A stretch of DNA of 64,000 nucleotides, taken from positions 160,001 to 224,000 of the IMG/VR virus record IMGVR_UViG_3300021254_000020. The stretch is one strand, 5' to 3'. Below the pieces are notes generated by a model. The model ran no database searches. It was not told the origin of the DNA and was given only the letters and a program-made list of their open reading frames with translations. The position numbers and the translations under genes are program-made. Source of the stretch: a virus. Lineage: Duplodnaviria; Caudoviricetes. Shown piece after piece: positions 1 to 64,000 of the stretch (positions within the stretch are counted from its first letter, which is position 1; the number at the start of each line of letters is the position of its first letter).

Positions 1-336
1 ATTCTGAAATTTCGGATATAGGGTCTCATAGAGATGTGATTGTACTATCTCTATCTCTTCTATATTATTTAAATTCAACCCTCTAATTTGAATTAGATCA
101 TTAGCCTCTTCTATTGTTCCTAATAACACTTTGCTTGTAGTCTTTGGTTCAATGTAGAGACGCTTAGTATCTTGGTCTATCATGATATGATAAGTGTCTC
201 TTAGCAAGTGAGCCTTTGGATACTTCTTCATACTAATACGCATTAACGCTAAATCTTCTTTAGGTGGTGGTGAAGTCTCAATCTTTTCTTTCTTCTTCCC
301 AAACAACCAGTCGAAGATCTTTCTTAGAAAATTCAT
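1..336 (-). CDS. hypothetical protein, partial (runs off window start)
   Basis: Manual translation MNFLRKIFDWLFGKKKKEK... stays open to base 1; GGAG RBS and early-type motif at 357-366. Confidence 0.7.
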   Translation of the reverse strand, partial: MNFLRKIFDWLFGKKKEKIETSPPPKEDLALMRISMKKYPKAHLLRDTYHIMIDQDTKRLYIEPKTTSKVLLGTIEEANDLIQIRGLNLNNIEEIEIVQSHLYETLYPKFQN

Positions 337-398
337 AAATATCACTCTCCACCTATATAGTATATAACTTAACGTTTACTTACTAGTATGAGTAGTTT

Positions 399-1823
399 TT
401 AAAGATTAGGTAGCTTGGTCCCTAAATCAATATCTGGCCCTAGATGGTTATCATTTGGGCGGAGCCGAGCATATTTAAACATCTTGATGTTTCCTAGAGC
501 ATTATGCATAAACTCCTTATCAATGTATACCACGAAATGAATCTCTGTAGAGGTCAAAGGTTCAGTAAAGGTTAACTTCATATTCTCCCAATCAATAGCT
601 ACTTGGATATAATCTACCCAGTTAAATGCCATTATATTAATGAATCTAGATGGAGATATGGCATTGGCTTTAGTGGCATCTATAACTTCTCTTAATTCGT
701 TGATGAATATTGGATCTATATCTATAGTTACTGGCTGTTTATTATTGAATGCTTCCATCTCTTCTTTAGTAGATAATTCATACTTAGACCTAAATTCCCA
801 AGGCCATCCATGCTCATCTACTGCAGGAATATTGGCTAAAGTAGTGATACCGAACAAGAACGATTTAGTATCCAATACAGTATAGGATTCCAAATGCTCC
901 CTCTGTATTAGAGAGTAGTATGCAAAGAACTTGAGATATGGGAAGAACACCTCACAAGTGAAATTTACTCCAAAATCATTATATATCATATTTCTCTGCT
1001 GACCTTGTTGTTTCTGTATTCTAGAGGTTCTGATATGAATCCTACACCTAGGGATTCTCAAGAAGAATTCCATATTACCAGTAGCTTCATTGAACTTATA
1101 CATCAATGCTAGTTTACTTCTCATATTGAAGTAATGTAGCATATCATTAACCTCATACATACCGTCTTCATTACATAGACCTGCATCACAAGCTACTTGG
1201 CCGATAAGCTCATGAGGTATAGGATAATCTATATCTATATAGTTCTTTTGACTACCTCCTCCTCTAAATGCCATATCACATAGAGCAAATACGTCATCTT
1301 GAACTGATTTGGTAGATACATGGATATTGAATCCGAACTCCATTCTAACTTCTCCAAAGGCTAGAGATATATAAGTATTATGTTCTCGATCAATAAAAAA
1401 AGCATCTCTATAATTACATCTATTATTGTATAAGGTTAGACCTAGATTATATAGGTCTATATTGCTACGATTGTATTCAGTGTCCTCATCTACTGTAATA
1501 TGAGCAGATGGTTTATTCGTCTTAATCAGTTCTCTCATAGTATATCTCTGAGTCTGATCATGAATGTGAGATAAATCTAAGTATTTATGCTTAAAGAAGT
1601 TCTTTGGGAATCTCTTATAGAACCAGTTATTCATGTATTGTATAGCAAGACTATATGACTGATATAGCTGGGCTACTATGAGATTGGTTTTGAGCTTATG
1701 GTTCTGCGTTTTCTTTACTTCTATCGGTAGTCCCTTGGTTACTCCAAATCTCTCGAGAACTTCTCGATTAGATAATACCTTTACGTATCTTCCTGGCTGA
1801 TGATTTTCCATTTGCATCTTCAC
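399..1823 (-). CDS. conserved jumbo-phage protein, probably virion structural
   Basis: 474-aa ORF downstream of a late-type motif (2039-2051); function inferred from context. Confidence 0.5.
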   Translation of the reverse strand: MKMQMENHQPGRYVKVLSNREVLERFGVTKGLPIEVKKTQNHKLKTNLIVAQLYQSYSLAIQYMNNWFYKRFPKNFFKHKYLDLSHIHDQTQRYTMRELIKTNKPSAHITVDEDTEYNRSNIDLYNLGLTLYNNRCNYRDAFFIDREHNTYISLAFGEVRMEFGFNIHVSTKSVQDDVFALCDMAFRGGGSQKNYIDIDYPIPHELIGQVACDAGLCNEDGMYEVNDMLHYFNMRSKLALMYKFNEATGNMEFFLRIPRCRIHIRTSRIQKQQGQQRNMIYNDFGVNFTCEVFFPYLKFFAYYSLIQREHLESYTVLDTKSFLFGITTLANIPAVDEHGWPWEFRSKYELSTKEEMEAFNNKQPVTIDIDPIFINELREVIDATKANAISPSRFINIMAFNWVDYIQVAIDWENMKLTFTEPLTSTEIHFVVYIDKEFMHNALGNIKMFKYARLRPNDNHLGPDIDLGTKLPNL

Positions 1824-2019
1824 ACCTTTCTATACAAGACCGAAGATCTTTATTCTGTTTTTCTAGCTTATCTATTCTATCTTTCATCTCTTTTGTAACT
1901 AATATAAAATGTTCATACTCAGTTTTCAGATGGTTATAACTACCAATCAACCCATTAACTCTCTTATTTAGAAGATCTATAGTTTGAGCATAGTTAACAA
2001 GACTAGGATCATTTACCAT
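1768..2019 (-). CDS. small coiled-coil hypothetical protein
   Basis: Start reassigned to ATG 2019 (MVNDP) after AGGAGG. Confidence 0.65.
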   Translation of the reverse strand: MVNDPSLVNYAQTIDLLNKRVNGLIGSYNHLKTEYEHFILVTKEMKDRIDKLEKQNKDLRSCIERCEDANGKSSARKIRKGII

Positions 2020-2103
2020 ATTAATATCCTCCTTTATCTTACAAGAATGTGGTAGAAAGCAAAAAAGAATACCCATCCAATACAGGATGGGTATTTCATT
2101 ATT

Positions 2104-2436
2104 TTAACGCTTCATCTCTTCGGCAATATCGATTGTCTTTTCCATACCATCAGCCTTTGCTAAACTGTAGATACGGTTTCCCTTTACGTTGTAGTACCAA
2201 TTCTTATACTGAGGGATATACTCAAAAGTATAGAAATCTACAGCTACAGAAGAGCCATTAATAAGTGTATGGATTTCTGCAGTAAACCATTCATCTCCTC
2301 TCCACTTAATAGTGGAATCATCTACTGCCCATTCCATGGATTCAGTAGATTTTACTTCTCTCAGTGCTGCTTCACTACTACTTACCATAGAGATGAATGC
2401 AACCAACATAGCTACGACTAACACTACTTTTTTCAT
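2104..2436 (-). CDS. secreted/periplasmic hypothetical protein
   Basis: MKK + hydrophobic stretch + SEA signal peptide. Confidence 0.7.
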   Translation of the reverse strand: MKKVVLVVAMLVAFISMVSSSEAALREVKSTESMEWAVDDSTIKWRGDEWFTAEIHTLINGSSVAVDFYTFEYIPQYKNWYYNVKGNRIYSLAKADGMEKTIDIAEEMKR

Positions 2437-2750
2437 TTTTCTTCTTTCTCCTTTTCAGCTTTTCTTTTCTCTTCTATTAATTCTTCTAAGATAGAAAATA
2501 CCTTATCTAGCTCACAGATTGCAATTATCATATGATCTGAGATATGAGCTTGCCTAATAACTGTTTCAATGCTATCATCCTTAATGAGATCTTTTTCAGA
2601 AACATCGAAACTACTAGTGAGGATATTGATATTTTTACTAATAGATCCAAAAGCATCTTTGATTAATTCTAAAAGATGCTCTCTTGATTTAGCATCTCCT
2701 AATTTCTTCTTATTGATGTATTCCTCTAAGTTAAGAATCTTGTTATCCAT
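2433..2750 (-). CDS. hypothetical protein
   Basis: ORF with RBS, coupled to neighbours. Confidence 0.7.
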   Translation of the reverse strand: MDNKILNLEEYINKKKLGDAKSREHLLELIKDAFGSISKNINILTSSFDVSEKDLIKDDSIETVIRQAHISDHMIIAICELDKVFSILEELIEEKRKAEKEKEEK

Positions 2751-2753
2751 TTT

Positions 2754-3104
2754 TTACTCCTTTAAATAACCGTATTTTATTAACCAATCGACGGCATAGG
2801 ATTGCCACCAATCAAGATAATCATAGATGGGTTTTGGTGTATCTTGTCTATTCATAGATACAAACCAATCATCATGTGCCTTATAGAAGATAACAGGGTC
2901 AGGATAGGTAACATATTCATTTGCCTTCATATCCTCCATTATTATCTTTACAGCAGCCCAATTCTTCTCATTATTAGTAACTATATTTTGATCATCTAAC
3001 CAAAAGGCATAGTTTGTATCAGAATATAGATACCAGTGAGTTGCTTCTGCTCTAGGGATGAATAAACCGAGGGTAACTAGGAAAACCAAAAGTATCTTTT
3101 TCAT
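2754..3104 (-). CDS. secreted/periplasmic hypothetical protein
   Basis: MKKILLVFLVTLGLFIPRAEA signal peptide (AxA); GGAGG RBS. Confidence 0.7.
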   Translation of the reverse strand: MKKILLVFLVTLGLFIPRAEATHWYLYSDTNYAFWLDDQNIVTNNEKNWAAVKIIMEDMKANEYVTYPDPVIFYKAHDDWFVSMNRQDTPKPIYDYLDWWQSYAVDWLIKYGYLKE

Positions 3105-3158
3105 TTTTCTTATACCTCCATTCACCTATATAATATATAGTCGAGAGGTTTATAGATA

Positions 3159-3704
3159 CTAATCGCATCGAGCTTCTATAAATAATTTAATATCCTTCTT
3201 TAATGTATTGGTTATTCTACCTACTGAAGATATCCAATCTGTATTGAACCATACTGTAGACTCACAGTCAATAGCATTAAGAGATAATGATACGTCCCAT
3301 GTTAGTTTATCATCAAAATTAAAACTGTGACCTAATGCAGCTGCATGTCTACTAAAGTGGATACCATCATATCCATTATTCGCCATAGCCTGATAATTGA
3401 TCTGTGGTTTAAGGAATGCATTTTCGGCTTCTGGTAATTTGATTAACTCATCTGACAGATAATCATCGATATCTTTAATATCATATACATTGGCGCTTGG
3501 CTTAGGAATTATCAAATATAGCTCGTCCTGTATCCAATCAGGCATGTTATAGTAACACCATTCTATCCATCCTATATCTGACGGATTGTCTTTGAATGTA
3601 CTAGTCCATAAGGCATGTTGAGGTTTATTAACTCCATTAGGTAATAGATTAAACCAACACTTATCAATAGAGAACCCATTGATCATTACACATTGTTTAT
3701 ACAT
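3159..3704 (-). CDS. phage hypothetical protein (LWTS..GWIEWC..YDGIH..DCES motifs)
   Basis: ORF with GGAGG RBS and early-type motif. Confidence 0.7.
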   Translation of the reverse strand: MYKQCVMINGFSIDKCWFNLLPNGVNKPQHALWTSTFKDNPSDIGWIEWCYYNMPDWIQDELYLIIPKPSANVYDIKDIDDYLSDELIKLPEAENAFLKPQINYQAMANNGYDGIHFSRHAAALGHSFNFDDKLTWDVSLSLNAIDCESTVWFNTDWISSVGRITNTLKKDIKLFIEARCD

Positions 3705-3859
3705 ATTAATTCCTCCTTCACTAATATAGTATATATTACAAAAAAATATTAGTCGATAGCCAGGGAAGGATTATTAATAACCCTCCCCGTACTATCTTAA
3801 AGAGAGATGATGATATTGATTCAACCTCACCATCTCTCTGTTGCTACCAGCTTTGTAAC

Positions 3860-3970
3860 TTAGTGTTTGGTATCGGATACGTACCCGATTAACAACCATC
3901 CTAAATAGAATGCTCCTAATACCCCAAAGCCAACCATGATTTCTTCAAATGAACCACCACTAGTATACAT
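3860..3970 (-). CDS. 36-aa single-TM peptide
   Basis: Manual translation MYTSGGSFEEIMVGFGVLGAFYLGWLLIGYVSDTKH; GAGG RBS. Confidence 0.5.
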   Translation of the reverse strand: MYTSGGSFEEIMVGFGVLGAFYLGWLLIGYVSDTKH

Positions 3971-4061
3971 AAGTCATTCCTCCTCTATAAGCATAAGTAA
4001 CAGATTAAAGAATATTTCTATCAGTCTGCAGATGAAATCAATCATGTTGAACACCCCCAGA

Positions 4062-4421
4062 TCAGAAATGAATATGGATATGAATTTCCTGCTTGTTTTC
4101 TTCGATAGGAACATCGATATCGTATTTTTTGAAGAATCTGCAGATTTCCTTTGCACTGTCCTCACTGAGACGGTATGGGATCATTCTTGCAATGTTCTTT
4201 CCTTCGATCTCCATCATCGTTTTGTTGATCATTACCTTAGAATATAGATTGTAGTTGCGATATAATATCACACTCCTGTCGTTGTATACTTTCTCATACT
4301 TCTTTTTGAGAAGTGAGAATGCTACCTCGAATTTCTTAGCCAGGTCTTCCTTTTTCTGAGTTTCCATTGCCATCTTACCAGCCACTTCCATAATGGAACC
4401 AAAGATATCTAATGCTGCCAT
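4062..4421 (-). CDS. hypothetical protein
   Basis: ORF with AGGAAGG RBS. Confidence 0.7.
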   Translation of the reverse strand: MAALDIFGSIMEVAGKMAMETQKKEDLAKKFEVAFSLLKKKYEKVYNDRSVILYRNYNLYSKVMINKTMMEIEGKNIARMIPYRLSEDSAKEICRFFKKYDIDVPIEENKQEIHIHIHF

Positions 4422-4476
4422 GATAATCCTTCCTTTCTAAATGGGGCTAGCAATTATACTAGCCCCTACACACATA

Positions 4477-4797
4477 TTAACGAGCTGCAGTTTTCTTCAT
4501 AGCTTCAACACATCCATCTACGGATGCTTTTACTACTGGAGTTACGAATGCTTCTAAGAACAGGCTGGCCATTGGGTTTTCTTTTTCCCATTTGGCTAAT
4601 TCAGCTTTTCTCTTAGCTTCTGCGATTTTGGCCTTTCTTTTAGCTATTCTTTCTGCCTTTAATCTTGCTTCTCTTTCAGCTTCTTCTGCCTTTTTAGCTT
4701 TAGCAGAAAGATATTTGATAAGAGCAACGAATGGGAGAAAGATAGCTGCCAGTGCTGCCAGCATAACGATGATTTTGATAACGAGAGTGGTGAACAT
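4477..4797 (-). CDS. membrane-anchored coiled-coil protein
   Basis: N-terminal TM helix then A/K/E-rich helix. Confidence 0.7.
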   Translation of the reverse strand: MFTTLVIKIIVMLAALAAIFLPFVALIKYLSAKAKKAEEAEREARLKAERIAKRKAKIAEAKRKAELAKWEKENPMASLFLEAFVTPVVKASVDGCVEAMKKTAAR

Positions 4798-4803
4798 GGT
4801 TAA

Positions 4804-4904
4804 TACCCCTTTCTTTAGGTAATATAATAGAGGATCATAGCTATTTTACATATGTATCTATATACATATAACCTCTTATTCACCTCGATAATATACAATT
4901 GAAA
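4804..4904 (-). repeat. 101-bp dispersed repeat, copy 1 (early motif + leader hairpin + RBS)
   Basis: 99/101 identical to 27807-27907. Confidence 0.9.
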
Positions 4905-5035
4905 TTATGTATTTTTACGAAACACAGTCATTTACCATTCAGACAAAAAACGGTTAGAGGGGCATACAAGCCCCTCTTATCAAATATCACCATAATAATA
5001 TATTAATATTATTTTGAAAAATTGCAAAATATTAA

Positions 5036-5060
5036 GGAGTAGGTCATAATGACCTACTCC
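5036..5060 (-). terminator. hairpin, probable terminator of the ncRNA-containing transcript
   Basis: GGAGTAGGTCA-TAA-TGACCTACTCC perfect stem. Confidence 0.65.
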
Positions 5061-5103
5061 CTATGAGTATGATTTTATGGGTAAACCTTGTGTATATATA
5101 AAA

Positions 5104-5646
5104 GAGTTATGGATTGCGTTAGCTACCTTATACCGGTTATCCTCTGCTTCAAACTAGAATAGCAGTAACCCTCTTCGAGTAGCACGGAATTGTAATAAGG
5201 ATTTGGTTTATCAATTTGGCGGGTTATCAGATTGGGCTCGTTAAAAATACTACCAGGTATAAAAATAGTTTTATCAGGTTATCAGTTTAGGTACGTATAT
5301 CAATTTAACGAGTTATCAGTTTAGCCCATTTAAGCATCTTTGTATTTATGTGCTTAATTTGATTGAGGAAATCAATGTGACTCATTGTCCCCATATGAAC
5401 GCTCAGAGGGATTCGAACCCTCGTGATCTTTGCGATCGGAAGATTTTCGGTCTTCTGTGTTTAACCACTCCACCACAAGCGTTAACCATTCTGGTTATGT
5501 ATGAACAGCTTAAAAAGCTGGTGCAATCCTATTAGTCTTTTCTATTACCAAGAGGTAAGAGCATGTGGCCATAAGACATCTCGATTGCATTAGGAAAAGG
5601 CCCTAATTTGATTGAGGTTAATTCAGCCTCGTAATCCATAATTACT
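5104..5646 (-). ncRNA. candidate ~540-nt structured ncRNA with repeated TGATA motifs and an embedded tRNA-like domain
   Basis: No credible ORF; 5630-5641 pairs with 5107-5118 (11/12 bp); six TGATA-core motifs at 5208-5324. Confidence 0.6.
5398..5482 (-). tRNA. atypical class II (long variable arm) tRNA-like element; anticodon loop CCGAAAA (GAA in the canonical register)
   Basis: Cloverleaf: acceptor ACGCTTG/TGAGCGT, D arm GTG-GAGTGGTTAAA-CAC, anticodon stem GAAGA/TCTTC, variable arm GATC-GCAAA-GATC, T arm GAGGG-TTCGAAT-CCCTC; no encoded CCA. Confidence 0.75.
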
Positions 5647-5925
5647 CTAATATATCATTATAGCGTTTCTCAGATACGTATTGGATTTCATCTCTTCGTC
5701 TAGTCTCATTCGCATTGCCTCGATAGCATCATATGCAGTATGTGCACTTATCCATGTGTTTAACATGCTCTGCAATGACTCTGAGAGAATACGTTCCAAT
5801 TCACCAGCAAGTATAGAATCTTTCAGTTTAGGAACGATTTCAACATATAGAGTATGATTTGCTTCATTTATATCTACATAGATATAGTGAAACTCTTCTC
5901 TGTATCTGAATCTGATGCTATTCAT
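5647..5925 (-). CDS. hypothetical protein
   Basis: 92-aa ORF coupled to the upstream gene. Confidence 0.6.
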   Translation of the reverse strand: MNSIRFRYREEFHYIYVDINEANHTLYVEIVPKLKDSILAGELERILSESLQSMLNTWISAHTAYDAIEAMRMRLDEEMKSNTYLRNAIMIY

Positions 5926-5927
5926 GA

Positions 5928-6659
5928 TTAATAATCAATCTCTACTTTAGTAGAAGCATTAGCTTCACTAATAATAGAGTCGATCCGAACAATGTAATCG
6001 TTGATTGCATTGTAGTATTTCTGAATAGCGTTGTTGTTGACAAAATCATGAGGATCGATACGAATGATCTCTACAAGAGCTTCTTCTTTAGCACGTTCCT
6101 CATTATATTTATCTTGGCTCCAAGACTGTTTGCTGTCAGAGGGGAACTTACGTTCCATCTGATCTGCAACTTCTCTCTTAGCCCGATTCTCGTATTCAGC
6201 TCTCTCTTTCAAATCAGCAGTAAGAGTATTGAGAAGAGCATTAGCGAGACTCTTGAGCGGGTAATCCGTGTTATCGTAGCCAGTTTTGTTGGCGCGACCT
6301 TTATAGTTGTTCTTACGATTAATAGCCTCAGCGATAGTGATTTCTTCTTCTCCTACCTCTTTACCATTAATCAGATCACGGAAGTTAGGTTCACAAGGAA
6401 CTGTAACCAATGTGTTGTGATTGGCATGAGTATGTGCCTTCTTGAGAGCACTCAGTCGAGCCATCAGATCAGTGAATTGCTGGAACTGTTCTTTCTGATG
6501 ATTGGTCTGTTCTTCTAGAGAACGAGGACCAACATACTGGCTGTTTTTCAGGCACCAGGTTACAAATCGAAAATCATTTGATTTAATCAGATTAATGATT
6601 TGTACCTTTACTGATTTTTCCTCTGCCAGAACCTGAGTAAGTGTTAGTTCTTCGTGCAT
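5928..6659 (-). CDS. DIP1984-like coiled-coil protein
   Basis: LTLTQVLAEEK, ANHNTLV, ITIAEAINRK and C-terminal IDSIISEANASTKVEI resemble the DIP1984/DUF6847-type pattern (by eye). Confidence 0.55.
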   Translation of the reverse strand: MHEELTLTQVLAEEKSVKVQIINLIKSNDFRFVTWCLKNSQYVGPRSLEEQTNHQKEQFQQFTDLMARLSALKKAHTHANHNTLVTVPCEPNFRDLINGKEVGEEEITIAEAINRKNNYKGRANKTGYDNTDYPLKSLANALLNTLTADLKERAEYENRAKREVADQMERKFPSDSKQSWSQDKYNEERAKEEALVEIIRIDPHDFVNNNAIQKYYNAINDYIVRIDSIISEANASTKVEIDY

Positions 6660-6676
6660 GATTCTACCTCCATTAC

Positions 6677-6688
6677 TTATCAGTTTAG
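6677..6688 (-). promoter_or_regulatory. CTAAACTGATAA motif in the 5' leader just upstream of the RBS
   Basis: Exact copies at 5279-5290 and 5313-5324 in the downstream candidate ncRNA. Confidence 0.6.
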
Positions 6689-6713
6689 TGTATATTAAAA
6701 TCTAATTTAGCCG

Positions 6714-7166
6714 TTAATTGGTAGACATAATTGATTTCTTAATCAATTCGACTAAACTAGCCTTAATATCATCAAATGTACTGTCTTTGTCAGTCAGCTC
6801 ATAAGTGATATCAAACATGTAGTAGGATTTAATCGTACTATCTTGATTTACCTCTACTAAAGGAGTCTTTATATCATCATCAACTACTTCAGTGTCATAT
6901 ATAGAGATAATTGCTTCAGTGGGATCCTCTTCTTTAACATTATAATCACCGACAAATCTAACCTTTTTACCAGTCATCTTTTCTGTAAATTTCTTCCCAC
7001 TACCGGAAGGATTTACATTTCTCTTGCAAACTGTATAGGAATGACCATCTAAGAGAGCCTTGTAGTTAGCGAAAGCTTCAGCATCTTTTAAAGACTCGAA
7101 GATAGCGTTAGGTACAATCTCCCAATAATCTTTATCTCCTACATATACTTCATATATTTCTGTCAT
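6714..7166 (-). CDS. hypothetical protein
   Basis: ORF with GGAGG RBS. Confidence 0.7.
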   Translation of the reverse strand: MTEIYEVYVGDKDYWEIVPNAIFESLKDAEAFANYKALLDGHSYTVCKRNVNPSGSGKKFTEKMTGKKVRFVGDYNVKEEDPTEAIISIYDTEVVDDDIKTPLVEVNQDSTIKSYYMFDITYELTDKDSTFDDIKASLVELIKKSIMSTN

Positions 7167-7274
7167 GATACATATCCTCCATCCATTATATATTAGTATA
7201 CTTGGTTTTATTTTTTAATAAATCAATCACCCCTAGTCATTAAGACTAGGGGCAACTGTTTATTTTAGGATAGA

Positions 7275-9542
7275 TTACTCACATTTGCTCCAACCACAAT
7301 TACTGCAAGTCACACACTTTCCTTCAGGAATAAGTGTTTTCTTCCCGCACTCGGGACATACACGTTTAATCGTATCTTCCTCTTCCATATGAGCCTCCCC
7401 AATGTCTTGCTTCTTCATTACCAATTCAATAGCATCAGCAATAGCATTAGAGCAGGAGAGTGATACATCAAGTTCACCATTCCTACGAAGAAGCTGACAA
7501 GCAGGACATTGATTATTTCTCAGCTCATCTAGTACTCTAGTCAGTTTAACACCACTACGGAGTGATAAGGAGATCATACGAGTAATAGTGTTGATATTAG
7601 CCTGGCAACCACCGCTCGCATTAGTGAACACCTCAAAGATGTTCCCATCTTCCGTTTTATTAACTGTAACATACATAGATCTAGCACAGCTAGTACGTAC
7701 TCTCACTGTAGCACCTTCTACGTACTTAGTATTCCTACGACTAGGGGCATCGATACTATCATATGCAGGAACATATCCTTTAGGTACAGCTACCAGAGGC
7801 TCAGAGGTATCCTCATCATCCTTCTTCTTTTCTACACCAAGGATATTACCACGTTCGCATCCATCGACGAATACAGTGATACCTTTAAGCCCTTGTTTCC
7901 ATGCTTCCATATAGATCTCATAGATTTGTTCTTTAGTAGCATCATGGGGAAGATTAACAGTAGAACTGATCGCATTATCTACATACTCCTGAACTATGGC
8001 TTGTAGACGTACGCGATCCAAGTAAGGTACTTCATGAGACTCTATCAGGAACGGGAATCTCTTCTTAGCTTCTTCTACGCTAATACCTTCACAGTGATGG
8101 AATTTAAGAAGATCCTCTACACCACGAGCATATACCAAGAAGGTCTTTCCACTATCCTCCATGGAATGAGATGTACGTTCATAGGCGATCTTAAACATAG
8201 GTTCAATACCACCAGTATACTTACCAGCAAACAAGCTGATAGTACCAGTAGGAGCGATAGACAGAAGAGAACCATTACGAATACCATACTTCTTTATATC
8301 CCCATGCAGTTCAGGATAGGCTTGTATTTGAATAGACTTAAGAGTCTTATCAGCATCGAACTTCTTGAATGGTCCTTTAAGTTTAGCTAACTCAATACTA
8401 GTAATAAGAGCCTGCTTCATGAACTCATCCATTACGTCACTCATTAAGTGACGAGACTCTTCAGAACCATACTTGATTCCTAATGCTACGAAAGCATCAG
8501 CCATACCAAATATACCTAAACCAATGGAACGCCAATCATCAATAACCTGTTTGTTGAGTTCCAATGGTTGCATGTCTCTGCCGTAGTCTAATACTTCATC
8601 CAACATGCGTACTGCATAATGAACAGTATATTTCAAACGATCATAGTTGATATGAGCATGATCAGTAAACTTATCGTCTACCATTTCATAGAGATTAACC
8701 GAACCAAGATTACAAGAATTTCCTCTAGTACCAAAGTATTCGGCACATGGGTTTGATATATCTATTGTGTATTCAGGATATCCGCTCAGTAAATGAAAAC
8801 TACGCACACGCTCTATAAAAATAAGGCCAGGGTCCCCAAAACGGCGAGAGCACTCGCAGAATTCTTCGAAGAATTCTCTTGCATTGATTACGTTAGAGAT
8901 CTTTCCTGTCTCAGGAGAGTCAAAATGTAACTCAAAATCTCTATTTTCTTCTACCGCCTTCATAAATTTGTCAGTGAACTTGATACTGATATTCATAAAA
9001 GAGAGTTTCTCATTATTCTGCTTTACTCTGAGGTACTCATAGATATCTGGATGTTCGCAAGATAACCCGACCATAATAGCCGCCCTACGCCCGTTCTGTC
9101 CAATAACCTGACCTACTGTATCGAAGACATTAAGAAATGATACTGCTCCGCTGCTCTTTAGTGCTGAATTATTTACTCTTGCTCCTTTAGGACGAAGTGT
9201 ATCTATAGAAATACCAACACCTCCACCATAGGAGAAGATACGTGCCATATCCCTAGCAGTGTCAAATATAGATTCTATATTATCTTTGGGGATATTACCA
9301 AGAACATAGCAGTTGCTTGTACTTAGTTTACGTTTCCCCTTGTAGCCCGCCCCAAATAGAGTTCTACCTCCAGGTAAGAACCATGCCTTATCTAGTAGAG
9401 TATATGCATCATCCTTGATTTCATCACTAAAGATGCTTGCCAGTCTGGGAATGAACTCTTCTGGTTTCTCTCCTTCATGTAGATATTTACGAGTCATGAT
9501 TCCCATAGAGATTTCATTGTCATACCATTTCTTTTCACTCAT
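7275..9542 (-). CDS. nrdJ: class II (adenosylcobalamin-dependent) ribonucleotide reductase with C-terminal TSCPD-like and Zn-ribbon domains
   Basis: FLPGGR, SNCYV, GGGVG, RRAA, SNPCAE, SCNLGSVNL, IAPTGTIS, AISSTVNLP, GLKGITVF; C-terminal EGKCVTCSNCGWSKC. Confidence 0.92.
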   Translation of the reverse strand: MSEKKWYDNEISMGIMTRKYLHEGEKPEEFIPRLASIFSDEIKDDAYTLLDKAWFLPGGRTLFGAGYKGKRKLSTSNCYVLGNIPKDNIESIFDTARDMARIFSYGGGVGISIDTLRPKGARVNNSALKSSGAVSFLNVFDTVGQVIGQNGRRAAIMVGLSCEHPDIYEYLRVKQNNEKLSFMNISIKFTDKFMKAVEENRDFELHFDSPETGKISNVINAREFFEEFCECSRRFGDPGLIFIERVRSFHLLSGYPEYTIDISNPCAEYFGTRGNSCNLGSVNLYEMVDDKFTDHAHINYDRLKYTVHYAVRMLDEVLDYGRDMQPLELNKQVIDDWRSIGLGIFGMADAFVALGIKYGSEESRHLMSDVMDEFMKQALITSIELAKLKGPFKKFDADKTLKSIQIQAYPELHGDIKKYGIRNGSLLSIAPTGTISLFAGKYTGGIEPMFKIAYERTSHSMEDSGKTFLVYARGVEDLLKFHHCEGISVEEAKKRFPFLIESHEVPYLDRVRLQAIVQEYVDNAISSTVNLPHDATKEQIYEIYMEAWKQGLKGITVFVDGCERGNILGVEKKKDDEDTSEPLVAVPKGYVPAYDSIDAPSRRNTKYVEGATVRVRTSCARSMYVTVNKTEDGNIFEVFTNASGGCQANINTITRMISLSLRSGVKLTRVLDELRNNQCPACQLLRRNGELDVSLSCSNAIADAIELVMKKQDIGEAHMEEEDTIKRVCPECGKKTLIPEGKCVTCSNCGWSKCE

Positions 9543-9582
9543 CTTAAAACCACCTTTACTATAAAAAATATTTATCAGGTGC

Positions 9583-9930
9583 TCATACAGTAGTTTCAGT
9601 TACTAATTTATTTATCTTATCCCATAGAGTGGGATTGTTTTCTTTAGTTACAACGGTATTAGATCCATTAGTTAGGTCAACTTCAGTTACCCTATAGCCA
9701 TGATAGAAATGTTCTTCAAAAGAACTATTGTAGGTCACGTAGAAGATATCCTCTTCATTTGAATCTTTATTCATCCACTTATCCTTTATAGTAGGATCAG
9801 TGATATGCATCATAATCAGATCTAATAGATGATCCTCAGATGTAGCATTGTGGCAGAAAATACCAGGGAGGAAGCATGATGAATCTTCCTCTTTATAAGA
9901 GTATTTGGTTATAGTATATATCTTATCCAC
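9583..9930 (-). CDS. hypothetical protein
   Basis: GTG start with GGAGG RBS. Confidence 0.65.
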   Translation of the reverse strand: MDKIYTITKYSYKEEDSSCFLPGIFCHNATSEDHLLDLIMMHITDPTIKDKWMNKDSNEEDIFYVTYNSSFEEHFYHGYRVTEVDLTNGSNTVVTKENNPTLWDKINKLVTETTV

Positions 9931-10071
9931 TTCAAAACCTCCTATATAGTGTATTAATCATCTGTTAGTGAGAAAGTATAGTTTTACTACCGCTTTATTA
10001 GCCTAATTGTAGGTTATGAGCCTAAAATAAATAAAAAATAAAGCCGACCAGATATACCGGTCGGCCATACT

Positions 10072-10815
10072 TTATTTTCTCAAGGAGCGATAACGAGGTC
10101 TAAACTTACTATCTGACTCTGCATCTTCTTCAGTTATAGCAACTGTAGCGGTATGTTCAATAGTATCACCACTGCTGGTACTTGGTTTATTTTCACACTC
10201 AGCAGATTCGAGCTTATCCTGTTCCGAGAATGTATCGATCGGAGTTCCATCTGGCCCAACCATAGTGCGAGTTTCCATATCAAGTGGGAAATGCGGAGGC
10301 TCTGCATCACACTTCGGAATATCATTGCTATCAATCGGTGTAATCGGTGTAGAATATCTAACAGGAGTATGTTTAGGCTTCTGCTCCTCTTTATGACAGT
10401 CACAGTGATCATTACCACAGTTACATTTCTTCTTGGGGACAGTAGAGAATGCTGATGGGAAAAAGGAATGAGTCAGTGCATAGCTTAGCCTGTATATATA
10501 CTCTGAGAACTGAGCTTCGCTTACTAAATCTTTTATACGAACTTTTCGATATGCTATAGAACTAATATGTATTTTCTCAAAGATAGAGACTTTATATACA
10601 CTATGGTCTGACCCTACTATGTAAGCTACTGCATCTGTCTCTCTCTTATAGTAATCTGTAGGAACTAAGAACAAGTCTTTTTTATCAGTAATAGCCGATT
10701 TGACTAATGCGGCAAAACGTTGAGTGATATCAACCAATCCATCAAATTCCATAATAACAGGAGCTGATTCTTTGGTTGTATCAATCCTCTGGATACTGAT
10801 AATAATATCAAGCAT
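10072..10815 (-). CDS. hypothetical protein with a C/H-rich patch and disordered acidic tail
   Basis: ORF track; CNCGNDHCDCH. Confidence 0.7.
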   Translation of the reverse strand: MLDIIISIQRIDTTKESAPVIMEFDGLVDITQRFAALVKSAITDKKDLFLVPTDYYKRETDAVAYIVGSDHSVYKVSIFEKIHISSIAYRKVRIKDLVSEAQFSEYIYRLSYALTHSFFPSAFSTVPKKKCNCGNDHCDCHKEEQKPKHTPVRYSTPITPIDSNDIPKCDAEPPHFPLDMETRTMVGPDGTPIDTFSEQDKLESAECENKPSTSSGDTIEHTATVAITEEDAESDSKFRPRYRSLRK

Positions 10816-10839
10816 ACTATCTACCCCACATTCTCTAAG

Positions 10840-11055
10840 TTATGAGTTAACTACTTTCTTTTTCTTGTTATACTCCACTTTAGGAACACTTTTATTATAT
10901 TCTCGTCTCACCCATGCAGGAACTCTCTGTCCGTTATAGGTATCTTTACGACTCTCTACTCCGAAAGTGAATGCTTTAAATTCCATTAATCTTATCTTTC
11001 CTTTCTCATTATATAATAGGAGTTCTTTCCATTGTCGGTATTCGTTCCATACCAA
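10840..11055 (-). CDS. small basic hypothetical protein (start uncertain)
   Basis: ORF track; fills an operon gap. Confidence 0.4.
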   Translation of the reverse strand: MVWNEYRQWKELLLYNEKGKIRLMEFKAFTFGVESRKDTYNGQRVPAWVRREYNKSVPKVEYNKKKKVVNS

Positions 11056-11404
11056 CTATCATATTATCTAGTATCAATCTTAGAATATTCTCATTCTTTT
11101 TGATATCTATCGTTAGGGGAGATATTCTATTGCTCATACCCATCGTTATTAGATATAAAGCATGAGACCTATCTTCTAGATTGATATAATAATAGGTCTT
11201 GTTAGGATTATCTTTATCTTCTATAGCCCTATTAATAGAAGCTATGAGAAGAATAAGATGATGCTTTAGATTAAATACCATATTACTCGTGAGAGAACAT
11301 CTCACTTCCTTAGTATCTTCATCTAAAACAGTTATTGTTTTTAAACATTCGTCTTTAGTTATATCTAAGTATTTTTCAATCTGGTAATTCCAGTTGGGGA
11401 TCAT
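11009..11404 (-). CDS. hypothetical protein
   Basis: ORF track, ATGA coupling. Confidence 0.65.
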   Translation of the reverse strand: MIPNWNYQIEKYLDITKDECLKTITVLDEDTKEVRCSLTSNMVFNLKHHLILLIASINRAIEDKDNPNKTYYYINLEDRSHALYLITMGMSNRISPLTIDIKKNENILRLILDNMIVGMERIPTMERTPII

Positions 11405-11925
11405 GACACTTTCTCCATTAACACTTGGTACGCATGAACTTCATTCTTTATTGCTAACTTTACCACATCTAGATATGTCTCTAGACCATCAACGTATTCA
11501 CTAACTTCAGACTTGAGACCATCTAGTCTAGTCATTACATTAGCATTGTGAGGATGCTTCGTATACACATCAGCATACGTCTCCATAATCTTTTTCTTCA
11601 GTTCTATATAGGAATTCAGAAGAATAGAGTATCTATCTGCTATCTTCATCAATACATTACGGAATTCTTTATCCATAATAGATTTGTATAGCAGTAGTTC
11701 ATCTAGCTGAGTACCGATCCTCTCTGTACGTGATATTACATTTTTGATAGAAATATTGAGCCATAATCTACTATGATCACCGAATATAGGATCCACTTTA
11801 GTTCCTAATTTTCTTAGATAATAATCATGCTTCTTGTTATAAATAACGGATAGCTCTTCTATCCTAGCAGTTAGTTCATTATTTCTATCTTGTGCCAGTT
11901 TGATAATAGCCTCGTTAGGTACCAT
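11401..11925 (-). CDS. helical hypothetical protein
   Basis: ORF track. Confidence 0.7.
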   Translation of the reverse strand: MVPNEAIIKLAQDRNNELTARIEELSVIYNKKHDYYLRKLGTKVDPIFGDHSRLWLNISIKNVISRTERIGTQLDELLLYKSIMDKEFRNVLMKIADRYSILLNSYIELKKKIMETYADVYTKHPHNANVMTRLDGLKSEVSEYVDGLETYLDVVKLAIKNEVHAYQVLMEKVS

Positions 11926-11941
11926 CTATATCCCTTCTTCT

Positions 11942-12235
11942 TTATTCTTGGCCACTATATTTGCCGAATCTACCAATAATAGGATCTCGATATATTCCAT
12001 TCACTTCGTTAGGAATATCATCAAATACTGCTATATACTTATAGGGTGTTCCTATATCATTCTTATCATTATCCTTATCATCATACGATGCCAGATAAGC
12101 GAATGCCACTCTAGGAGCCACTTCCTCTAAATGTACTATAGTAGTATAAGTCATATCACTGGTAAGTTCATCTAAAAAACAGAACTCATCTCCAATGTGT
12201 AGTTGTAACACATCATCAAATGGCCGGTGTATCAT
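11942..12235 (-). CDS. hypothetical protein
   Basis: ORF track, AGGAG RBS. Confidence 0.65.
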   Translation of the reverse strand: MIHRPFDDVLQLHIGDEFCFLDELTSDMTYTTIVHLEEVAPRVAFAYLASYDDKDNDKNDIGTPYKYIAVFDDIPNEVNGIYRDPIIGRFGKYSGQE

Positions 12236-12250
12236 TGGTCACTATCTCCT

Positions 12251-12586
12251 TTATATTCGTATCCTGTCCTGACAATGGACATTGTTTAAGAAGTAATACA
12301 TTGATATCTTATGGTCTCTAGAATGAGAGAATACTTCTTTACGTTTTCTAAATCCCAATAGATTATTAATGAACTCATCTACATAGTTCATTATATCAAG
12401 CAATGGTTTTCTAATGTAAAATACTAACTTTAATCTAGATTTAGATAATCTCAGATTAATCGTTAATCTTCTACTATTACCATTGTCAATCAAAGCATTC
12501 ATGATAGTATCTCTAAGATATAGAGCATTAGCTCTTGTCAGATACTCATCTTCTACTTTGATATTTACTTCTTTCATAGATATCAC
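12251..12586 (-). CDS. hypothetical protein
   Basis: ORF track. Confidence 0.6.
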   Translation of the reverse strand: MISMKEVNIKVEDEYLTRANALYLRDTIMNALIDNGNSRRLTINLRLSKSRLKLVFYIRKPLLDIMNYVDEFINNLLGFRKRKEVFSHSRDHKISMYYFLNNVHCQDRIRI

Positions 12587-13104
12587 CTCAATGCGTGATT
12601 TCTCTCATTATAGTTTGGCATATATTTCTTGATCCCAGACTCAGATGTGATAAATTGTTTCGCCAATACTCTAATAGTAGCACTAATACAATCTAACGAT
12701 CTATCATCTTTCTGATCAAAATAGATTAACTTCGGTTTCTTTAGCCTCGCATCTACTACTCCCAGATAATGAGTAAACTCACTATCGAATATATCCAAAG
12801 CTATAATACTATCAGTAATGAAGTGTGGGTTTATTACACTAGGCTCAATACCCCTACTCTTCTTTACTAAAGCATAGAAGTCAAAAGTCATTAGGAACTG
12901 CTTCGCTAATGCCTTTTTCATCTTACGTACATTCGAGCTCAATATCTTGCAAAGCATTTCTTCCCCAAGATGCTCTACATCTGATGGAGACATAGATTGT
13001 TCGATAACTAAGTCTCCTAGGGTTGCTTTTCTGAAGTAGCAACCATTGTCTTTATTGTACTCGAACTTGTAGAAAGATAATAACTTCTTTTTATTTTCAG
13101 TCAT
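12583..13104 (-). CDS. hypothetical protein
   Basis: ORF track. Confidence 0.65.
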   Translation of the reverse strand: MTENKKKLLSFYKFEYNKDNGCYFRKATLGDLVIEQSMSPSDVEHLGEEMLCKILSSNVRKMKKALAKQFLMTFDFYALVKKSRGIEPSVINPHFITDSIIALDIFDSEFTHYLGVVDARLKKPKLIYFDQKDDRSLDCISATIRVLAKQFITSESGIKKYMPNYNERNHALR

Positions 13105-13121
13105 GATGCATAACCCCTTAA

Positions 13122-13637
13122 TTATACCTCAATCTCTATCAATCCCCTGTTACTAATAGACGGTTTTTCGCTAGCACTTAATAGATGAATGTAAGTAATA
13201 CCATCTACCTTTCTAAATTCCCCAGTGTAGATGATATTCTTAGGATATCCATTACGGCAATCTACCGTCATCAAGTCGATAGTCTTATTGTTTGGATTGT
13301 AGTCGTATGATACTACATTACCAATATTAACCACTCTAAACCGATTAGCACCATAATTAGTTCTTTTAATAAGTTTACCAGTATTGATGCAAGACTCTAT
13401 GATATTCTTCATAGCGATAGAATCATCATTCTCTTTCTTCTTGATATATCTATCAATATTTGGTTTAGGAATCTTATCATAAATAGACGTCTCTTCTAAA
13501 GACATAGTGTCTTTATTAATCTTTCTCTTATAGCCCTTCCCGTCAGTCATATGTCTGAACCGAAGGTCAATACCGTCTATTTTGGTAATGGGAGTAACTT
13601 TACACATATTGAAAATCCTTTCTCTAATTATACACAC
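13122..13637 (-). CDS. hypothetical protein
   Basis: ORF track. Confidence 0.65.
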   Translation of the reverse strand: MCIIRERIFNMCKVTPITKIDGIDLRFRHMTDGKGYKRKINKDTMSLEETSIYDKIPKPNIDRYIKKKENDDSIAMKNIIESCINTGKLIKRTNYGANRFRVVNIGNVVSYDYNPNNKTIDLMTVDCRNGYPKNIIYTGEFRKVDGITYIHLLSASEKPSISNRGLIEIEV

Positions 13638-13661
13638 ACAATCCTTTTAATATTGGTCTTC

Positions 13662-13784
13662 TTATTCTCTCTTCCTCTTATTTGGCTTAGAATAGAAAAC
13701 CCAATGAAATATTATACTTAGTATAATCACGCATAAAATGGAACTTACAATATTTCCTATTAGTATCAAGTCATCAAGCGCTAT
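13662..13784 (-). CDS. 40-aa TM peptide with ATA start
   Basis: GGAGG 8 nt upstream of ATA; (M)ALDDLILIGNIVSSILCVIILSIIFHWVFYSKPNKRKRE; early-type motif at 13836-13845. Confidence 0.45.
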   Translation of the reverse strand: MALDDLILIGNIVSSILCVIILSIIFHWVFYSKPNKRKRE

Positions 13785-13878
13785 TGTTATTACCTCCTTC
13801 TATATAGAATATGTGGCTATCCCCATACCATTATTATAGTATATAATAAAGTATAAGTTTAGCCACATATCCACACTA

Positions 13879-14114
13879 TTATCCTACATTCTTATACTTA
13901 GCCTTCAAAGCTTTAATTCTGCCTATCTGATTCTGATTATAACGACGTCTACCCATATGAATAAAGGATTCCAGATTAATTACCGTATCCTTAAACACAT
14001 TTACGTCATTATTAAACAGACCGTCATTACGAGAGATACAGAATGCATTTCTCGGAGAGTAGACAGCCTCACATGCATTATCAAAGGCCTTATTGAGAAG
14101 CAACTTAATATTTA
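13879..14114 (-). CDS. RNA polymerase beta-prime N subunit, exon 3
   Basis: Reads (L)NIKLLLNKAF...SPRNAFCISRNDGLFN in frame after the micro-exon. Confidence 0.85.
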
Positions 14115-14654
14115 ATATGAATAGGTAGAGACCATGATATTATCTCATCTCTTTCCCCTCATTCGAACGCAGCAAGCGACTTTCATCGCACTACGCTTTC
14201 CATCGAGTATTATCCCGACTAGAGACCATTCCTCCATTCCCGTTACAGGAACTTCTTAGGTTCGATCTCCGCTTTTCAGCATAGGTTAAGATGCTTATCT
14301 CCATATGGTTTCGTCATCAATCTAAATCGACCTATACCTTTCTTTCGTTCAGATAGACCTATCATTACATACATATCCTTAGGTGCCTACTTTATCTATA
14401 TATACCTAGATAGTACCTGTAATACTATATGGGTGTTCTCAACTGCCACCTTACTAACCCACAATACATATAGATTTTAATAGTAGATTCGTGTCCCTCA
14501 CCATAGATATCTTATTGACTCCCGGTTTGTTCAACCGACTTTACCGAGCTACTAACCCTGATCTTTACAATCAACGCTAGTCGGAGATTAGAGGAGATAC
14601 TTCTAGGCGTTACCCTATCATTTTATCTCTCGGTCTACCCACACAAAATCGCAC
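14115..14654 (-). mobile_element. ORF-less group II intron (540 nt)
   Basis: 5' GTGCG; domain V AGCGTAGTGCGATGAAAGTCGCTTGCTGCGTT (~14165-14200); domain VI ending CCTATTCATAT; EBS1 GGCAGT (14442-14447) pairs with exon end ATTGCC; removal restores the frame. Confidence 0.9.
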
Positions 14655-14670
14655 GGCAATCTCCATCATA
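14655..14670 (-). CDS. RNA polymerase beta-prime N subunit, micro-exon 2 (TAT GAT GGA GAT TGC C = YDGDC)
   Basis: Supplies the missing part of the catalytic DxDGD motif; bounded by the group II GTGCG; complementary to the group I IGS. Confidence 0.82.
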
Positions 14671-14716
14671 TTTTAGGCTCACGCGCCGCAATTAGGAATT
14701 TAATGCGACACGATTT

Positions 14717-15830
14717 ATGAACGTACATTACTAAGACTACAGTATTATTATAAACACATCATAATCTAAGGTTGTTATTACCCTTTTCGGTAAACCCTCT
14801 ATATAATTCAGGATAGTTCTTGGTTATATTTTTAAAGGTTCTTCCAGTTCTTATAAAGCTCAAACTAGTTATGAACTTCTTATCATATGGAACTCCAAGA
14901 GCATTGGCTATCTGCATAGAATCCCTTCCAGCTACCATCATCTGGCATATTCTATCAACCGTAGAACCATCCCAAGTGTATCCCGATATATCATAATCCT
15001 TAGATATAGATTTCCATCGTTTTCCTGTTCTAATATCAGAAACCAGAGCAGCAAAATTCATATTATATGGAACTCCAACAATCTTAGCTATATCTGGTGA
15101 TTCCATACCTTGAGTAAGACATTGACAAATCGTATGAATCATCTTATATTTTTCAGCATTTTTGTTTACTGATACTATATGATAATTCTTTGCAATATCT
15201 TTCCAAGCAGTACCATTTCTGATATTGCTAATTAGAACTATCCATCGTCTATCATAAGGTACACCAAATTTTTCTGCTACTTGTTTAGAACTAATATTTG
15301 GATCCTCTAGCATTTGACAAATAGCATGCTTCATCTCTAATGGGAAATTAAAGATATGATCTCTATTTACATCATCGCTCAAAGAATACAACACATTATT
15401 CTGATAATCGGTCCACATAAGATTATCGAGTTTATTATGATATTTTACCTCATCTTTATGATGAACTAACTGACCATAATATGGATCCGATGTATCAGTA
15501 AGAAAAGTAATGGCTACCATTCTATGAACAAGCATCATAGCATCTTCTAATCTGCATCTAAGATATCCTTCCGGTAAAGATACTGGGTATATTTTCATCT
15601 GAGTAACCCTATCATATACGTTTCCGTAATTACTAACCAGATATCTCGGATTTAGTGGGAATATCCTAAATTCCTCATTAAGATAATATCCTAAAGTAAG
15701 AGCTCCATTAGAATAATCACTGGCTTTGTATTTATCTTGATTTTCTGCACCTGGTATAAATTCTTCCATTATATCACCTCCTTTACTATATGATTATAAA
15801 TTAACTGTAGTCTTAGTAATGTACGTTCAT
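14717..15830. repeat. perfect 27-bp inverted repeat (14717-14743 / 15804-15830) flanking the HNH ORF
   Basis: ATGAACGTACATTACTAAGACTACAGT and its exact reverse complement. Confidence 0.95.
14759..15769 (-). CDS. intron-encoded HNH homing endonuclease with three C-terminal HTH-like repeats
   Basis: YLVSNYGNV, VHRMVAITF, VHHKDEVKYHNKLDNLMW; 3x ICQ..GVPY..IR.G..W/FK.I.K.Y; AAGGAGGT RBS. Confidence 0.9.
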   Translation of the reverse strand: MEEFIPGAENQDKYKASDYSNGALTLGYYLNEEFRIFPLNPRYLVSNYGNVYDRVTQMKIYPVSLPEGYLRCRLEDAMMLVHRMVAITFLTDTSDPYYGQLVHHKDEVKYHNKLDNLMWTDYQNNVLYSLSDDVNRDHIFNFPLEMKHAICQMLEDPNISSKQVAEKFGVPYDRRWIVLISNIRNGTAWKDIAKNYHIVSVNKNAEKYKMIHTICQCLTQGMESPDIAKIVGVPYNMNFAALVSDIRTGKRWKSISKDYDISGYTWDGSTVDRICQMMVAGRDSMQIANALGVPYDKKFITSLSFIRTGRTFKNITKNYPELYRGFTEKGNNNLRL

Positions 15831-16259
15831 CAACAATTATCTAACCTTTCGGCTACCATAGACTATATCAGTCCCCCAGCATTACCTGGTAGGGTGCTAG
15901 CACTTCGCTACTAGGATCGTCAATCCGTTCGCTACAGGGAGCTGATCCCCTTAGTCGTTGAACCCCTTTCGAGGATGCTGATTGCCGATTTACTTCTATG
16001 CCCTTAGCACAGTCTATCTCTCCCTAGAAGTTGGGTATTCTACAATAGATCTGCTTTTATTTCAGCTTAGGCTATCTTTAGGATTTGTTTCTACTTTCGT
16101 AGCATGCCTACTATATAGACGATGCACCTAAAGCTTTACGATGTTCCAGCAGTTCACTAGCTCTCACTCACATATTACTATATGAGCGGACCATGATTTA
16201 GAAATTGTCTAAATCGCCCTTTTTTGTAATTTAGGCTCGCGCCTTAACAAAATTAGGGG

Positions 16260-17597
16260 GTCAGCCGCAAGTCCACTGAGGACGAATTGATCCAATGAGA
16301 GAACCGCACTGTCTGTATTGACTCCGACTACCCTCTTCCATACTATGGATTCGTAATGGATAGTAGGATTGCGGTTAATCAATACATGGATCTTATCCAT
16401 CTTAATCAGGTTGTTGAGGATATCTAGTACCCTCTGATCAAGCTGCAGTGTAGCATAATACCATTTCTTATATGCCTCAGCATATGTAATATTATAGCTA
16501 CTCTGTATGATATTGATCAATACCTGTTCTAAGAGCAATACGAGACCAGTATAGGGTAACATAACTTCGTCAGACCTCAGTTTACTATCCGGCACAATGA
16601 TAGACCGTTCAGAGAAAGCAGTACGTCCAGATATAGTAGAACGCATTATACCTCTCTTATCTGCTAATATGCGGATAATCTCATCAGAGAGTTCACTTAG
16701 CTTAACCTGCATATCCCAGAGAATCTGATTCTGTAGTTTGGGATTTCTATAGATAGAGAGAGTATCATTATTGAGTTGAGCTCCTAATGATGCTAAGATA
16801 TTAAAGGTAGCATTGGTTTTCTCGAAAGTAAACCGCTTACCTTCTACCTTAGCAATACGAAGCTGGGTGGTATAGATAGGGATAGAATGAGAGAATACAC
16901 AATCTCTATGCTGCATAATGAGATCGTATACATCCTTCTTATTTTTTCTTTTCTTTAAGAAGTATGCCAGTATCTCATCAAACTTCTCATAAAAACCCAT
17001 CATACCAAGGCTCTCATATTTAGAGTCTAATTTACTCTTCTTCTTATATCTACGAGCATTCTTTCTCTTAAAGATTTTTCTATCATATGAACTCATGGGT
17101 TTACCATCAGCATCGAGTTCGATAGCTGGTTCTAATATAGACTCCAAGTTATCTTTTCCGATGATGGAGATGAGTTCTACATAGATAGCAGGATTGATTA
17201 TATGATATTGATCCTTTAAATGGATATATCCAAAGTAGGTGAAATCATCACCTACTAATTTAGCGGGAGTTCCACAATAAGGACAGTAGAAGTTAGGATG
17301 GTCCATCACAGAATTAAATGCTCCTTGCAGATAGCCACAAGCACATTTGTATCTGTGAGAGAATGCTGCTTCATCTCCAAGCTGTCTACCAAACTTAGTA
17401 GAGAAGATAGATGTGTCACTCTTCAAGGATTTTTGAAGAGGTTGCTTTGAATCGATAATGAATGCTTGCCCAACACTCATATCTTTCTCAAACTCATTAT
17501 CAAGATTGAGTATAGACAGTTTAACGAAATAATCATATTCATTATCTCTAGGATAATGAATATTGAGTTTCACGTCTTTCAGGCTATTCTCATCCAT
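16260..17597 (-). CDS. multi-subunit RNA polymerase beta-prime N subunit, exon 1 (spliced product ~529 aa)
   Basis: Zn finger CACG..CPYCG, FGYIHL, KRGIMR..ISGRTAFSERSIIVP, INRNPTI; ends LAAD at the first catalytic Asp. Confidence 0.9.
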
Positions 17598-17599
17598 AA

Positions 17600-17857
17600 T
17601 TAATCCTCTCTAATAACCCAGTCATTAGCCAACATATCAGCTTGAGAAGCCAACCAACCAAGCTGTACTCCTCTAGTGCCTACGAAAGCTATAGCCTGAT
17701 TACCGATATCCTTATGATCAGCATTGATAATCTCACCACGAGCATTCATGTAAGAGATATTAGTGGCGAGTTCAATGTACTGATCTTTGCCATTCCATCC
17801 CATACGGGATACTCTCTTTCCTTCCTTCATTGCATTGATAGCTTCACCAAAATTCAT
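17600..17857 (-). CDS. DUF2829 / Tad2-like protein (candidate immune-signal sponge)
   Basis: MNFGEAI.AMK.GKRV.R.GWNGK...GWLASQADMLANDW signature. Confidence 0.8.
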   Translation of the reverse strand: MNFGEAINAMKEGKRVSRMGWNGKDQYIELATNISYMNARGEIINADHKDIGNQAIAFVGTRGVQLGWLASQADMLANDWVIRED

Positions 17858-18231
17858 TTTTCATCCTCCTCTAATTTACTTAACTCTTCTTTAAGATAAT
17901 ACTTACGATTAGACCAACATACGTGATTAATTAGATCAACCAATCCACTACGTGCCATGTCTTTATTATAACGGTAAACACAATTTATGAGATTTCCTAA
18001 AGTACACCGCACATCAGCTTTGTTAGTATAATCTATTTCGCTAGCACCCGATAAGTCATTGTCTATAGGGAACTTAACGAACATATCCAAATGATTAGCC
18101 ATTAATTCTATAAATGAATATGCTATCGCATAATCACTATCTCTAGGTATATCAGTACTAGCATAGATATTATCGTAAGCATCTAGATCCTTAAATAATA
18201 CCTGTCTTATGTCTTCAACAGTACCCTTCAC
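17854..18231 (-). CDS. hypothetical protein
   Basis: GTG start, GAGGAG RBS. Confidence 0.65.
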   Translation of the reverse strand: MKGTVEDIRQVLFKDLDAYDNIYASTDIPRDSDYAIAYSFIELMANHLDMFVKFPIDNDLSGASEIDYTNKADVRCTLGNLINCVYRYNKDMARSGLVDLINHVCWSNRKYYLKEELSKLEEDEK

Positions 18232-18249
18232 AATATTCTCCTCTCTTAA

Positions 18250-18525
18250 TTATAATTCTGAGTCTTTGACTGTATAATTCTCCCACTTCTTATACACGTC
18301 AACATAAGTCTGTTTGCGATCACCATCATGAGTAATCTCATAATACATACCATCGCTCACTTCAGTAGACACTAATGCTTTCCAGTTCTGAAGAGTTTTG
18401 CAGAACCAGACTATGAATACATTATCTTTTGTGATAATGAAATCATCAGTCACATCTCTATGAGCATTGAAGTAGTCTACTACTATCTGCTTAGCAGTAT
18501 TTATCATCTCATCATTCCTAGTCAT
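18250..18525 (-). CDS. DUF6275-like phage protein
   Basis: VWFCKTLQNWKALVST..DGMYYEIT.DGD....YVDVYKKWEN. Confidence 0.75.
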   Translation of the reverse strand: MTRNDEMINTAKQIVVDYFNAHRDVTDDFIITKDNVFIVWFCKTLQNWKALVSTEVSDGMYYEITHDGDRKQTYVDVYKKWENYTVKDSEL

Positions 18526-18545
18526 AGGACCTTCACCCCCTTTCG

Positions 18546-19226
18546 TTAGTCATGCATTACGTTATCGGACCAGCAATATCCGTATAACTCTTGCACCTTA
18601 TCTTCTTCCTCATAATATGTCTGATCGTATACCTTTTCTCCTCTCTCATAGACAGTATGTCCTACGAAGTTAGGCATCTCATCAGCATACTTATGATCTA
18701 TTCTCATATTGGGATTATCTTTCGCTAGCTTCTCCATTACTGGAGTGGGATCAGACCATGCTGTATTGAAAGCAATGGTATTATCATCTACTTTATACTG
18801 AGTATACGCGTCCCATTTAGTACCCCAGTTAGAGATTCTCCAATCATACCAATTTGGGAATCCATATTTCTTTTCATTCTCAAAAGATTGTTTAGCCTTT
18901 TCGAGATCAACTGTTCCATCATCAATGAGTTTTTGGGCTGCTTCCTCATGAGTTAATTTATTTTCGTTATCGTCAGCCCATGTATGAATACATTGATAAT
19001 CATCATCCTTTAAAGTTTCTCCTTTCTTCATCATTCGGTATATGTCTCTAGATAATAGTGTTCTACTACCACTAACAATATTCAATTCTTCCGGCATGGG
19101 GATAATCTTATTAAAGGAGATATATTGATTCTCCTTTTCTCCATGGATCTCTTGTAGTAATTCACTTACAGTCTTCCCCTCATCAAGCTGTTCAAACTTG
19201 ACAACGTTTCTTACATGATTTGGCAT
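18546..19226 (-). CDS. DUF1281/YubB ferredoxin-like domain protein
   Basis: MPNHVRN, FNKIIPMPEEL, WYDWRISNWGTKW, FNTAWSDP. Confidence 0.75.
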   Translation of the reverse strand: MPNHVRNVVKFEQLDEGKTVSELLQEIHGEKENQYISFNKIIPMPEELNIVSGSRTLLSRDIYRMMKKGETLKDDDYQCIHTWADDNENKLTHEEAAQKLIDDGTVDLEKAKQSFENEKKYGFPNWYDWRISNWGTKWDAYTQYKVDDNTIAFNTAWSDPTPVMEKLAKDNPNMRIDHKYADEMPNFVGHTVYERGEKVYDQTYYEEEDKVQELYGYCWSDNVMHD

Positions 19227-19355
19227 ATTTTTGTCCTCCTCTTCTAGTTACATATGAAGTTATTGAAAAAATAAAAAATGATGCTTACAGGCTTGAATTA
19301 GGAATCTATGGAGAACCCCATTAAAGAGGTTCTCCATTACACCCATCAATTCCCA

Positions 19356-19796
19356 TTAATTATTCTTGATACTAGTTGCTATAGCTCTTTCTAGATTATT
19401 TATTTTAGCATCTAGATTATTTGCAGCATCTTCTACTTTCTGACGTCTAACAGACAATGTCTCTTGGAGATTGCACAATGCCTCCTTGAGATATTTAAGT
19501 ACTATAAGTACTACCTTACCTTTAATATCAACAGGACGTAGACTATTATCAGAGAATACATCCTTTATCATCTTATTCAGATCTTCACGATCACCGTTAG
19601 AGAGATCGAATAGGTTTGATATAGATAAACTAATACTAGCAGTAGTCATATCTCTATATATTTCCATTAGTGATTTGGTATTATCACACTTTGGTACGTC
19701 TAATGCTCTAATTGTGCTAAGAGCATCATCATAGATATCCAGCTGAGTACCTACGATATTAACGATATCATCCTGATCAAGATATTCAATTCTCAT
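19356..19796 (-). CDS. acidic helical protein (paralog array)
   Basis: ORF with RBS. Confidence 0.7.
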   Translation of the reverse strand: MRIEYLDQDDIVNIVGTQLDIYDDALSTIRALDVPKCDNTKSLMEIYRDMTTASISLSISNLFDLSNGDREDLNKMIKDVFSDNSLRPVDIKGKVVLIVLKYLKEALCNLQETLSVRRQKVEDAANNLDAKINNLERAIATSIKNN

Positions 19797-19815
19797 CTCT
19801 TATACTCCTTCTATA

Positions 19816-20235
19816 TTAGTGGTTCATGCATTGCTGGCCAATCATGATAGCCTTCTTCTCTCGAACAGCCTTAACCCTTTCATCCAGAGCTTCAGATTCC
19901 ATATTAAGCAAATCAATATACAGATTCTGAATGAATCTGATAAGATCATCTATACCGATCTTCCCAGAGGTGAAGTCAGAGACTTTGACATCAAGATCTT
20001 CTCTCATCTCAGAATATTCTCTCTTAGAATTCGTATTTATTCCTAAGATGAGTGTTACCTGATTACAAATATTATCATGAGTCAAACCGAGCAGCATTTC
20101 CTTTATTGCAGGTTTGATATCATCTTTGAACCCGTCATCACTCATTAGCTCATCATCTAGTCTCTGCTTAAGACTGAATACAGTCTGTTTTACAAGTCCT
20201 ATCAACGCATACATATCGATATTTTCTACGTTCAT
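19816..20235 (-). CDS. acidic helical protein (paralog array)
   Basis: ORF with RBS. Confidence 0.7.
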   Translation of the reverse strand: MNVENIDMYALIGLVKQTVFSLKQRLDDELMSDDGFKDDIKPAIKEMLLGLTHDNICNQVTLILGINTNSKREYSEMREDLDVKVSDFTSGKIGIDDLIRFIQNLYIDLLNMESEALDERVKAVREKKAIMIGQQCMNH

Positions 20236-20238
20236 TAC

Positions 20239-20598
20239 TTATTCCTCCTTTAATTTATCAATCACTTCTTGCATGTGTTTGATTCTATATTCATAGTATT
20301 TCTTGACTTCTATGATATCATTGATATAAATCGATTTTATTTTCTTTAATCCCTCATCCACTGAGATCTTCTCAGTCAGTATATCAGCTGAGAGTCTACT
20401 ATATGTACTGCAATCATCTATAGTAAACACCAGATCACTAATAGCACTTGGGCAACTTGCTATAAACTCAAGAGCTTCTTCTGATTTGGGATCTAACTTC
20501 TTATATTCTTCTATACCCTTTATCAACTCTTCTCTACTCTTTGCTAAGATCCCTTCTATATCATAATCTTCTATGTTTCTCTCTTCTTCATCACACAT
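20239..20598 (-). CDS. acidic helical protein (paralog array)
   Basis: ORF with RBS. Confidence 0.7.
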   Translation of the reverse strand: MCDEEERNIEDYDIEGILAKSREELIKGIEEYKKLDPKSEEALEFIASCPSAISDLVFTIDDCSTYSRLSADILTEKISVDEGLKKIKSIYINDIIEVKKYYEYRIKHMQEVIDKLKEE

Positions 20599-20612
20599 AC
20601 TTGCCTTCCTCC

Positions 20613-20999
20613 TTAATCATTCCTTGCTTTGCTGCAAAAATCTCCTCCAGGATCATTGTTGTCGTACTCAAACGTATATATTTTCAGATGAACATTCATC
20701 TCCGGAAATTTTAATACAAAGGCCTTATGAAGATTATATACAAACTCTAATGTGGATACTCCACCTTTCTCTTTAATACTGAACTGGAATATCCCAGAGT
20801 AATATAATCTTTCATTAGCGGTTTTCATACCTCTATAGGTACTTATTCCCAATCTTTTCATAAGAGCTTTAAAGTTTACTTTTCCATTACAACATCCAGT
20901 ATCTTTATCTTCTGGTATTATTAATGGATATATTTTTGCATCTATTTCCTCGTCCTCATCAGGGATGAACTCGATCTCTACGTCATATTCCTTATACAT
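20613..20999 (-). CDS. hypothetical protein
   Basis: ORF with RBS. Confidence 0.7.
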   Translation of the reverse strand: MYKEYDVEIEFIPDEDEEIDAKIYPLIIPEDKDTGCCNGKVNFKALMKRLGISTYRGMKTANERLYYSGIFQFSIKEKGGVSTLEFVYNLHKAFVLKFPEMNVHLKIYTFEYDNNDPGGDFCSKARND

Positions 21000-21420
21000 A
21001 CTTCTCCTCCCTCTTACTTATCAGAGTATTTAGCATACGTTCAATTTTCGACTTTGAGTCCTCAAGTCGATCTGTACGATTCTTAAGAGGTTTTATTGAT
21101 GCATCAATCCCATTCATGAGATTGCGCATAATCTCTTCCATACACGAATCTAAGTCATCTACACTCCCCGATACATAATCTTCAATTAACCGAAATATTT
21201 CGATCCCAGTATTACTGTAAGGAAAAGAATCAAAGAGATTCTCCAAAGGATCAGTAACTTTTCTAACAATATCCAGAAGATCAGTTTCTGCTACATCTGG
21301 ATCTGTTTGTACCATTTTTTGATACTCTTTTCTTTGTTCAACCATTCCTATCCTAATATTCTTTAAGATCTCTTTATAGTCGAAATCTTCTGGATTATAT
21401 TTGTCTTTTATTATTGACAT
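20992..21420 (-). CDS. acidic helical protein (paralog array)
   Basis: Start at MSII after GAGGAGG. Confidence 0.7.
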   Translation of the reverse strand: MSIIKDKYNPEDFDYKEILKNIRIGMVEQRKEYQKMVQTDPDVAETDLLDIVRKVTDPLENLFDSFPYSNTGIEIFRLIEDYVSGSVDDLDSCMEEIMRNLMNGIDASIKPLKNRTDRLEDSKSKIERMLNTLISKREEKYV

Positions 21421-21820
21421 ACTCTTCCTCCTCAATCAACCTATCAAAGATATTAGTCAACTCTATAGACTTATTCATAGTCTTAACGAATATATCGTCA
21501 GTCTCTTTGTATTTATCCATCTCATCTTTATAAGCAGCTAAGACGACTCTATACTTTACTAAGAGAATCAGATCCACTATATCGATATAACCTGAAGTAT
21601 ATCTAGAAAAGTAATTATCATATCTCTCCTTATACTTACGAGGAATCTTGAAAAAGAACGTTGCTAATGGGGGTATTTGCTCATCAAAATAACCAACTTT
21701 TTTGATCTCATCCATTAGCTCTTCATTTGTAGAGCCATCTACATACATTTTGAGTATCTTTGCTACTTTGACGAATCGATCTCTAAAAAACTCCTCGACA
21801 GGAATCTCATATAAATACAT
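21395..21820 (-). CDS. helical protein (paralog array)
   Basis: ORF with GGAGGAGG RBS. Confidence 0.7.
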   Translation of the reverse strand: MYLYEIPVEEFFRDRFVKVAKILKMYVDGSTNEELMDEIKKVGYFDEQIPPLATFFFKIPRKYKERYDNYFSRYTSGYIDIVDLILLVKYRVVLAAYKDEMDKYKETDDIFVKTMNKSIELTNIFDRLIEEEEYVNNKRQI

Positions 21821-21837
21821 ACTTTCCTCCTCCTATA

Positions 21838-22317
21838 TTATTTCTCTACATACACTGGTTCTGGAGTTCCCTCAGCGAATAGACTATCTACCCAATCATG
21901 CATATATACATCATCTACATCCCCAAAGGCATATAACACGAATCTTCTATTGATATCTAGAATCATCTCATATGACTTTGTCGGTCTCTCCAATTCGCTC
22001 AGCTCATCAAACACATTGGCAGGAAATTCGCTCTCATTTATATATTGAGCAAAATCATCAAACAATAATACTATTGGAGTTAGCATACTAGAGTCAAAAT
22101 GATCTACTAGCCAATGCATCTGATAGTTTATTGTTTCATTAGTACTTATATCCTCTCCTTCCTCTAATAATATCTGAATCTTATTCAAATACTCGTTCAT
22201 ATCATCCATCATCTCTGGATACACTTCCAGAGCACAGATTACTATTGGTTTACAAGGTTCATTTGGGTTAAAGATCTGAATTGTACTCTTTCCCCATCTA
22301 GTAGTATTACTCAACAT
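21838..22317 (-). CDS. acidic hypothetical protein
   Basis: First gene after the early-type motif at 22344-22353. Confidence 0.7.
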   Translation of the reverse strand: MLSNTTRWGKSTIQIFNPNEPCKPIVICALEVYPEMMDDMNEYLNKIQILLEEGEDISTNETINYQMHWLVDHFDSSMLTPIVLLFDDFAQYINESEFPANVFDELSELERPTKSYEMILDINRRFVLYAFGDVDDVYMHDWVDSLFAEGTPEPVYVEK

Positions 22318-22372
22318 ATATAAACAACTCCCCTACCACTTCTATAGTATATAACTGAAAGCTAATACGAGC

Positions 22373-22385
22373 GACATCGACATAA
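22373..22385 (+). promoter_or_regulatory. late-type promoter motif GACA-N6-TAA (representative)
   Basis: Also at 33377-33389(+), 51725-51737(+), 27134-27146(+), 33296-33308(-), 51666-51678(-), 62271-62283(-), 9954-9966(-), 2039-2051(-); resembles the AR9 late consensus AACA-N6-TA. Confidence 0.7.
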
Positions 22386-22407
22386 ATTGAAAAAGGAGGA
22401 ATCAATA

Positions 22408-23679
22408 ATGGCTAAAACTGCTGTAGAAAAATACGCCGCGCAAAAGAGATACTCTAAGCGTATAACTAATAAAGAGGATCTAGATTTTCTATTTAATGCA
22501 TCTATAGATGAATGTAATAGACTATCTTTTATTATGGAATGCTTCGGTGATTTCAATGGTAAACGTAGGTTCCAACCATATGATATAATTACTGTCCCTC
22601 CAGGAGTATACGGTAAACCAGATAAAAAGAATAAGAATAGCTTCACTACTACAGTAGGACTATTCGTATTTAATAGAGCATTTATAGAAAAGGATCTGAT
22701 AGATATATGTGGCTATGTATCAGAACCAGTTACCAAAAAGTTATTCGGTAAATTAAATAAGAAGATATCTTATGCTCTTATGGAAGATGATATTGAACTA
22801 GATGCTCTCAAACGGTTTATTCTATTAACTCAGAAGTTCCAAGCATATGTAGATATCCTATCTCCTACCTTTACCCCAGCTATGCTAACCATGAGTAGCA
22901 AACTCCAACCTCTTAAAGATGAATTATGGAAGAAATATGAAAAGGAGATAGCAGCTGGCGATACTAAGATAGCTTCTATTATAGATAAGGAGTTAATTAA
23001 GAAGTCTAAAGAGTTGCTTGCTGAAGACCCCTCGACCGACATGATAAATAGCGGGGCCAAGCCTAACTGGGACAATAACTACCGTCATCTGTGGGCCAGT
23101 ATTGGTGCATCTCGTAATTCCGACCCCAATTTAGGCGAATTCTCTATATTAAAGGGCAACTATATGGATGGTGTGTCTAGAGAAGAATATGCTAAGTTCG
23201 CTGACTCCATGGTAGGCGGACCTTATGCTCGTGCTAAGAAGACAGAAGTAGGGGGAGCTTGGGAGAAGATGATCGTACGTGCATTCCAGCACTGTGTCAT
23301 AGATACCTCGGTAGAAGATTGTGGAACAAAGCGTACACTTCCTGTTACCTTTAGTGATAAGAATATAGACGATTGGATGTATTCTTACTATGTAGAGGGT
23401 AGTAAATTAATAGAGATAAATAGTAAGAATAAAGATAGCCTAATAGGAAAAACAAAACAAGTTAGATGGACAGGATTCTGTGAACATACTAAAGGATTCT
23501 GTAAAACATGCTCTGGCAATCTGTTTACTAAATTAGGAATAGTTAATGTAGGGGTCAGTTCATATTGTATAGCGAGCAAAATTAAGCTATTATCAATGAA
23601 GGCGTTTCACGATAGTAGTGTTAAAACTACCACGATGAAGGATTATGGTTATGCTAAGATATTTGGAGGAGCTAAGTAA
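22408..23679 (+). CDS. multi-subunit RNA polymerase beta-prime C subunit (probably virion RNAP)
   Basis: TTVG..FN, MINSGAK, GNYMDG...EEY, bridge-helix-like ARAKKTEVGGAWEK, DCGT, Zn-binding C..CKTCSG, MKAFH; late-type motif upstream. Confidence 0.88.
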   Translation: MAKTAVEKYAAQKRYSKRITNKEDLDFLFNASIDECNRLSFIMECFGDFNGKRRFQPYDIITVPPGVYGKPDKKNKNSFTTTVGLFVFNRAFIEKDLIDICGYVSEPVTKKLFGKLNKKISYALMEDDIELDALKRFILLTQKFQAYVDILSPTFTPAMLTMSSKLQPLKDELWKKYEKEIAAGDTKIASIIDKELIKKSKELLAEDPSTDMINSGAKPNWDNNYRHLWASIGASRNSDPNLGEFSILKGNYMDGVSREEYAKFADSMVGGPYARAKKTEVGGAWEKMIVRAFQHCVIDTSVEDCGTKRTLPVTFSDKNIDDWMYSYYVEGSKLIEINSKNKDSLIGKTKQVRWTGFCEHTKGFCKTCSGNLFTKLGIVNVGVSSYCIASKIKLLSMKAFHDSSVKTTTMKDYGYAKIFGGAK

Positions 23680-23758
23680 AATTGCTTTCCATATATACAT
23701 GAATATAAAAAATAAATGAGGTAGAATAATCCCAAAGGCAATAGCATTTTATGTTATA

Positions 23759-23965
23759 TTAAACAAGCAATTGTTGCAGATCTGAAATTTCATTTCTTCT
23801 CTTCAACAAAAGTCTATTTATTTGTACGGGATGGCTCACAATCCAGTATTCTGGAAAGAACATAGACTTTGTCAACTTGTGTTTGACGTCCTGTGACTTC
23901 TCGAACAGTTGATTAAATTCCGACGTCTTTTCTTGAATTAATTTCTTTATTTGATCTTTGTTCAT
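23759..23965 (-). CDS. small hypothetical protein in a cassette bounded by inverted repeats
   Basis: ATG 23965 after GGAGG; IR at 23714-23733 / 24001-24019. Confidence 0.6.
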   Translation of the reverse strand: MNKDQIKKLIQEKTSEFNQLFEKSQDVKHKLTKSMFFPEYWIVSHPVQINRLLLKRRNEISDLQQLLV

Positions 23966-24021
23966 CTCTTTCACCTCCCTTCATATTAGAATTATATGAA
24001 GGGATATTCTACCTCATTTCT

Positions 24022-24031
24022 ATAATATATC
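24022..24031 (-). promoter_or_regulatory. early-type promoter motif RTATAYTAT (representative)
   Basis: Also near 357, 3130, 3726, 4888, 13836, 22344, 26738, 27891, 35143, 36747, 45308, 46987, 56728, 56894, 57896, 58370, 60032; all intergenic and minus-oriented; resembles phiKZ/AR9 early TATATTA motifs. Confidence 0.75.
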
Positions 24032-24088
24032 ATCAAAAAAAGAAAAGATAGACGGGTAGACCTATTGTGGTCTACCCTATTCTCTGTA

Positions 24089-24757
24089 TCAATCTTCTAA
24101 TATTAACTCAGTTGTAGTCTTACCTATTCTTCCATGTGAATTTCTTTTCAAATAAATATAGTCATATCTTTTGTATTCTCTATAGAAGTCTTCTATCGGT
24201 TTATTTGGATTGGAAAACTGTACCTCTCTTGCATCTTCTTCTATAATTTGATTTTCTGACCCATATAGATACATCATTTTGATATTAGTATACTTATTCC
24301 CCTTGGTACAAATATCTACTTTCATTAAATATAATTGTTGTAGTACATGCCTCCATTCATGTCTTATTACTCCTTGAACTTGTTCTTCAAACGATACATC
24401 ATTTAAAACGGATTCATTAATAAGACCAACTCTAAAAAATCCGATTCTGATTATTAGATCCAAGAGAGTATTATGGAAATATTTATTATATACTTTATTA
24501 TCGGTAGGATCTTTCATATCAGAATATCTACCTGGTGTTGAAGTTGTAGTAACTCCTCCACAAAAGATGTTATAATTAGATTCTCTATTAGACGTAACAG
24601 GATACCATAATATTTTAGGAGGTAAGACTAAGAAATCACTCTTAGTATCCTTGGTCCACTCTGGTAATACACACCATTCATTGTAATAGTCTAATATGAT
24701 AGAGTCTATATGTTCCTCGCTATATTTAGATAAATCAATCAATATATTCACCTCCAA
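24089..24757 (-). CDS. HExxH (zincin-like) protein
   Basis: IRHEWRHVLQ...IEEDA. Confidence 0.6.
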   Translation of the reverse strand: MEVNILIDLSKYSEEHIDSIILDYYNEWCVLPEWTKDTKSDFLVLPPKILWYPVTSNRESNYNIFCGGVTTTSTPGRYSDMKDPTDNKVYNKYFHNTLLDLIIRIGFFRVGLINESVLNDVSFEEQVQGVIRHEWRHVLQQLYLMKVDICTKGNKYTNIKMMYLYGSENQIIEEDAREVQFSNPNKPIEDFYREYKRYDYIYLKRNSHGRIGKTTTELILED

Positions 24758-24792
24758 AAAATATAGGGATGGAATTAACCACCCCTATTATA

Positions 24793-25260
24793 TTAAGCTT
24801 CGGCTTCCTTTTTTCTATCGTCTAACATCTCACGGATAGACTTTTCTAATTCCTTTACGCTTATATCTTCACGTATTTCGTTTTTAAACTTTTCTCCCAT
24901 TTTATCCATATCAAGACCTCCAGAGAGTAATTCAAATACTGCTGCTGTTTGGTTTGCTAATACTTTGGGAGCAGAGATATATATGAATGGGGAGATAAAA
25001 ATCACAAAAGAGAGATACTTAATGTAATAATATACTACCTTAAGAAAGGATTTAAGTGATTTAAATGATGCTGCAAGTCCTTTCTTATTGTATTTATTAT
25101 ACAAATATGGGCCCATGTCTAATGTAGCAGTTGTTAAAGCCACCAATGTGAAGCTCACTAAAGAATAATTAAGCAGTATTGCTTTAGTCCTATGACCATC
25201 TCCTACAAGTGTTATAATTTTTTCGATATATCTCATGTTAATACTAATAGAATCTCTCAT
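24793..25260 (-). CDS. membrane protein (2 TM)
   Basis: Two hydrophobic segments. Confidence 0.65.
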   Translation of the reverse strand: MRDSISINMRYIEKIITLVGDGHRTKAILLNYSLVSFTLVALTTATLDMGPYLYNKYNKKGLAASFKSLKSFLKVVYYYIKYLSFVIFISPFIYISAPKVLANQTAAVFELLSGGLDMDKMGEKFKNEIREDISVKELEKSIREMLDDRKKEAEA

Positions 25261-25607
25261 TATACTTCTTCAATAGCCTCCTCTAAACCATGGATACGTC
25301 TAACCCTATCTTCATTGAATTCTACATCTACTACTTCTCCTAACAAACCATTATGCAAAAGCTGGATTCTCTTTTCAGTGAGTCTCTTCCAATCTTTAAG
25401 ATGCTTGGCAAGCTCAGTAATATCATAGAAGAAGATATCTCCATTTTCCAATTCAATATCTACACTAATCTGATTAGAACCAGCACAGATGAATGAACCA
25501 TTAGATCCAGCAACCGCATGATCAGGAATAGCCATGTATTTGATTCCTTGTTCTAACCTACCATTCTCACCATGATCTACCTCTACTGCTATTATTGTAC
25601 CTTTCAT
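25260..25607 (-). CDS. hypothetical protein (paralog of 25604-25954)
   Basis: Shared MKGTI..QG.K..GSNGSF..HGL.E. Confidence 0.75.
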   Translation of the reverse strand: MKGTIIAVEVDHGENGRLEQGIKYMAIPDHAVAGSNGSFICAGSNQISVDIELENGDIFFYDITELAKHLKDWKRLTEKRIQLLHNGLLGEVVDVEFNEDRVRRIHGLEEAIEEV

Positions 25608-25954
25608 AAGTTCTTTAATACCTCCTTGAGTCCATGAACCTTTCTCTTATGTTCAGACTGTTCTACATCTACAGATGCACCGATAAGAGCTTTCTTAAGT
25701 TTCTCTTTTCTTTGAGGTGAAAATCTACTCCAGCCCATGATCTTCTTTACCTTTTTAGCAACGTCTTCATACACTCCTACGCCGCTTTTATCAATAATGA
25801 TCTTGAGTCTCATCTCAGTATGTTCACCATCATTGGTCATAAATGAACCATTACTACCAAGAGCAATTCCTTTAGGCCGACTACCATTCTTATGCCCCTG
25901 AGACAATCCAAATTCCGCATTGATGAAATATACATCAGTAATAGTACCTTTCAT
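25604..25954 (-). CDS. hypothetical protein (paralog of 25260-25607)
   Basis: Shared motifs. Confidence 0.75.
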   Translation of the reverse strand: MKGTITDVYFINAEFGLSQGHKNGSRPKGIALGSNGSFMTNDGEHTEMRLKIIIDKSGVGVYEDVAKKVKKIMGWSRFSPQRKEKLKKALIGASVDVEQSEHKRKVHGLKEVLKNL

Positions 25955-25958
25955 GATA

Positions 25959-26225
25959 TCATTCCTCTTCTACTACCTTCTTTACATATTCAGAGTATTT
26001 CTTTTTAAACTCATCTTCATTAGGACTGTCAATAGCGATCTTATAAGCCTCAGATTTGGCTAAGAGAAGACATTTCTTATCAAACTTACCAGGTATTCCA
26101 CTCATTGCCAAAATATCTTTTTCATCGAGACCAATAATGAATGGAAGCATTATTACCGTACTGAGTCTTACTAGCTCATCTTTGCTTAATTTACTCAATT
26201 CCCTTTTAAGTGGATGCATATTCAT
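25959..26225 (-). CDS. hypothetical protein
   Basis: ORF with GGAGG RBS. Confidence 0.65.
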   Translation of the reverse strand: MNMHPLKRELSKLSKDELVRLSTVIMLPFIIGLDEKDILAMSGIPGKFDKKCLLLAKSEAYKIAIDSPNEDEFKKKYSEYVKKVVEEE

Positions 26226-26277
26226 TCCTCCATTTAAAAAGGAATGGGACTATATCCCATTCCCATATTTACCCTAA

Positions 26278-26673
26278 TTAAATATTATTCACAAACTCTT
26301 CAACTTCTTCGTCATTCATAGTACGAAGTTTCCATCCATCTGGATGCTCATGGTCAAGTACAGTTGTACCAGAGTCATACACAAACATAACATCAAAACT
26401 GATGCGGTTAGGAATGAAACACCTATTCTTTGGGTGCTGAGTGACTGGCAGCGGGCCATATACGAATATGAGTTCGTTTTCTTCAAGTGGATCGAACCCA
26501 TCATATTCTTCTTCTGTCAGCTCAATCATATCAACCGTTTCTGAATTGATACCTTTGTTTTCTTCCAGGTAGTCTAAAATGCTATTCTGAATCTCGTCAT
26601 GCAGGAAATCATCCATTTCATGTTCGGGATCGTAATTTTTAGCTACCCAAAATACTTTAGTTTCTTTAGCCAT
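26278..26673 (-). CDS. acidic hypothetical protein
   Basis: Own early-type motif and terminator hairpin. Confidence 0.7.
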   Translation of the reverse strand: MAKETKVFWVAKNYDPEHEMDDFLHDEIQNSILDYLEENKGINSETVDMIELTEEEYDGFDPLEENELIFVYGPLPVTQHPKNRCFIPNRISFDVMFVYDSGTTVLDHEHPDGWKLRTMNDEEVEEFVNNI

Positions 26674-26766
26674 ACTATATACTTCCTTTCGGTTGAGGAC
26701 ATTTACTCACCCCTATGGTGATACCTCATACACCTATATAGTATATAGTTGACAGATCATTTAGTA

Positions 26767-27075
26767 TTAATTATCATCAATCGCATGCTTGAACTCATCA
26801 TATGCAAGATCATCAAGTATTTTCTTGATTTCATGATGATAGACTACTGTACAATAACCATCACGCTCATCGTTCTTATCATTGATCATATCTATCACTT
26901 TCATATACACTTTTCCAATATCAAGTAATTTATAAACATTAGATTCGAACTTATCACAGATTCTAAGTTTACCATTAGAGAATGCGAATCCAACTCTATT
27001 TTCTGTGATATCAATTCCCTCTAATTCAACTCTTGGTACTAGGGCATTCTCACTGTTAGCATATGCGAATTTCAT
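26767..27075 (-). CDS. hypothetical protein
   Basis: ORF with AGGAG RBS. Confidence 0.65.
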   Translation of the reverse strand: MKFAYANSENALVPRVELEGIDITENRVGFAFSNGKLRICDKFESNVYKLLDIGKVYMKVIDMINDKNDERDGYCTVVYHHEIKKILDDLAYDEFKHAIDDN

Positions 27076-27146
27076 ATTCGATCATCTCCTTTAATTAGAT
27101 GATAACAAGGATATATATTTTAAATGATGGGTAGACATAATAATAG

Positions 27147-27263
27147 GTGGAAGACGATGCGTAATCTTGCCAGCGTGTCTGTTGTTTCTCCTATTTCAAT
27201 TTTCATTTCTTAACCCCATCTATTTAAGAGGTAGAGCGTCGCTGCTCTACCTCCTCTCTTTTC
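27147..27263 (+). ncRNA. candidate late small RNA
   Basis: Late-type motif at 27134-27146, 5' hairpin, C/U-rich linker, strong hairpin at 27228-27253 with pyrimidine tail; no RBS-led ORF. Confidence 0.45.
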
Positions 27264-27322
27264 AAAAAAAAAATACAAGCCCCTCAAAGAGAGACTTGTA
27301 TATAGTAGTGATACCTAGGATA

Positions 27323-27490
27323 TTAGAATTCGATTTCTACGATGCGAAGCTGTACCTTATCTCCATATTTAGGACGGTATACTTCTTCAATGTCTTCCTC
27401 TGCCCAATCACGCTCGTCTAACTCGTAGCGAGCGAATGGAACACGATTACCATATTGGTCCTCGATAGCGAGCATGCGTCTCTTAGTCAT
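27323..27490 (-). CDS. 55-aa hypothetical protein
   Basis: Manual translation MTKRRMLAIEDQYGNRVPF...IVEIEF; AGGAGG RBS. Confidence 0.7.
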   Translation of the reverse strand: MTKRRMLAIEDQYGNRVPFARYELDERDWAEEDIEEVYRPKYGDKVQLRIVEIEF

Positions 27491-27503
27491 TTTGGTTTCC
27501 TCC

Positions 27504-27800
27504 TTATGCTTTGTACACTACGTTGCAAACTGCATCATCCCATACAGGAATATATGCCTTAATGGAACCATCTTTGCTTTCGCAGCAGAGTCCATTTTTA
27601 TCCTTAAAGATGGTATTAAATTGCTGGTTATATTCCTTTTCCAAGTATTCAGCGATGCGATAGATCTGATCCTTCACCCCACCCTCAATAGAATGGCAAT
27701 TGTAGTAGCCATGCATCAGATTCTGTACACCTTTACGGATAACCTTGAAATCAAATTCTACATTAACAAATTCGGATTTTTCATTGATGTAAGTCGACAT
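27504..27800 (-). CDS. hypothetical protein
   Basis: Preceded by the duplicated promoter-leader cassette. Confidence 0.7.
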   Translation of the reverse strand: MSTYINEKSEFVNVEFDFKVIRKGVQNLMHGYYNCHSIEGGVKDQIYRIAEYLEKEYNQQFNTIFKDKNGLCCESKDGSIKAYIPVWDDAVCNVVYKA

Positions 27801-27806
27801 AATAAT

Positions 27807-27907
27807 TACCCCTTTCTATAGGTAATATGATAGAGGATCATAGCTATTTTACATATGTATCTATATACATATAACCTCTTATTCACCTCGATAATATACA
27901 ATTGAAA
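27807..27907 (-). repeat. 101-bp dispersed repeat, copy 2
   Basis: 99/101 identical to 4804-4904. Confidence 0.9.
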
Positions 27908-27955
27908 ATAGACACTTTAACGGGAGTAGGCTTATTATAGCCTACTCCCTTTATA

Positions 27956-28801
27956 TTAGAAATATAAATCGTATTTAATTGTCCAAGAAGCTCCTTGTTC
28001 TGATAGTTCTCTATCAGGGAAATTGAGTCTAGTCAATGGGCGAACGTCCTGATAGTATGTGTATCCATCAACCTCACTGGCCCAACCAATCAAAAGAGAT
28101 ATAGTATTGAATACAGCATCATTGATACCACTAGTATTATCAAACCAATCTCTTCCATCTTCTTCATCTACTGTAGCAGTGAGACCTACCTTAACTCTGG
28201 CCCCAAGAGTAGTATGGTCATCATATACACTAGAAGTCCAAGGAGTACCATCATCATATACCTTACTAACAATGGGATCACTATCGAACTTCTTAAAGTA
28301 GTATCCGATATATCCTCTATCATTATAGGTCTTTCTACCATTATAGATGCCTCTTAATGTATCATCAAGATCGTCACCAATTGGCTGATAGCGGAAAGGA
28401 ATAATATCGTTATTAGGAGATATCCATAACTTATTAGATACCTCGTTCTTGATTCTACTACCACGATTACACCCAGACGTACCCATACAGAATCCGAATA
28501 CTGTATATTTCAATCCAAGATCCTCGTCAGAATGTGACTGGGTATTATCAAGATCCATCTGGCTGTTATAAGTAGGTGTAATGAACTTATCTCCTTCTGC
28601 TCTAAATAAATGAAGAGCTATAAACTCACTAGCAGATAGCATAGCTTTATTGAAATCCTCATGTACTATCTTGCCATTCCGTCTATCAATAATCCGTACA
28701 TGGCCTATGGGAGTAAAGTGCTCCCCTTCAGAAATGACTACCTCGTTATTTATCTTTAGTAGTTCACTAAAGGATATCTTATCAGTAAACTTACTGTACA
28801 T
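27956..28801 (-). CDS. putative baseplate/tail structural protein
   Basis: Late operon; IIPFRY, YIGYYFKKF, TRLNFP..L...W.I.Y pattern; start MYSK after AGGAGG. Confidence 0.55.
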   Translation of the reverse strand: MYSKFTDKISFSELLKINNEVVISEGEHFTPIGHVRIIDRRNGKIVHEDFNKAMLSASEFIALHLFRAEGDKFITPTYNSQMDLDNTQSHSDEDLGLKYTVFGFCMGTSGCNRGSRIKNEVSNKLWISPNNDIIPFRYQPIGDDLDDTLRGIYNGRKTYNDRGYIGYYFKKFDSDPIVSKVYDDGTPWTSSVYDDHTTLGARVKVGLTATVDEEDGRDWFDNTSGINDAVFNTISLLIGWASEVDGYTYYQDVRPLTRLNFPDRELSEQGASWTIKYDLYF

Positions 28802-31800
28802 CAATAATCTCCTCCTTACCATCAGCATGATGAGTGGTAATTTGACAATCCTCTTTTAACCATCTATTCCCTTGAGAATTCTCTTCTTCGAATTCAGATA
28901 CTTTAGAGGTACAATTAGTATGGACTACCTCTTCTATCTCTATATAGTCTTTGACTTTATTGACTTCCTTAAATGAAGCCTGGTCATAGAAATTGATAAA
29001 ACCATCTTCATTCATGGTTCTATTGCCACTCCCTCCTATGTTGACCTGTTCTCCTCTTTCGTTAAAGATAATCTTATAACTCTTAAAGAACTCAATTATC
29101 TTAACCATGTATTTCAAGATAGCATCAGTGCTGTAACCTGCAAATCCTGAGAATATACTAGATTCTAATTCTCCACTAATATATTCTTCTAGTACATAGC
29201 AAATATCATCTACAGCAGTAGTGATAGCATCTATACGAGTTTCTCTATCAGAGATAGAACGAATCTGAACTAATCTAGAATAGAGTATATCGTCTTTCTC
29301 TTTTAAGAAATCCGTATAGGTTTTAGGAATAGTACCATCATTGAGTCTATAGTATTCTAGATTAAAGTTCCAAGTCATCAGATACTTGTAAATATATTCC
29401 CAGATTAGATATTCCCTGAAATCATTAGATTTCACTATTCTATTTCTAATGTAGTAATATACATCTAGATTATTCTTTAATATAGCCACAAACTCAGATA
29501 GATCTGTAATCTGCTCTGTCGGTACTATAAAGTTCCAGATCTTAAAATACTCTGGATCAAAATGACGTTCTTTAATGAACTCCCTTATCTTGTCTAAATC
29601 GGCTCTGAAATTAAATCCAGATGCAATGATAGGAACTGTAGGTTCCTCTATCTCTACGTCGTCCATATCATTATATGTATACGTGAGACATGTCATGAAA
29701 AGAATGAGATGAGCTACATTAAAAGAATGCACACTACTAAGAGTAGGGATATTTACATTCAAATTTGATTCTAAGAATACATCGTCAAATAGAGCAGCAT
29801 AGAAGTATGCTAATTGAGCACTATATTCGGTGATTTGTATATTCTTTGATACTCCATAATACTTTGTTCTAGAGTAGTTGAAATCAGATTTGTATATCTC
29901 TTTCTTAATAGTATCATAATGGTTCTCTTTATAGTTTAATCCAGCCCACCATCCATCATTATGAACCTGAATATCATAATCTTTCCACCTAGTATTATCT
30001 AATAGGTAATGAGCAGAATAATAATCATGTACTGGTATTTTGCAGAACTTCAGATTAGTGGTATACTCGTAATCTTCTCTATTCTCTTTCCATACATATG
30101 GATATCTCAATAGGTATATGAAATGGAAGGTGAGAGAATCACCAAAGTACCCTTCTTCTAATAGTTCTGGAGGATAACTACTAAAGGTAGTATCTATGAG
30201 ATCTATATTCTTATCTGGGAATAATTGTCTATCTCCATACTCTATGAAGTACGGCCAATTATTTGTAACGTAATTATCAAATGGGAACTTGACCTCATAT
30301 GCCCTCTTACGATCAGATATATCTAGCTTTCTAGTTGTATGAATCAAATTAAAGCTATTTCCATTCTCCACATACCAGTTGGTGTAGATATATAGAATAG
30401 TAATAGTACCATGCTTAGGACTATCAGCAGTATCATCTAATAATCGTAAAGAGAAGTTATCTACTATCTCATACCTAGACTTATCAAGAACAGTACCACC
30501 ATAGATAACTATAAAGTCATGACCAGTCTCCATGTAAGGGAAGAATGGATACATTAGAGGAATTAACTGATCTGCTCCTGCTCCAGTATCTGGAGATTGC
30601 TGAATCGCTACATTAGTTCTATACTCTACATCTCCATTGTACAAGAAGGTTACATTTAGAATATCTCCTATCTTAATATCTCGAGATGTGGTAGTAAGTG
30701 TAACAGTCGCATTAACCTCATTATCATCCCAATCAATCCTATACTCTCCAGGAATTAGAGGATTATTATTAATATCCAAGATAACCGCATTCTTCTTATC
30801 AACATAATTCTTTACAGGAGCTGTGAACTTAAATGTTCTTTGATGATTCTCTGTAGCAGTATCCTCAGTATAATCCATAGATAGACAATAATTATCAGGA
30901 AGAGTTCTATCAGCATTATGATATGCTAATACTACTTTGACAGTATCTGTCTTCTTAATAGCCAATCCAGTGTCCAATATGATTATACTATTATTAGTAC
31001 AGGTATAGGATTCTGGAGGTAACCAAGTATTGAATACATTGAGATATACCTTATAATCACTTCCAACATAATTACTTACTGGGAAGGTGAATGGAAACTC
31101 AATTTGATAGTTCTGAGTCGGTTTGAAGGTATAGATATCGTAGATAATATCCAAGTCTCTAGCACGAGTATTGAGAGAGTAAATGAAGTTAAAGGTTATA
31201 CTCCTGCCTTTACGTACTGTTGTACCATCAATGAACTTGAGATTAGCAGTCCCATCATCATTATAAGTTACTGTATATCTTAATGGATCAATGAATAAGG
31301 TTCCTATATTAACAAAGAAACCATTCCCACTCTTAACGTAGTACTCAAATGGTTCAGGAATTTTAAACTCATCTGCATCATCACTAGGAGACGTAATTAC
31401 TTTTTTATCAAAAGCAGTTCTCATATAATCCGAATGTAGTAAGATTAGAGTAACGTTCCTATGATTTAATTCTACTTCTGGATCTATGATTACTTTGTCT
31501 TCAACTCTATGATATAAGCACTTGGGTAAGAATATACTACCAACTAATACTAGCATATCATCAGTAGATTTGAAGAACTCAGCAGGAACATCTGAATCTA
31601 ATGATAGATCAATAGTATTGTCTGGATAGTAACTGGTGGTATAGGTATACATATTAATGGCATGGAATGTATCTCCATTAAACACATCATTCCTACTATC
31701 ACGATCATAATAGAAATCATACCTAATCTTAGTTCCAGAATCTATGATAGATTTCTTGAATCGAATTATATCATACCCAAGCCTTCTATAATCTACTCCC

Positions 31801-33272
31801 TCAGTAAGTATCCGATTATCTACAGATACTATAGTGATATTGCCTTTCTGAGTATAGTAATGGAATGGATAAGGAATGTATCTATCAACATAGTCATCCC
31901 CAAATACTGGATCATTATCTCCAATTTCTTCCGTATAGTCATCTTCTAATTCCTTATTAAATTCTTGAGCAGATAGAATATTACCAGTAGTATCAAATTC
32001 TGGATAAGATAATACTCTCAAAATAGTATCTTCATCCATGTCTTCGGTATACCACTTATATTCAGTTGGTAATCCCTTAGAGTGAGATTCACTAGTAGTC
32101 AATTCTTCAATACTATTGACTCCAACTACATTGTTGTAGTTACTAGTTAATACCTCATCAGCTTTCCATAAGAAATTGCCATATTCATCTCTCTTACGTT
32201 CTTTAAATATGTAATACTTAAAGAACTCAACGTCATCTAATCCAAATATCTTTGCTATTTCTAATAATTCATTAGAACAGCTCTTATACTTAATTAGATT
32301 ATATAGATTATACACCATTCTCTCTTGGTACTTATATGGAATATCCCTATAATATGGAATACCGTACATAGAAAAGATGTATTCGATGCAGCGTCTATCT
32401 AATATATCTCTTTTTACTATATTAGATTGTACTTCTGTCAGCATATCTACCATTACAGATATTAGCAGATATATCTGCATAAATGCATGGTAATGAGGAT
32501 TCTCCAGTTCCATTGCACTAGTATAAACAGACTTGAGTAAGAAGTCTCGTCTATCCTCATATTTACGTTCCCAAGTCTCCTTGATGAGTTGATCAACATC
32601 ATTTGGAGTGGTAAGTATCATAAAATCATATGCTTTGCGAGCATCATAGAGTTTTATTCCATGAGTAATATAATCTAAATATCTCACATCACATTTGTCT
32701 GCATAGTCGTTCTTCATCATCTCAATAACGCCATAAGAGTCTAATTCTCTAATAGCATTGATACCGATTTCATGAACGAATTCGCCATGGTAAGTAAAAC
32801 TCTCAGGAAGATACATAGCATAGTCTCTTACTGGAATTCCCCATTCACTACGAGGTGGTTTACCAGTAATGCGTCTATAGTATTCATTCTTTTCATCAAA
32901 ATTATTTACATACCAAGGAATCAATAAAGCCAATAAATCCTTACGATAATGAGTTCCTGTTTCCTCATTATCAGTTGGAATTACTCTCTGTAAATGATTA
33001 AAGTTCTTATATATTGTTATAGTATCTTCGGGTAATCCTACTTGTCTCATAAACTGTTCGGGTATATCTGTAAACATACCCAAAGTAGCCGTTCCTTCGA
33101 TACAAGCAAAATAGACTTCTGCTTCTCTAAGAGACTCTTCAGTTTCTGCTGCGTTGGCAGCTTGTTCATCCTTAATTACAGTATTATAGGTTAAGATCTT
33201 TAAATTCTTAACCAGCTTATCTATAAAAGGATTATCGGTCTGATATGAATCATCTGAATAAGTAGATGCCAT
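28791..33272 (-). CDS. large putative baseplate structural protein with internal ~90-aa repeats
   Basis: 1493 aa; late-type motif; baseplate-wedge-like segment YIFSMYGIPYY..NLYNLIKYK. Confidence 0.6.
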   Translation of the reverse strand: MASTYSDDSYQTDNPFIDKLVKNLKILTYNTVIKDEQAANAAETEESLREAEVYFACIEGTATLGMFTDIPEQFMRQVGLPEDTITIYKNFNHLQRVIPTDNEETGTHYRKDLLALLIPWYVNNFDEKNEYYRRITGKPPRSEWGIPVRDYAMYLPESFTYHGEFVHEIGINAIRELDSYGVIEMMKNDYADKCDVRYLDYITHGIKLYDARKAYDFMILTTPNDVDQLIKETWERKYEDRRDFLLKSVYTSAMELENPHYHAFMQIYLLISVMVDMLTEVQSNIVKRDILDRRCIEYIFSMYGIPYYRDIPYKYQERMVYNLYNLIKYKSCSNELLEIAKIFGLDDVEFFKYYIFKERKRDEYGNFLWKADEVLTSNYNNVVGVNSIEELTTSESHSKGLPTEYKWYTEDMDEDTILRVLSYPEFDTTGNILSAQEFNKELEDDYTEEIGDNDPVFGDDYVDRYIPYPFHYYTQKGNITIVSVDNRILTEGVDYRRLGYDIIRFKKSIIDSGTKIRYDFYYDRDSRNDVFNGDTFHAINMYTYTTSYYPDNTIDLSLDSDVPAEFFKSTDDMLVLVGSIFLPKCLYHRVEDKVIIDPEVELNHRNVTLILLHSDYMRTAFDKKVITSPSDDADEFKIPEPFEYYVKSGNGFFVNIGTLFIDPLRYTVTYNDDGTANLKFIDGTTVRKGRSITFNFIYSLNTRARDLDIIYDIYTFKPTQNYQIEFPFTFPVSNYVGSDYKVYLNVFNTWLPPESYTCTNNSIIILDTGLAIKKTDTVKVVLAYHNADRTLPDNYCLSMDYTEDTATENHQRTFKFTAPVKNYVDKKNAVILDINNNPLIPGEYRIDWDDNEVNATVTLTTTSRDIKIGDILNVTFLYNGDVEYRTNVAIQQSPDTGAGADQLIPLMYPFFPYMETGHDFIVIYGGTVLDKSRYEIVDNFSLRLLDDTADSPKHGTITILYIYTNWYVENGNSFNLIHTTRKLDISDRKRAYEVKFPFDNYVTNNWPYFIEYGDRQLFPDKNIDLIDTTFSSYPPELLEEGYFGDSLTFHFIYLLRYPYVWKENREDYEYTTNLKFCKIPVHDYYSAHYLLDNTRWKDYDIQVHNDGWWAGLNYKENHYDTIKKEIYKSDFNYSRTKYYGVSKNIQITEYSAQLAYFYAALFDDVFLESNLNVNIPTLSSVHSFNVAHLILFMTCLTYTYNDMDDVEIEEPTVPIIASGFNFRADLDKIREFIKERHFDPEYFKIWNFIVPTEQITDLSEFVAILKNNLDVYYYIRNRIVKSNDFREYLIWEYIYKYLMTWNFNLEYYRLNDGTIPKTYTDFLKEKDDILYSRLVQIRSISDRETRIDAITTAVDDICYVLEEYISGELESSIFSGFAGYSTDAILKYMVKIIEFFKSYKIIFNERGEQVNIGGSGNRTMNEDGFINFYDQASFKEVNKVKDYIEIEEVVHTNCTSKVSEFEEENSQGNRWLKEDCQITTHHADGKEEIIDVQ

Positions 33273-33410
33273 TTACCTCACTCCTTTCTTCCAAATTATG
33301 TGAATGTCGTGGCTATCATATTATAGCAGACTATAACAGAACTACCTAGAGTTAGGTAGTTCTTTTTAAGGCCTTCGACATTTGATTAATATAGGAGAGG
33401 AGGGAGAATT

Positions 33411-34160
33411 ATGTATTTTAGTGCTAATTATCCGGATATATTGATTAGTGATATGGATTCTAATCCTAGGATTAGTAACGCGACTGGTGAATATTCTATT
33501 ACGATGTGTCTCAGTAAAGAGAATAGATATGATTATGATGAGTATGAGAAGTTCTTAAAAAAGGCTGTTGCCAATTTCCGTTCATCTCCTACTTATAAAC
33601 ACTATAAGAGTTATCTATATAGCTTAGGAATTAATTGTTGTCAATTCCACCCATATATTCAAAATACAGAAGAATATGAGATGGCTTCTTTAGAAATGCA
33701 TCACTGTATGTTTAATATATTCGATATAGCCATTATGATTACTGAGAATGCTCTCAATACTGTTGGATTCATCACCGAATTCCAGCTTGTAAAATTAATA
33801 AAGCAGGAACACATCAATAACCGGGTACCTGTAGTTATGCTATGTAAATCATGCCACCAAAAATATCATCATAAAGGATTATATGTTCATCCTGAACAGA
33901 TCTTTGGTAAGTGGTGGGAAATGATTGAGAAGTATCAAGCAGGTATGACTGGTGAGATAATGGAGAAAATAATCCGTTATCTAAATCGTGGTCTTGGAGA
34001 GAAATTCAAATATAGACTAGAAGATAGAGATCGTCTATTAGCTCTCCGAGATAATATTAATATACTTGCTGGAACGGGAGGGTTATTATTAGATGGGCAC
34101 TCGAATCCTTACGAAATGGAAGAATACGCTAACGACGTCGATCCGCCAACTACCATCTAA
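33411..34160 (+). CDS. HNH-like Zn-binding protein
   Basis: CCQF..LEMHH...VMLCKSCHQKYH. Confidence 0.6.
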   Translation: MYFSANYPDILISDMDSNPRISNATGEYSITMCLSKENRYDYDEYEKFLKKAVANFRSSPTYKHYKSYLYSLGINCCQFHPYIQNTEEYEMASLEMHHCMFNIFDIAIMITENALNTVGFITEFQLVKLIKQEHINNRVPVVMLCKSCHQKYHHKGLYVHPEQIFGKWWEMIEKYQAGMTGEIMEKIIRYLNRGLGEKFKYRLEDRDRLLALRDNINILAGTGGLLLDGHSNPYEMEEYANDVDPPTTI

Positions 34161-34662
34161 CGTAGAAAATCATATTGGATGGTATACTGGAGTGGTATCT
34201 CTAATCACTGGTATTGCTCTTAAGATTCCTATGGAAACTGCAGTAGCTGGAGGTATATTATACTCCATGGTGCTAGCAAAAAAATATATAGACCATAGGA
34301 TTGTGAAAGAAAGGCTAGATACTATAGAGATAGATAGACTCATGTTACCAGACGATAATCCTCTGAGAACACAAAAATCTATATCTGATATTATCGGTAA
34401 CTATGTAGAAGATTGTTTTGATAGGGACGTTCTCTTCTTCAATGTGTTAAAGGATGATGATTATGTAGATTCTCCTACAGAGAAGAGGTTGTTGAATGAA
34501 CTCATAGAAAGTGTCTCTTCTAATATGAGCAGAGAGTTGAGAGATAAGTTATCACTATACTATGGTAACAGCCTAGACAAAGTCATAGGAAGAAAGTGTC
34601 TAGCTACTGTATCTCTCTATGTTGCCAAGCATAATCATAGATTATATGACGGAAGTAAATAA
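34093..34662 (+). CDS. membrane-associated hypothetical protein
   Basis: N-terminal hydrophobic segments. Confidence 0.6.
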   Translation: MGTRILTKWKNTLTTSIRQLPSNVENHIGWYTGVVSLITGIALKIPMETAVAGGILYSMVLAKKYIDHRIVKERLDTIEIDRLMLPDDNPLRTQKSISDIIGNYVEDCFDRDVLFFNVLKDDDYVDSPTEKRLLNELIESVSSNMSRELRDKLSLYYGNSLDKVIGRKCLATVSLYVAKHNHRLYDGSK

Positions 34663-34710
34663 AAAAAAGAGTGGGGTTATAATGACCCCACTCTTAAATG
34701 TGCGTAAATA

Positions 34711-34908
34711 TTACTTCTGTCTAGACGTATACCATGAGTTGATATTCTTCATCAGCCCATCTGCGCTGATAATAACACCGCAGGTCATACCTATGAGGCC
34801 TACGACTTGGATTCCCTTATTGTATCCTGAATTGGGATCAATTACCCAATTGGGCATGAGGTTTTTGACCTTTACCTGCTGGGGCTGCTGATTGTTGTTA
34901 CCAAACAT
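34711..34908 (-). CDS. small membrane protein
   Basis: Hydrophobic segment, RBS. Confidence 0.6.
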   Translation of the reverse strand: MFGNNNQQPQQVKVKNLMPNWVIDPNSGYNKGIQVVGLIGMTCGVIISADGLMKNINSWYTSRQK

Positions 34909-34913
34909 ACTAA

Positions 34914-35120
34914 TTACCTTCCTTTCATCATGTCCTGGGTATATTCCCAGAAATCATCTTGCAATGCTTTTTCAGCATCTTGAATTCGCTGAATTAACTG
35001 CTCTATTAGCAGCTTTCTCTCATAGTCATATAGATCCGCTCCAGCTTTTCCATCTTGAATAAGTTGGATTCTTTTTTCTATATTGGAGATTAACTCCTTA
35101 TAGAAATCTCTATTGACCAT
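34914..35120 (-). CDS. small helical-hairpin protein
   Basis: MVNR start after AGGAGG; early-type motif. Confidence 0.65.
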   Translation of the reverse strand: MVNRDFYKELISNIEKRIQLIQDGKAGADLYDYERKLLIEQLIQRIQDAEKALQDDFWEYTQDMMKGR

Positions 35121-35191
35121 ATTATTACCTCCTTTCACTATTATAATATATTAATAAAAAAGAACCGATTAACAAACAGATACCCTAGGAC

Positions 35192-36025
35192 TTAGGTCCT
35201 AGGGTTCTTTATTTGTCTAAAATACTCTTTCATTAAAATCTTATAAAATAACCGTATTATAGAGCTATTGTGATATATATCTACAGTGTTGATATCAGCT
35301 CCTATATCACTATAGTATATATAATTTGGTGTAGATGCTACCTTATATCTATTACCACTATTGAACTCTCTATAATACTGTAATGGTAATTCCCTATTAA
35401 TGTATTTTATATAGGTTTCTTTAATCATATTTAAGCTATCTAATATACCATATCTCTGAATGGAATATGCTATTGCCAACAAGAAGTCTAGAAAATATCC
35501 ACTATGAGTAGCTTCTATTTTCTCTTGATTGATATTCTTCAATCTATATTTCTCTTGTATCCCATCAGAATAATACAGGAAGTCTATTTCATTTATTCTA
35601 TATAGGGAAGTATATCTATTTTTTATTCTGAAATTGAGATATGGATTTATCTTCCCACTAATATATCCAGCTCTTCTATCATTCCAAGAATGTACTGTAG
35701 TTATAGAGTCATTATCTATATACAATACATTCTCTTTGTCTATACTATTGATATCAAAAAATAGTTGTCTAGCTCTAACAATTCCTTCTTGATATCCAGC
35801 TTCTATATTAGGATTGTCTCTTCTCAGACAACCAATAGACACTTCTCTTTCCTGTTTGGGCATAACTAGATATTTTTGATATTGATCTTCTGATATCAGG
35901 TTTAGGGATCTTAGTATACTAATATTAGCCTTGGCTAGATCCCATTCCTGAATATTCATATTAATTAACCATTCATAGGGAGCTACGTAACGGGCTTTCT
36001 CATATATATTAGTCATAAGAGCCAT
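35192..36025 (-). CDS. stand-alone family-B DNA polymerase palm-like protein
   Basis: Motif A-like EWDLAKANISIL and motif C-like LYIDNDSI. Confidence 0.5.
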   Translation of the reverse strand: MALMTNIYEKARYVAPYEWLINMNIQEWDLAKANISILRSLNLISEDQYQKYLVMPKQEREVSIGCLRRDNPNIEAGYQEGIVRARQLFFDINSIDKENVLYIDNDSITTVHSWNDRRAGYISGKINPYLNFRIKNRYTSLYRINEIDFLYYSDGIQEKYRLKNINQEKIEATHSGYFLDFLLAIAYSIQRYGILDSLNMIKETYIKYINRELPLQYYREFNSGNRYKVASTPNYIYYSDIGADINTVDIYHNSSIIRLFYKILMKEYFRQIKNPRT

Positions 36026-36048
36026 TACTACTCACCTACCCATATAGA

Positions 36049-36663
36049 TTAGTTTGGAACTTGTTGTGTTACCAATGGAGCTTCATTCTGCATACTCTCA
36101 TACATACACTCCATATCTTCTTTAATTTCCTCTTGAGTTGCTCCACCAATATTCTGTTTAGTAAGCTTAGCGAATCTTTCTACATCGCTAGCATATGTTA
36201 GCTGATGGGCATAACTACCAAACTCGTTATATTTCAGATGAATAGATTCTAAATCTTCTACAGTATTTACTATAAAGGCATTAATTCCATATCTCTGTTG
36301 GATTAGTTTCAATAAACTATCTATAATGGGCATAAGAGTAGGAGAGTTATAGTTGGATATAACTATAGTATCCTCTTCATCAATCACTTTACTCATAATA
36401 CTCATAAAGGCAATGAATGCTTCATCATTCCCTAAGATATACTGAGCATATTTCTGATCAAACTGAATACTATTAGTATCTCCAGTCTCATCTTCTTTCA
36501 GATATTCTAAAAAGTCATTCAATGGTGCCAACTTATCCAATCTATATCCATAGTCCAGTATGCTGAACACATTGAATGGTTTCTTATCGTCTGCTACTGC
36601 TTTGGTAGTAATCCATTCAACTAATCTAGGATCATTTTGTGGGTCCACAATAATTAATCTCAT
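36049..36663 (-). CDS. jumbo-phage hypothetical protein
   Basis: ORF with RBS; weak similarity to 39236-40096. Confidence 0.7.
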   Translation of the reverse strand: MRLIIVDPQNDPRLVEWITTKAVADDKKPFNVFSILDYGYRLDKLAPLNDFLEYLKEDETGDTNSIQFDQKYAQYILGNDEAFIAFMSIMSKVIDEEDTIVISNYNSPTLMPIIDSLLKLIQQRYGINAFIVNTVEDLESIHLKYNEFGSYAHQLTYASDVERFAKLTKQNIGGATQEEIKEDMECMYESMQNEAPLVTQQVPN

Positions 36664-36768
36664 TTACTTATCCCTCCTAAAAATAAATAACGATAGATAG
36701 TAGAGTTCATATTAACAGTTTATTATTTCCTCTCCCTATCATTTCTATAATATATGGTTGAAAGTTAT

Positions 36769-37461
36769 TTAAGAATCTATTAAATATGGATTAGATACTA
36801 CGACACAATCTCCAGTGACTATATTGGAATACACATCTTCTATTTCTTTAGTTACATCGAATCTAACTCCATAAATATATATCTTATCATTTGTATACGT
36901 TCTAATTGGAGTATGTTCGCTTGTTTTAAATAACTCATATGCTTCTTTATTATTGGTGCTTAAGACAATACAAGAGGTCCTATCTACATTATTGACTTCG
37001 ATAAATTTATTATCTCTATTTAGTTTAATAACAAAGGAAGCATTAGCATTAAAATCTATACAGTATAATTCATCATTCTGTTTTTCATGTAATAGTCTCA
37101 TTATCTCATCCATCTCTTCACTACGAGTATCTACACTATCTTTAAGATTATCAAAAAATCCAAGTTCTCTAGACTTCTTAAAGCAGTTTATGTAGTTGAA
37201 GAAACATTGCATACATGATCCTAGATGGTTCTTACTCTTATTATCTCTAATACCATCCATAGCATTTATGAGAAAAGGGAATTCTTCTCTTATTACTTTA
37301 CTATTATGAATATATTCATTAAACTGATCAAAGTCTTTAGTTTGGCTATGAAGATTATTATATATCCATATCAATGAAAATGATAAACTGTTATTGATCA
37401 GCCTACTTATTATCTCCCTTTCTATTCTAGGATCCATAGAGATAACTTTCTTATTGCTCAT
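36769..37461 (-). CDS. hypothetical protein
   Basis: Start reassigned to MSNKK after GGAGG. Confidence 0.65.
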   Translation of the reverse strand: MSNKKVISMDPRIEREIISRLINNSLSFSLIWIYNNLHSQTKDFDQFNEYIHNSKVIREEFPFLINAMDGIRDNKSKNHLGSCMQCFFNYINCFKKSRELGFFDNLKDSVDTRSEEMDEIMRLLHEKQNDELYCIDFNANASFVIKLNRDNKFIEVNNVDRTSCIVLSTNNKEAYELFKTSEHTPIRTYTNDKIYIYGVRFDVTKEIEDVYSNIVTGDCVVVSNPYLIDS

Positions 37462-37546
37462 ATTATCCCCTCCCAACTTAATACTTATTAAGTTGTTTAG
37501 GACAAAAAAGAAAGGTAGGCCCATACTAGGACCTACCCCTCCTATA

Positions 37547-38500
37547 TTATTCATCATAAGATATCGGAATAATATCTCCAGTATTAGGATCTCTATATTC
37601 TACAACAATACCATTCGGTCCCTTATATGCTCCTACTGGTACCATCCTAGAATCATCTGTCCTATCTTCCATAGCATCTCTGAGTCTGGTAGTTACTTGT
37701 CTTGGAGTAATAGAATTAGAATTTGCATTCTTTATCATATTCTCATTATCTGCAAAGTTCCAAGTCTCATCAACGAACCCCCTACCCTCTGTACTATAAT
37801 ATTGGTTAGGATACTCTTCCATTTCATTAATACCATTGATCTGTTCATGTCTAGGAAGTGTATCCTGCATAAATCCTGTATGGTGAATGAGATAATCGTT
37901 CCTGAATGGGTTAGCCAGAGCATTAGCTGCTCTCTCTTGATTCACTTTTGAATCACCAATAAGAACTCCAGCATAGTCACGTGGGAATGCTTGAAGAGAA
38001 GTCACGTTAGCTCCTGCCCACCTCTGAAGATTACGGTATTCGTTTATACCATAATAACAGATTGCATGCTCTATATCTTTATCAAGAGGCAAACTCTGGA
38101 AGAGATTTTTTCTCTCTTCACAAGATTCTTGCAGCAAAGACATCTTGCCAGCAAAATCATAGTATCTATTAAGAATGAAGTTGTCAGGGTATTTATGGGA
38201 TATGGAGAATACCAATACATGTTCATCAAGTGATACGATACTAGCGATGATGAAATTATTCTCAGGCACATAGCTGGTCGGAGGATAAAGTCTAACATGA
38301 GAGATGGCTCTACTAGTATTATTAAGCATTACGTACCCTTCTACTACTGCAAGGATACCAAACACCGGAACAAATACTGGCATTTGAATAGCTTCAACAC
38401 TACCATCCACATTGATTCTGAAGCATGGACTTGCTACAAACAATCCTCCGTCTTTTTTGATAAGCTCAACAACTCTTTCACTAGCATTTACTAATATCAT
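37547..38500 (-). CDS. hypothetical protein
   Basis: 317-aa ORF. Confidence 0.75.
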   Translation of the reverse strand: MILVNASERVVELIKKDGGLFVASPCFRINVDGSVEAIQMPVFVPVFGILAVVEGYVMLNNTSRAISHVRLYPPTSYVPENNFIIASIVSLDEHVLVFSISHKYPDNFILNRYYDFAGKMSLLQESCEERKNLFQSLPLDKDIEHAICYYGINEYRNLQRWAGANVTSLQAFPRDYAGVLIGDSKVNQERAANALANPFRNDYLIHHTGFMQDTLPRHEQINGINEMEEYPNQYYSTEGRGFVDETWNFADNENMIKNANSNSITPRQVTTRLRDAMEDRTDDSRMVPVGAYKGPNGIVVEYRDPNTGDIIPISYDE

Positions 38501-38640
38501 TTTCTACACTCCTTTATAGCCTTTTCCAATTTAACCTTAACGATTTCAATAGAATCATTCATCCAATCAATCTGACCACTATTAGGAATCTTATCCCAAT
38601 CTACTTTACGTGCTTGATAACGAAGCTCTTCCAACTTCAT
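38497..38640 (-). CDS. 47-aa hypothetical protein
   Basis: Manual translation MKLEELRYQARKVDWDK...; ATGA coupling. Confidence 0.5.
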   Translation of the reverse strand: MKLEELRYQARKVDWDKIPNSGQIDWMNDSIEIVKVKLEKAIKECRK

Positions 38641-38644
38641 ATCC

Positions 38645-39205
38645 TTAATGGGTTTCATTAGAATTTCCTTCTTCCTTATCTACTGTATTTTTCTTAAGAG
38701 CTTTATTGAAGTCTGTAGACTTTATCTCAGCTATCTCGTTTCTTACAAGAGTGAGCTGTTTGATCATATCTTGAAGAGAAGTGAAAAGATAACCAGTGTC
38801 TTTATGAACTTGCTTATCATAATCCTCTAGGAATATCTTATATGCTTCAACCATCTTAGGACTCTTATTCAATAAGTCTATAACCGAGTTTAGATAGTTT
38901 ATACAACCAGCATGATCATATACTTCTGCTTTGCAATGAGAGCACCTAGCATAGTAATCATTAATACTATTTCCTCCCTTAGATTTAATCAGACCTAAAT
39001 GAGGACACTCATGCTGATAGCATGCCTTGATATATACCTTTTCTCTCTTCTTATCTACCAATTCATGTTCTAGTGTCTTCTCTTTAGAACACGCTAGCTC
39101 ATAATCCTTACGAAGCTTTTTCATCTTGTCAGATTCTGTAAAGCCCATAGTCTTCCATATATTACTCACCTTATTAAAGAAACTCATAACCTCTCCTCCT
39201 AACAA
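38645..39205 (-). CDS. coiled-coil protein with CPH..CSHC Zn finger
   Basis: ORF track; real start probably MSFF. Confidence 0.65.
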   Translation of the reverse strand: MLGGEVMSFFNKVSNIWKTMGFTESDKMKKLRKDYELACSKEKTLEHELVDKKREKVYIKACYQHECPHLGLIKSKGGNSINDYYARCSHCKAEVYDHAGCINYLNSVIDLLNKSPKMVEAYKIFLEDYDKQVHKDTGYLFTSLQDMIKQLTLVRNEIAEIKSTDFNKALKKNTVDKEEGNSNETH

Positions 39206-39235
39206 GAAAAAAGAGAGACCGGAGTCTCTCTTTAT

Positions 39236-40096
39236 TTATTTTGCTGCAGGTAATTGACCTGCAAACTGTGGAGCTGATATCTCTGCCATGGTCTTCTTAC
39301 CGAACCTAGCATTACTATCTTCCACTATAGCTCTAACCTGCTTCTGTCGAGCTTCATCCAGCTTAGCTGTCATATTCACTACTGGGCATATTCTGCCTGT
39401 CTGAGCTTGGAATCTATAAGTAGCGATAATATTACAAGCAGCTGTAATTGCTGCTTGCATAGTAGGAAATACACAGTTATAGTCAGACAATAGTATGCTT
39501 ACTGATCTGCTGGATGGTATTGCATTTTCAGGGAGTATAGTTGCATACTCCTCTTTGCTAATATAGGCATTGGTGAACAACATTTCAGCTATTCTCCAAA
39601 TGAACCTAGGCTCAGGAATAAAGCCAGGTTGTACACTAGGATCATCCATGAAAAGATTGGAATAGTTGGCTACGATAATCCCAAATTCGTTAGCCATTAG
39701 TTTAACCAGCACTTCTAGTGGATAGAACTGCTGTTCAACGTCTGATTCAGCAAAGAATAGAATCGGCTTATTAGTCTTATACAAACTAGCCAATATATTC
39801 ACTACGCTGTCCTCTTTCTCTGGAGATCTTAGATAATCGTAATATACTGCTAGATATTGGTTCTGTATAGCTGGGAAATTAGGATCATTCAGTTCTGTAT
39901 TGAGGATGGAATAACATAAGCTAACAGGTGGCATTAAACCAGACATGACAACACAGCCCTGGTAGAGCTGTGAGTCACATACGTCTGCTATTACTACTAC
40001 ATTAAACCCTCTCATCATTGCGTCTGGAATTGCATTCGTGTCAGTGGTCCAATACGCATAACTCTTCAGAAATGATCCTTTATTTGGCTGTGCCAT
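39236..40096 (-). CDS. jumbo-phage hypothetical protein
   Basis: ORF with GAGGAGG RBS. Confidence 0.75.
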   Translation of the reverse strand: MAQPNKGSFLKSYAYWTTDTNAIPDAMMRGFNVVVIADVCDSQLYQGCVVMSGLMPPVSLCYSILNTELNDPNFPAIQNQYLAVYYDYLRSPEKEDSVVNILASLYKTNKPILFFAESDVEQQFYPLEVLVKLMANEFGIIVANYSNLFMDDPSVQPGFIPEPRFIWRIAEMLFTNAYISKEEYATILPENAIPSSRSVSILLSDYNCVFPTMQAAITAACNIIATYRFQAQTGRICPVVNMTAKLDEARQKQVRAIVEDSNARFGKKTMAEISAPQFAGQLPAAK

Positions 40097-40110
40097 TTTG
40101 GATCCTCCTC

Positions 40111-42612
40111 TTACAACTGAGACTCTACCGTCTCTTCCTTACTATCTTCTTTTTCAGTATTCGGATTTATAGTAATATGGTCATTGACATACTCTGTCAA
40201 TATATTGAACATTAGTGCTACGTTGATCTTGTCCTTATACCGATCCCTCAGTCTACAATATAAGAACGCGTGAACTGAAGAGGATACGTCCTCTACAGTT
40301 TTGCACTGAGATGCATCGAAATCCTTAACAGACTCATTCAGATAATCGAGAATCTCTTTTCTGAACTCATCGGTGATCTCTGTAGGAACTTCATTAGATG
40401 CTTCCTCTGATTGAATATCCTTCTCAATCATATCATCTACCCCTTTATTATCAGGATAGATAATGGTACTAAATACCGGAGACTGATTATTGGTTACGGA
40501 TATCTTGAAGCAATCAGCATTCTTGTGGTCAGCGGTTCTCTGAATGCTTACTTCGATACCATCTGTTCCAGTTCCCATGATCTCAGCGACTTCCTCTTGG
40601 CACCACTCTTTGACATCTTTCTCCATCTTCTTAATCTGAGATTCTGTATCCTTGATATCGAGACGGAACTTATCAAAGCGAGCAGTAACCATACTTTTGA
40701 CCTTCGGGATTTCCTGCTTGAAACGAATAGTCTCTACTACAGGAACTCCTGGGAAACCTAATACAGCAGACTCATTATTTTTCTTAGCCTCTTCTGCTTC
40801 TATTTCCTCAGGAGTTTTTGGTCTCATAGGAAATAATCCTGTTTTCTGGACCTCTGCCTCCTTTATAGGTACGTCCTCCTTGGTTTCAGTTTCGACACTT
40901 CCTTCTATAGGAGTACGGGACATCCACTTCTCTGGAGATACGCTCTTATTAGATGGAGGAGGGATAATAATATCCACAGGATCTTTTCTAGCCATTGTAC
41001 TAATAGTAGGATTATCCATGTGCTGTTTAATGATATCTTCCTTATGGATAATCTTAGGTTCTACGATTGGTGCTACACTATCTGCTTTCTTAAGAATCTC
41101 TTTAGCAGTGGCTTCCCTTTCAGCCTTTTCTTTAGCTTGAGCCTCCATTTTATTTATATGATTGACTTGAGCTACTTCTTTCTTTTTCAACCACTCTTCT
41201 CTTGGAAGATATTCTACTTCTATTTTATCTGCCAAAAGAAGGGCAGTAGAAGCACCAAACTTCTCTTCCATTGAAGACAACCACTGCATGATATGATTCT
41301 TTATCAGCGATGGATAGCTACAGTACCTTTTACCATTTTTGAAGAAGTGCTCAAACTCCTTAACAGCACCAACAGTCTTGATCGGAGTAGAATCTTTTTT
41401 CCCACTCTTTACGATCTCCATAAACTTTTCTTTAGAGATCTGTATCCGCTTTCTACCATTGGCATCTATTTGAAGAGCTGGTTCGTATGGTTCATCTGTT
41501 ACTACTTCCTTCTTAGGAGGTACTGTATTTATTATAGGTTCCTTTTTAGGAACTTCAGGTCTTTGAATATTATCATACATTTTTACTGCATCATTCTCAA
41601 TATGAGGCGGAAGAACTATCCCAGTAGCTTTTGCTTCTTCTACGATACGATTATGAGAGGTTACTATGGTCTCCTTCTTTGTTATCGGCTCTTGTACTTT
41701 AGTCTCTTCCGCATATAGTCTATCAACTATAGTATTACCTCTCTTGATATTCACCTTGAAATTAGTATTGATCATGCCCATTATTCTACCCCTTTCTGTT
41801 TCTATAGGCGTAATTGCGTGTACAGGATCTTTGTCCTCTAGATACTTTGCTGAATATCGTACCCCACATTTAGTACAAATCAGCTCGTTCATTCCCTTAT
41901 TGTAATTATAGTCTATCTCCCCTCCACAGATCTCATGAGTAATCGGATCTGGATGGCAGCATTTTAGTTTATGATAGTCTACTTTACACACATATGGGAA
42001 ATCCCAAATTATAGGACCAAATCCCATCCTGACACCGAAGTTCTTATAATAATTGCTACCAGCATCTTCCATAACATATCCTCTTTGGAGAAGGATCATG
42101 AATATCTCAAAGATGTCTTTATAATACACCTTCTTATATTCATGCTCAGTCATTGGTTCTCCTCTCTCCATAAGAGATACGACACCATCACCATCTATCC
42201 AAAATACTTTTGGACAAAATGGCTTTAGTATATGCTGAGTATATTCAAACTCACTTTTGTTATCTTTGATACCAACGTCATCAGAACCTATTTTTAATAC
42301 TATATTAGGATCATAATCATAATAGAATGTTCTTCTATTGGTACCACTAGCCAATTCTTTGAATCCAAATGGTTTCAACAATGCATTAGTGAGTTCAAAC
42401 TTTTTGACTGGATTATTCGCTAATCTTGGAGATCTAGCATAGTCCCACAATCTTTGAATAACCCAGTCTGGGATATAAGATCTTATAGGTGGTCTACTCA
42501 ATAAATTCCAATACTTAGTAGGATCAGTAGATTGGTTGGCAGCTATTCTACCACTAATCCTGAAGATATCGGATTGTTGGTTTATTACGCCGTTCCTCTC
42601 TTTAATATTCAC
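40111..42612 (-). CDS. protein-kinase-like domain + Zn ribbon + long disordered region
   Basis: LASGTNRRTF, IVLKIG, DN..E, LMER, ED...NFG, IWDFPY; CGG..CTKCG. Confidence 0.6.
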   Translation of the reverse strand: MNIKERNGVINQQSDIFRISGRIAANQSTDPTKYWNLLSRPPIRSYIPDWVIQRLWDYARSPRLANNPVKKFELTNALLKPFGFKELASGTNRRTFYYDYDPNIVLKIGSDDVGIKDNKSEFEYTQHILKPFCPKVFWIDGDGVVSLMERGEPMTEHEYKKVYYKDIFEIFMILLQRGYVMEDAGSNYYKNFGVRMGFGPIIWDFPYVCKVDYHKLKCCHPDPITHEICGGEIDYNYNKGMNELICTKCGVRYSAKYLEDKDPVHAITPIETERGRIMGMINTNFKVNIKRGNTIVDRLYAEETKVQEPITKKETIVTSHNRIVEEAKATGIVLPPHIENDAVKMYDNIQRPEVPKKEPIINTVPPKKEVVTDEPYEPALQIDANGRKRIQISKEKFMEIVKSGKKDSTPIKTVGAVKEFEHFFKNGKRYCSYPSLIKNHIMQWLSSMEEKFGASTALLLADKIEVEYLPREEWLKKKEVAQVNHINKMEAQAKEKAEREATAKEILKKADSVAPIVEPKIIHKEDIIKQHMDNPTISTMARKDPVDIIIPPPSNKSVSPEKWMSRTPIEGSVETETKEDVPIKEAEVQKTGLFPMRPKTPEEIEAEEAKKNNESAVLGFPGVPVVETIRFKQEIPKVKSMVTARFDKFRLDIKDTESQIKKMEKDVKEWCQEEVAEIMGTGTDGIEVSIQRTADHKNADCFKISVTNNQSPVFSTIIYPDNKGVDDMIEKDIQSEEASNEVPTEITDEFRKEILDYLNESVKDFDASQCKTVEDVSSSVHAFLYCRLRDRYKDKINVALMFNILTEYVNDHITINPNTEKEDSKEETVESQL

Positions 42613-42626
42613 TAGTATTCACCTAC

Positions 42627-44567
42627 TTATTTATAGATTGCTGATAACTGCACATGTCCTTGACTATTCAAACAATGATTTTCAAACTGTTTGAACTGAT
42701 CAGTCTGTAGCATATTATTCAGATCTATAACTTGGCCATTGGATGGTGTTCTAGGATCTTGAGTACCCATCCAAGTAGGACCACATGGACCATAGTTAGC
42801 AAAGTTCTGAAGAGCTGTTTGATACGTCTGTCTATTACTCATAAACATAGCTTGTCTAGCTCCCTCAGCTTGCTGTCTCTCTACTTCCATTACGTGAATT
42901 CTATTATTCAGGAAATAGAGATTCTCCATCATTTCCATTGCACTCATATCTCTTCTTACAGATCCTTGAGTGAATTGATTAATCGCATTATACATAACTG
43001 CATTTGCCCATTCTCTTTCCTTAATAGGATCGAATGGTACATAATGATCTAAATACTGTATATTTCTAGCTGTCATCTGTTGAATCCATATGTCACGAGA
43101 ATATGCTTGCCTCTGATCTACCATCTGTGGATTGTTATTCACAGTATGGTTCATAGGAGTTCCAAACCACCAAGCATTAAATTCCTCATCATTCATCTTA
43201 TGTCTTAAGGCATATTTGAAGAATTCCATATTAGTATTATAGGCTTTCTTCTCTTCCTTCATTTGATGAAGACGAGTAGCCAACGGATCATAGGGATTAT
43301 ACTTCTCTTCAACCTCTTTAGGTTTCTCAGGCTGAGCTAGATCTTTATTAAGTTCAGCTAGATCAATACCCATAAGTCGTTTGGCACCATCCATCATTTC
43401 AAAATAAGCTCTATCTACGAAGATATCCCATTCCTCTTGAGTCAATTCTCTACCACGATCATATTCATAATCAGGTTTTCCTCCTAATCCTATTCTTTTA
43501 AGGACTATAGGAACTGGCTGACTCATATCTGGTCTTACACCAGATGGGGAAGATGGATCTTCAATTACTGGAGGTAGTGGTCTATTTCTATAAGGAGCAC
43601 GATAATCTATTTTAGGATTCATCATCTCCTTCTGTCTATATTCTTGTACTATATTTATTAGATAGAGCTTAAAATATTCATAATCCTCTCTGGTACATCC
43701 TTTAAACGTAGGAATGTTCCATCCACAATGAGCTAATGCCTTATCATAGATTGCTACATCTTTGCATATCTTTTCTAGCTCTACATCATCCTCTTGTGTC
43801 CAATTTAGAGGTGTTTCAGATATCACCTTAATATAAGTTCTATCTGGAACCAACTCATCATCAGTATATGGAGTTCCTGGTTCATGCTTAGGAACTGGAG
43901 GTTTATAAATTTTATAATGGATCTTTCTATTCTGAGAGTTCAGAATAGGAGGTTGTTCTTTCTTCTCCTCTTCTTTCTTAGAGGATCCTTTTACTATCCT
44001 CACAGTAGTAGTTATACCATGAATGATCTTATCTAAATAAGCTATACCAGTCACCTTAGGAATATCTTCTTTTGGTTTAGGTTCTGGTCTCTTTCTAGAA
44101 CCTCTAGTGATTTTAACCTTGACCTCAAACCTAGATCCAGGTCCTGGAATCATAAAGCTATCTAGATTATCATCCATGGCATTTACTACCATAGGAGCAC
44201 CACCATACCAAGTACCACCATATGCAGGTCTGTTAAACATAGATGGATTCATCCATTGGTTCTGCTGAATCAAATTTGGATTGTTATATGGATTGGTATA
44301 TCCATATGGGTTTAGTATGGTAGTATTAGCCATATTAGGTACCGCACCCATCATCTGAGGAGGAGGTATCTGTGGCTGTTGATAAAACTGTTGTGGTTGT
44401 TGCATCTGAGCTACTTGCTCAGGATTGCTGAAGTCTACATATGGTTCTAACATTGTTGGATTATCCTTTCTAGCCTGCTGGTATATTTGGCTGGCTCTAT
44501 ATTGATTTAAGGCTTCTTGCCTATCTCGTTCAGCCAGCGATTCTGGGCTAAACATACTCTCAAACAA
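42627..44567 (-). CDS. hypothetical protein with Q/N/P/Y-rich N-terminus
   Basis: 646-aa ORF. Confidence 0.75.
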   Translation of the reverse strand: MFESMFSPESLAERDRQEALNQYRASQIYQQARKDNPTMLEPYVDFSNPEQVAQMQQPQQFYQQPQIPPPQMMGAVPNMANTTILNPYGYTNPYNNPNLIQQNQWMNPSMFNRPAYGGTWYGGAPMVVNAMDDNLDSFMIPGPGSRFEVKVKITRGSRKRPEPKPKEDIPKVTGIAYLDKIIHGITTTVRIVKGSSKKEEEKKEQPPILNSQNRKIHYKIYKPPVPKHEPGTPYTDDELVPDRTYIKVISETPLNWTQEDDVELEKICKDVAIYDKALAHCGWNIPTFKGCTREDYEYFKLYLINIVQEYRQKEMMNPKIDYRAPYRNRPLPPVIEDPSSPSGVRPDMSQPVPIVLKRIGLGGKPDYEYDRGRELTQEEWDIFVDRAYFEMMDGAKRLMGIDLAELNKDLAQPEKPKEVEEKYNPYDPLATRLHQMKEEKKAYNTNMEFFKYALRHKMNDEEFNAWWFGTPMNHTVNNNPQMVDQRQAYSRDIWIQQMTARNIQYLDHYVPFDPIKEREWANAVMYNAINQFTQGSVRRDMSAMEMMENLYFLNNRIHVMEVERQQAEGARQAMFMSNRQTYQTALQNFANYGPCGPTWMGTQDPRTPSNGQVIDLNNMLQTDQFKQFENHCLNSQGHVQLSAIYK

Positions 44568-44609
44568 CTACTCTTTCCTCCCTTCGCAATTATAGTATGC
44601 AACCATAGA

Positions 44610-45269
44610 TTAGAATGGATATCCGTCCTTATACCTAGGGAGATTACTATTGTAATTCCATGGGTATGCGGTATAAGAATATGGATTTGGAGTACCGATG
44701 TAACCGCCTCCGCCATAGTAGTATGGATTATATCCATAATTGTAACCACCATAGCCATATCCATTATACTGATTCGGACTCATATAGAATCCTCTAGAGT
44801 CTTTGTTTGGGTGCCACCCATGAGGATACTGTATATTAATAACCTCTGGTAGCTTATCTAGTTTAAGTTCATACCCATCCTTCTCATCCCAAATTAATCG
44901 TTCACCACCAATTGATATATTCCTTACTTCTGGAGTATCCTTTTCTGGAACATATTCGGTAGGTTTCCAACCAAAATACTGCTGATTAGGATCAATAGGT
45001 TTGTAATCAGATCTGAATTTATCTTGCCACTTTGCATACATCACATGAAACATATTTGTTATTTTGCCCATATGAGACACACCATCTACAGGAACTAGAT
45101 TCCCTTCTGGATCTGATTTGAGATTTACATATGGGAATAAGATAACGAGATCTTTCAGCTCATTGCTTCTAATCATAGATTGGAACCATTGTTCATATCC
45201 ATAATCAGATGGGTTTACAGCTATAAATCTTCTCCCTAACTTATCCACATATTCTTCATATTTTTCCAT
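44610..45269 (-). CDS. hypothetical protein with Y/G/N-rich C-terminus
   Basis: 219-aa ORF after an early-type motif. Confidence 0.75.
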   Translation of the reverse strand: MEKYEEYVDKLGRRFIAVNPSDYGYEQWFQSMIRSNELKDLVILFPYVNLKSDPEGNLVPVDGVSHMGKITNMFHVMYAKWQDKFRSDYKPIDPNQQYFGWKPTEYVPEKDTPEVRNISIGGERLIWDEKDGYELKLDKLPEVINIQYPHGWHPNKDSRGFYMSPNQYNGYGYGGYNYGYNPYYYGGGGYIGTPNPYSYTAYPWNYNSNLPRYKDGYPF

Positions 45270-45319
45270 TTTCTACCTCCTTCTTGATTTATTCCCCTTA
45301 CATCTTTATAGTATATCAT

Positions 45320-46138
45320 TTAAGACACTTTTGGTCTTTGAATAGATATTGTTCCTGGTTTGACCATTAACATCTCTGCTGCGTTAGGTCTCTGATACAT
45401 GGGGATACATACCAGACTAAATCCGGGTTGCCATCTGATAGGAAACTGTTTATCAGGACCTAGGATTAGAGTAGAACTAGCATAATTGATATCATCTACT
45501 ATGCTCTTCTCATAACCATGAATCCAGTTTCTAGTATAGATATCTATAACAGTATTGAAAGTAGAAGCATCAGCTATTACTCTACTAACCTCATCACTAT
45601 GAATATCTGGATGATAAGACTGGTTGATCTGTACCATAGTATTAGCCTTCTTAGAGAGATGATTCTTATCTCTTAGATTCACATGTCCAGGAGTATAGAA
45701 TACTCGTATTGGGCAGAAGTTCTTGAAGATCATTAAAGCTACATTATAGCAGATAGATCTCCAGTCACTAGGAATCATAAAAGGCTGATTTGCTATGGCA
45801 TTAAGTTGATCTGGAGTACGATTTGTAGCCAACCAATCTCTCAGATACTTGTATATATTACAAACTACAGTCTTACTATCAGTGAAGACATTAAAGACTG
45901 GGACTTGTTTTGTGTAATTGCAACAAGCCCATTGTACTGCCATATATACTCCCATAGCTTCTCCGAATAATACATCCTCGTCGATATATACTGCTAGATT
46001 ACTCTCACCAGTCATCGCAGACCTATAAGTCACAACGTAACCAGGGCAAGCGACACGTAGCTTGCCCCTAGTTGTTTCTATATCCATCGTTGATGTATCT
46101 GTGAAAATATTGATACATTGATCATAGTGGATTCCCAT
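45320..46138 (-). CDS. RNase H-like protein
   Basis: IFTDTS, GEAMGV, VFTDSK, YTPGH, FNTVID. Confidence 0.7.
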   Translation of the reverse strand: MGIHYDQCINIFTDTSTMDIETTRGKLRVACPGYVVTYRSAMTGESNLAVYIDEDVLFGEAMGVYMAVQWACCNYTKQVPVFNVFTDSKTVVCNIYKYLRDWLATNRTPDQLNAIANQPFMIPSDWRSICYNVALMIFKNFCPIRVFYTPGHVNLRDKNHLSKKANTMVQINQSYHPDIHSDEVSRVIADASTFNTVIDIYTRNWIHGYEKSIVDDINYASSTLILGPDKQFPIRWQPGFSLVCIPMYQRPNAAEMLMVKPGTISIQRPKVS

Positions 46139-46949
46139 TAAGTTTCACTCCTTCTATCATTGGTTTATTCTTTATATGAAAGGCAGGTTGTATTACCTCA
46201 GGACGGATTCCTAATACAGATGACTTATCTTCTCTATAACAAATAGGAGTTAGAGATTGTATTTCATTAGCATAGAATCGTAATGGGAAATAACGTGATT
46301 TTCTATCAGGAATAGATTCCATACTATTTATTACTTCCCTTATCCCCTTGATTTTATTAAATAAAATACAGTTGGATATTCTATCACTCATCTGATTACC
46401 AAATGATGGCTGTCTTATAGATTTGCATCCATTATCCATATCAGTAGCAACTAATCCTAGCTTATCATTCTCATGTGCTGCCTTAAGAGATATATCTTTA
46501 TAGTTATAACTCATCTTTTCTGGATGAGCAGGTTGATATCTAAATCGTAATGGGTAAAAAGAAGTGTATGCCAATAGAGCATTATTGTAACATAAATGTT
46601 TGAAACCATTTGCTGGCTTCAAACCTTTTGGTCTTTTTTCTCCAGACATAAACTGACTCAAGATATCAAGAGTTTCTCCTAAAGCATAAGTAGAATCAGA
46701 GTAGATTATAGCTCCTCTATTCTCTGGAATGGCTGGATTAGTAAAATCAAAAAGAGCCATATTAATGGCAAATGCTTCTGCAAAATTGATTGCCTCGTCC
46801 ACTAATATGTATGACTTGGTTCCAAGAAGCTCATTAGTATCATAATCTATTACAGTAACAGATGAGCATGATACCCATATTGCACCATGCTTTGTATTAG
46901 GTTGATAACTACTAGCATCAGTGGCTATTATATACATCTTTTCATTCAT
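46122..46949 (-). CDS. RNase H-like protein
   Basis: IATDAS, AEAFAI, IYSDST, QPAH, GNQMSD. Confidence 0.75.
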   Translation of the reverse strand: MNEKMYIIATDASSYQPNTKHGAIWVSCSSVTVIDYDTNELLGTKSYILVDEAINFAEAFAINMALFDFTNPAIPENRGAIIYSDSTYALGETLDILSQFMSGEKRPKGLKPANGFKHLCYNNALLAYTSFYPLRFRYQPAHPEKMSYNYKDISLKAAHENDKLGLVATDMDNGCKSIRQPSFGNQMSDRISNCILFNKIKGIREVINSMESIPDRKSRYFPLRFYANEIQSLTPICYREDKSSVLGIRPEVIQPAFHIKNKPMIEGVKLNGNPL

Positions 46950-47067
46950 TTATTGTAATCCTCCCTATAGTCTCATTATCATAAATATAGTATATGATTG
47001 ACAAAAAAATTACCACTGCTCCATAGAGAAGCAGTGGCTATGGCTTATTTTAAGGTCTTTTTGTATC

Positions 47068-47679
47068 TCATTTTTTAAATATCTTAGGATCTACCTTTAA
47101 TGGGAAAGATCTAATCTTCCCATTAATATCATACTGGTTAGCAGAGCAGAGAACTAGTACCTTATATACTTTCTTCTCATCAAACACTATCCAGCAAATA
47201 TATTTATTATCAAGATATACAGGCAAGAAGTATCTAGTAGTCCAGTCTTTAAAGTATTCTAGATTTACTGCTTTGACCTTCATATATACTAGATAGAACA
47301 AGAGTAGATCCTCTCTAGATGATCTCTCATCTTTAGCAAGTTCTTCTTTATATTTCAAAAGAAGATCTCCACCATTAGCAGCCCAGTTACGATCCATGAG
47401 TCTCATAGTATCATCAAACCTAGGAAGATCTAATGGTTGGAAGATATGATTACTCTTAATCCTCTCTTCTACTGCATCTCTCATTGCATCTATCTGCTTA
47501 TCTCCTAGAGTATAGTAGTTCAAGAACTCACTAATAACTCTATGGAACTTGTCTTGATATGCTTCAAAGTCACCCTTCTTATTACTACTAATAAAGTCTT
47601 TGAAGTTCTTTATAGTATATCCAAGGGATTCATTCACCGATACAGTATTCGGGTCTGAAAATGAGCTTAGATAACTCAT
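47068..47679 (-). CDS. hypothetical (possibly virion) protein
   Basis: End of a late operon. Confidence 0.6.
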   Translation of the reverse strand: MSYLSSFSDPNTVSVNESLGYTIKNFKDFISSNKKGDFEAYQDKFHRVISEFLNYYTLGDKQIDAMRDAVEERIKSNHIFQPLDLPRFDDTMRLMDRNWAANGGDLLLKYKEELAKDERSSREDLLLFYLVYMKVKAVNLEYFKDWTTRYFLPVYLDNKYICWIVFDEKKVYKVLVLCSANQYDINGKIRSFPLKVDPKIFKK

Positions 47680-47690
47680 CTCTATACCTC

Positions 47691-50378
47691 CTATTCTACT
47701 ACATTGAATGTTATATCCGGATCACCAGTAGTCAGAGTATGCACATTAATAAACTCAGGCACTGTCTGAGTATAAGCGAAGTAATCATTCTTCAATACTG
47801 GATTCTGATAAATAGACTGCCAGAGAATATTGGAATAACTGTTAAGACCAATAAACTTAATATACTCAATAGAATCAGTGTATAGATTCTTTACGTACGT
47901 AATCAGGTTAGGCATATGGAGAGCCTTATCTGTAGAGTTGAAATCCTCAATGTATGCTTTAATAACCTGAATAATCTCAGGAATGAGCACAACTTCGTTT
48001 CTAGTAGCAAACTTGATTTCAAACTTGAGACTAATATTAACCCTATCAATGTTTTCATATTTATCAATATTCCAACTAGAGGAGGGTCCATAAGTATTAT
48101 ATAGTTTGAAATTGATACCAAAAGAATCTTCTAGTAAATACAAAGACTCTTGAATGTATCTACGTCTATAATCTACTAGATAGAAGAATGTTTGTACCTT
48201 ATCTTCACTATCTAACCAAAGAGTACGAACAACAGGAATGCTGTGGATATTGTATACGAACTTACTCTTGTTTCTATTCAGTTGGATATAAGACGTCATA
48301 AGATCAGTATAATCATAGAAGAAATCAATACCAGTAGTAGTTGCTTCATAGATATTAGTCAGAGTATATCCTTCTAATCCAGGAACTAGATCATCTACAC
48401 TATACTGACTCTTATCTCCATACTTTCTTCCATGTTCAGCATCCTCTTTTACGAGGATAAACAATTTAGCAGGCATATTAGCCATGAGATAGCTAGGAGT
48501 CTCATCAGTAGTACCTATATTATATAGACCAGAATTAAACATCATATGAGTTGTACGACCACCCATTACATTGCTAGTAGTAATAACAAAATCAAAGAGA
48601 TATGTAGATGTATTAGCGTCATACTCTATTAGGTTTCCTACAATATAACGGTATTCGTACATGTCTCTATCTTCATCACTATTATAGAGAACTATGATTG
48701 GTTTAATGGCACATTCAATCAATTCACCACTCTCATCGAAAGTCAAGATATCATAATCAGTTTCTATATTTTGAGCCATAGCTATCTGAATATGGAGTTC
48801 TCCTTTCTCATTATCAAAGTAGTTTCTATATACTCTCATATTATCTACAACGAACTGTAAGTCAGACTCCTCATTGATATAATCAAAGAATAGAGTGCGA
48901 GTATAGTTGACGAAGATATTATAGTATGATAGATAGAATGGATTCTTATTAATCACCATTAGATATGGACAAGTATAGACAAACCCATGCTTGTTCTCCA
49001 ATCTCTCATAATCCGTTTCCTCATCAGTTATAGGAACTGCATATTCACTGCCAGCCGCTAAATGGAATGGTATACCAGGGCTGATAACATAATTATCTTT
49101 GCTAGTAGAAGTAAATATATTACTATCAACTTGAACGTCTATAGTGTTGGTTGGGATTACATTACCATCCATCTTCATCAATAGGTATGAGAAGAAGATA
49201 TGCTCAATCTGATTGTATACTCGTTCTAATACTGTCATCTTACAATCTTCAGTCTGAATGATATTGAAGAAAGTCATTAGATCTGTATAAGTAGAGTAAG
49301 ATCCTCTTGCCAATGCTTCTCTAGGAATGAGTTGTTTTAGTTGTTCTAGATTAGCCCTATCTTCACCATACATAGATGATGAATTAGTGATAACCGATAC
49401 ATAAAATCCATTATATGTAAATCTATCACTAGTAAGAATTCTAAGTACCTGAACTGGTGAGGTGAGTTCATAGTTGCAAGTGGTTCCTAGAGTAGTATAT
49501 ACATGAATCTCTATTTCAGAATTATATCTAGGCTGATAGGAAGATTTATTGAACTTAAGTCTTATATTCTTCTCATCAATATATGTGTAATTAATAAACT
49601 CATCATCAGATTGGTAATCATATAATCCTTCATAAATAGGCTTTAAAACGTGTTCTACGATATTACCATCATTATCAGTCTCTTTTACTTTCACGTAGAA
49701 ATATGCTAGTTGATCCTCAAAAGAGAAACTCATAGTCTTAGTTTGAATAATATTATCACTAGCATATGAATCATAAAGGATTGTATGAGAGAGCTGTCTC
49801 AATGTAGTTTTAATACTAATAAGACGTTGGTTATTGGATTGAATAGTTCCAAGAGATGGTAAATAAGGATTAGTTTTAGAAGCGTATGGATTAGTATCAT
49901 CTAATTCATACATAGCCGTATATACTATCTTACCATTAGGAAGTATATTCCTCTTGATAGTAATATCATAATCTAAACGATATGGATATTCATTCCTATC
50001 ACCGATCAAGAATGTATAATCCTTATCTATCGTAACCTTATCATCTACCATATTTTGAATAAGGTTCTCTTCTGGGAAAGCTAGTATTACATCAAGCTGG
50101 GCTGGTGTAGCAGTAATCTTATTTATACCAAGAGCCAATGCATGAGATATTACATTCCTCTCATACTTAGCTTTAGTAGGAATAGCCTCTAGACTGTATT
50201 CACTAGCCATTATTGCAGTATTTTGAGTTAGGTTAGATAGTACAGAACTAAGATAACCATATACACCAAGATATAGAGTATCTTCAGATATATCTATATA
50301 TTTCTGTTTTATTGCCTCTAAAAAATTGGAGACTTGAAATATGTCTTGAGACAAGACATTGGTTGTTTCTGAAGCCAT
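47691..50378 (-). CDS. putative baseplate wedge protein
   Basis: 895 aa; PTKAKYERNVISHA..LG...ATPA and SMYGEDR..LEQLK..IP resemble baseplate J/gp6-like patterns. Confidence 0.6.
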   Translation of the reverse strand: MASETTNVLSQDIFQVSNFLEAIKQKYIDISEDTLYLGVYGYLSSVLSNLTQNTAIMASEYSLEAIPTKAKYERNVISHALALGINKITATPAQLDVILAFPEENLIQNMVDDKVTIDKDYTFLIGDRNEYPYRLDYDITIKRNILPNGKIVYTAMYELDDTNPYASKTNPYLPSLGTIQSNNQRLISIKTTLRQLSHTILYDSYASDNIIQTKTMSFSFEDQLAYFYVKVKETDNDGNIVEHVLKPIYEGLYDYQSDDEFINYTYIDEKNIRLKFNKSSYQPRYNSEIEIHVYTTLGTTCNYELTSPVQVLRILTSDRFTYNGFYVSVITNSSSMYGEDRANLEQLKQLIPREALARGSYSTYTDLMTFFNIIQTEDCKMTVLERVYNQIEHIFFSYLLMKMDGNVIPTNTIDVQVDSNIFTSTSKDNYVISPGIPFHLAAGSEYAVPITDEETDYERLENKHGFVYTCPYLMVINKNPFYLSYYNIFVNYTRTLFFDYINEESDLQFVVDNMRVYRNYFDNEKGELHIQIAMAQNIETDYDILTFDESGELIECAIKPIIVLYNSDEDRDMYEYRYIVGNLIEYDANTSTYLFDFVITTSNVMGGRTTHMMFNSGLYNIGTTDETPSYLMANMPAKLFILVKEDAEHGRKYGDKSQYSVDDLVPGLEGYTLTNIYEATTTGIDFFYDYTDLMTSYIQLNRNKSKFVYNIHSIPVVRTLWLDSEDKVQTFFYLVDYRRRYIQESLYLLEDSFGINFKLYNTYGPSSSWNIDKYENIDRVNISLKFEIKFATRNEVVLIPEIIQVIKAYIEDFNSTDKALHMPNLITYVKNLYTDSIEYIKFIGLNSYSNILWQSIYQNPVLKNDYFAYTQTVPEFINVHTLTTGDPDITFNVVE

Positions 50379-50389
50379 ATCAAAACCTC

Positions 50390-51649
50390 CTAGTTAGTTT
50401 TAGTTGTGGTTGCAGACTGAGTATTTGCTGTAGCTGTTGGGATCGGTACCCACAATAATTTGAATTGTCTAAACTGACCATATCTATTGGCTCCTGTTTC
50501 ATTATTACTATCAGCCTTATCGTAATATATGAATGGATAGTCCATCAGTTCTTGAGATACCATCCCTATTTCATCATCCCATAAAGCAGCAGCATTGTTA
50601 CCCTTCCATGGTTGAGAACCTATCCAAGCCTCTATAAGAGTATTGAAGTCAGCTACTATATTAGGAGTAGAGTCTTCAAGCCAACCAGATACTTTAAATC
50701 CTACAGTTATTTTAAGAGGACCTTTATCTTGAATCTCACTAAATGATGATCTGGATATACTCTTAGGATATACACCTATTGCTTTACTCATATACAAAAT
50801 AGTGTTACCATCGGTAGATACTAAGAACTTATATACAGAAATGTGGTCATAGAGAATCTTATAATAACAATAGTCAGCATAATGAGCATAAGGGATATTA
50901 TTAATCTCAGAAATGTTTGATCCTGGACCTAGCATTCCTAGCCATTTGAGTTGTCTATAATAATCCCAAGTTTTGAATAAATGATAGATCTCTAAATATT
51001 TAGTATCCTCAAATTCAATAGAAAAATCCACATTCTCATCACTAGACATAGAACTCTTTGGATAAAAAATCTTAGACCCAAACATGTTTACTGCCGTTTC
51101 CATCTCTTCTACGTTAATATCAGGCATATCCATATTAGAGGTCTTTCTATTTGAAAGTATTCTCATAAATGGACAGCCATCTATACCAACGGCTGGATTG
51201 GCATTACCATAGGCAGAGCATAGATTCCAAAATACACTCTTTCTATATCCAGGAGAATCTGCTAAATTATTGAAATAAGATACTTTTTTAGCATCCGGTA
51301 ATAAATCACCTTTATCATCTAATAAAGGTAGATCTGGTTTGGTGAAGAATAAATATTCTCTTGCTCCATCTACATAATTAAATGGGTCATTTCTAGGAAA
51401 TCTATAGAATCCCCTATTAAAGTCCATATCTCTAGGTTCAAATATACCATTAGCTCTTAATGTTCTTCTCAATAATGAATCAGACTTATCTAGATCTTCT
51501 ATTAGTTTATTCTTATCAGTATCTTTTTTGCCACCATCAGCTCCATCAGTAATAGTAGATGTATATGGAGATTTGAACTCAGCTGGTCCGTCTAAGACTT
51601 CTGAGACATTCCCATTTTTATCATACATAAGAGATGCCATTAATTCCAT
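50390..51649 (-). CDS. putative virion structural protein (tail tube/baseplate-like)
   Basis: REYLFFTKPDL, FSIEFED, GVYPKSI; late-type motif. Confidence 0.55.
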   Translation of the reverse strand: MELMASLMYDKNGNVSEVLDGPAEFKSPYTSTITDGADGGKKDTDKNKLIEDLDKSDSLLRRTLRANGIFEPRDMDFNRGFYRFPRNDPFNYVDGAREYLFFTKPDLPLLDDKGDLLPDAKKVSYFNNLADSPGYRKSVFWNLCSAYGNANPAVGIDGCPFMRILSNRKTSNMDMPDINVEEMETAVNMFGSKIFYPKSSMSSDENVDFSIEFEDTKYLEIYHLFKTWDYYRQLKWLGMLGPGSNISEINNIPYAHYADYCYYKILYDHISVYKFLVSTDGNTILYMSKAIGVYPKSISRSSFSEIQDKGPLKITVGFKVSGWLEDSTPNIVADFNTLIEAWIGSQPWKGNNAAALWDDEIGMVSQELMDYPFIYYDKADSNNETGANRYGQFRQFKLLWVPIPTATANTQSATTTKTN

Positions 51650-51783
51650 CTCCTTTCTTATTCGATTACCACGATGTCTCGGATTGCATTTTTAAGCCTA
51701 CCTCCTATAATAAATAGCTGGTAAGACATCCACATAATGTCCCTAAACGGATAGAGCTAAAAAATATAGAGGAGGAATATACT

Positions 51784-53208
51784 ATGCAGCAGGACTTCAG
51801 AACTGTTCATGAAGCAGGTCTATTACAAGATATTCTAAGTCTGATGTCTGGGTCTGAAATTCCATATATCTCTGATATCGGGAATAGGATCCTCGGTAGA
51901 AAATCCGATAATATAAATATCAGTCGGAATATCGCTAAAAGTGCTTCTGCTCTTACTGCTACTTTCCCAGTTATCGTAACTGAGGCAACTGAATTGGAAC
52001 ATGCAGTAATGGTTAGTAAAGCTATTGAAAGAAAGGCAGTAGAGATGTTGCGTATGCTCTTCGCTGCTAATCAAATTACTAACGTGACTGGAGCGCAGGA
52101 TTATCTCAATAAATTCCATAATAATATCGACACTGGTATCGATTATAGTAAGATGGATGTAGATGATGTTATTGATGTAATGAATAACTTCACCGAAGCT
52201 ACTGACTCCGTTCATGATGCTGCTATAGCTGAGGCTATTAAAGCAGTATGTGAGGATACTAAGAATAATATCCATCATGTACTTGAGACCGGTATTAGAC
52301 AGACTAGCATTCGAGACTTCCGAGTTCGTGGAAGTCTGCAAGAAGCGGATGTTTGGAATGGAGAAGGCAGTGTACTCAACGAGTATGAGGTAGGTTCCAA
52401 TCAAAGAACAAGTACTAGAATGGAATGGCGTGGCGGTAGAAATCCGAGTATCTTTAATACTAGTCATAGCCGTACTGTAGAAGAGATCGATCCGAATGAT
52501 CCAGATAGGATGCAGAAGGCATACGAAATCATGAACAAGTCAGTTATTAAGACTGACGTTCAGAAAGCTAATGAAGCTGTTCCTAGTATGGTTATCATCA
52601 ATTTCGTATCTACTCTTGAGGGTGGACGTACAGTAAGCAGCTCAGCAGTTATTGGAGTAAAGGCAGTTCTTCATTATGTATCTAGTGAAGATATGGTTAA
52701 TCGTATCATCTTGAAGAATGGTGATAAGAGTGGTTTGTTCAATCTTATTCGTGCCACCACTAGAGAGATTAGCTTCTTCAAAGACTTCTTATTCGCAGTT
52801 AAGAGAGCTAAGATTGATGCTATTGCCAAATCTGGTAGAGGTAGTAATAGCAAGATCTGGAAAGTCTTGGAATTGAGAGCTCATAAGAGTGATCTTAACC
52901 GTGCTAGTGGTAAGAACAATACTGATTGTGCAGCTATCACTAGTATTATTATCTCTAAGGCAGAGGTAGAATTGATTAAGAAAGAACACCGTATTGATCT
53001 GATGAAGGTTGGTACTCTCATTGGTATCATGCGTGGATATAATTTGATGTGTGCGGTTATTGTTGATGACGTAGCTGAACGTGTAGACTTCTTGTATGAT
53101 GATGGCGAGAAACAGTTCGAAACTCTGTCATTCATGAGTCTTGAGAGAGAAGATTCTAATGGTCAGCTTAAGAAAGTTATCAATGTTCTAGCCGCTCGGG
53201 GGAGGTAA
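51784..53208 (+). CDS. putative virion (head) structural protein
   Basis: Late operon; 474 aa. Confidence 0.55.
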   Translation: MQQDFRTVHEAGLLQDILSLMSGSEIPYISDIGNRILGRKSDNINISRNIAKSASALTATFPVIVTEATELEHAVMVSKAIERKAVEMLRMLFAANQITNVTGAQDYLNKFHNNIDTGIDYSKMDVDDVIDVMNNFTEATDSVHDAAIAEAIKAVCEDTKNNIHHVLETGIRQTSIRDFRVRGSLQEADVWNGEGSVLNEYEVGSNQRTSTRMEWRGGRNPSIFNTSHSRTVEEIDPNDPDRMQKAYEIMNKSVIKTDVQKANEAVPSMVIINFVSTLEGGRTVSSSAVIGVKAVLHYVSSEDMVNRIILKNGDKSGLFNLIRATTREISFFKDFLFAVKRAKIDAIAKSGRGSNSKIWKVLELRAHKSDLNRASGKNNTDCAAITSIIISKAEVELIKKEHRIDLMKVGTLIGIMRGYNLMCAVIVDDVAERVDFLYDDGEKQFETLSFMSLEREDSNGQLKKVINVLAARGR

Positions 53209-53213
53209 ATATT

Positions 53214-54404
53214 ATGCCATTTACTAGCATCACAGACCCGAAAGACTTTGTATTGAAAACTAAATTGAATGAGTCTGAAGCATTGGCTAATGATAGTATC
53301 AATACTCCAGTTCCTGATTCTAATAAACCTGATACTGATACAAAAGAGAAACCGTTGATCATCAACCAGTATGATCCTAACGCTAAGAAAAACATTCGTA
53401 TGAATGAAGCTACTAAAAAATTGATCTGGGAATATATGGATATGACTGATATTCCTACAGTCAATACTGTATGTGCTATGAATGAGGCTGAACATAACAC
53501 TATGCTGGTTAGCCTTACTAATAAGCTATACGAGATGATTGTAGACAAGGTCGATTCAATTGATTTCGGTGAGATTCCTCAGACTAAGGGCGATATTTCT
53601 AAGTTGAGTAAATTTGAACAGCTCAATGAATGTCATAGAGTACTGCGGGAAATCTTTGAACAATACCATGAGAATACTAAACCTATCTTGGAACTAGAAA
53701 ATGCAGTTACCAATATTGAGAGCATGAAAGATATCTTTATTGGGGCTTATCTCTGTAAAGCTAACTTCCCTATAACTGTATATCAGACTATGACTCTTGC
53801 TGTTCTTAATGCTACTAGCTTTATGATCGCTAGCTGCATTGAATACATTAAGAATCCTAAGGCTGAAGGGCTTACTATTGTTCTTAATAAAACTGGTGTG
53901 GCTAAGGCTAAAGACCATCTTGTATATGAGACATTGGTTGACTTCAATGAAGCTTGCCGTAAGGGTGATGTACAAAACGCATTGAAGCCGTTTGTTCAGC
54001 ATAAGATTCGTGGCTTTGCTATGACAGCTGCTCTTGGTATCAAAGCAGTACTGGTTATTGGTGCAGTAGTTTTGGCTATTCTTCCGATGATTAAAGACTT
54101 GGTATATTTCTACTACAGTGCTCGTGCTAGAGTATCTCAGTACTTTGATATTCAAGCTAAGCTGCTGGAGATGAATGCTCAGGAACTCAAAGATAATCCT
54201 GATATTCAGACGGTGGATGATCGTAAATCGGTTATTAGTCGTCAGCTCAGTATTGCTAGAAACTTCCATGACCTTGCTAACTTCATTGGAGTAGACGCTA
54301 AGACTAGTGAAGTTAAAGCAACTAAAGAGATCAAGAATGATTCTCGTAAATATAAGATCGATGATGTAGAGACTAATCCATCTACAGATGGTCCCCTATT
54401 CTAA
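53214..54404 (+). CDS. putative virion structural protein
   Basis: Late operon; hydrophobic C-terminal segment. Confidence 0.55.
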   Translation: MPFTSITDPKDFVLKTKLNESEALANDSINTPVPDSNKPDTDTKEKPLIINQYDPNAKKNIRMNEATKKLIWEYMDMTDIPTVNTVCAMNEAEHNTMLVSLTNKLYEMIVDKVDSIDFGEIPQTKGDISKLSKFEQLNECHRVLREIFEQYHENTKPILELENAVTNIESMKDIFIGAYLCKANFPITVYQTMTLAVLNATSFMIASCIEYIKNPKAEGLTIVLNKTGVAKAKDHLVYETLVDFNEACRKGDVQNALKPFVQHKIRGFAMTAALGIKAVLVIGAVVLAILPMIKDLVYFYYSARARVSQYFDIQAKLLEMNAQELKDNPDIQTVDDRKSVISRQLSIARNFHDLANFIGVDAKTSEVKATKEIKNDSRKYKIDDVETNPSTDGPLF

Positions 54405-54419
54405 GAAGGAGGGTATACA

Positions 54420-55535
54420 ATGATTATGGATTTAAATTCTCCCTCTAATGCAAGTCTAATTTTGGAGAAACTGAAAGAGGAAGAAGCAATTCAGTTATAT
54501 CCTAAACAGAAACCTCTTACTGAGGCTGAAGAATATATCAAAAATATGCAGGAACTCTATGAAAGCACTCAGAAAGGTATCGATGCTAATAATGAATATA
54601 ATCGCAATATCGAAGTAGCTAAAGAGGCTACTAAAGCAGAACTGCTAACTGCTGGCCTGTATAATACCTTTGTAGAACCTGTATGTGAGTCTCTTTTGGC
54701 TACCAGTCGTGAAAAAGATGTAGCCTATAACATTATTAGAGATATGGTTCAAGAAGAGGGTACTGATAATCTGCTATACAAGATGAGATATACCAATCAG
54801 TATCTTGCTGAAGCAGCGCATAGATTGGATCTCATGTATGACTCCTATTGTGAAGGAGTAGAATGTAAGATCAAAGAAGGATTGTCTGAAAAGGACGTTT
54901 GTGATATTGAAGATAAAGATATCAAAAAATATATCGACGACTGCAAAGATAACTCTAATAAGGATCTTACTAATATAATCTTCCGCAGAGTTGAAGGAGC
55001 TGTATCTGACTTCATTGATGATAAGAAGAAATCACAGTTCCGTATCAAACAGATCTATGATGATGCTAAAAAGAAGATTGAAGATTACAATCAGGCTAGC
55101 AATGCTGTAAACGCAGTTAAGCAGACTGATGGTGAAACGATGGACGGTATGGATCCTGATGCAATGGCTGGTGATACTCTGAATGCTAAATTGGATAACC
55201 AGCAGAATCAGGAGATTGTAGGTGCTGGCATGACTCCCGCTCAGGAAGCTATGGCTTGGGCTAAGGGTCAAGAGAGTGATATCTTAGATGAGCACTATAA
55301 TGTGTTCGATGCTATGGTACGTGTGTTGGTAGAATCCACCCATCGTAATGACAAGATCAAATCGCAATACATTAATGAATCAAATAAATTGAACTTCAAT
55401 AAGATTATCGGAGACGTCCGTGGTATGTATACTGTATTGGAAGCATTCAATACTGTATGTCTCATTGATGCCAACGAGGATTATGTGAAGAATATGATTC
55501 ATGAAATGTATGAAAATGCAAAATCCTCTATATAA
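54420..55535 (+). CDS. putative virion structural protein
   Basis: Late operon; acidic helical. Confidence 0.55.
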   Translation: MIMDLNSPSNASLILEKLKEEEAIQLYPKQKPLTEAEEYIKNMQELYESTQKGIDANNEYNRNIEVAKEATKAELLTAGLYNTFVEPVCESLLATSREKDVAYNIIRDMVQEEGTDNLLYKMRYTNQYLAEAAHRLDLMYDSYCEGVECKIKEGLSEKDVCDIEDKDIKKYIDDCKDNSNKDLTNIIFRRVEGAVSDFIDDKKKSQFRIKQIYDDAKKKIEDYNQASNAVNAVKQTDGETMDGMDPDAMAGDTLNAKLDNQQNQEIVGAGMTPAQEAMAWAKGQESDILDEHYNVFDAMVRVLVESTHRNDKIKSQYINESNKLNFNKIIGDVRGMYTVLEAFNTVCLIDANEDYVKNMIHEMYENAKSSI

Positions 55536-55685
55536 GCTCTAAAAAGGGTTGGCGTGTGTAGGAACACACGCCACTCTATTTTGTATGTAATTTACAAAAA
55601 ATAAAGGATCTAATTCAAGCTCACTCCCTATAATTAAAAAAGAGATACCCCAATAAGGGGTATCTCTAAAATGCTGGATAAATTC

Positions 55686-56648
55686 TTATCCACGAAGAGC
55701 CTCAACAACTTCGCCGAGAGCTGCTGCATCTTCTTCGTTGAATTCGGGATCTCCGCCAAGAGTTTTCTTCCATACCCATTTACCACCGACAAACAACAGT
55801 ACGCCAGTTCCTGCTGCTGCTGCCAAGCTCGTTTTCGGATGCTGGAACATCCACAGCTTCATGCTGTCAGTCCAACCAAACTGACCATTCTGATTCGGCT
55901 GTATACCCATCATCATAGCTGCCTGATTCGCCAGCTGCTGTCCAGTTACCTGAGCCTGAGGCTGAACTACCTGCTGATTGATCGGCTGCTGCGGAATGGT
56001 CTGCTGTTGTGCCTGGGGCTGAGGCTGCTGAACTGCCTGCTGTACCGGCTGCTGATACTGACCCATCATCTGTGCTGCTGCATTGTTATTCATTTCCATG
56101 ATATATCTCTCCTTTACTTTCTGACCTAAGTCGGTCACCTTCTGAAATAAACTTCTGTTTTGTTCCATTTGAGGAACCTCCCCATTTGCCATTCTTGGTA
56201 ACAGACGTGCATCATAGGAGGGGAACCTATTCTGCATATCTACTAACTGTTCCCATCTAATGTATCTTTCAATATCTATAGGATGTGCTCCCATAGGTAA
56301 TGAAGGATCATAGTCAGGAACCATAATTGGTGGTATTTGGATACCTTTTTGCTGTGCTGCTGAAAGTACCCAAGCTACCTTTTGACGAGCTTGCTCTGCA
56401 AGTTCTGGTGTCCATTGAGGAAGGCTACCAATAGGTACTCTGGTTACCACATCCATCAATGGACCTTTGTACACACCTTGGTTTTTCAATTCAGCTAATC
56501 CCTCCTCAATACTATTTGGTTGAGTTACTGTAGTATAGTACCACGGAACTATTCCCGCATACTTAAATACATTCTCCCAACCATGCATGGATGACTGTCC
56601 AGCTGTCGCAGTCATATGTGGGACAGCTTCGTAGTTTTTACTCATCAT
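55686..56648 (-). CDS. Q-rich protein with C-terminal TM helix
   Basis: Own early-type motif, leader hairpin and terminator. Confidence 0.75.
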   Translation of the reverse strand: MMSKNYEAVPHMTATAGQSSMHGWENVFKYAGIVPWYYTTVTQPNSIEEGLAELKNQGVYKGPLMDVVTRVPIGSLPQWTPELAEQARQKVAWVLSAAQQKGIQIPPIMVPDYDPSLPMGAHPIDIERYIRWEQLVDMQNRFPSYDARLLPRMANGEVPQMEQNRSLFQKVTDLGQKVKERYIMEMNNNAAAQMMGQYQQPVQQAVQQPQPQAQQQTIPQQPINQQVVQPQAQVTGQQLANQAAMMMGIQPNQNGQFGWTDSMKLWMFQHPKTSLAAAAGTGVLLFVGGKWVWKKTLGGDPEFNEEDAAALGEVVEALRG

Positions 56649-56759
56649 TATACCTCCTTTCTTCTATGAGTAAAAAATCCAAGGTTAAAATGGTCGAATA
56701 GAAGCATTCCTGCTTCTATTCACTTCTATAATATACAATCATATTTTCGTTTACCAAGC

Positions 56760-56890
56760 AAAAAATTAAGTAGGTAATAACACGGCAATATTATTTCTCT
56801 ACTTAATTCTTTCGTTGATAAGGTTAGCCTAGATACCAAAATATAATATTTAATTTAATGAGGTTCCCTATTCCTCGTATCCTTATCATT
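56760..56890 (-). ncRNA. candidate early small RNA
   Basis: Early-type motif at 56894-56903; stems 56881-56888/56816-56823 and 56799-56808/56764-56773 followed by a U-tract; no ORF. Confidence 0.45.
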
Positions 56891-56964
56891 ATTATAGTAT
56901 ATAGCTGTAATTTGCTTTACAAAAAAATACCTCCCAAGTGGGAGGCAAATTATTATTATCACAA

Positions 56965-57558
56965 TTAGGCGAGCATGGCATCAAACCATGTCCAATCTTT
57001 CTTATAGTATTTCTTATCAGCGAAAACAGCTTCAATCGGTTTGATCTTGCCTTCTGAATAGGCAATCGCATCAGACTCTAATCTGCCCAATCCATAGATC
57101 CCCCATTTTTCATCTTTATGATATGCACCCATATCTAATCCATTGTCGATGATATACCGGAATTGCATACAGTGTCGATACTCATGTGCTATAGTTCTAT
57201 GGATACATTCTCTCAGCTTATCCGCAGAAATTCCAACACCAAGTGTAGTAGCCATCCATATAATGCTATTAGCTACTGTTTTTGGTATATTATTTGATTC
57301 TGAAATATCTTTTTGAAAATTGTAAATAATACTTTCTGGATAAAATGAAACACCGCATAACTCATCTGGGATATTTCTTCTATATGTTACTTTCGTATGG
57401 GTCATACCCATAGCTTTATAATTTCCAAAACAGAATCCAGATGAACTATGTTTATTATCTGGTAATCCTTCTCTAATCTCCACTTTGCATGGGAAATCAA
57501 AGTCTCTCAATTCCTCTGCAAAAATCTTTGCGATGTTTCTCTCATTTAATCTAAACAT
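56965..57558 (-). CDS. HExxH (zincin-like) protein
   Basis: IAHEYRHCMQ...LESDA. Confidence 0.6.
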   Translation of the reverse strand: MFRLNERNIAKIFAEELRDFDFPCKVEIREGLPDNKHSSSGFCFGNYKAMGMTHTKVTYRRNIPDELCGVSFYPESIIYNFQKDISESNNIPKTVANSIIWMATTLGVGISADKLRECIHRTIAHEYRHCMQFRYIIDNGLDMGAYHKDEKWGIYGLGRLESDAIAYSEGKIKPIEAVFADKKYYKKDWTWFDAMLA

Positions 57559-57560
57559 GA

Positions 57561-57869
57561 TTACTCCTCCTCCATTAAGCTATCAATGACGATTGACATA
57601 TGTTTGCTATCATTTGGATCATAATTCTTAATGTACTTCCATGGGTCTTCATATGGTGGTAAATAACATTGTTTCTTATTAACCCTCATATGATATGGAA
57701 TCCATCCCCTCACATTCCATGGACCAACACATATAGATATTTCCCTATGTTGGAAATGATCATCGATCTCATGCTTGAGATCTAAGAATACGGTTGGTCC
57801 TCCTAGAATTATTGCTACAATTATTAGGAATATGGTTCTAGGTATGAATTTGCTGTCCATCTTACTCAC
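57561..57869 (-). CDS. small membrane protein
   Basis: N-terminal TM helix. Confidence 0.6.
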   Translation of the reverse strand: MSKMDSKFIPRTIFLIIVAIILGGPTVFLDLKHEIDDHFQHREISICVGPWNVRGWIPYHMRVNKKQCYLPPYEDPWKYIKNYDPNDSKHMSIVIDSLMEEE

Positions 57870-57966
57870 CTCCTAATATGGACTTATTCACTACTATAAT
57901 ATATTAATAAAAAATAGGCAAGTTACAAAAATAAGGAGAGGCCAATTAAGGCCTCTCCCATTGATA

Positions 57967-58326
57967 TCATTTAGCTTCTCTCTCCATTATTTCTTTAAGT
58001 ATAACTTCCTGAATATTGTTGTAGTCATTGGTCTCTTCAAATATAGTACCAATAACAGCCTTATGATCTGGTTTAGATACATCAATTAGATTCTCAAATC
58101 CATCTAAAATTGGACCTATATCTGCCCATGTTAGTTTGTCATTACATCTCTTATTTATCTCATTTATGATATTAAGTATACGAGCTGCATACTCACTCAT
58201 AATCTGATGATATTTTAGGCTATGTTTCACATCATTCATTATAGATAACAATTCTTCTTTTGGGGTTGGCACTAGGTCTTCTACATTCAACTCCTTTTTA
58301 CTAAATAGATCGAACACTTTGGACAA
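57967..58326 (-). CDS. hypothetical protein
   Basis: TTG start after AGGAGG; early-type motif. Confidence 0.65.
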   Translation of the reverse strand: MSKVFDLFSKKELNVEDLVPTPKEELLSIMNDVKHSLKYHQIMSEYAARILNIINEINKRCNDKLTWADIGPILDGFENLIDVSKPDHKAVIGTIFEETNDYNNIQEVILKEIMEREAK

Positions 58327-58430
58327 TTCTCATTTCCTCCTAATAATATATTTTTGGTATACCACTTCTATAGTATATAACTGACAAAGGATTACCCTAG
58401 GGAATCAAATCCCTAGGGTAATATACAACC

Positions 58431-58847
58431 TCATACACGAATGACATATTCTCCAGGACCATAAGATTCTAGGGATGCGAATATTGGTAGATAACTATAA
58501 TGGGAGATTCGATTTAGAACAAAGCATTGTTCTTCATCAGTCAACAGATGGCGATACGTATTAAATTGATTTAATACATAATGAGTCCATACTGATGCTA
58601 GATCTCTAAACTCACGTACCTTATCACTACTATTAATAGTAGATAAGATATGAATAGCTCGATCTACTCCAATATCTATACCCTTAAGAATATACTGACT
58701 TCCTAATGTGAATCTAGATAAACTATCATTACTGAACATACCAGCTCTTAATAGCTTAATCTTAATAGTGCTCAGCATGTTTAAATCATTTCTCATGATA
58801 TCCGGAGTTTCATTAACGTAAGGTAAGTTTGTATACAACGTACTCAT
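58431..58847 (-). CDS. hypothetical protein
   Basis: Coupled to the resolvase gene. Confidence 0.65.
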   Translation of the reverse strand: MSTLYTNLPYVNETPDIMRNDLNMLSTIKIKLLRAGMFSNDSLSRFTLGSQYILKGIDIGVDRAIHILSTINSSDKVREFRDLASVWTHYVLNQFNTYRHLLTDEEQCFVLNRISHYSYLPIFASLESYGPGEYVIRV

Positions 58848-59563
58848 TCCTTCCTGAAATAGGTTACGTTGTCCGCATTTTCTACTCTTTTTACTACTGA
58901 ATCATACTGTATTCTGTTGTAGAGCATATTGAGGTATCTTAATGATATCTCAACTCTTGGTAGAATAGAATAGTATTTAGCCATACTAGATTCTATAACT
59001 AGAGCATCGTCTAGCCATACATTACCATTATACATATCACTATACTTCTTCTCTAAGTTATCAAAATCTGGTTTAGTAATTGGTCTAATCATTCCCAATT
59101 CTGCCAAGTAAGTATCAATCGCATTAAATTGACTAGGGGTGTGGATATATGCTTCGTAGTGTACAATACAAGGAGTATTAATCAGGTAGTCGGCCTCTAA
59201 TAGTTCTTGTTCAGATAATAACCGTTTCATAAAAGTTCTATCAGCATCACCAGTAATAGAATAAATCTGTATAAATCCAGGATTGGCTTTAGCTGCTGCC
59301 ACGGCATTACTACGCTTTATATATCTTGCTCTTGGTCTTGGTGCTCCTTCTGGTTCTTCGTATAGAATTATTTTTAGCTCCTTAGAGAATCGTAATGCAC
59401 CCATCATTTCGTTTCTCATTTTAAAAATAGTATCGGCCTTGGCTGGAGTTAGGTGTAGATGCTCATACATCCAATCTAGCCTTTGTTGATAGTCTCTAGG
59501 GATCTCGCTATACTTTTTAGCATAGATCTCTTCTTTTTGTTTTCTTGATTTAGATACTGCCAT
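58844..59563 (-). CDS. rusA: RusA-like Holliday junction resolvase
   Basis: PRPR, KPDFDNLEK..SD, WLDDALV, PRVEI. Confidence 0.85.
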   Translation of the reverse strand: MAVSKSRKQKEEIYAKKYSEIPRDYQQRLDWMYEHLHLTPAKADTIFKMRNEMMGALRFSKELKIILYEEPEGAPRPRARYIKRSNAVAAAKANPGFIQIYSITGDADRTFMKRLLSEQELLEADYLINTPCIVHYEAYIHTPSQFNAIDTYLAELGMIRPITKPDFDNLEKKYSDMYNGNVWLDDALVIESSMAKYYSILPRVEISLRYLNMLYNRIQYDSVVKRVENADNVTYFRKE

Positions 59564-59678
59564 ATATAGCTCCCTTTTTTAATATATTGACACGTATATC
59601 GAAACGCATCTTTACTATCCAGTATAATAAAAAATAAAAAATAGCAGCCCCAATACGAGGCTGCTACCCTTTTCTCTC

Positions 59679-59972
59679 TTAACGAGAAGCATAAGAGGAG
59701 TTCAACATCATTGCATCCTGCCAGATCTGAGGACTCAGTTCCTCATGATAGATAATCCTAAGACGTGCTTCATACAGCTTCAAGTTCTCGATAAGGGTTC
59801 CTTCATGGATCCACTTAATCAGTAACTCCTGTGTCTGCTGCTGAATGTGCTGTTTGGACTGCTCTTGCTGTCTCAGCATCTGAGTAGTAGCCTCGACATT
59901 CTCTCTCACCTTATCGCTTCCAAAATACATTGTGGCTGCCCCGGCAGCAAAACCAAACACGAAACCCAACAT
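59679..59972 (-). CDS. small protein with N-terminal membrane anchor
   Basis: MLGFVFGFAAGAATMYF; early-type motif. Confidence 0.7.
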   Translation of the reverse strand: MLGFVFGFAAGAATMYFGSDKVRENVEATTQMLRQQEQSKQHIQQQTQELLIKWIHEGTLIENLKLYEARLRIIYHEELSPQIWQDAMMLNSSYASR

Positions 59973-60062
59973 AAAAAATACCTCCTTTGATTATACGTAT
60001 AGAGACATCCTAATTGTCTCTATTCACTATTATAGTATATAATCAAAGAGAGGATTGACTTA

Positions 60063-62243
60063 TCACATTTTGTTTCTGCTGAAATTCCAGAAATTCTGAA
60101 CTAATGAGAATGTATTCTTAACTATATCTACTGGTACACTTACTATAGCATCTTGAAGTCTATTAGCACCTTTAATCATCCACCACAGTTCTAGTGTACG
60201 GCTCAAGCTGGCTGGTGCTACGTTTACTCCGCAGAGATTGGCTAAATAATCTAATTGAGCAGGATTGGAGAGAATAGTATTATTACTCTTACCCATAGAT
60301 TGTGTCATAACAGAATACAAGTCTTTTATAGATAGTTGCACTGTTATCTGAGTAGGTAAACCTTCTTGAGTCCAGCATCCCTGATCACCTTTAACTATTT
60401 CACAAGAGGTTACTATACCCATATCTATATGGAACATTGATTTATAGAATGCTCTAACTAGAAATGGGGAAATATATGTATTATCACCTGCACAACGAGG
60501 TAGGCAGAATCCCATAATATGAATTAGAGGAACTAGTATATTTAGGTATATTGACAATGGATCGCAATCTGGGGAGTCTAATTTGATAGTAACATTATAA
60601 CTTCTACCAAATTGAGAATCTGCCCAAATCTCTGGGAAATACATTCTACCACCAGCTAGTAGTGAAGTAATATTACCTACAATTGAATTGAACAACCCTT
60701 TACCATTACCTATTTTACTATCTTCTCCTGATAATTTGGAAGTAGCACTAGTAGTATCAGTCTTAGATCCTATTCCAGTGAGATCAGTCATTGATGATTG
60801 CAACCCACCCATTATAAACATTGCTTCCATAGCCTTATCAGAAATACCATTGATTTGTCCAGCTATACCTGATTGTCTGGTTTGAGTTCCTAAACTTTCT
60901 TGTACTTGAGCTTCTGAGTTTATATAGAATTGTACTGCTCCATGGTAGTACGATGCTATATTAAATCCTGAATTAAATGCCCAGTTGAATGACCCTAGTT
61001 TATCACCACTACCAACTTTCATAGCTTCATTATATGCTGAACCAAAAATTTCTCCAGATGAATTATCTCTAGATGCCGCATTAATACTAGGAACGCTTAC
61101 TTTATCTAGTCCTAAGAATGTAGCCACAGCTCTGCAAGCAGAATTAACGGTATAATAGTATTCTGATGATGCTAATTTGAAGGAGTAGTATTCTCCTCCA
61201 TTACCATTGATAATTTTTTCTAACTCATCACTACCAGTTATACCAACTATTGCTTCCCCTATCTTTTCTTTTGCACTATTAGTATATCCTCGTAGAAATA
61301 TAGCCTCACCAGGCTGCATAATCATAATAGGAGCTCTACTAACTATCTTCTCTCTATATTTTCTTCCAAACATCGTTAAATCGCTAGTAGCTTTTCTAAC
61401 ATCGTTTGCTGGGCGAAGATCTGTACTGGGTAAGAATTGATATGGCATACCAAATACATGTCTGATATCACCATCTTTAAGATTCAAAGCTGCTTGCCTA
61501 TATGCAGCAGTGGATCTATCTCTTAGCATATCCAATTCTTCCATTATAGAATTACTATATTTCTCTCGTTCCTCCATATCTTGTCTTTCAAACTCATTAT
61601 AGGTTATTCCACTAGCACTACCATTACTAACAGCGTTACCTAATTTGGCATCAGTAGCTTTCATAGTATACGTCTTGCCATCTTTCTCAAATGTGATATT
61701 ACCATTCTCATCAGGACCGCTGGTTAAAATACTCATATTATTAGAATCAGTTATCCCAATCTCTTCTGCTGTATAAGTAGTTCCATCTTCTGCTACTACC
61801 TGAGCATTTTTATTGGTAGATATGATTTCTGAACCATTGATGCTATCTGAGCTATTTGCCTCTTCTTGTTTAGCAGTATCACTGTCTGCAGGAATACCAT
61901 CTGTGGTTGTGGATGTATCAACAGTAGCTATACCAACCTCTTCTGTATCTGGAATTGATTCGCCATCGTATATTGGATTACCATCATCATCTAATATAGG
62001 ATCTGAAGTAAATCTCATCATTCTTATTTTAGGAATTGCTTCTCTATAGTTAGCTGGGTCTTTATCTATACTTAGATCATTAGTCTTAAATATATAATTA
62101 CCAGCAGAGGTTCTCAACCAACCTGCTTCTTCTGCTGCTACATATACTAGCTTATTCTTGCCTATTACATTTATTACTCTAGCATCACCGCTAGGTGTTT
62201 GTCTAACAAGTACCGGTGCACCAGTAACCTTATATATTACCAT
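60063..62243 (-). CDS. putative virion structural protein with N-terminal SH3b-like domain
   Basis: VLVRQTPS..ARVI..I......GWL....YI; C-terminal FGMPYQF, FPEIWADS, SPFLVRAF; late-type motif. Confidence 0.6.
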   Translation of the reverse strand: MVIYKVTGAPVLVRQTPSGDARVINVIGKNKLVYVAAEEAGWLRTSAGNYIFKTNDLSIDKDPANYREAIPKIRMMRFTSDPILDDDGNPIYDGESIPDTEEVGIATVDTSTTTDGIPADSDTAKQEEANSSDSINGSEIISTNKNAQVVAEDGTTYTAEEIGITDSNNMSILTSGPDENGNITFEKDGKTYTMKATDAKLGNAVSNGSASGITYNEFERQDMEEREKYSNSIMEELDMLRDRSTAAYRQAALNLKDGDIRHVFGMPYQFLPSTDLRPANDVRKATSDLTMFGRKYREKIVSRAPIMIMQPGEAIFLRGYTNSAKEKIGEAIVGITGSDELEKIINGNGGEYYSFKLASSEYYYTVNSACRAVATFLGLDKVSVPSINAASRDNSSGEIFGSAYNEAMKVGSGDKLGSFNWAFNSGFNIASYYHGAVQFYINSEAQVQESLGTQTRQSGIAGQINGISDKAMEAMFIMGGLQSSMTDLTGIGSKTDTTSATSKLSGEDSKIGNGKGLFNSIVGNITSLLAGGRMYFPEIWADSQFGRSYNVTIKLDSPDCDPLSIYLNILVPLIHIMGFCLPRCAGDNTYISPFLVRAFYKSMFHIDMGIVTSCEIVKGDQGCWTQEGLPTQITVQLSIKDLYSVMTQSMGKSNNTILSNPAQLDYLANLCGVNVAPASLSRTLELWWMIKGANRLQDAIVSVPVDIVKNTFSLVQNFWNFSRNKM

Positions 62244-62325
62244 TGGGATCCTCCTCCCTATCTATTTCAATTACAGCAATGTCAGGGGTAGCGGAATTTA
62301 CCGCTACCCCCAACTAATTTGTGTG

Positions 62326-64000
62326 TTATTTAGGTTCTGATATCCAGTCTAGTGATTTTGCAATAGGAGTATAGGACTTACCGTTCAGCTCAGCCATATA
62401 CCCACTATTACCACCAAACACACTCATTCCAGGAACATTGGGAGTGGTTTGTTTAGTAGTTCCTTGTCCATTAGCAACGATAGCCTTAAGGATACCTTCT
62501 AATAGACTATTAGTTTTCTTCTGTTCTTCTAGCAACTCAGTAAAGTTAGTAGGAGCTTCTGCTACCTTCTGGGTAGCTGTAGTTCTCACAGGAACTCTGC
62601 TTGCTCCAGTAACCTTGTTTACTGTTGTAGAAGTATTAGTAGTGTCTTCTTCACTAGTTCCGCTAGATTCATCTCCTATAATCATCGATGTATTAGACGT
62701 TTGACTCTTAGCTGTGTTACCAAGATTTATAGCCTCCTGCATAGATGCTCTAGTAGGATTGAAAATGTTAGCAATATTATTGAAGATTTGAGAGAATGGA
62801 TCCATAGGTCTACCAGTCTTTGCTGTAACTTTGGCTTTCTCTCTTGGAGTTAGTTTCTTGGTATACCTCTTATCTTTAGATAAAATATCAATAGCTTGCT
62901 CTTTGGTATAACCTTGTTTGAGTAGATAATCTACATCGTTCTTCGTATATGGTAAACCATTAGGACCTACTCCATATGGAGCAGTCTTGTCACCATCTTT
63001 TGAAGTTTTCTGAGTATACCTCTTATCTTTAGATAGAATATCGATAGCTTGCTCTTTGGTATAACCTTGTTTGAGTAGATAATCTACATCGTTCTTCGTA
63101 TATGGTAAACCATTAGGACCTACTCCATATGAAGCTTCTGTCTCAGTAACCTTGGCATTCCGATTAGCTCCAGAGAATATATCCCTTACAGTACCAGCAA
63201 TTCTATTGAACCATCCACCAATTCCTCTTTGCTTTTTGGCATCAGATTTTGAAGTTTTCTGAGTATACCTCTTATCTTTAGATAGAATATCGATAGCTTG
63301 CTCTTTGGTATATCCCTGTTTGAGTAGATAATCTACATCATTCTTAGTGTATGGTAAACCATTTGGACCTACTCCATATGGTGCCTGAGTAGTAGATTCT
63401 TCCCTCTTACCCCCAGAGAAGAAGTCTCTTACAGTACCCGCAATTCTATTGAACCATCCACCAATTCCTCTTTGCTTTTTGGCATCAGATTTTGGTTTGT
63501 CTTTAACAGCTTCTTCCTTCTTCTGTTCTGCATTAGCAGGATTTGGAGTAGGACCAGCCGCTTTCCCTAAGATTGTAGGATCAGAGAACTCTGTTGCCTT
63601 CTTCGCTTCTGGTTTGATAACCTGAGAAGGAGGAACAGGTTCTGCTTTTGGTACTGGAGGTACTGCAGCAGCAGTCTTAACTGGTTCTTGTACAGGCGTA
63701 GCCTGAGCAGCTGGAGCTTCCTTGATGAAGGCCTGTCTTCTCATCTTAGTAAGAGTAGATTCATATACTCCATTATTGGTCGGATTAGCACTAGGAACTG
63801 TAGGTTCTGCTTTGGGAACTTGAGGAACAGCGGCAGGTGTTGCTGATTTATTAATAAATGCCTGTTCTCTCATCTTAGCAAGATTCGACTTATATACTCC
63901 GTTATTTGCAGTATCAGATGTTGGAGTATTAGTAGCAGGAGATGCTGTCTGAGCTTGAGCTGCTGTACTAGCTGGTGCAATTGTAGGAGATACAGTAGTT
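62326..64000 (-). CDS. C-terminus of a large repeat-rich protein (possibly tape-measure/lysin-like), partial
   Basis: Frame stays open to the window end; 3x 39-aa and 2x ~23-aa repeats; A/P/T-rich linkers. Confidence 0.6.
   Translation of the reverse strand, partial: TTVSPTIAPASTAAQAQTASPATNTPTSDTANNGVYKSNLAKMREQAFINKSATPAAVPQVPKAEPTVPSANPTNNGVYESTLTKMRRQAFIKEAPAAQATPVQEPVKTAAAVPPVPKAEPVPPSQVIKPEAKKATEFSDPTILGKAAGPTPNPANAEQKKEEAVKDKPKSDAKKQRGIGGWFNRIAGTVRDFFSGGKREESTTQAPYGVGPNGLPYTKNDVDYLLKQGYTKEQAIDILSKDKRYTQKTSKSDAKKQRGIGGWFNRIAGTVRDIFSGANRNAKVTETEASYGVGPNGLPYTKNDVDYLLKQGYTKEQAIDILSKDKRYTQKTSKDGDKTAPYGVGPNGLPYTKNDVDYLLKQGYTKEQAIDILSKDKRYTKKLTPREKAKVTAKTGRPMDPFSQIFNNIANIFNPTRASMQEAINLGNTAKSQTSNTSMIIGDESSGTSEEDTTNTSTTVNKVTGASRVPVRTTATQKVAEAPTNFTELLEEQKKTNSLLEGILKAIVANGQGTTKQTTPNVPGMSVFGGNSGYMAELNGKSYTPIAKSLDWISEPK

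Follow-up and report, generated by a model that had tools for sequence, protein, structure and literature searches.

A giant-phage RNA polymerase (RNAP) gene is interrupted, in the codons of its catalytic Mg-binding site, by a group I intron and a group II intron that lie 16 nt apart. The gene occupies the minus strand of the 64,000-nt stretch of viral DNA analysed here (the window), and its parts are collected in Table 1. Our preferred explanation, to which we give a probability of about 0.7, is that this is the β'-N gene of a non-virion multisubunit RNAP (nvRNAP), in which two unrelated self-splicing introns were inserted independently into the DNA of the A-D-Y-D-G-D loop, and that both are removed to yield a 529-aa protein. 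Mechanistically, the HNH endonuclease of intron 1 would cut intronless alleles, and repair would copy the intron in. In the precursor RNA, the internal guide of intron 1 would align the GAC end of exon 1 beside bases 1–6 of the micro-exon for ligation, while EBS1 of intron 2 would bind bases 11–16 of that exon, with lariat splicing proceeding alone or with host help. Removal of both introns would be needed for the 529-aa protein; we expect both to be spliced, accurately even at the non-canonical group I sites, with no particular order required.

Table 1. Features of the interrupted polymerase gene and related elements (window coordinates; a slash marks a splice junction)
Feature	Position	Strand	Remarks
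Exon 1, nvRNAP β'-N	16260–17597	-	ORF list; 446 codons, ends GCT GAC = ..AAD
Intron 1, group I (td-like), 1589 nt, HNH-bearing	14671–16259	-	follows C, ends in A
5' arm copy of terminal motif CCTAATT..GGCGCG.GAGCCTAAA	16229–16257	-	motif search
Intron 1 ribozyme core (P1 3' strand, P2, P3–P9)	15855–16199	-	profile match and recovered helices
Intron 1 internal guide AUCAUG/GUC	16189–16197	-	complementary to ligated exons GAC/UAUGAU
HNH homing endonuclease ORF in intron 1, 336 aa	14759–15769	-	PHROG 59; three HTH-like repeats
3' arm copy of terminal motif	14671–14696	-	closes intron 1 with ...GAGCCUAAAA
Micro-exon TATGATGGAGATTGCC	14655–14670	-	encodes Y D G D C plus 1 nt
Intron 2, ORF-less group II, 540 nt	14115–14654	-	Rfam D1–D4 and D5/D6
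Exon 3	13879–14114	-	TA AAT ATT AAG ... stop; 78 codons after completing Leu codon
Solo copy of intron-end motif (CCTAATTGTAGGTTATGAGCCTAAAA)	10002–10029	+	intergenic spacer, opposite strand to intron copies

The gene and its three exons

Joining the exons (1338 + 16 + 236 nt) gives a coding sequence of 1590 nt and 529 aa with one terminal stop, whose reading frame gives AADYDGDCLNIK (local context ...LAADYDGDCLNIK...); the spliced RNA predicted from the junctions is GCUGAC/UAUGAUGGAGAUUGCC/UAAAUAUU. The ADYDGD motif is present only once all three exons are joined. The junctions were set by near-identical contigs that lack intron 1, by intronless protein homologues and by the in-frame join itself. 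Over its full length, the spliced protein can be aligned to homologues that have no introns (63% identity to P0019 and P0012); exon 3 corresponds to their last 79 residues, and the sequence at the motif in intronless relatives is ADFDGDCLNIK. The three-exon architecture with all its coordinates, as well as the in-frame subunit of about 529 aa, had been proposed in an earlier note on this DNA, and both hold.

By sequence similarity, the gene is assigned as a homologue of AR9 gp270 and phiR1-37 g274, the β'-N subunit of the non-virion RNAP. Exon 1 matches PHROG 2987 (RNAP beta subunit) with E=9e-45, and its tblastn search matches phiR1-37 g274 and AR9 g270; taken alone, it scores 25.0 bits against Pfam PF00623 (Rpb1 domain 2), slightly below the 25.3 cut-off. 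No GenBank phage matched the locus by megablast and a search of IMG/VR with a single protein returned nothing, but a profile search did find relatives. Among the database matches there was no protein in the spliced form, as might come from cDNA assemblies. An annotation that does not recognise both introns yields a truncated 462-aa protein and a 74-aa fragment.

Two ribozymes beside one short exon

An nhmmer profile built from 11 relatives, with the window excluded, matches intron 1 at 16199–15855 (E=9.5e-34, well outside what chance would give), as the group I call of the earlier note would predict. RNAalifold recovers P4 (UGCUGG with UCAGCA, strands 16152–16146 and 15982–15975), P5 (3 bp, with compensatory changes in 5 of the 11 sequences) and P7 (GACUA from 15956, UAGUC to 15861), while P3, P6, P8 and P9 were assigned by eye alone. 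The Rfam group I model, RF00028, is silent on intron 1 both at the gathering threshold and at E≤10. As a control, the same model was found to miss AR9's annotated intron and the canonical relatives too, and its silence is discounted because it is blind to this intron family. We take intron 1 to resemble the T4 td type (subgroup IA) in its GACAAUC-P4' motif, P7 sequence, looped-out endonuclease ORF and short P1. Introns of the td type have a U·G pair at their 5' splice site and end in G, unlike intron 1.

The putative endonuclease encoded in intron 1 matches PHROG 59 (HNH endonuclease, E=9.5e-31) and PHROG 959 (E=4.4e-17) and displays a VHHKD..HN..DN motif; Pfam reports weak HTH matches only, and its identity to the ORF of the L007 intron is 31%. 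A 26-bp inverted repeat (15829–15804 and 14743–14718) loops out this ORF. Scanning the metagenomes with a 26-nt core motif returned only one truncated intron, located in another gene (L179), and a degenerate pattern of the 3' end gave non-specific matches.

Intron 2 scores 91.4 bits against Rfam RF02004 (cut-off 34.5) and 43.1 bits against RF00029 (cut-off 40). Its boundaries, GUGCG at 14654–14650 (5' end GUGCGA) and ..CAUAU at 14115, fit GUGYG and AY, and its D5 (14197–14166) bears an AGC triad and a GAAA loop. The intron contains no ORF, and no RVT_1 or GIIM (reverse transcriptase/maturase) match was found in the 266-kb genome, which is still compatible with group II membership because ORF-less members are known (PMC12350094). 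The covariance-model check suggested in the earlier note thus comes out positive for the group II class, also called there, and yields no match for group I, where RF00028 is blind as noted above. Its further remark that group II introns are rare in phages is dated, given a 2025 survey that includes the AR9/PBS1 RNAP genes (PMC12350094).

The micro-exon, which the earlier note expected to serve both ribozymes, indeed pairs with each of them. On the group I side, the GUC of the guide pairs with the GAC of exon 1 (P1, 3–4 bp) and AUCAUG pairs with UAUGAU, nucleotides 1–6 of the micro-exon (P10, 6 bp). This guide logic is repeated in L006, L007, L066, L069, L076 and L085, where the guide covaries with UAU, UUU or UUC codons. 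On the group II side, nucleotides 11–16 (IBS1, AUUGCC) form 6 bp with EBS1 of intron 2 (GGCAGU, 14447–14442). In an alignment of intron 2 with five homologous introns, EBS1 matches IBS1 in five intron and exon pairs, spanning two different insertion points (GGCAGU with AUUGCC, GGCAAU with AUUGUC, CACCGU with ACGGUG, CUCCAU with AUGGAG and CUCCGU with ACGGGG), with compensatory changes relative to intron 2 in L009, L007, L083 and L084; duplex folding for EBS2 and IBS2 gave no consistent position across the intron 2 homologues. Since P10 and IBS1 use separate bases of the micro-exon, no splicing order is forced here. In the 10-nt micro-exons of L007 and L083, P10 (nucleotides 1–6) and IBS1 (nucleotides 5–10) share 2 nt, and therefore the two pairings cannot fully coexist there.

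Unusual intron ends and polymorphism at the motif

The U at the last exon position is absent before intron 1: the exon ends in GAC and a C–G pair replaces the U·G wobble. At the other end, ..GAGCCUAAAA, the 3'-terminal G (omega G) is absent, the nearest G residues being 7 and 9 nt upstream. The earlier note makes no mention of the C at -1 or of the A at the 3' end. Across the 18 introns at this site, the -1 nucleotide is U in 16, with C also in L007, and the 3'-terminal nucleotide is G in 13. A terminal A is also found in L006, L047, L048 and L069, that is, in three separate lineages (the window intron with L006, L047 with L048, and L069). Between L046 and L048 the terminal nucleotide and its pairing partner change together, from C–G to U–A, which suggests selection rather than decay of the terminal A. 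The allele recurs in independent assemblies: both ends of intron 1 are identical in L300, as is the 5' end in L301, which covers that end only.

The presumed guanosine-binding pair in P7, G15956–C15861 with a bulged C before it, was placed by eye by analogy to Tetrahymena G264–C311. It is G–C whether a relative ends in A or in G, and no compensating change in it was found across these relatives, so nothing visible compensates for the missing canonical nucleotides. Engineered Tetrahymena mutants have reportedly been made adenosine-specific through this same pair. Nothing relevant on naturally occurring group I introns without a terminal G emerged from a search of the literature.

Both ends of intron 1 carry a copy of the same hairpin motif. 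The 5' copy sits in an insertion of ~60 nt (16259–16200) that is absent from canonical relatives, the profile alignment beginning at 16199. The solo copy adjoins a bidirectional terminator-like hairpin and is unaltered in the intron-1-less genomes L004 and L005. Pairing of the 5' arm with the 3' arm was considered and rejected, as the two arms repeat one another in direct orientation, lack complementarity and gave an unconvincing duplex fold.

We tentatively propose, at somewhat less than even odds, that a phage group I lineage splices accurately after C and ligates after a terminal A with an unchanged G-binding pair, relying on a strong P10 and perhaps on the arm hairpin motif as a protein- or RNA-binding handle with a solo genomic copy, and does so while a group II intron lying 16 nt away uses the same micro-exon. 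The missing U at -1 and terminal G, the P1 of 3–4 bp and the absence of a reverse transcriptase or maturase from the genome all count against our main explanation, as do the unchanged G-binding pair, the want of a consistent EBS2/IBS2 position and the lack of a spliced-form protein among the database matches. Alternatively, the C at -1 and the A at the 3' end may leave intron 1 impaired in splicing, with little or no functional β'-N produced and the genome persisting as a selfish or defective variant, for which intron-less siblings supply the subunit. The absence of both canonical nucleotides beside an unchanged G-binding pair fits such impairment, and so does the origin of the intron-plus L300 (ERZ12302850) and intron-minus L004 (ERZ12302821) alleles in neighbouring sample accessions. 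We nevertheless consider impairment unlikely: at least three assemblies contain the allele, with HNH ORF, guide and core all intact, the record is rated 100% complete, and the recurrence of the terminal A in three lineages, together with the paired L046/L048 change, points away from decay.

In the near-identical contigs L004 and L005 the locus reads GCTGAT/TATGATGGGGATTGCC/GTGCG, an exact absence of intron 1 with the same group II intron in place; the intron-1-less insertion site is GCGGCTGAT/TATGATGGGGATTGCC, after which the group II intron begins. Over the ~700 nt lying immediately upstream, mismatch to L004 is 5–11%, versus ~1% downstream of intron 1, as in a co-conversion tract. At the same motif, L007/L008 and L083 carry a group I intron, a 10-nt exon and a group II intron, and L081 carries two group I introns separated by a 9-nt exon. 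About 30 other loci present single introns, at three sites of the motif, and many relatives have none.

Independent selfish insertions fit these data because of the presence/absence polymorphism, the upstream co-conversion tract and the varied intron combinations at the motif, and reading the locus as a pair of selfish introns lodged where the gene is most conserved is simpler than invoking a regulatory gate. Such a gate, put forward in the earlier note, would have the two ribozymes compete for the micro-exon or act on it in fixed order, thereby timing production of the non-virion RNAP. Both ribozymes do pair with the micro-exon, with a 2-nt overlap in L007 and L083, but the pairings in the window use bases 1–6 and 11–16 without overlap. 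The existence of near-identical phages without intron 1, and of many intronless relatives, indicates that the arrangement is dispensable; moreover, judging by the co-conversion tract, intron 1 is a selfish element gained recently, and no conserved regulatory feature was found. The gate is therefore quite improbable in our view.

Very improbable is the use by intron 1 of canonical cryptic sites that would leave a short in-frame insertion, either by cleavage after U16255 and ligation after G14678 (+12 nt, PLLK) or by cleavage after 16260 and ligation after G14680 (+9 nt, SLK). Both combinations are in frame, and in L006, too, a G stands at exactly 9 nt upstream of the exon (in-frame PKK), but the guide lies directly against GAC and UAUGAU, which leaves no space for additional bases, and the intronless full-length homologues that carry the motif all run from the first Asp to [FY]DGD without an insertion. 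The abutting guide and the insertion-free homologues led us to reject twintron as well as cryptic-site models for this intron. In multisubunit RNAPs, an insertion in the Mg-binding NADFDGD loop should abolish catalysis.

Relation to known systems

The homologous gene of AR9, g270, carries an HNH-bearing group I intron (g271) in the same DYDGD codons, with the same P7 sequences as intron 1 (CAACGACUA and AUAUAGUCU). Its annotated insertion point lies 7 nt downstream of that of intron 1, after GGT (DYDG/D); it has U and G ends and an ORF upstream of P7, and the gene has no second intron and no micro-exon. Intron 1, in contrast, follows the first Asp, houses its ORF in a P9-side stem and has C and A ends and extra terminal arms. 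In organellar genes, mini-exons between self-splicing introns occur in highly conserved coding DNA, as do mixed twintrons. Those cases concern organelle genomes and usually one intron class, whereas here a phage gene holds two classes side by side, not nested.

The virion RNAP β'-N gene of AR9/PBS1 (g145) is interrupted twice, by a group II intron and by a group I intron (Merk, Jones & Eddy, NAR 2025, PMC12350094). Like the present gene, it combines both intron classes in one phage RNAP β' gene, with the group I intron in the DYDGD codons. There, however, the gene belongs to the virion RNAP, the group II intron comes first and carries a homing endonuclease, and the middle exon is ~190 nt; here the RNAP is the non-virion one, group I precedes an ORF-less group II intron, and the exon between them has 16 nt. 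The double invasion of phage polymerase genes is thus already published, and what is new is the 16-nt middle exon and the rule-breaking ends of the group I intron. Competition between phages that infect the same cell can be influenced by introns of this kind, according to the account of the PhiPA3 mobile intron with endonuclease gp210 (Birkholz et al., Science 2024, PMC11620839); as described there, PhiPA3 is likewise a jumbo phage with a homing-endonuclease intron, from a different clade and with a single group I intron.

If intron 1 does splice after C and ligate after A, it and its relatives would be natural exceptions to two rules treated as universal, the U at -1 and the terminal G. A recent group I intron database requires U at -1, so that introns with C in that position would be rejected (PMC11835236). 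With the U and G rules built into intron-finding pipelines, C- and A-ended introns would in that case be systematically missed. The clade also offers a natural series for studying the folding and splicing of adjacent ribozymes on one precursor: its micro-exons measure 16, 10 or 9 nt, a group I intron is paired with either a group II or a second group I intron, and siblings occur with and without the intron. The locus shows the extent to which selfish introns can accumulate where an essential gene is most conserved: a single 16-nt exon encodes five residues of the active site and has to be recognised by each of two different ribozymes.

Three exons of the polymerase gene

The window covers bases 160001-224000 of an IMG/VR virus record that is 266 kb long and has a completeness rating of 100%. 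Its 462-codon frame matches PHROG 2987 (E=9e-45) and, by tblastn, phiR1-37 g274 ('RpoC N-terminus') and AR9 g270, the beta'-N subunit of the non-virion RNA polymerase (RNAP), and scores 25.0 bits against Pfam Rpb1 domain 2 (cut-off 25.3). The RNAP homology ends at ...LAAD (GAC, 16260), with unrelated sequence in frame beyond. An earlier note had placed a micro-exon and a third exon downstream, giving an in-frame subunit of about 529 aa, and both coordinates and frame held: 1338, 16 and 236 nt join into a 1590-nt frame (529 codons plus stop) reading ...LAADYDGDCLNIKLLLNKAFDNACEAVY...; the product and its intronless homologues (522-542 aa) align over their whole length, at 63% identity for database proteins P0019 and P0012. 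Dozens of full-length relatives have ADFDGD(C/T/V)LN at the corresponding place, and phiR1-37 has GADYDGDVLNF. The gene-caller entries are a truncated 462-aa protein with an intron-derived tail in the window (16212-16259) and 457 aa ending CRAILCG in contig L004; among homologues in the protein database, many have a C-terminal end formed by intron read-through.

The first junction is proved directly by L004 and L005, near-identical genomes with 95-98% DNA identity to the window, which encode P0002 (100% identity across exon 1; C-terminal end ...AADYDGDCRAILCG). Their junction reads GCGGCTGAT/TATGATGGGGATTGCC/GTGCGATTTTG, so intron 1 is precisely absent, and they differ from the window at 4 of 571 positions over the micro-exon, group II intron and exon 3 start. 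The intron-bearing allele recurs in ENA assembly L300 (identical ends, 99.95% over 4101 nt), and JGI assembly L301 has an identical 5' end, the only end it covers; the sequence is thus not an assembly artefact. Per 100 nt, window and L004 differ at 5-11 positions over the ~700 nt that precede the insertion point (8 mismatches within the final 40 nt), at 0-3 farther upstream in the gene, and at about 1 on the downstream side, where the comparison takes in the group II intron and exon 3. This profile has the pattern of a co-conversion tract, as endonuclease-driven homing from a diverged donor would leave.

Features of the window and of homologous loci (L numbers), each in its own coordinates
Feature	Position	Strand	Remarks
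ORF, 462 codons	starts 17597	minus	RNAP beta' homology
Micro-exon TATGATGGAGATTGCC	14670-14655	minus	GTGCG immediately after
Exon 3	begins 14114	minus	
HNH endonuclease ORF of intron 1, 336 aa	15769-14759	minus	PHROG 59, E=9.5e-31
Arm motif CCTAATT-(hairpin GGC..GCC)-TAAA	16257-16229 and 14696-14671	minus	one copy per arm
Solo arm motif CCTAATTGTAGGTTATGAGCCTAAAA	10002-10029	plus (opposite to intron 1)	third copy in window
Guide AUCAUG/GUC	16197-16189	minus	directly 5' of P2 hairpin
L006 guide AUCAAA/GUC			exon partners GAU/UUUGA
L007 guide GUCAAA/GUC			exon partners GAC/UUUGAC
L069 guide UUCGAG/GUC			exon partners GAU/UUCGA
L083 guide AUCAGA/GUC			exon partners GAU/UUUGAU (read from sequence)
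Genes directly upstream of polymerase gene	17600-19226	minus	Tad2-like, 85 aa (PF11195 on L004 homologue; PHROG 1048/872), DUF6275, DUF1281_C; may be an anti-defence cluster
tRNA-like gene	5398-5482	minus	long variable arm; Rfam tRNA, 49.9 bits
A-ended group I introns at intron 1 site, L046/L048/L047	about 5788-6330 and 5788-7192		L046 ends in G
A-ended group I intron at intron 1 site, L069	6805-7903		
L007 and L083, group I (HNH), 10-nt micro-exon (TTTGACGGTG / TTTGATGGAG), group II	5369-7089 and about 5343-7258		third Asp codon split after first base by group II intron
L081, two group I introns around 9-nt micro-exon TTCGACGGC	6196-7509		first has ORF; second follows C (GGC/C)
L085, group I intron, TTTGACGGCGATACC, group II-like element	6333-7050		RF02004 68 bits, RF00029 41.5 bits; 5' end without GUGCG at expected place

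Two introns of different class

Rfam RF00028 gave no match on intron 1, a silence that is uninformative because the model also misses AR9's annotated intron and relatives with textbook ends. A group I profile built from 11 ORF-less relatives, the window left out, matches 16199-15855 (E=9.5e-34) as its sole match in the genome, and also finds the AR9 virion-RNAP intron; from an 11-sequence alignment, RNAalifold recovered P4, P7 (GACUA/UAGUC) and P5, whose 3 bp show compensatory changes. The HNH frame has three HTH-like repeats, lies in a loop closed by a perfect inverted repeat of 26 bp, and shares 31% identity with the L007 intron ORF, which lies elsewhere in its ribozyme. On this comparative evidence intron 1 is assigned, with qualifications, to group I.

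Compared with canonical relatives, intron 1 has ~60 extra 5' bases, the profile alignment beginning only at 16199, and a distinct 3' tail. In L006 each arm likewise carries the motif, with a hairpin sequence that is particular to that intron and co-varies, and L007 has the motif in its 5' copy only. The solo motif lies between minus-strand ORFs 10815..10072 and 9930..9583, adjoins a terminator-like hairpin (GCCGACC..GGTCGGC, T-runs on both sides) and is unchanged in the intron-1-less L004/L005; candidate readings are a small RNA, a protein-binding site and a promoter-like signal.

The group II identity proposed for intron 2 was borne out by Rfam models RF02004 (D1-D4 type 5, 91.4 bits) and RF00029 (D5/D6, 43.1 bits). 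Its 540 nt open with GUGCGA, close with CAUAU and hold no ORF; D5 opens AGC and has a GAAA loop. The whole 266-kb genome gave no RVT_1 or GIIM match, and EBS2 was sought and could not be placed. Homologues in relatives are inserted either after GAUUG(C/U)C (L004, L009) or after base 1 of the third Asp codon (L007, L083, L084). In each aligned intron the EBS1 loop complements its own exon (GGCAGU/AUUGCC, GGCAAU/AUUGUC, CACCGU/ACGGUG, CUCCAU/AUGGAG, CUCCGU/ACGGGG). Such EBS1/IBS1 covariation is strong evidence for group II-type exon recognition and indicates that the family has been retargeted, which implies access, at some point, to a reverse transcriptase.

We favour two independent selfish introns in the beta'-N gene, with a probability of about 0.7. 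A comparable pair is known at the AR9/PBS1 virion RNAP locus, where about 190 nt separate the end of a group II intron from a group I intron inserted downstream, behind the second Asp codon of GDYD, so the window case is not a new kind; it differs in the polymerase concerned, the opposite intron order, the ORF-less group II intron and the 16-nt exon.

Splice-site ends and the guide sequence

Group I introns have a U as the last exon base, forming a U.G pair, and a G as the last intron base; exon 1 ends in C and intron 1 in A (...GAGCCUAAAA), and P7 shows no difference from G-ending relatives in its presumed guanosine-binding G-C pair. These features would fit a splicing-impaired allele, which we nevertheless consider unlikely, as A-endings recur. 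Of 18 introns inserted at exactly this position, 16 follow a U and two a C (the window and L007), and 13 end in G and the others in A (the window, L006, L047, L048 and L069). Between the near-identical L046 (ending in G) and L048 (ending in A), one pair of a terminal hairpin has undergone a compensatory change from C-G to U-A, the last intron base being its 3' member; the pattern suggests selection more than decay. The U is imposed by construction in a recent intron database (PMC11835236), from which introns lacking it would be filtered out.

The guide GUC is complementary to GAC of exon 1, and AUCAUG to UAUGAU of the micro-exon (6 bp, one G.U among them), a layout kept in relatives and tracking their codons. 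As the earlier note had it, the micro-exon serves both ribozymes, its first six bases as P10 partner and its last six as IBS1. The same note's proposal that ordered or competing splicing controls RNAP production gains something from relatives with 10-nt micro-exons, where P10 and IBS1 share two bases; in the window, however, the two stretches do not overlap, so no splicing order is forced, and we rate such a gate as slightly less likely than a splicing-impaired allele. Use of cryptic sites is very improbable: the nearest G residues to the 3' end lie 7 and 9 nt upstream (14678, 14680), and splicing at them, whether or not U16255 also served, would either shift the frame or insert 9 or 12 nt in frame within the Mg-binding loop. 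Such an insertion is seen in 0 intronless full-length motif-bearing homologues, and the guide leaves no room for one.

The active-site motif as an insertion hot spot

In many of the 73 IMG/VR loci from a profile search, and in added ENA, JGI and Logan contigs, the same 18 bases are intron-bearing. Group I introns follow the first Asp codon, the second Asp codon or the Gly (the AR9 site); a group II intron stands alone in L009 and L084, is preceded by a group I intron and a 10-nt exon in L007/L008 and L083, and in L081 a 9-nt exon lies between two group I introns. On JGI contig L179 (3290-3517), a different, Toprim-like gene is interrupted after ..DADFD by a group I core that nearly matches the P4-P6 region of the window, so this intron lineage is also found in other Asp-rich active-site motifs. 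An intein in the ribonucleotide reductase large-subunit gene of the related phage L009 (8844-9404; precomputed Pfam marks) is further evidence of heavy homing-element invasion in the clade. The beta'-N motif would then be a hot spot and not a device, as is expected of homing elements aimed at the stretch of an essential gene that varies least.

Follow-up and report, generated by a model that had tools for sequence, protein, structure and literature searches.

How can a group II intron that encodes no protein persist in a phage gene, and does it splice alone, borrow a maturase or travel with a neighbour? The question is raised by the window, the whole 64,000-nt stretch analysed here from a tailed-phage record of 266,420 nt (rated 100% complete), in which the gene for the non-virion RNA polymerase (nvRNAP) beta' N-terminal subunit is interrupted twice. 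We consider it probable, and the best explanation, that the element is a splicing-only group IIB ribozyme without a cognate maturase, spread by DNA exchange.

The interrupted polymerase gene

On the minus strand the gene runs from exon 1 through a 1589-nt group I intron, a 16-nt exon 2 and the group II intron to exon 3:

16260–17597, minus strand: exon 1 of the nvRNAP beta' N-terminal subunit gene, ending ...LAAD (PHROG 2987, Pfam Rpb1_2, AR9 g270, phiR1-37 g274)
14671–16259, minus strand: group I intron of 1589 nt (recognised by P7 and the core motifs; 9/9 guide pairing at the exon junction; missing in L011 and L028)
14759–15769, minus strand: HNH endonuclease ORF, 336 aa, within the group I intron (PHROG 59, E 9.5e-31)
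14655–14670, minus strand: exon 2, 16 nt, encoding Y-D-G-D-C and one base of L (L011 fuses exon 1 directly to exon 2)
14115–14654, minus strand: whole ORF-less group IIB intron, class B-derived (Rfam matches, empty site in L013, length difference, open spliced frame)
13879–14114, minus strand: exon 3 of the same gene (matches the C-termini of intronless homologues)

AR9 g270, which exon 1 matches, is annotated as the nvRNAP beta' N-terminal subunit, and an intronless homologue (P0018) matches PDB 7s01 chain d (E 2e-37). Once joined, the exons give a stop-free protein of 529 aa with the motif ADYDGDCLNI. Exon 2 encodes two of the three catalytic Asp residues, and the group II intron interrupts the gene immediately past this catalytic motif; exon 3 is intact and conserved. 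Gene callers leave the subunit truncated, an annotation corrected here. Record names suggest that the relatives come from rumen samples. A Tad2-like anti-defence gene (17600–17857, minus strand), kept in close relatives, lies directly upstream of the polymerase gene, and a promoter scan yielded nothing above shuffles. Elsewhere the window carries a tRNA-Phe with a long variable arm (5397–5482, minus strand).

Identity and structure of the group II intron

The ORF-less intron spans 14654–14115 (540 nt, minus strand) and runs from GTGCG to AT, exactly where an earlier note, made from the letters, had placed its ends. That note had made its intron call dependent on a covariance-model match, and two were found: Rfam RF02004 (D1-D4-5) at 14646–14511 (91.4 bits, E 2.6e-18) and RF00029 (D5/D6) at 14200–14115 (43.1 bits, above its gathering score). 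The empty group II site of allele L013 pins both ends, and, measured from the first Asp codon, a downstream anchor lies 75 nt away in genes without introns and 615 nt away in L011, an excess of exactly 540. GTGYG by itself is frequent (160 sites); the covariance-model scores, the exact restoration of the frame and the covariation are beyond chance level. We regard the element as a confirmed group IIB intron derived from bacterial class B introns, a descent read from the RNA. Its parts are as follows:

14343–14648, minus strand: domain 1 (alignments, helix counts, segment lengths)
14442–14447, minus strand: EBS1 GGCAGT (6/6 pairs with IBS1; covaries among relatives)
14655–14660, minus strand: IBS1 ATTGCC, the final six bases of exon 2 (6/6 pairs with EBS1)
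14392, minus strand: EBS3 A (pairs with T at 14114, the first base of exon 3)
14505–14501 and 14383–14378, minus strand: zeta receptor halves of the 11-nt tetraloop-receptor type (sequence and alignment; putative role, after known structures)
14279–14337, minus strand: domain 2 (96/110 cells paired; 6/8 pairs compensated)
14271–14273, minus strand: J2/3 AGC (gamma A at 14273 pairs with the terminal U at 14115)
14222–14269, minus strand: domain 3 (basal stem, 77/78 cells paired)
14203–14218, minus strand: domain 4 remnant hairpin of 16–17 nt, without an ORF
14166–14197, minus strand: domain 5, with the AGC triad at 14197–14195, the GAAA loop at 14184–14181 and a UU bulge (Rfam, covariation)
14117–14162, minus strand: domain 6, with a bulged branch A at 14122, the 8th base from the end (Rfam alignment)

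The remaining features that had been read from the letters, namely the domain 5 triad and loop, the match between EBS1 and IBS1 and the reduction of domain 4 to a tiny hairpin, are all present. Subgroup IIB is marked by the EBS3–IBS3 pair, a 4-nt epsilon' bulge (AAGU; consensus AARC) and the branch A at −8. The EBS2–IBS2 pairing of this subgroup is absent, its ancestral segment having been deleted; a 5-bp substitute is possible in the window allele and is not kept in L017 or L077. A search for the alpha–alpha' pairing gave no confident assignment. The class B marks that are missing comprise the domain 4 reverse transcriptase (RT), the CGC triad (AGC instead) and the double-stem insertion in I(i,ii), although most phage relatives retain this insertion and several retain CGC. 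Three elements are missing from domain 1, two helices of which were assigned from Rfam pairing: the double-stem insertion close to the 5' end, an internal hairpin, and the EBS2 segment of ~41 nt. Further departures are the combination of the AGC triad with a J2/3 ending in C, the UU bulge in domain 5 (common to the window intron, L016 and L038) and an A-C mismatch in one domain 1 helix.

Covariation and the prediction of splicing

Base pairing was followed over 14 related introns, and the values are counts, not probabilities. Both stems of domain 5 are paired in 150/150 cells with 7/13 pairs compensated, stem I(ii) in 140/140 and the EBS1 stem in 98/98, with many compensated pairs. EBS1 changes in step with IBS1 through changes of site. 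With the EBS3 or J2/3 positions of L016, L095 and L089 set by eye from the alignment, EBS3 among the relatives is A where exon 3 starts with T and T where it starts with A (sole exception L038), and the pair between gamma and the last base occurs as A-U, U-A (L038), C-G (L095) and G-C (L086). Given the covariation of EBS1, EBS3, gamma and most helices among its relatives, the window intron very probably splices. It differs from L011 and from L028 at 3/540 positions each (0.6%), whereas the third codon positions in exon 1 differ by 8%; this contrast would reflect either purifying selection or a recent sweep.

A decaying remnant that no longer splices, with the subunit made otherwise, or an artefact of the contig, is very improbable: several deletions relative to the ancestor would suit it, but the arrangement was assembled independently in L018 and L019, exon 3 remains intact as well as conserved, and the intron has covarying pairings and changes less than synonymous sites do. 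Among the relatives, some site-1 introns (see below) end in AA, AG or CU instead of AY (L038/L071, L095 and L016, with matching gamma in L038 and L095), and unusual 5' starts occur in L078 (GGATT) and in L038 and L101 (GGGCG).

A splicing-competent intron would be removed from the mRNA through the usual two-step lariat pathway, its ends set by EBS1 (6 bp), EBS3 and gamma. The host gene, which we take by analogy with AR9 to be required for late transcription, would make efficient splicing a necessity. Constrained to the canonical fold, the RNA reaches −126 kcal/mol versus −151 for the minimum-energy fold; since the two differ, help with folding may be needed. Splicing without a cognate maturase could thus proceed alone or with generic host RNA chaperones. 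Such a state has a precedent in the ORF-less class B intron C.te.I1 of Clostridium tetani, which self-splices (PMC3919590, PMC4024640). Like the window intron, it is class B-derived, has no intron-encoded protein (IEP) in its genome and has lost EBS2 with adjacent stem-loops; in contrast, C.te.I1 has a shifted 5' site, has lost the branch A and splices hydrolytically and alternatively, whereas the window intron has normal ends and has kept its branch A.

Descent from bacterial retroelements

Introns of Enterococcus, Lachnospiraceae and Oscillospiraceae that encode an RT are colinear with the window RNA; their assignment to class B follows RNA features (PMC4024640) rather than an RT tree. The plasmid-borne intron of Enterococcus faecium (L080) and introns of Lachnospiraceae conjugative elements (L084, L087, L088) share 60–68% global identity with the window intron and have EBS1, EBS3 and J2/3 at the same positions; they carry the RT, EBS2, the double-stem insertion and the CGC triad, none of which the window intron has. 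EBS2 is paired at 4/4 in 35/36 RT-bearing bacterial sisters (observed mean 3.94 versus a shuffle maximum of 3.69), and this 4-bp element covaries with the exon.

Eleven phage introns in the nvRNAP beta' N gene form one clade against the bacterial introns (support 100/99). They occupy two sites 7 nt apart, site 1 inside the last Asp codon and site 2 after DGDC; the window intron belongs to the site-2 clade (support 96/97). All nine phage introns with a visible domain 4 are ORF-less, with 15–26 nt in that domain, and three more end at contig ends. The EBS2-bearing segment measures 23–24 nt in the phage introns versus 65 nt in L082, and every aligned phage intron lacks EBS2 (~41 nt lost). A CGAA/UGAA motif considered as EBS2 of the site-1 introns was rejected, as it is conserved in the bacterial sisters whatever the exon. 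In the window sub-lineage, which includes L101, the double-stem insertion and a domain 1 hairpin are gone as well, and this sub-lineage is the shortest seen.

Judging from the RNAs, these comparisons show that the window intron descends from class B introns of gut Clostridia that encode an RT. They likewise show that in the phage lineage the RT ORF, EBS2 and almost the whole of domain 4 have been lost, while EBS1, EBS3, gamma, domain 5 and the branch A have been kept. Single-protein and DNA-motif scans of viral contigs gave no matches. Two ORF-less class B-like introns were also seen in bacterial bins, the first (L082, 946–1675) within nrdD in a Lachnospiraceae bin and the second (L086) within a gene resembling traG/virD4 in a Blautia bin.

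Protein partners

The earlier note had found no RT or maturase in the window, and this extends to the whole 266,420-nt record: Pfam RVT_1 had no match in either, and tblastn and unfiltered HMM searches with three class-related RTs over the whole record reached a best E of 0.5 with no RT. The search for sister introns that it had proposed returned one D5/D6 match in the whole genome and no second copy. These searches covered the window phage's own genome. The note had left two routes, self-splicing or a maturase borrowed in trans; splicing without a maturase of its own appears to be the best reading, and a maturase supplied by the phage finds no candidate in its genome.

A trans-acting maturase could still come from a class B intron of the host. 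We consider it unlikely, though, that splicing and rare movement need such an RT/maturase from an intron of the host bacterium or from conjugative elements. Lachnospiraceae and Oscillospiraceae commonly carry RT-bearing sisters (119 matches among genome contigs, with about 69–78% local RNA identity over D1–D3), ORF-less bacterial introns nearly always share their genome with a related IEP (PMC4424553), and a 7-nt shift of site is easiest with an RT. Against this, EBS2 is lost, and only the basal stem of domain 4 is left, so that DIVa, where a maturase normally binds with high affinity, is gone. Tying an essential gene to a patchy host element would, moreover, narrow the host range. The shift of site probably needed an RT once. 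An ORF-less, EBS2-less clade at two sites is most simply explained with at least one RT-dependent reverse-splicing event, so access to an RT has presumably not always been zero.

Alleles, mobility and the neighbouring group I intron

Retrohoming is unlikely because the RT, most of domain 4 and EBS2, whose roles are established, have been lost; efficient retrohoming would no longer be possible for the window intron. DNA-level spread is plausible because the intron is patchily distributed over the host-gene tree. Both sites occur in two clades of that tree, and near-identical host proteins (L013, L078, P0096) differ in intron state (group I only, site 1 or site 2). DNA-level allele exchange appears to fit this distribution better than retrohoming. 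The intron would be inherited with its gene and gained or lost by recombination or gene conversion between co-infecting phages.

The earlier note suggested spread by co-conversion with the HNH homing of the neighbouring intron and proposed checking the two introns' co-occurrence in relatives. In that comparison they assort independently. Three alleles (L011, L012, L028) carry the same group II intron (99.4% identical) without a group I intron, and L013 has a different group I intron beside an empty group II site; both kinds occur in four alleles (window/L018, L029, L092 and L095) and group II alone in about ten. Co-conversion is therefore possible and not required.

That the group II intron is mainly a passenger of the adjacent group I intron's homing strikes us as quite unlikely. 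The two insertion sites lie 16 nt apart, four alleles hold both kinds, both introns are related in L029 and L092, and T4 MobE mobilises a neighbouring immobile intron (PMC2790892). Yet about ten group II alleles, two of them with the same intron, have no group I intron, L013 shows the reverse state, and L029 and L092 are sisters in the host tree, so that descent accounts for both introns there. The distribution of divergence also speaks against carriage: close alleles, otherwise 97% identical, differ by 7–19% over the last 440 nt of exon 1 (16260–16700), upstream of the group I site, versus 0.6% in the group II intron and 1–3% in exon 3. The recombination signal is thus located upstream of the group I insertion rather than across the group II intron. 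Divergence of 15–19% in the upstream block is also found in L011 and L028, so it is not peculiar to the window allele, and for this reason a reading of the block as a dated homing event was rejected. On these alignments the hypervariable 440 nt is apparently a hot spot of recombination or endonuclease escape, and conversion seems frequent at the locus with no visible carriage of the group II intron by this HNH intron. For the preferred reading, spread by DNA exchange, the adjacent HNH intron would be one possible driver, and a donor without the group II intron would cause its deletion as readily as its spread. The intron site would also be attacked by several HNH group I introns.

The group I intron is unusual in its own right. 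Its 5' splice site carries C in place of U, and its last base is A in place of G, with a canonical guanosine site in P7, and Rfam RF00028 had no match at its locus. A second A-ending group I intron lies in L013 (6339–7649, guide 8/9); those of L029 and L092 combine a 5'-site C with a normal terminal G, and L095, L022 and L023 are canonical. The window copy looks like a natural A-ending variant; literature searches gave nothing relevant on natural A-ending group I introns, which may still have been described. It may be the odder object of the two introns and the one deserving more attention. A long inverted repeat (14714–14764 and 15783–15833; 51 nt, 82%, exact core) sets the HNH ORF apart from the ribozyme as a loop, and two further genes related to the HNH protein lie in the genome at about 14260 and 43260. 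Short GC-rich hairpins (GGC-N4-6-GCC with AT flanks) lie near the ends of the intron (16227–16243 and 14669–14687), free-standing in the genome at 46969 and 63464, and, in either orientation, near group I ends in L029, L092 (5' end) and L013 (3' end). Another jumbo-phage lineage carries canonical ORF-less group I introns of ~410 nt at the same codon boundary (L022, L023, L047–L065), two members having about 560 extra bases. In L089 a group I intron interrupts nrdD (9118–9450).

Relation to known phage introns

The kind of element is already known. Merk, Jones and Eddy (2025) reported ORF-less introns matching D1-D4-5 in RNAP genes of the AR9-like jumbo phages Internexus, PALS_2 and LPJP1 (PMC12350094, Table S1), and one AR9 gene that holds group I plus group II introns (PMC12350094). 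The window intron resembles them in its D1-D4-5 and D5/D6 matches, its lack of an ORF and its place in a jumbo-phage RNAP gene. It differs in that theirs lie mostly in virion RNAP subunits, with none listed in nvRNAP beta' N or by the catalytic motif, and share 48–53% identity with it on a branch of their own; a tree with these published introns added leaves their attachment point, among other nodes, without resolution. The AR9 group II intron has a domain 4 endonuclease and LPJP1 has an RT-bearing sister, whereas the window intron has neither. We therefore place the window lineage, gene and site as distinct, judged by these sequence comparisons.

AR9 g270 itself parallels the window locus with an HNH group I intron in the same host gene and motif; unlike here, that intron sits after DYDG, has canonical U/G ends and is joined by no group II intron. 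In T4 mobE/nrdB, HNH carriage of a neighbour has been demonstrated (PMC2790892), whereas in the window it is no more than a possibility, with a group II intron as the passenger. The Korn 2021 preprint adds nothing on group II introns.

Implications

With this locus, the group II introns lately discovered in phages gain an independent lineage, and a clear reduction path can be traced from a Clostridia retroelement to an apparently splicing-only RNA in an RT-free genome. With 540 nt and a retained branch point, the intron is a compact candidate for tests of protein-free IIB splicing. The natural series of alleles with neither, either or both introns, at two sites, makes the persistence of immobile introns in phages testable. 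A tentative extension, which we hold to be doubtful, is that a long-lived, protein-free, EBS2-less clade without an RT moves by DNA conversion and is retained since it breaks the HNH endonuclease sites targeted by competitors (compare PMC11620839); the double-intron alleles weigh against an absolute role of this kind. If true, the group II intron would act as a shield in phage–phage competition at the RNAP catalytic codons of rumen jumbo phages.

Follow-up and report, generated by a model that had tools for sequence, protein, structure and literature searches.

We found that the gene for the N-terminal part of the non-virion RNA polymerase (RNAP) beta' subunit of a phage is interrupted by a group I intron whose junction, GAC|TAT, is confirmed by sequence comparison to be non-canonical at both splice sites, with a C-G pair at the 5' site and an A as the last intron base (omega) at the 3' site. 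A U.G pair at the 5' site and omega-G are the textbook determinants of group I splice sites and are near-universal; introns published as exceptions continue to be classed as group I. We consider it likely that this is a live, IA2-like group I intron that would be removed at GAC|TAT through the ordinary pair of transesterifications, with its 3' site set mainly by guide pairing.

The host gene and the register of the junction

The window, by which we mean the whole 64,000-nt stretch that was analysed, comes from a complete AR9/phiR1-37-like phage genome of 266 kb, and the stretch is present in gut metagenomes. The ORF starting at 17597 on the minus strand, on which all window features described here lie unless stated otherwise, matches RNA_pol_Rpb1_2 in a profile search as well as the non-virion RNAP beta' N-terminal genes of phiR1-37, AR9/PBS1 and staphylococcal jumbo phages. 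The gene is present as a single copy, and a search across the complete genome for a second one returned none. Exon 1 (17597-16260) ends at GAC, the first Asp codon of the DxDGD motif, the 16-nt micro-exon 2 (14670-14655) encodes YDGDC plus one nucleotide, and exon 3 occupies 14114-13879. Joining the three yields a protein of 529 aa with 57-64% identity to intact homologues along its full length. The group I intron between exon 1 and the micro-exon, delimited by intron-free alleles and orthologues, is 1,589 nt long and runs from C16259 to A14671; the span of 14655-16262 given in a preliminary description of this DNA is therefore narrowed, its positions 14670-14655 being the micro-exon.

That description had left three in-frame junctions open, namely GAC|TATGAT (DYDGD with omega-A), an omega-U option producing DHDGD and an omega-G option producing DHGD, and only the first is retained. 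Near-identical phages lacking the group I intron read GAT TAT GAT GGG GAT TGC C and then enter the same group II intron, and comparison with orthologous introns, canonical ones at the same codon boundary among them, fixes GAC|TAT. In many relatives the first Asp codon is immediately followed by a group I intron, in most cases one with U.G and omega-G. Among the 50 homologues that show DxDGD, the motif is DFDGD in 43 and DYDGD in 7, and never has H; as x is always F or Y, and as a possible fourth P1 pair is missing in the related introns L075, L064 and L073, the omega-U and omega-G options are unsupported. Intron-free alleles, the F/Y-only motif and the orthologous introns together place the intron at 16259-14671 and point to DYDGD as the product. 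An overlooked pair of canonical sites was also sought in the window and in L075 (range -40..+80 / -80..+20), and no combination of exon U and omega-G restores DxDGD in either.

The two unusual letters already noted, the C that ends exon 1 (C16260) and the non-G before the micro-exon (A14671), are real, and sequencing error is rejected. DNA contigs from run X1 (36x), which may be the source of this DNA, and from X2 span both junctions and show no deviating letter, and two more assemblies, L071 and L072, differ from the window at one ORF position only. Since these contigs and assemblies probably stem from one campaign, they exclude assembly error and nothing further.

The micro-exon is followed by an ORF-less group II intron (14654-14115, identified with Rfam), which is also present in alleles without the group I intron and is identical to theirs at 537 of 540 positions. 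A candidate EBS1 (14447-14442) matches the end of the micro-exon, and a genome search detected no reverse transcriptase. A 9-mer equal to the guide sequence of the group I intron occurs in domain 6 (14138-14130); related group II introns lack it, and it is probably there by chance. More broadly, introns cluster at the hot spot formed by the DxDGD codons (L001, L007, L012, L058, L064, L067, L074, L077), where group I introns follow the first Asp, the second Asp or the Gly codon, with two of them in tandem in L074, and group II introns occupy several positions shortly downstream, leaving micro-exons of ~10-18 nt. Immediately upstream of the RNAP gene, 17600-19226 contains Tad2-like, DUF6275 and DUF1281 genes, a possible anti-defence cluster.

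Core, guide pairing and signs of activity

The Rfam group I model RF00028 had no match in the window, even at E 10, and the assignment to group I is based on the helices. We observe a P3-P7 pseudoknot core, P4-P6, P8, P9 and the P, Q, R and S elements, together with an internal guide sequence (IGS) that pairs with both exons (P1, P10); P2, P3, P4, P6, P7, P7.1, P8 and P9 are all fully paired. Upon alignment and folding, P2 is predicted at 16188-16165 and is followed by the core (16161-15896), which leads from the 5' strand of P3 (16161-16156) through P4 (16151-16146/15981-15976), the P5 extensions, P6, P7.1 and P7.2 to the 3' strand of P3 (15901-15896). P7 (15958-15952 with 15865-15860) encloses P8, and its guanosine-binding site is canonical, with a bulged C15957 followed by the pair G15956-C15861. 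P9 (15855-15842) has a GAAA loop, after which a perfect 27-bp helix (15830-15804 with 14743-14717) loops out a 336-aa ORF located in P9 (15769-14759). This ORF encodes a putative homing endonuclease with weak NUMOD4 and HNH_3 matches, under the Pfam cut-off, followed by HTH repeats; its homologue P0127 matches HNH_3 at E 1.7e-6, and empty alleles of the intron site exist. The IA2 features read from the alignment are P2, P7.1 (15951-15936) and a second hairpin before P3', and on P7.1 and that hairpin we describe the subgroup as IA2-like. The intron looks mosaic, its P9 and ORF being nearer to those of L073.

Further observations concern the core of related introns. The first P5 pair beside the J4/5 wobble receptor (16143-16139, 15990-15984) is, as read by eye from the alignment, mismatched in the window, L063, L075, L007 and L064, and intact in L068, L073 and L077; the mismatch may have to do with how C-G is tolerated at the 5' site. 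Within the single intron at L068 5333-7000 there are three S-like elements, possibly nested or duplicated ribozyme pieces.

The IGS lies directly before P2, at 16197-16189, as first described, and reads ATCATGGTC. The complementarity to the junction reported earlier likewise holds, with nine contiguous pairs, one of them U.G, to the ligated GAC|TATGAT. G16191 pairs with exon C16260, so that the U.G of the 5' splice site is absent, and 16197-16192 form P10 with 14670-14665. The two extra P1 hairpins that had been noticed are predicted at 16258-16217 (hairpin 1, with a GCGA loop) and 16215-16195 (hairpin 2), the 3' arm of the latter overlapping the P10 part of the IGS. Of the nine introns whose P1 is expanded, six follow a C (window, L007, L064, L073, L075, L179) and three a U (L063, L068, L077), whereas no short-P1 intron (four lineages) follows a C; alleles without an intron at the site divide equally into GAC (15) and GAT (15). 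The C-G register is unambiguous, because P1 of L064, L073 and L075 is not extendable past the C and L064 has omega-G. It looks as though the constraint for U was relaxed in the expanded-P1 lineage, and a link between this relaxation and the extra hairpins is only suggestive. The two-hairpin P1 also occurs in the canonical U.G/omega-G members L068 and L077, which makes it a trait of the lineage, unspecific to the odd ends.

Several comparisons bear on whether the intron is live. P3 of the window and P3 of L063/L075 carry different bases at four positions in each strand, with pairing kept throughout. The guide helix retains 8-9 contiguous pairs with the ligated exons in the window, L063 and L075, and the IGS changes with the exon, with TAT facing AUG in the window and TTT facing AAA in L063/L075. 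Exon 1 differs from that of L075 at 163 synonymous and 35 non-synonymous codons, and from that of L004 at 61 synonymous codons and 1 non-synonymous codon. The covariation of IGS and P3, the normal guanosine site in P7 and the purifying selection on exon 1 indicate that the intron is probably functional, although that selection could be older than a recent arrival of the intron. The missing consensus bases at both ends would also suit a degenerate intron, as had been suggested, in a dead gene or a defective phage; we regard this as very unlikely, given that the core helices are intact and covary between the omega-A introns, the guide tracks the exon, the synonymous excess is strong in a single-copy polymerase subunit gene, and the intron is present in phages of three different data sets. 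Metatranscriptome contigs, from two runs on the same samples, fall only inside the group II intron (14158-14477 and 14413-14633), leave the junction uncovered and are uninformative there. Synonymous differences from L004 affect 61 of the 446 codons of exon 1 (17597-16260) and only 3 of 86 and 6 of 174 in neighbouring genes, a density that looks like a long co-converted or recombined tract arriving with the intron.

The 3' splice site and a possible origin of omega-A

We next consider omega. Of the introns whose end could be placed, those of the window, L063 and L075/L076 terminate in A and 14 others in G; the three omega-A introns, two of which are close, amount to about two independent observations. 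The contig of L063 stops 5 nt into exon 2, L075 lacks the group II intron and its exon reads straight into FDGDCLN, and L073 and L179 are without the 3' intron end. All four combinations of 5' base and omega occur at this one site, U/G in L068 and L077, C/G in L007 and L064, U/A in L063, and C/A in the window and L075. Other canonical U.G/omega-G introns at the same codon boundary (the L020 group, L050, L067 and L074) have the IGS in the same register and the same core. An intron-specific pattern recovered no more omega-A members from IMG/VR, a broader motif search recovered 100 other introns, none with omega-A at this site, and a genome-contig search a single unrelated locus. The omega-A introns do not form one clade in the core tree, in which support is low.

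P10 is strong in the omega-G members L007, L064 and L077 as well, and a strong P10 therefore probably preceded omega-A and let omega drift. No P9.0 is adjacent to omega in the three omega-A introns; all have a weak GG/CC helix 4-5 nt upstream (~-3.5 kcal/mol, predicted). In the window only, P1 can be extended to GACC/GGUC, and the G at exon position +4 has a perfect-looking P9.0 (AU/AU) and a 4-bp P10, which makes mis-splicing to a frameshifted or DHGD product possible. The same features could be taken as a 3'-site switch, an idea raised earlier, in which choice of the +4 G (14667) would yield a dead subunit, through a frameshift or through DHGD with a shifted 5' site, and choice of A14671 a live one. 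The AU before this G does match the AU after P7. That G, however, opens the second Asp codon and is dictated by the encoded protein, the same G occurs in L063 and L075 without P9.0 and P10, so that the arrangement is not conserved, and there is no evident regulator, all of which makes a switch highly improbable.

What the comparisons favour is altered splice-site selection, one of the suggestions made at the outset, in the form of a shift to guide pairing. In the first step, exogenous guanosine held in the intact P7 site would attack after C16260, in a short P1 where C-G replaces U.G and the location of the site with respect to P2 defines it. In the second step, hairpin 2 would partly open and the 6-bp P10 would stack on P1, giving a 9-bp guide helix across the future junction; A14671 would take the omega position with weak recognition, and the guide pairing, not omega-G, would choose the 3' site, with the GG/CC helix 5 nt upstream of omega perhaps replacing P9.0. 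Group II splicing, before or after, would complete the 529-aa subunit with DYDGD.

The 3' tail (14712-14671) starts with a terminal hairpin (14712-14682), which is followed by CC and a run of A whose last base is omega-A, and aligns both with the tails of L063 and L075 and with the reverse complement of the P1 extension. The tails of the three omega-A introns are homologous (0 of 500 shuffles), and their last ~35 nt match the reverse complement of the P1 extension of L007, L064 and L063 (p 0.002, 400 shuffles), scoring 34-37 against that of L007, with which the window tail shares a 12-nt exact match. None of the eight omega-G tails tested matches the reverse complement of the P1 extension, and the canonical introns at the same site (L020 group, L050, L067, L068, L074, L077) are without such a tail. 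This contrast between omega-A and omega-G tails suggests that the original 3' end gave way to an inverted copy of the P1 extension, in a lineage that would already have had an expanded P1 and a strong P10. Such a copy is a plausible origin of omega-A, its U-run having become the terminal A-run, and provides a concrete, testable route to that base.

The motif at the intron ends is quasi-palindromic. It is found at both ends of the window intron and in two free copies in the genome (0 of 60 Markov shuffles), one intergenic at 10002-10029 on the plus strand and a second, also intergenic, at about 46960-46990 of genome G000; a scan of IMG/VR returned two matches, both unrelated. The copy at 10002-10029 directly follows a terminator-like hairpin and points the other way from the copies in the intron.

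With such ends, the same junction might be reached by delivering the 3' site end-to-end, the tail pairing with the P1 extension or a protein bridging the motif at both ends in place of omega-G/P9.0 recognition. Duplex energies between the 5' and 3' ends beat shuffles in the omega-A introns (p 0.053 in the window, 0.003 in L063, 0.033 in L075) and not in four omega-G introns (0.2-0.8), the predicted L063 fold pairs both ends across the 3' site, and the motif stands at both ends of the window intron besides its free copies. When a tail is aligned with the other end of its own intron, however, the match is not significant in the window (p 0.25) or L075 (p 0.10), local hairpins win in the folds, and hairpin 1 of L075 has drifted from the motif with compensatory changes. 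The motif also occurs in either orientation, as would be expected of a past duplication or of a repeat at the DNA level more than of a site recognised in RNA. We therefore find it doubtful that the two ends still pair and judge end-to-end delivery unlikely; if true, it would be a new 3' splice-site selector in the omega-A lineage.

Alike hairpins at both ends also recall, by resemblance only, the ends of IS200/IS605 elements, and raise removal by transposase-mediated DNA excision, with IStron-like ends, or by ribozyme cleavage and a protein RNA ligase. Genome-wide searches detected no Y1 transposase, RtcB or reverse transcriptase (a search for a T4-type ligase lacked a positive control and carries no weight), the cargo is HNH-like, unlike the TnpA and/or TnpB of an IStron, a scar that shifts the reading frame would remain after recombination between the repeats, and the joined form appears in no DNA contig of the samples; we regard either route as exceedingly improbable. 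An IS605-type guide/cleavage pairing at the intron ends, sought by eye, gave no consistent fit.

Comparison with known systems

The four combinations of ends on related cores form a natural panel with which one could measure how far guide pairing replaces both determinants. The requirement for a 5' U and omega-G limits target choice in engineered trans-splicing and RNA circularisation, on which this panel bears. Among bacterial rRNA introns, the group I intron Cbu.L1917 of Coxiella burnetii reportedly ends in A. In the searchable literature, older subscription papers being outside its scope, we came across no intron described as having both exceptions.

The natural loss of either consensus base has been described in Diderma nuclear rDNA, where in vitro self-splicing is retained by L2066, which has omega-A, and by S529, which has G:C at the 5' site (PMC3679873). 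Each of these introns lacks one consensus base, whereas the window intron lacks both, and it further differs in its exon C/IGS G pair, its location in a phage mRNA, its IA2-like core and its putatively mobile ORF. The hexacoral mitochondrial intron ND5-717 has omega-A and undergoes exact exon ligation in vivo (PMC6545197, PMC8146996). Like the window intron it resides in an essential protein gene, with splicing seen in ND5-717 and deduced for the window; ND5-717 is, however, obligatory and vertically inherited and carries genes in P8, whereas the window intron is present in some strains and absent from others, has an HNH-like ORF as cargo and is additionally without the 5' U. In a survey of Bacillus cereus introns, virtually all follow U, and recA alleles with C are without the intron (PMC2504315). 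The host gene, the catalytic motif and the HNH type of cargo are shared by the group I intron of AR9 g270 (non-virion RNAP beta'-N) with its HNH gene g271 (subunit: PMC5449584); unlike the window intron, it lies three codons further, after the Gly codon, follows U and has a short P1. Overall, omega-A and the loss of the 5' U.G pair have each been published separately, and comparative sequence analysis indicates that the phage intron combines the two.
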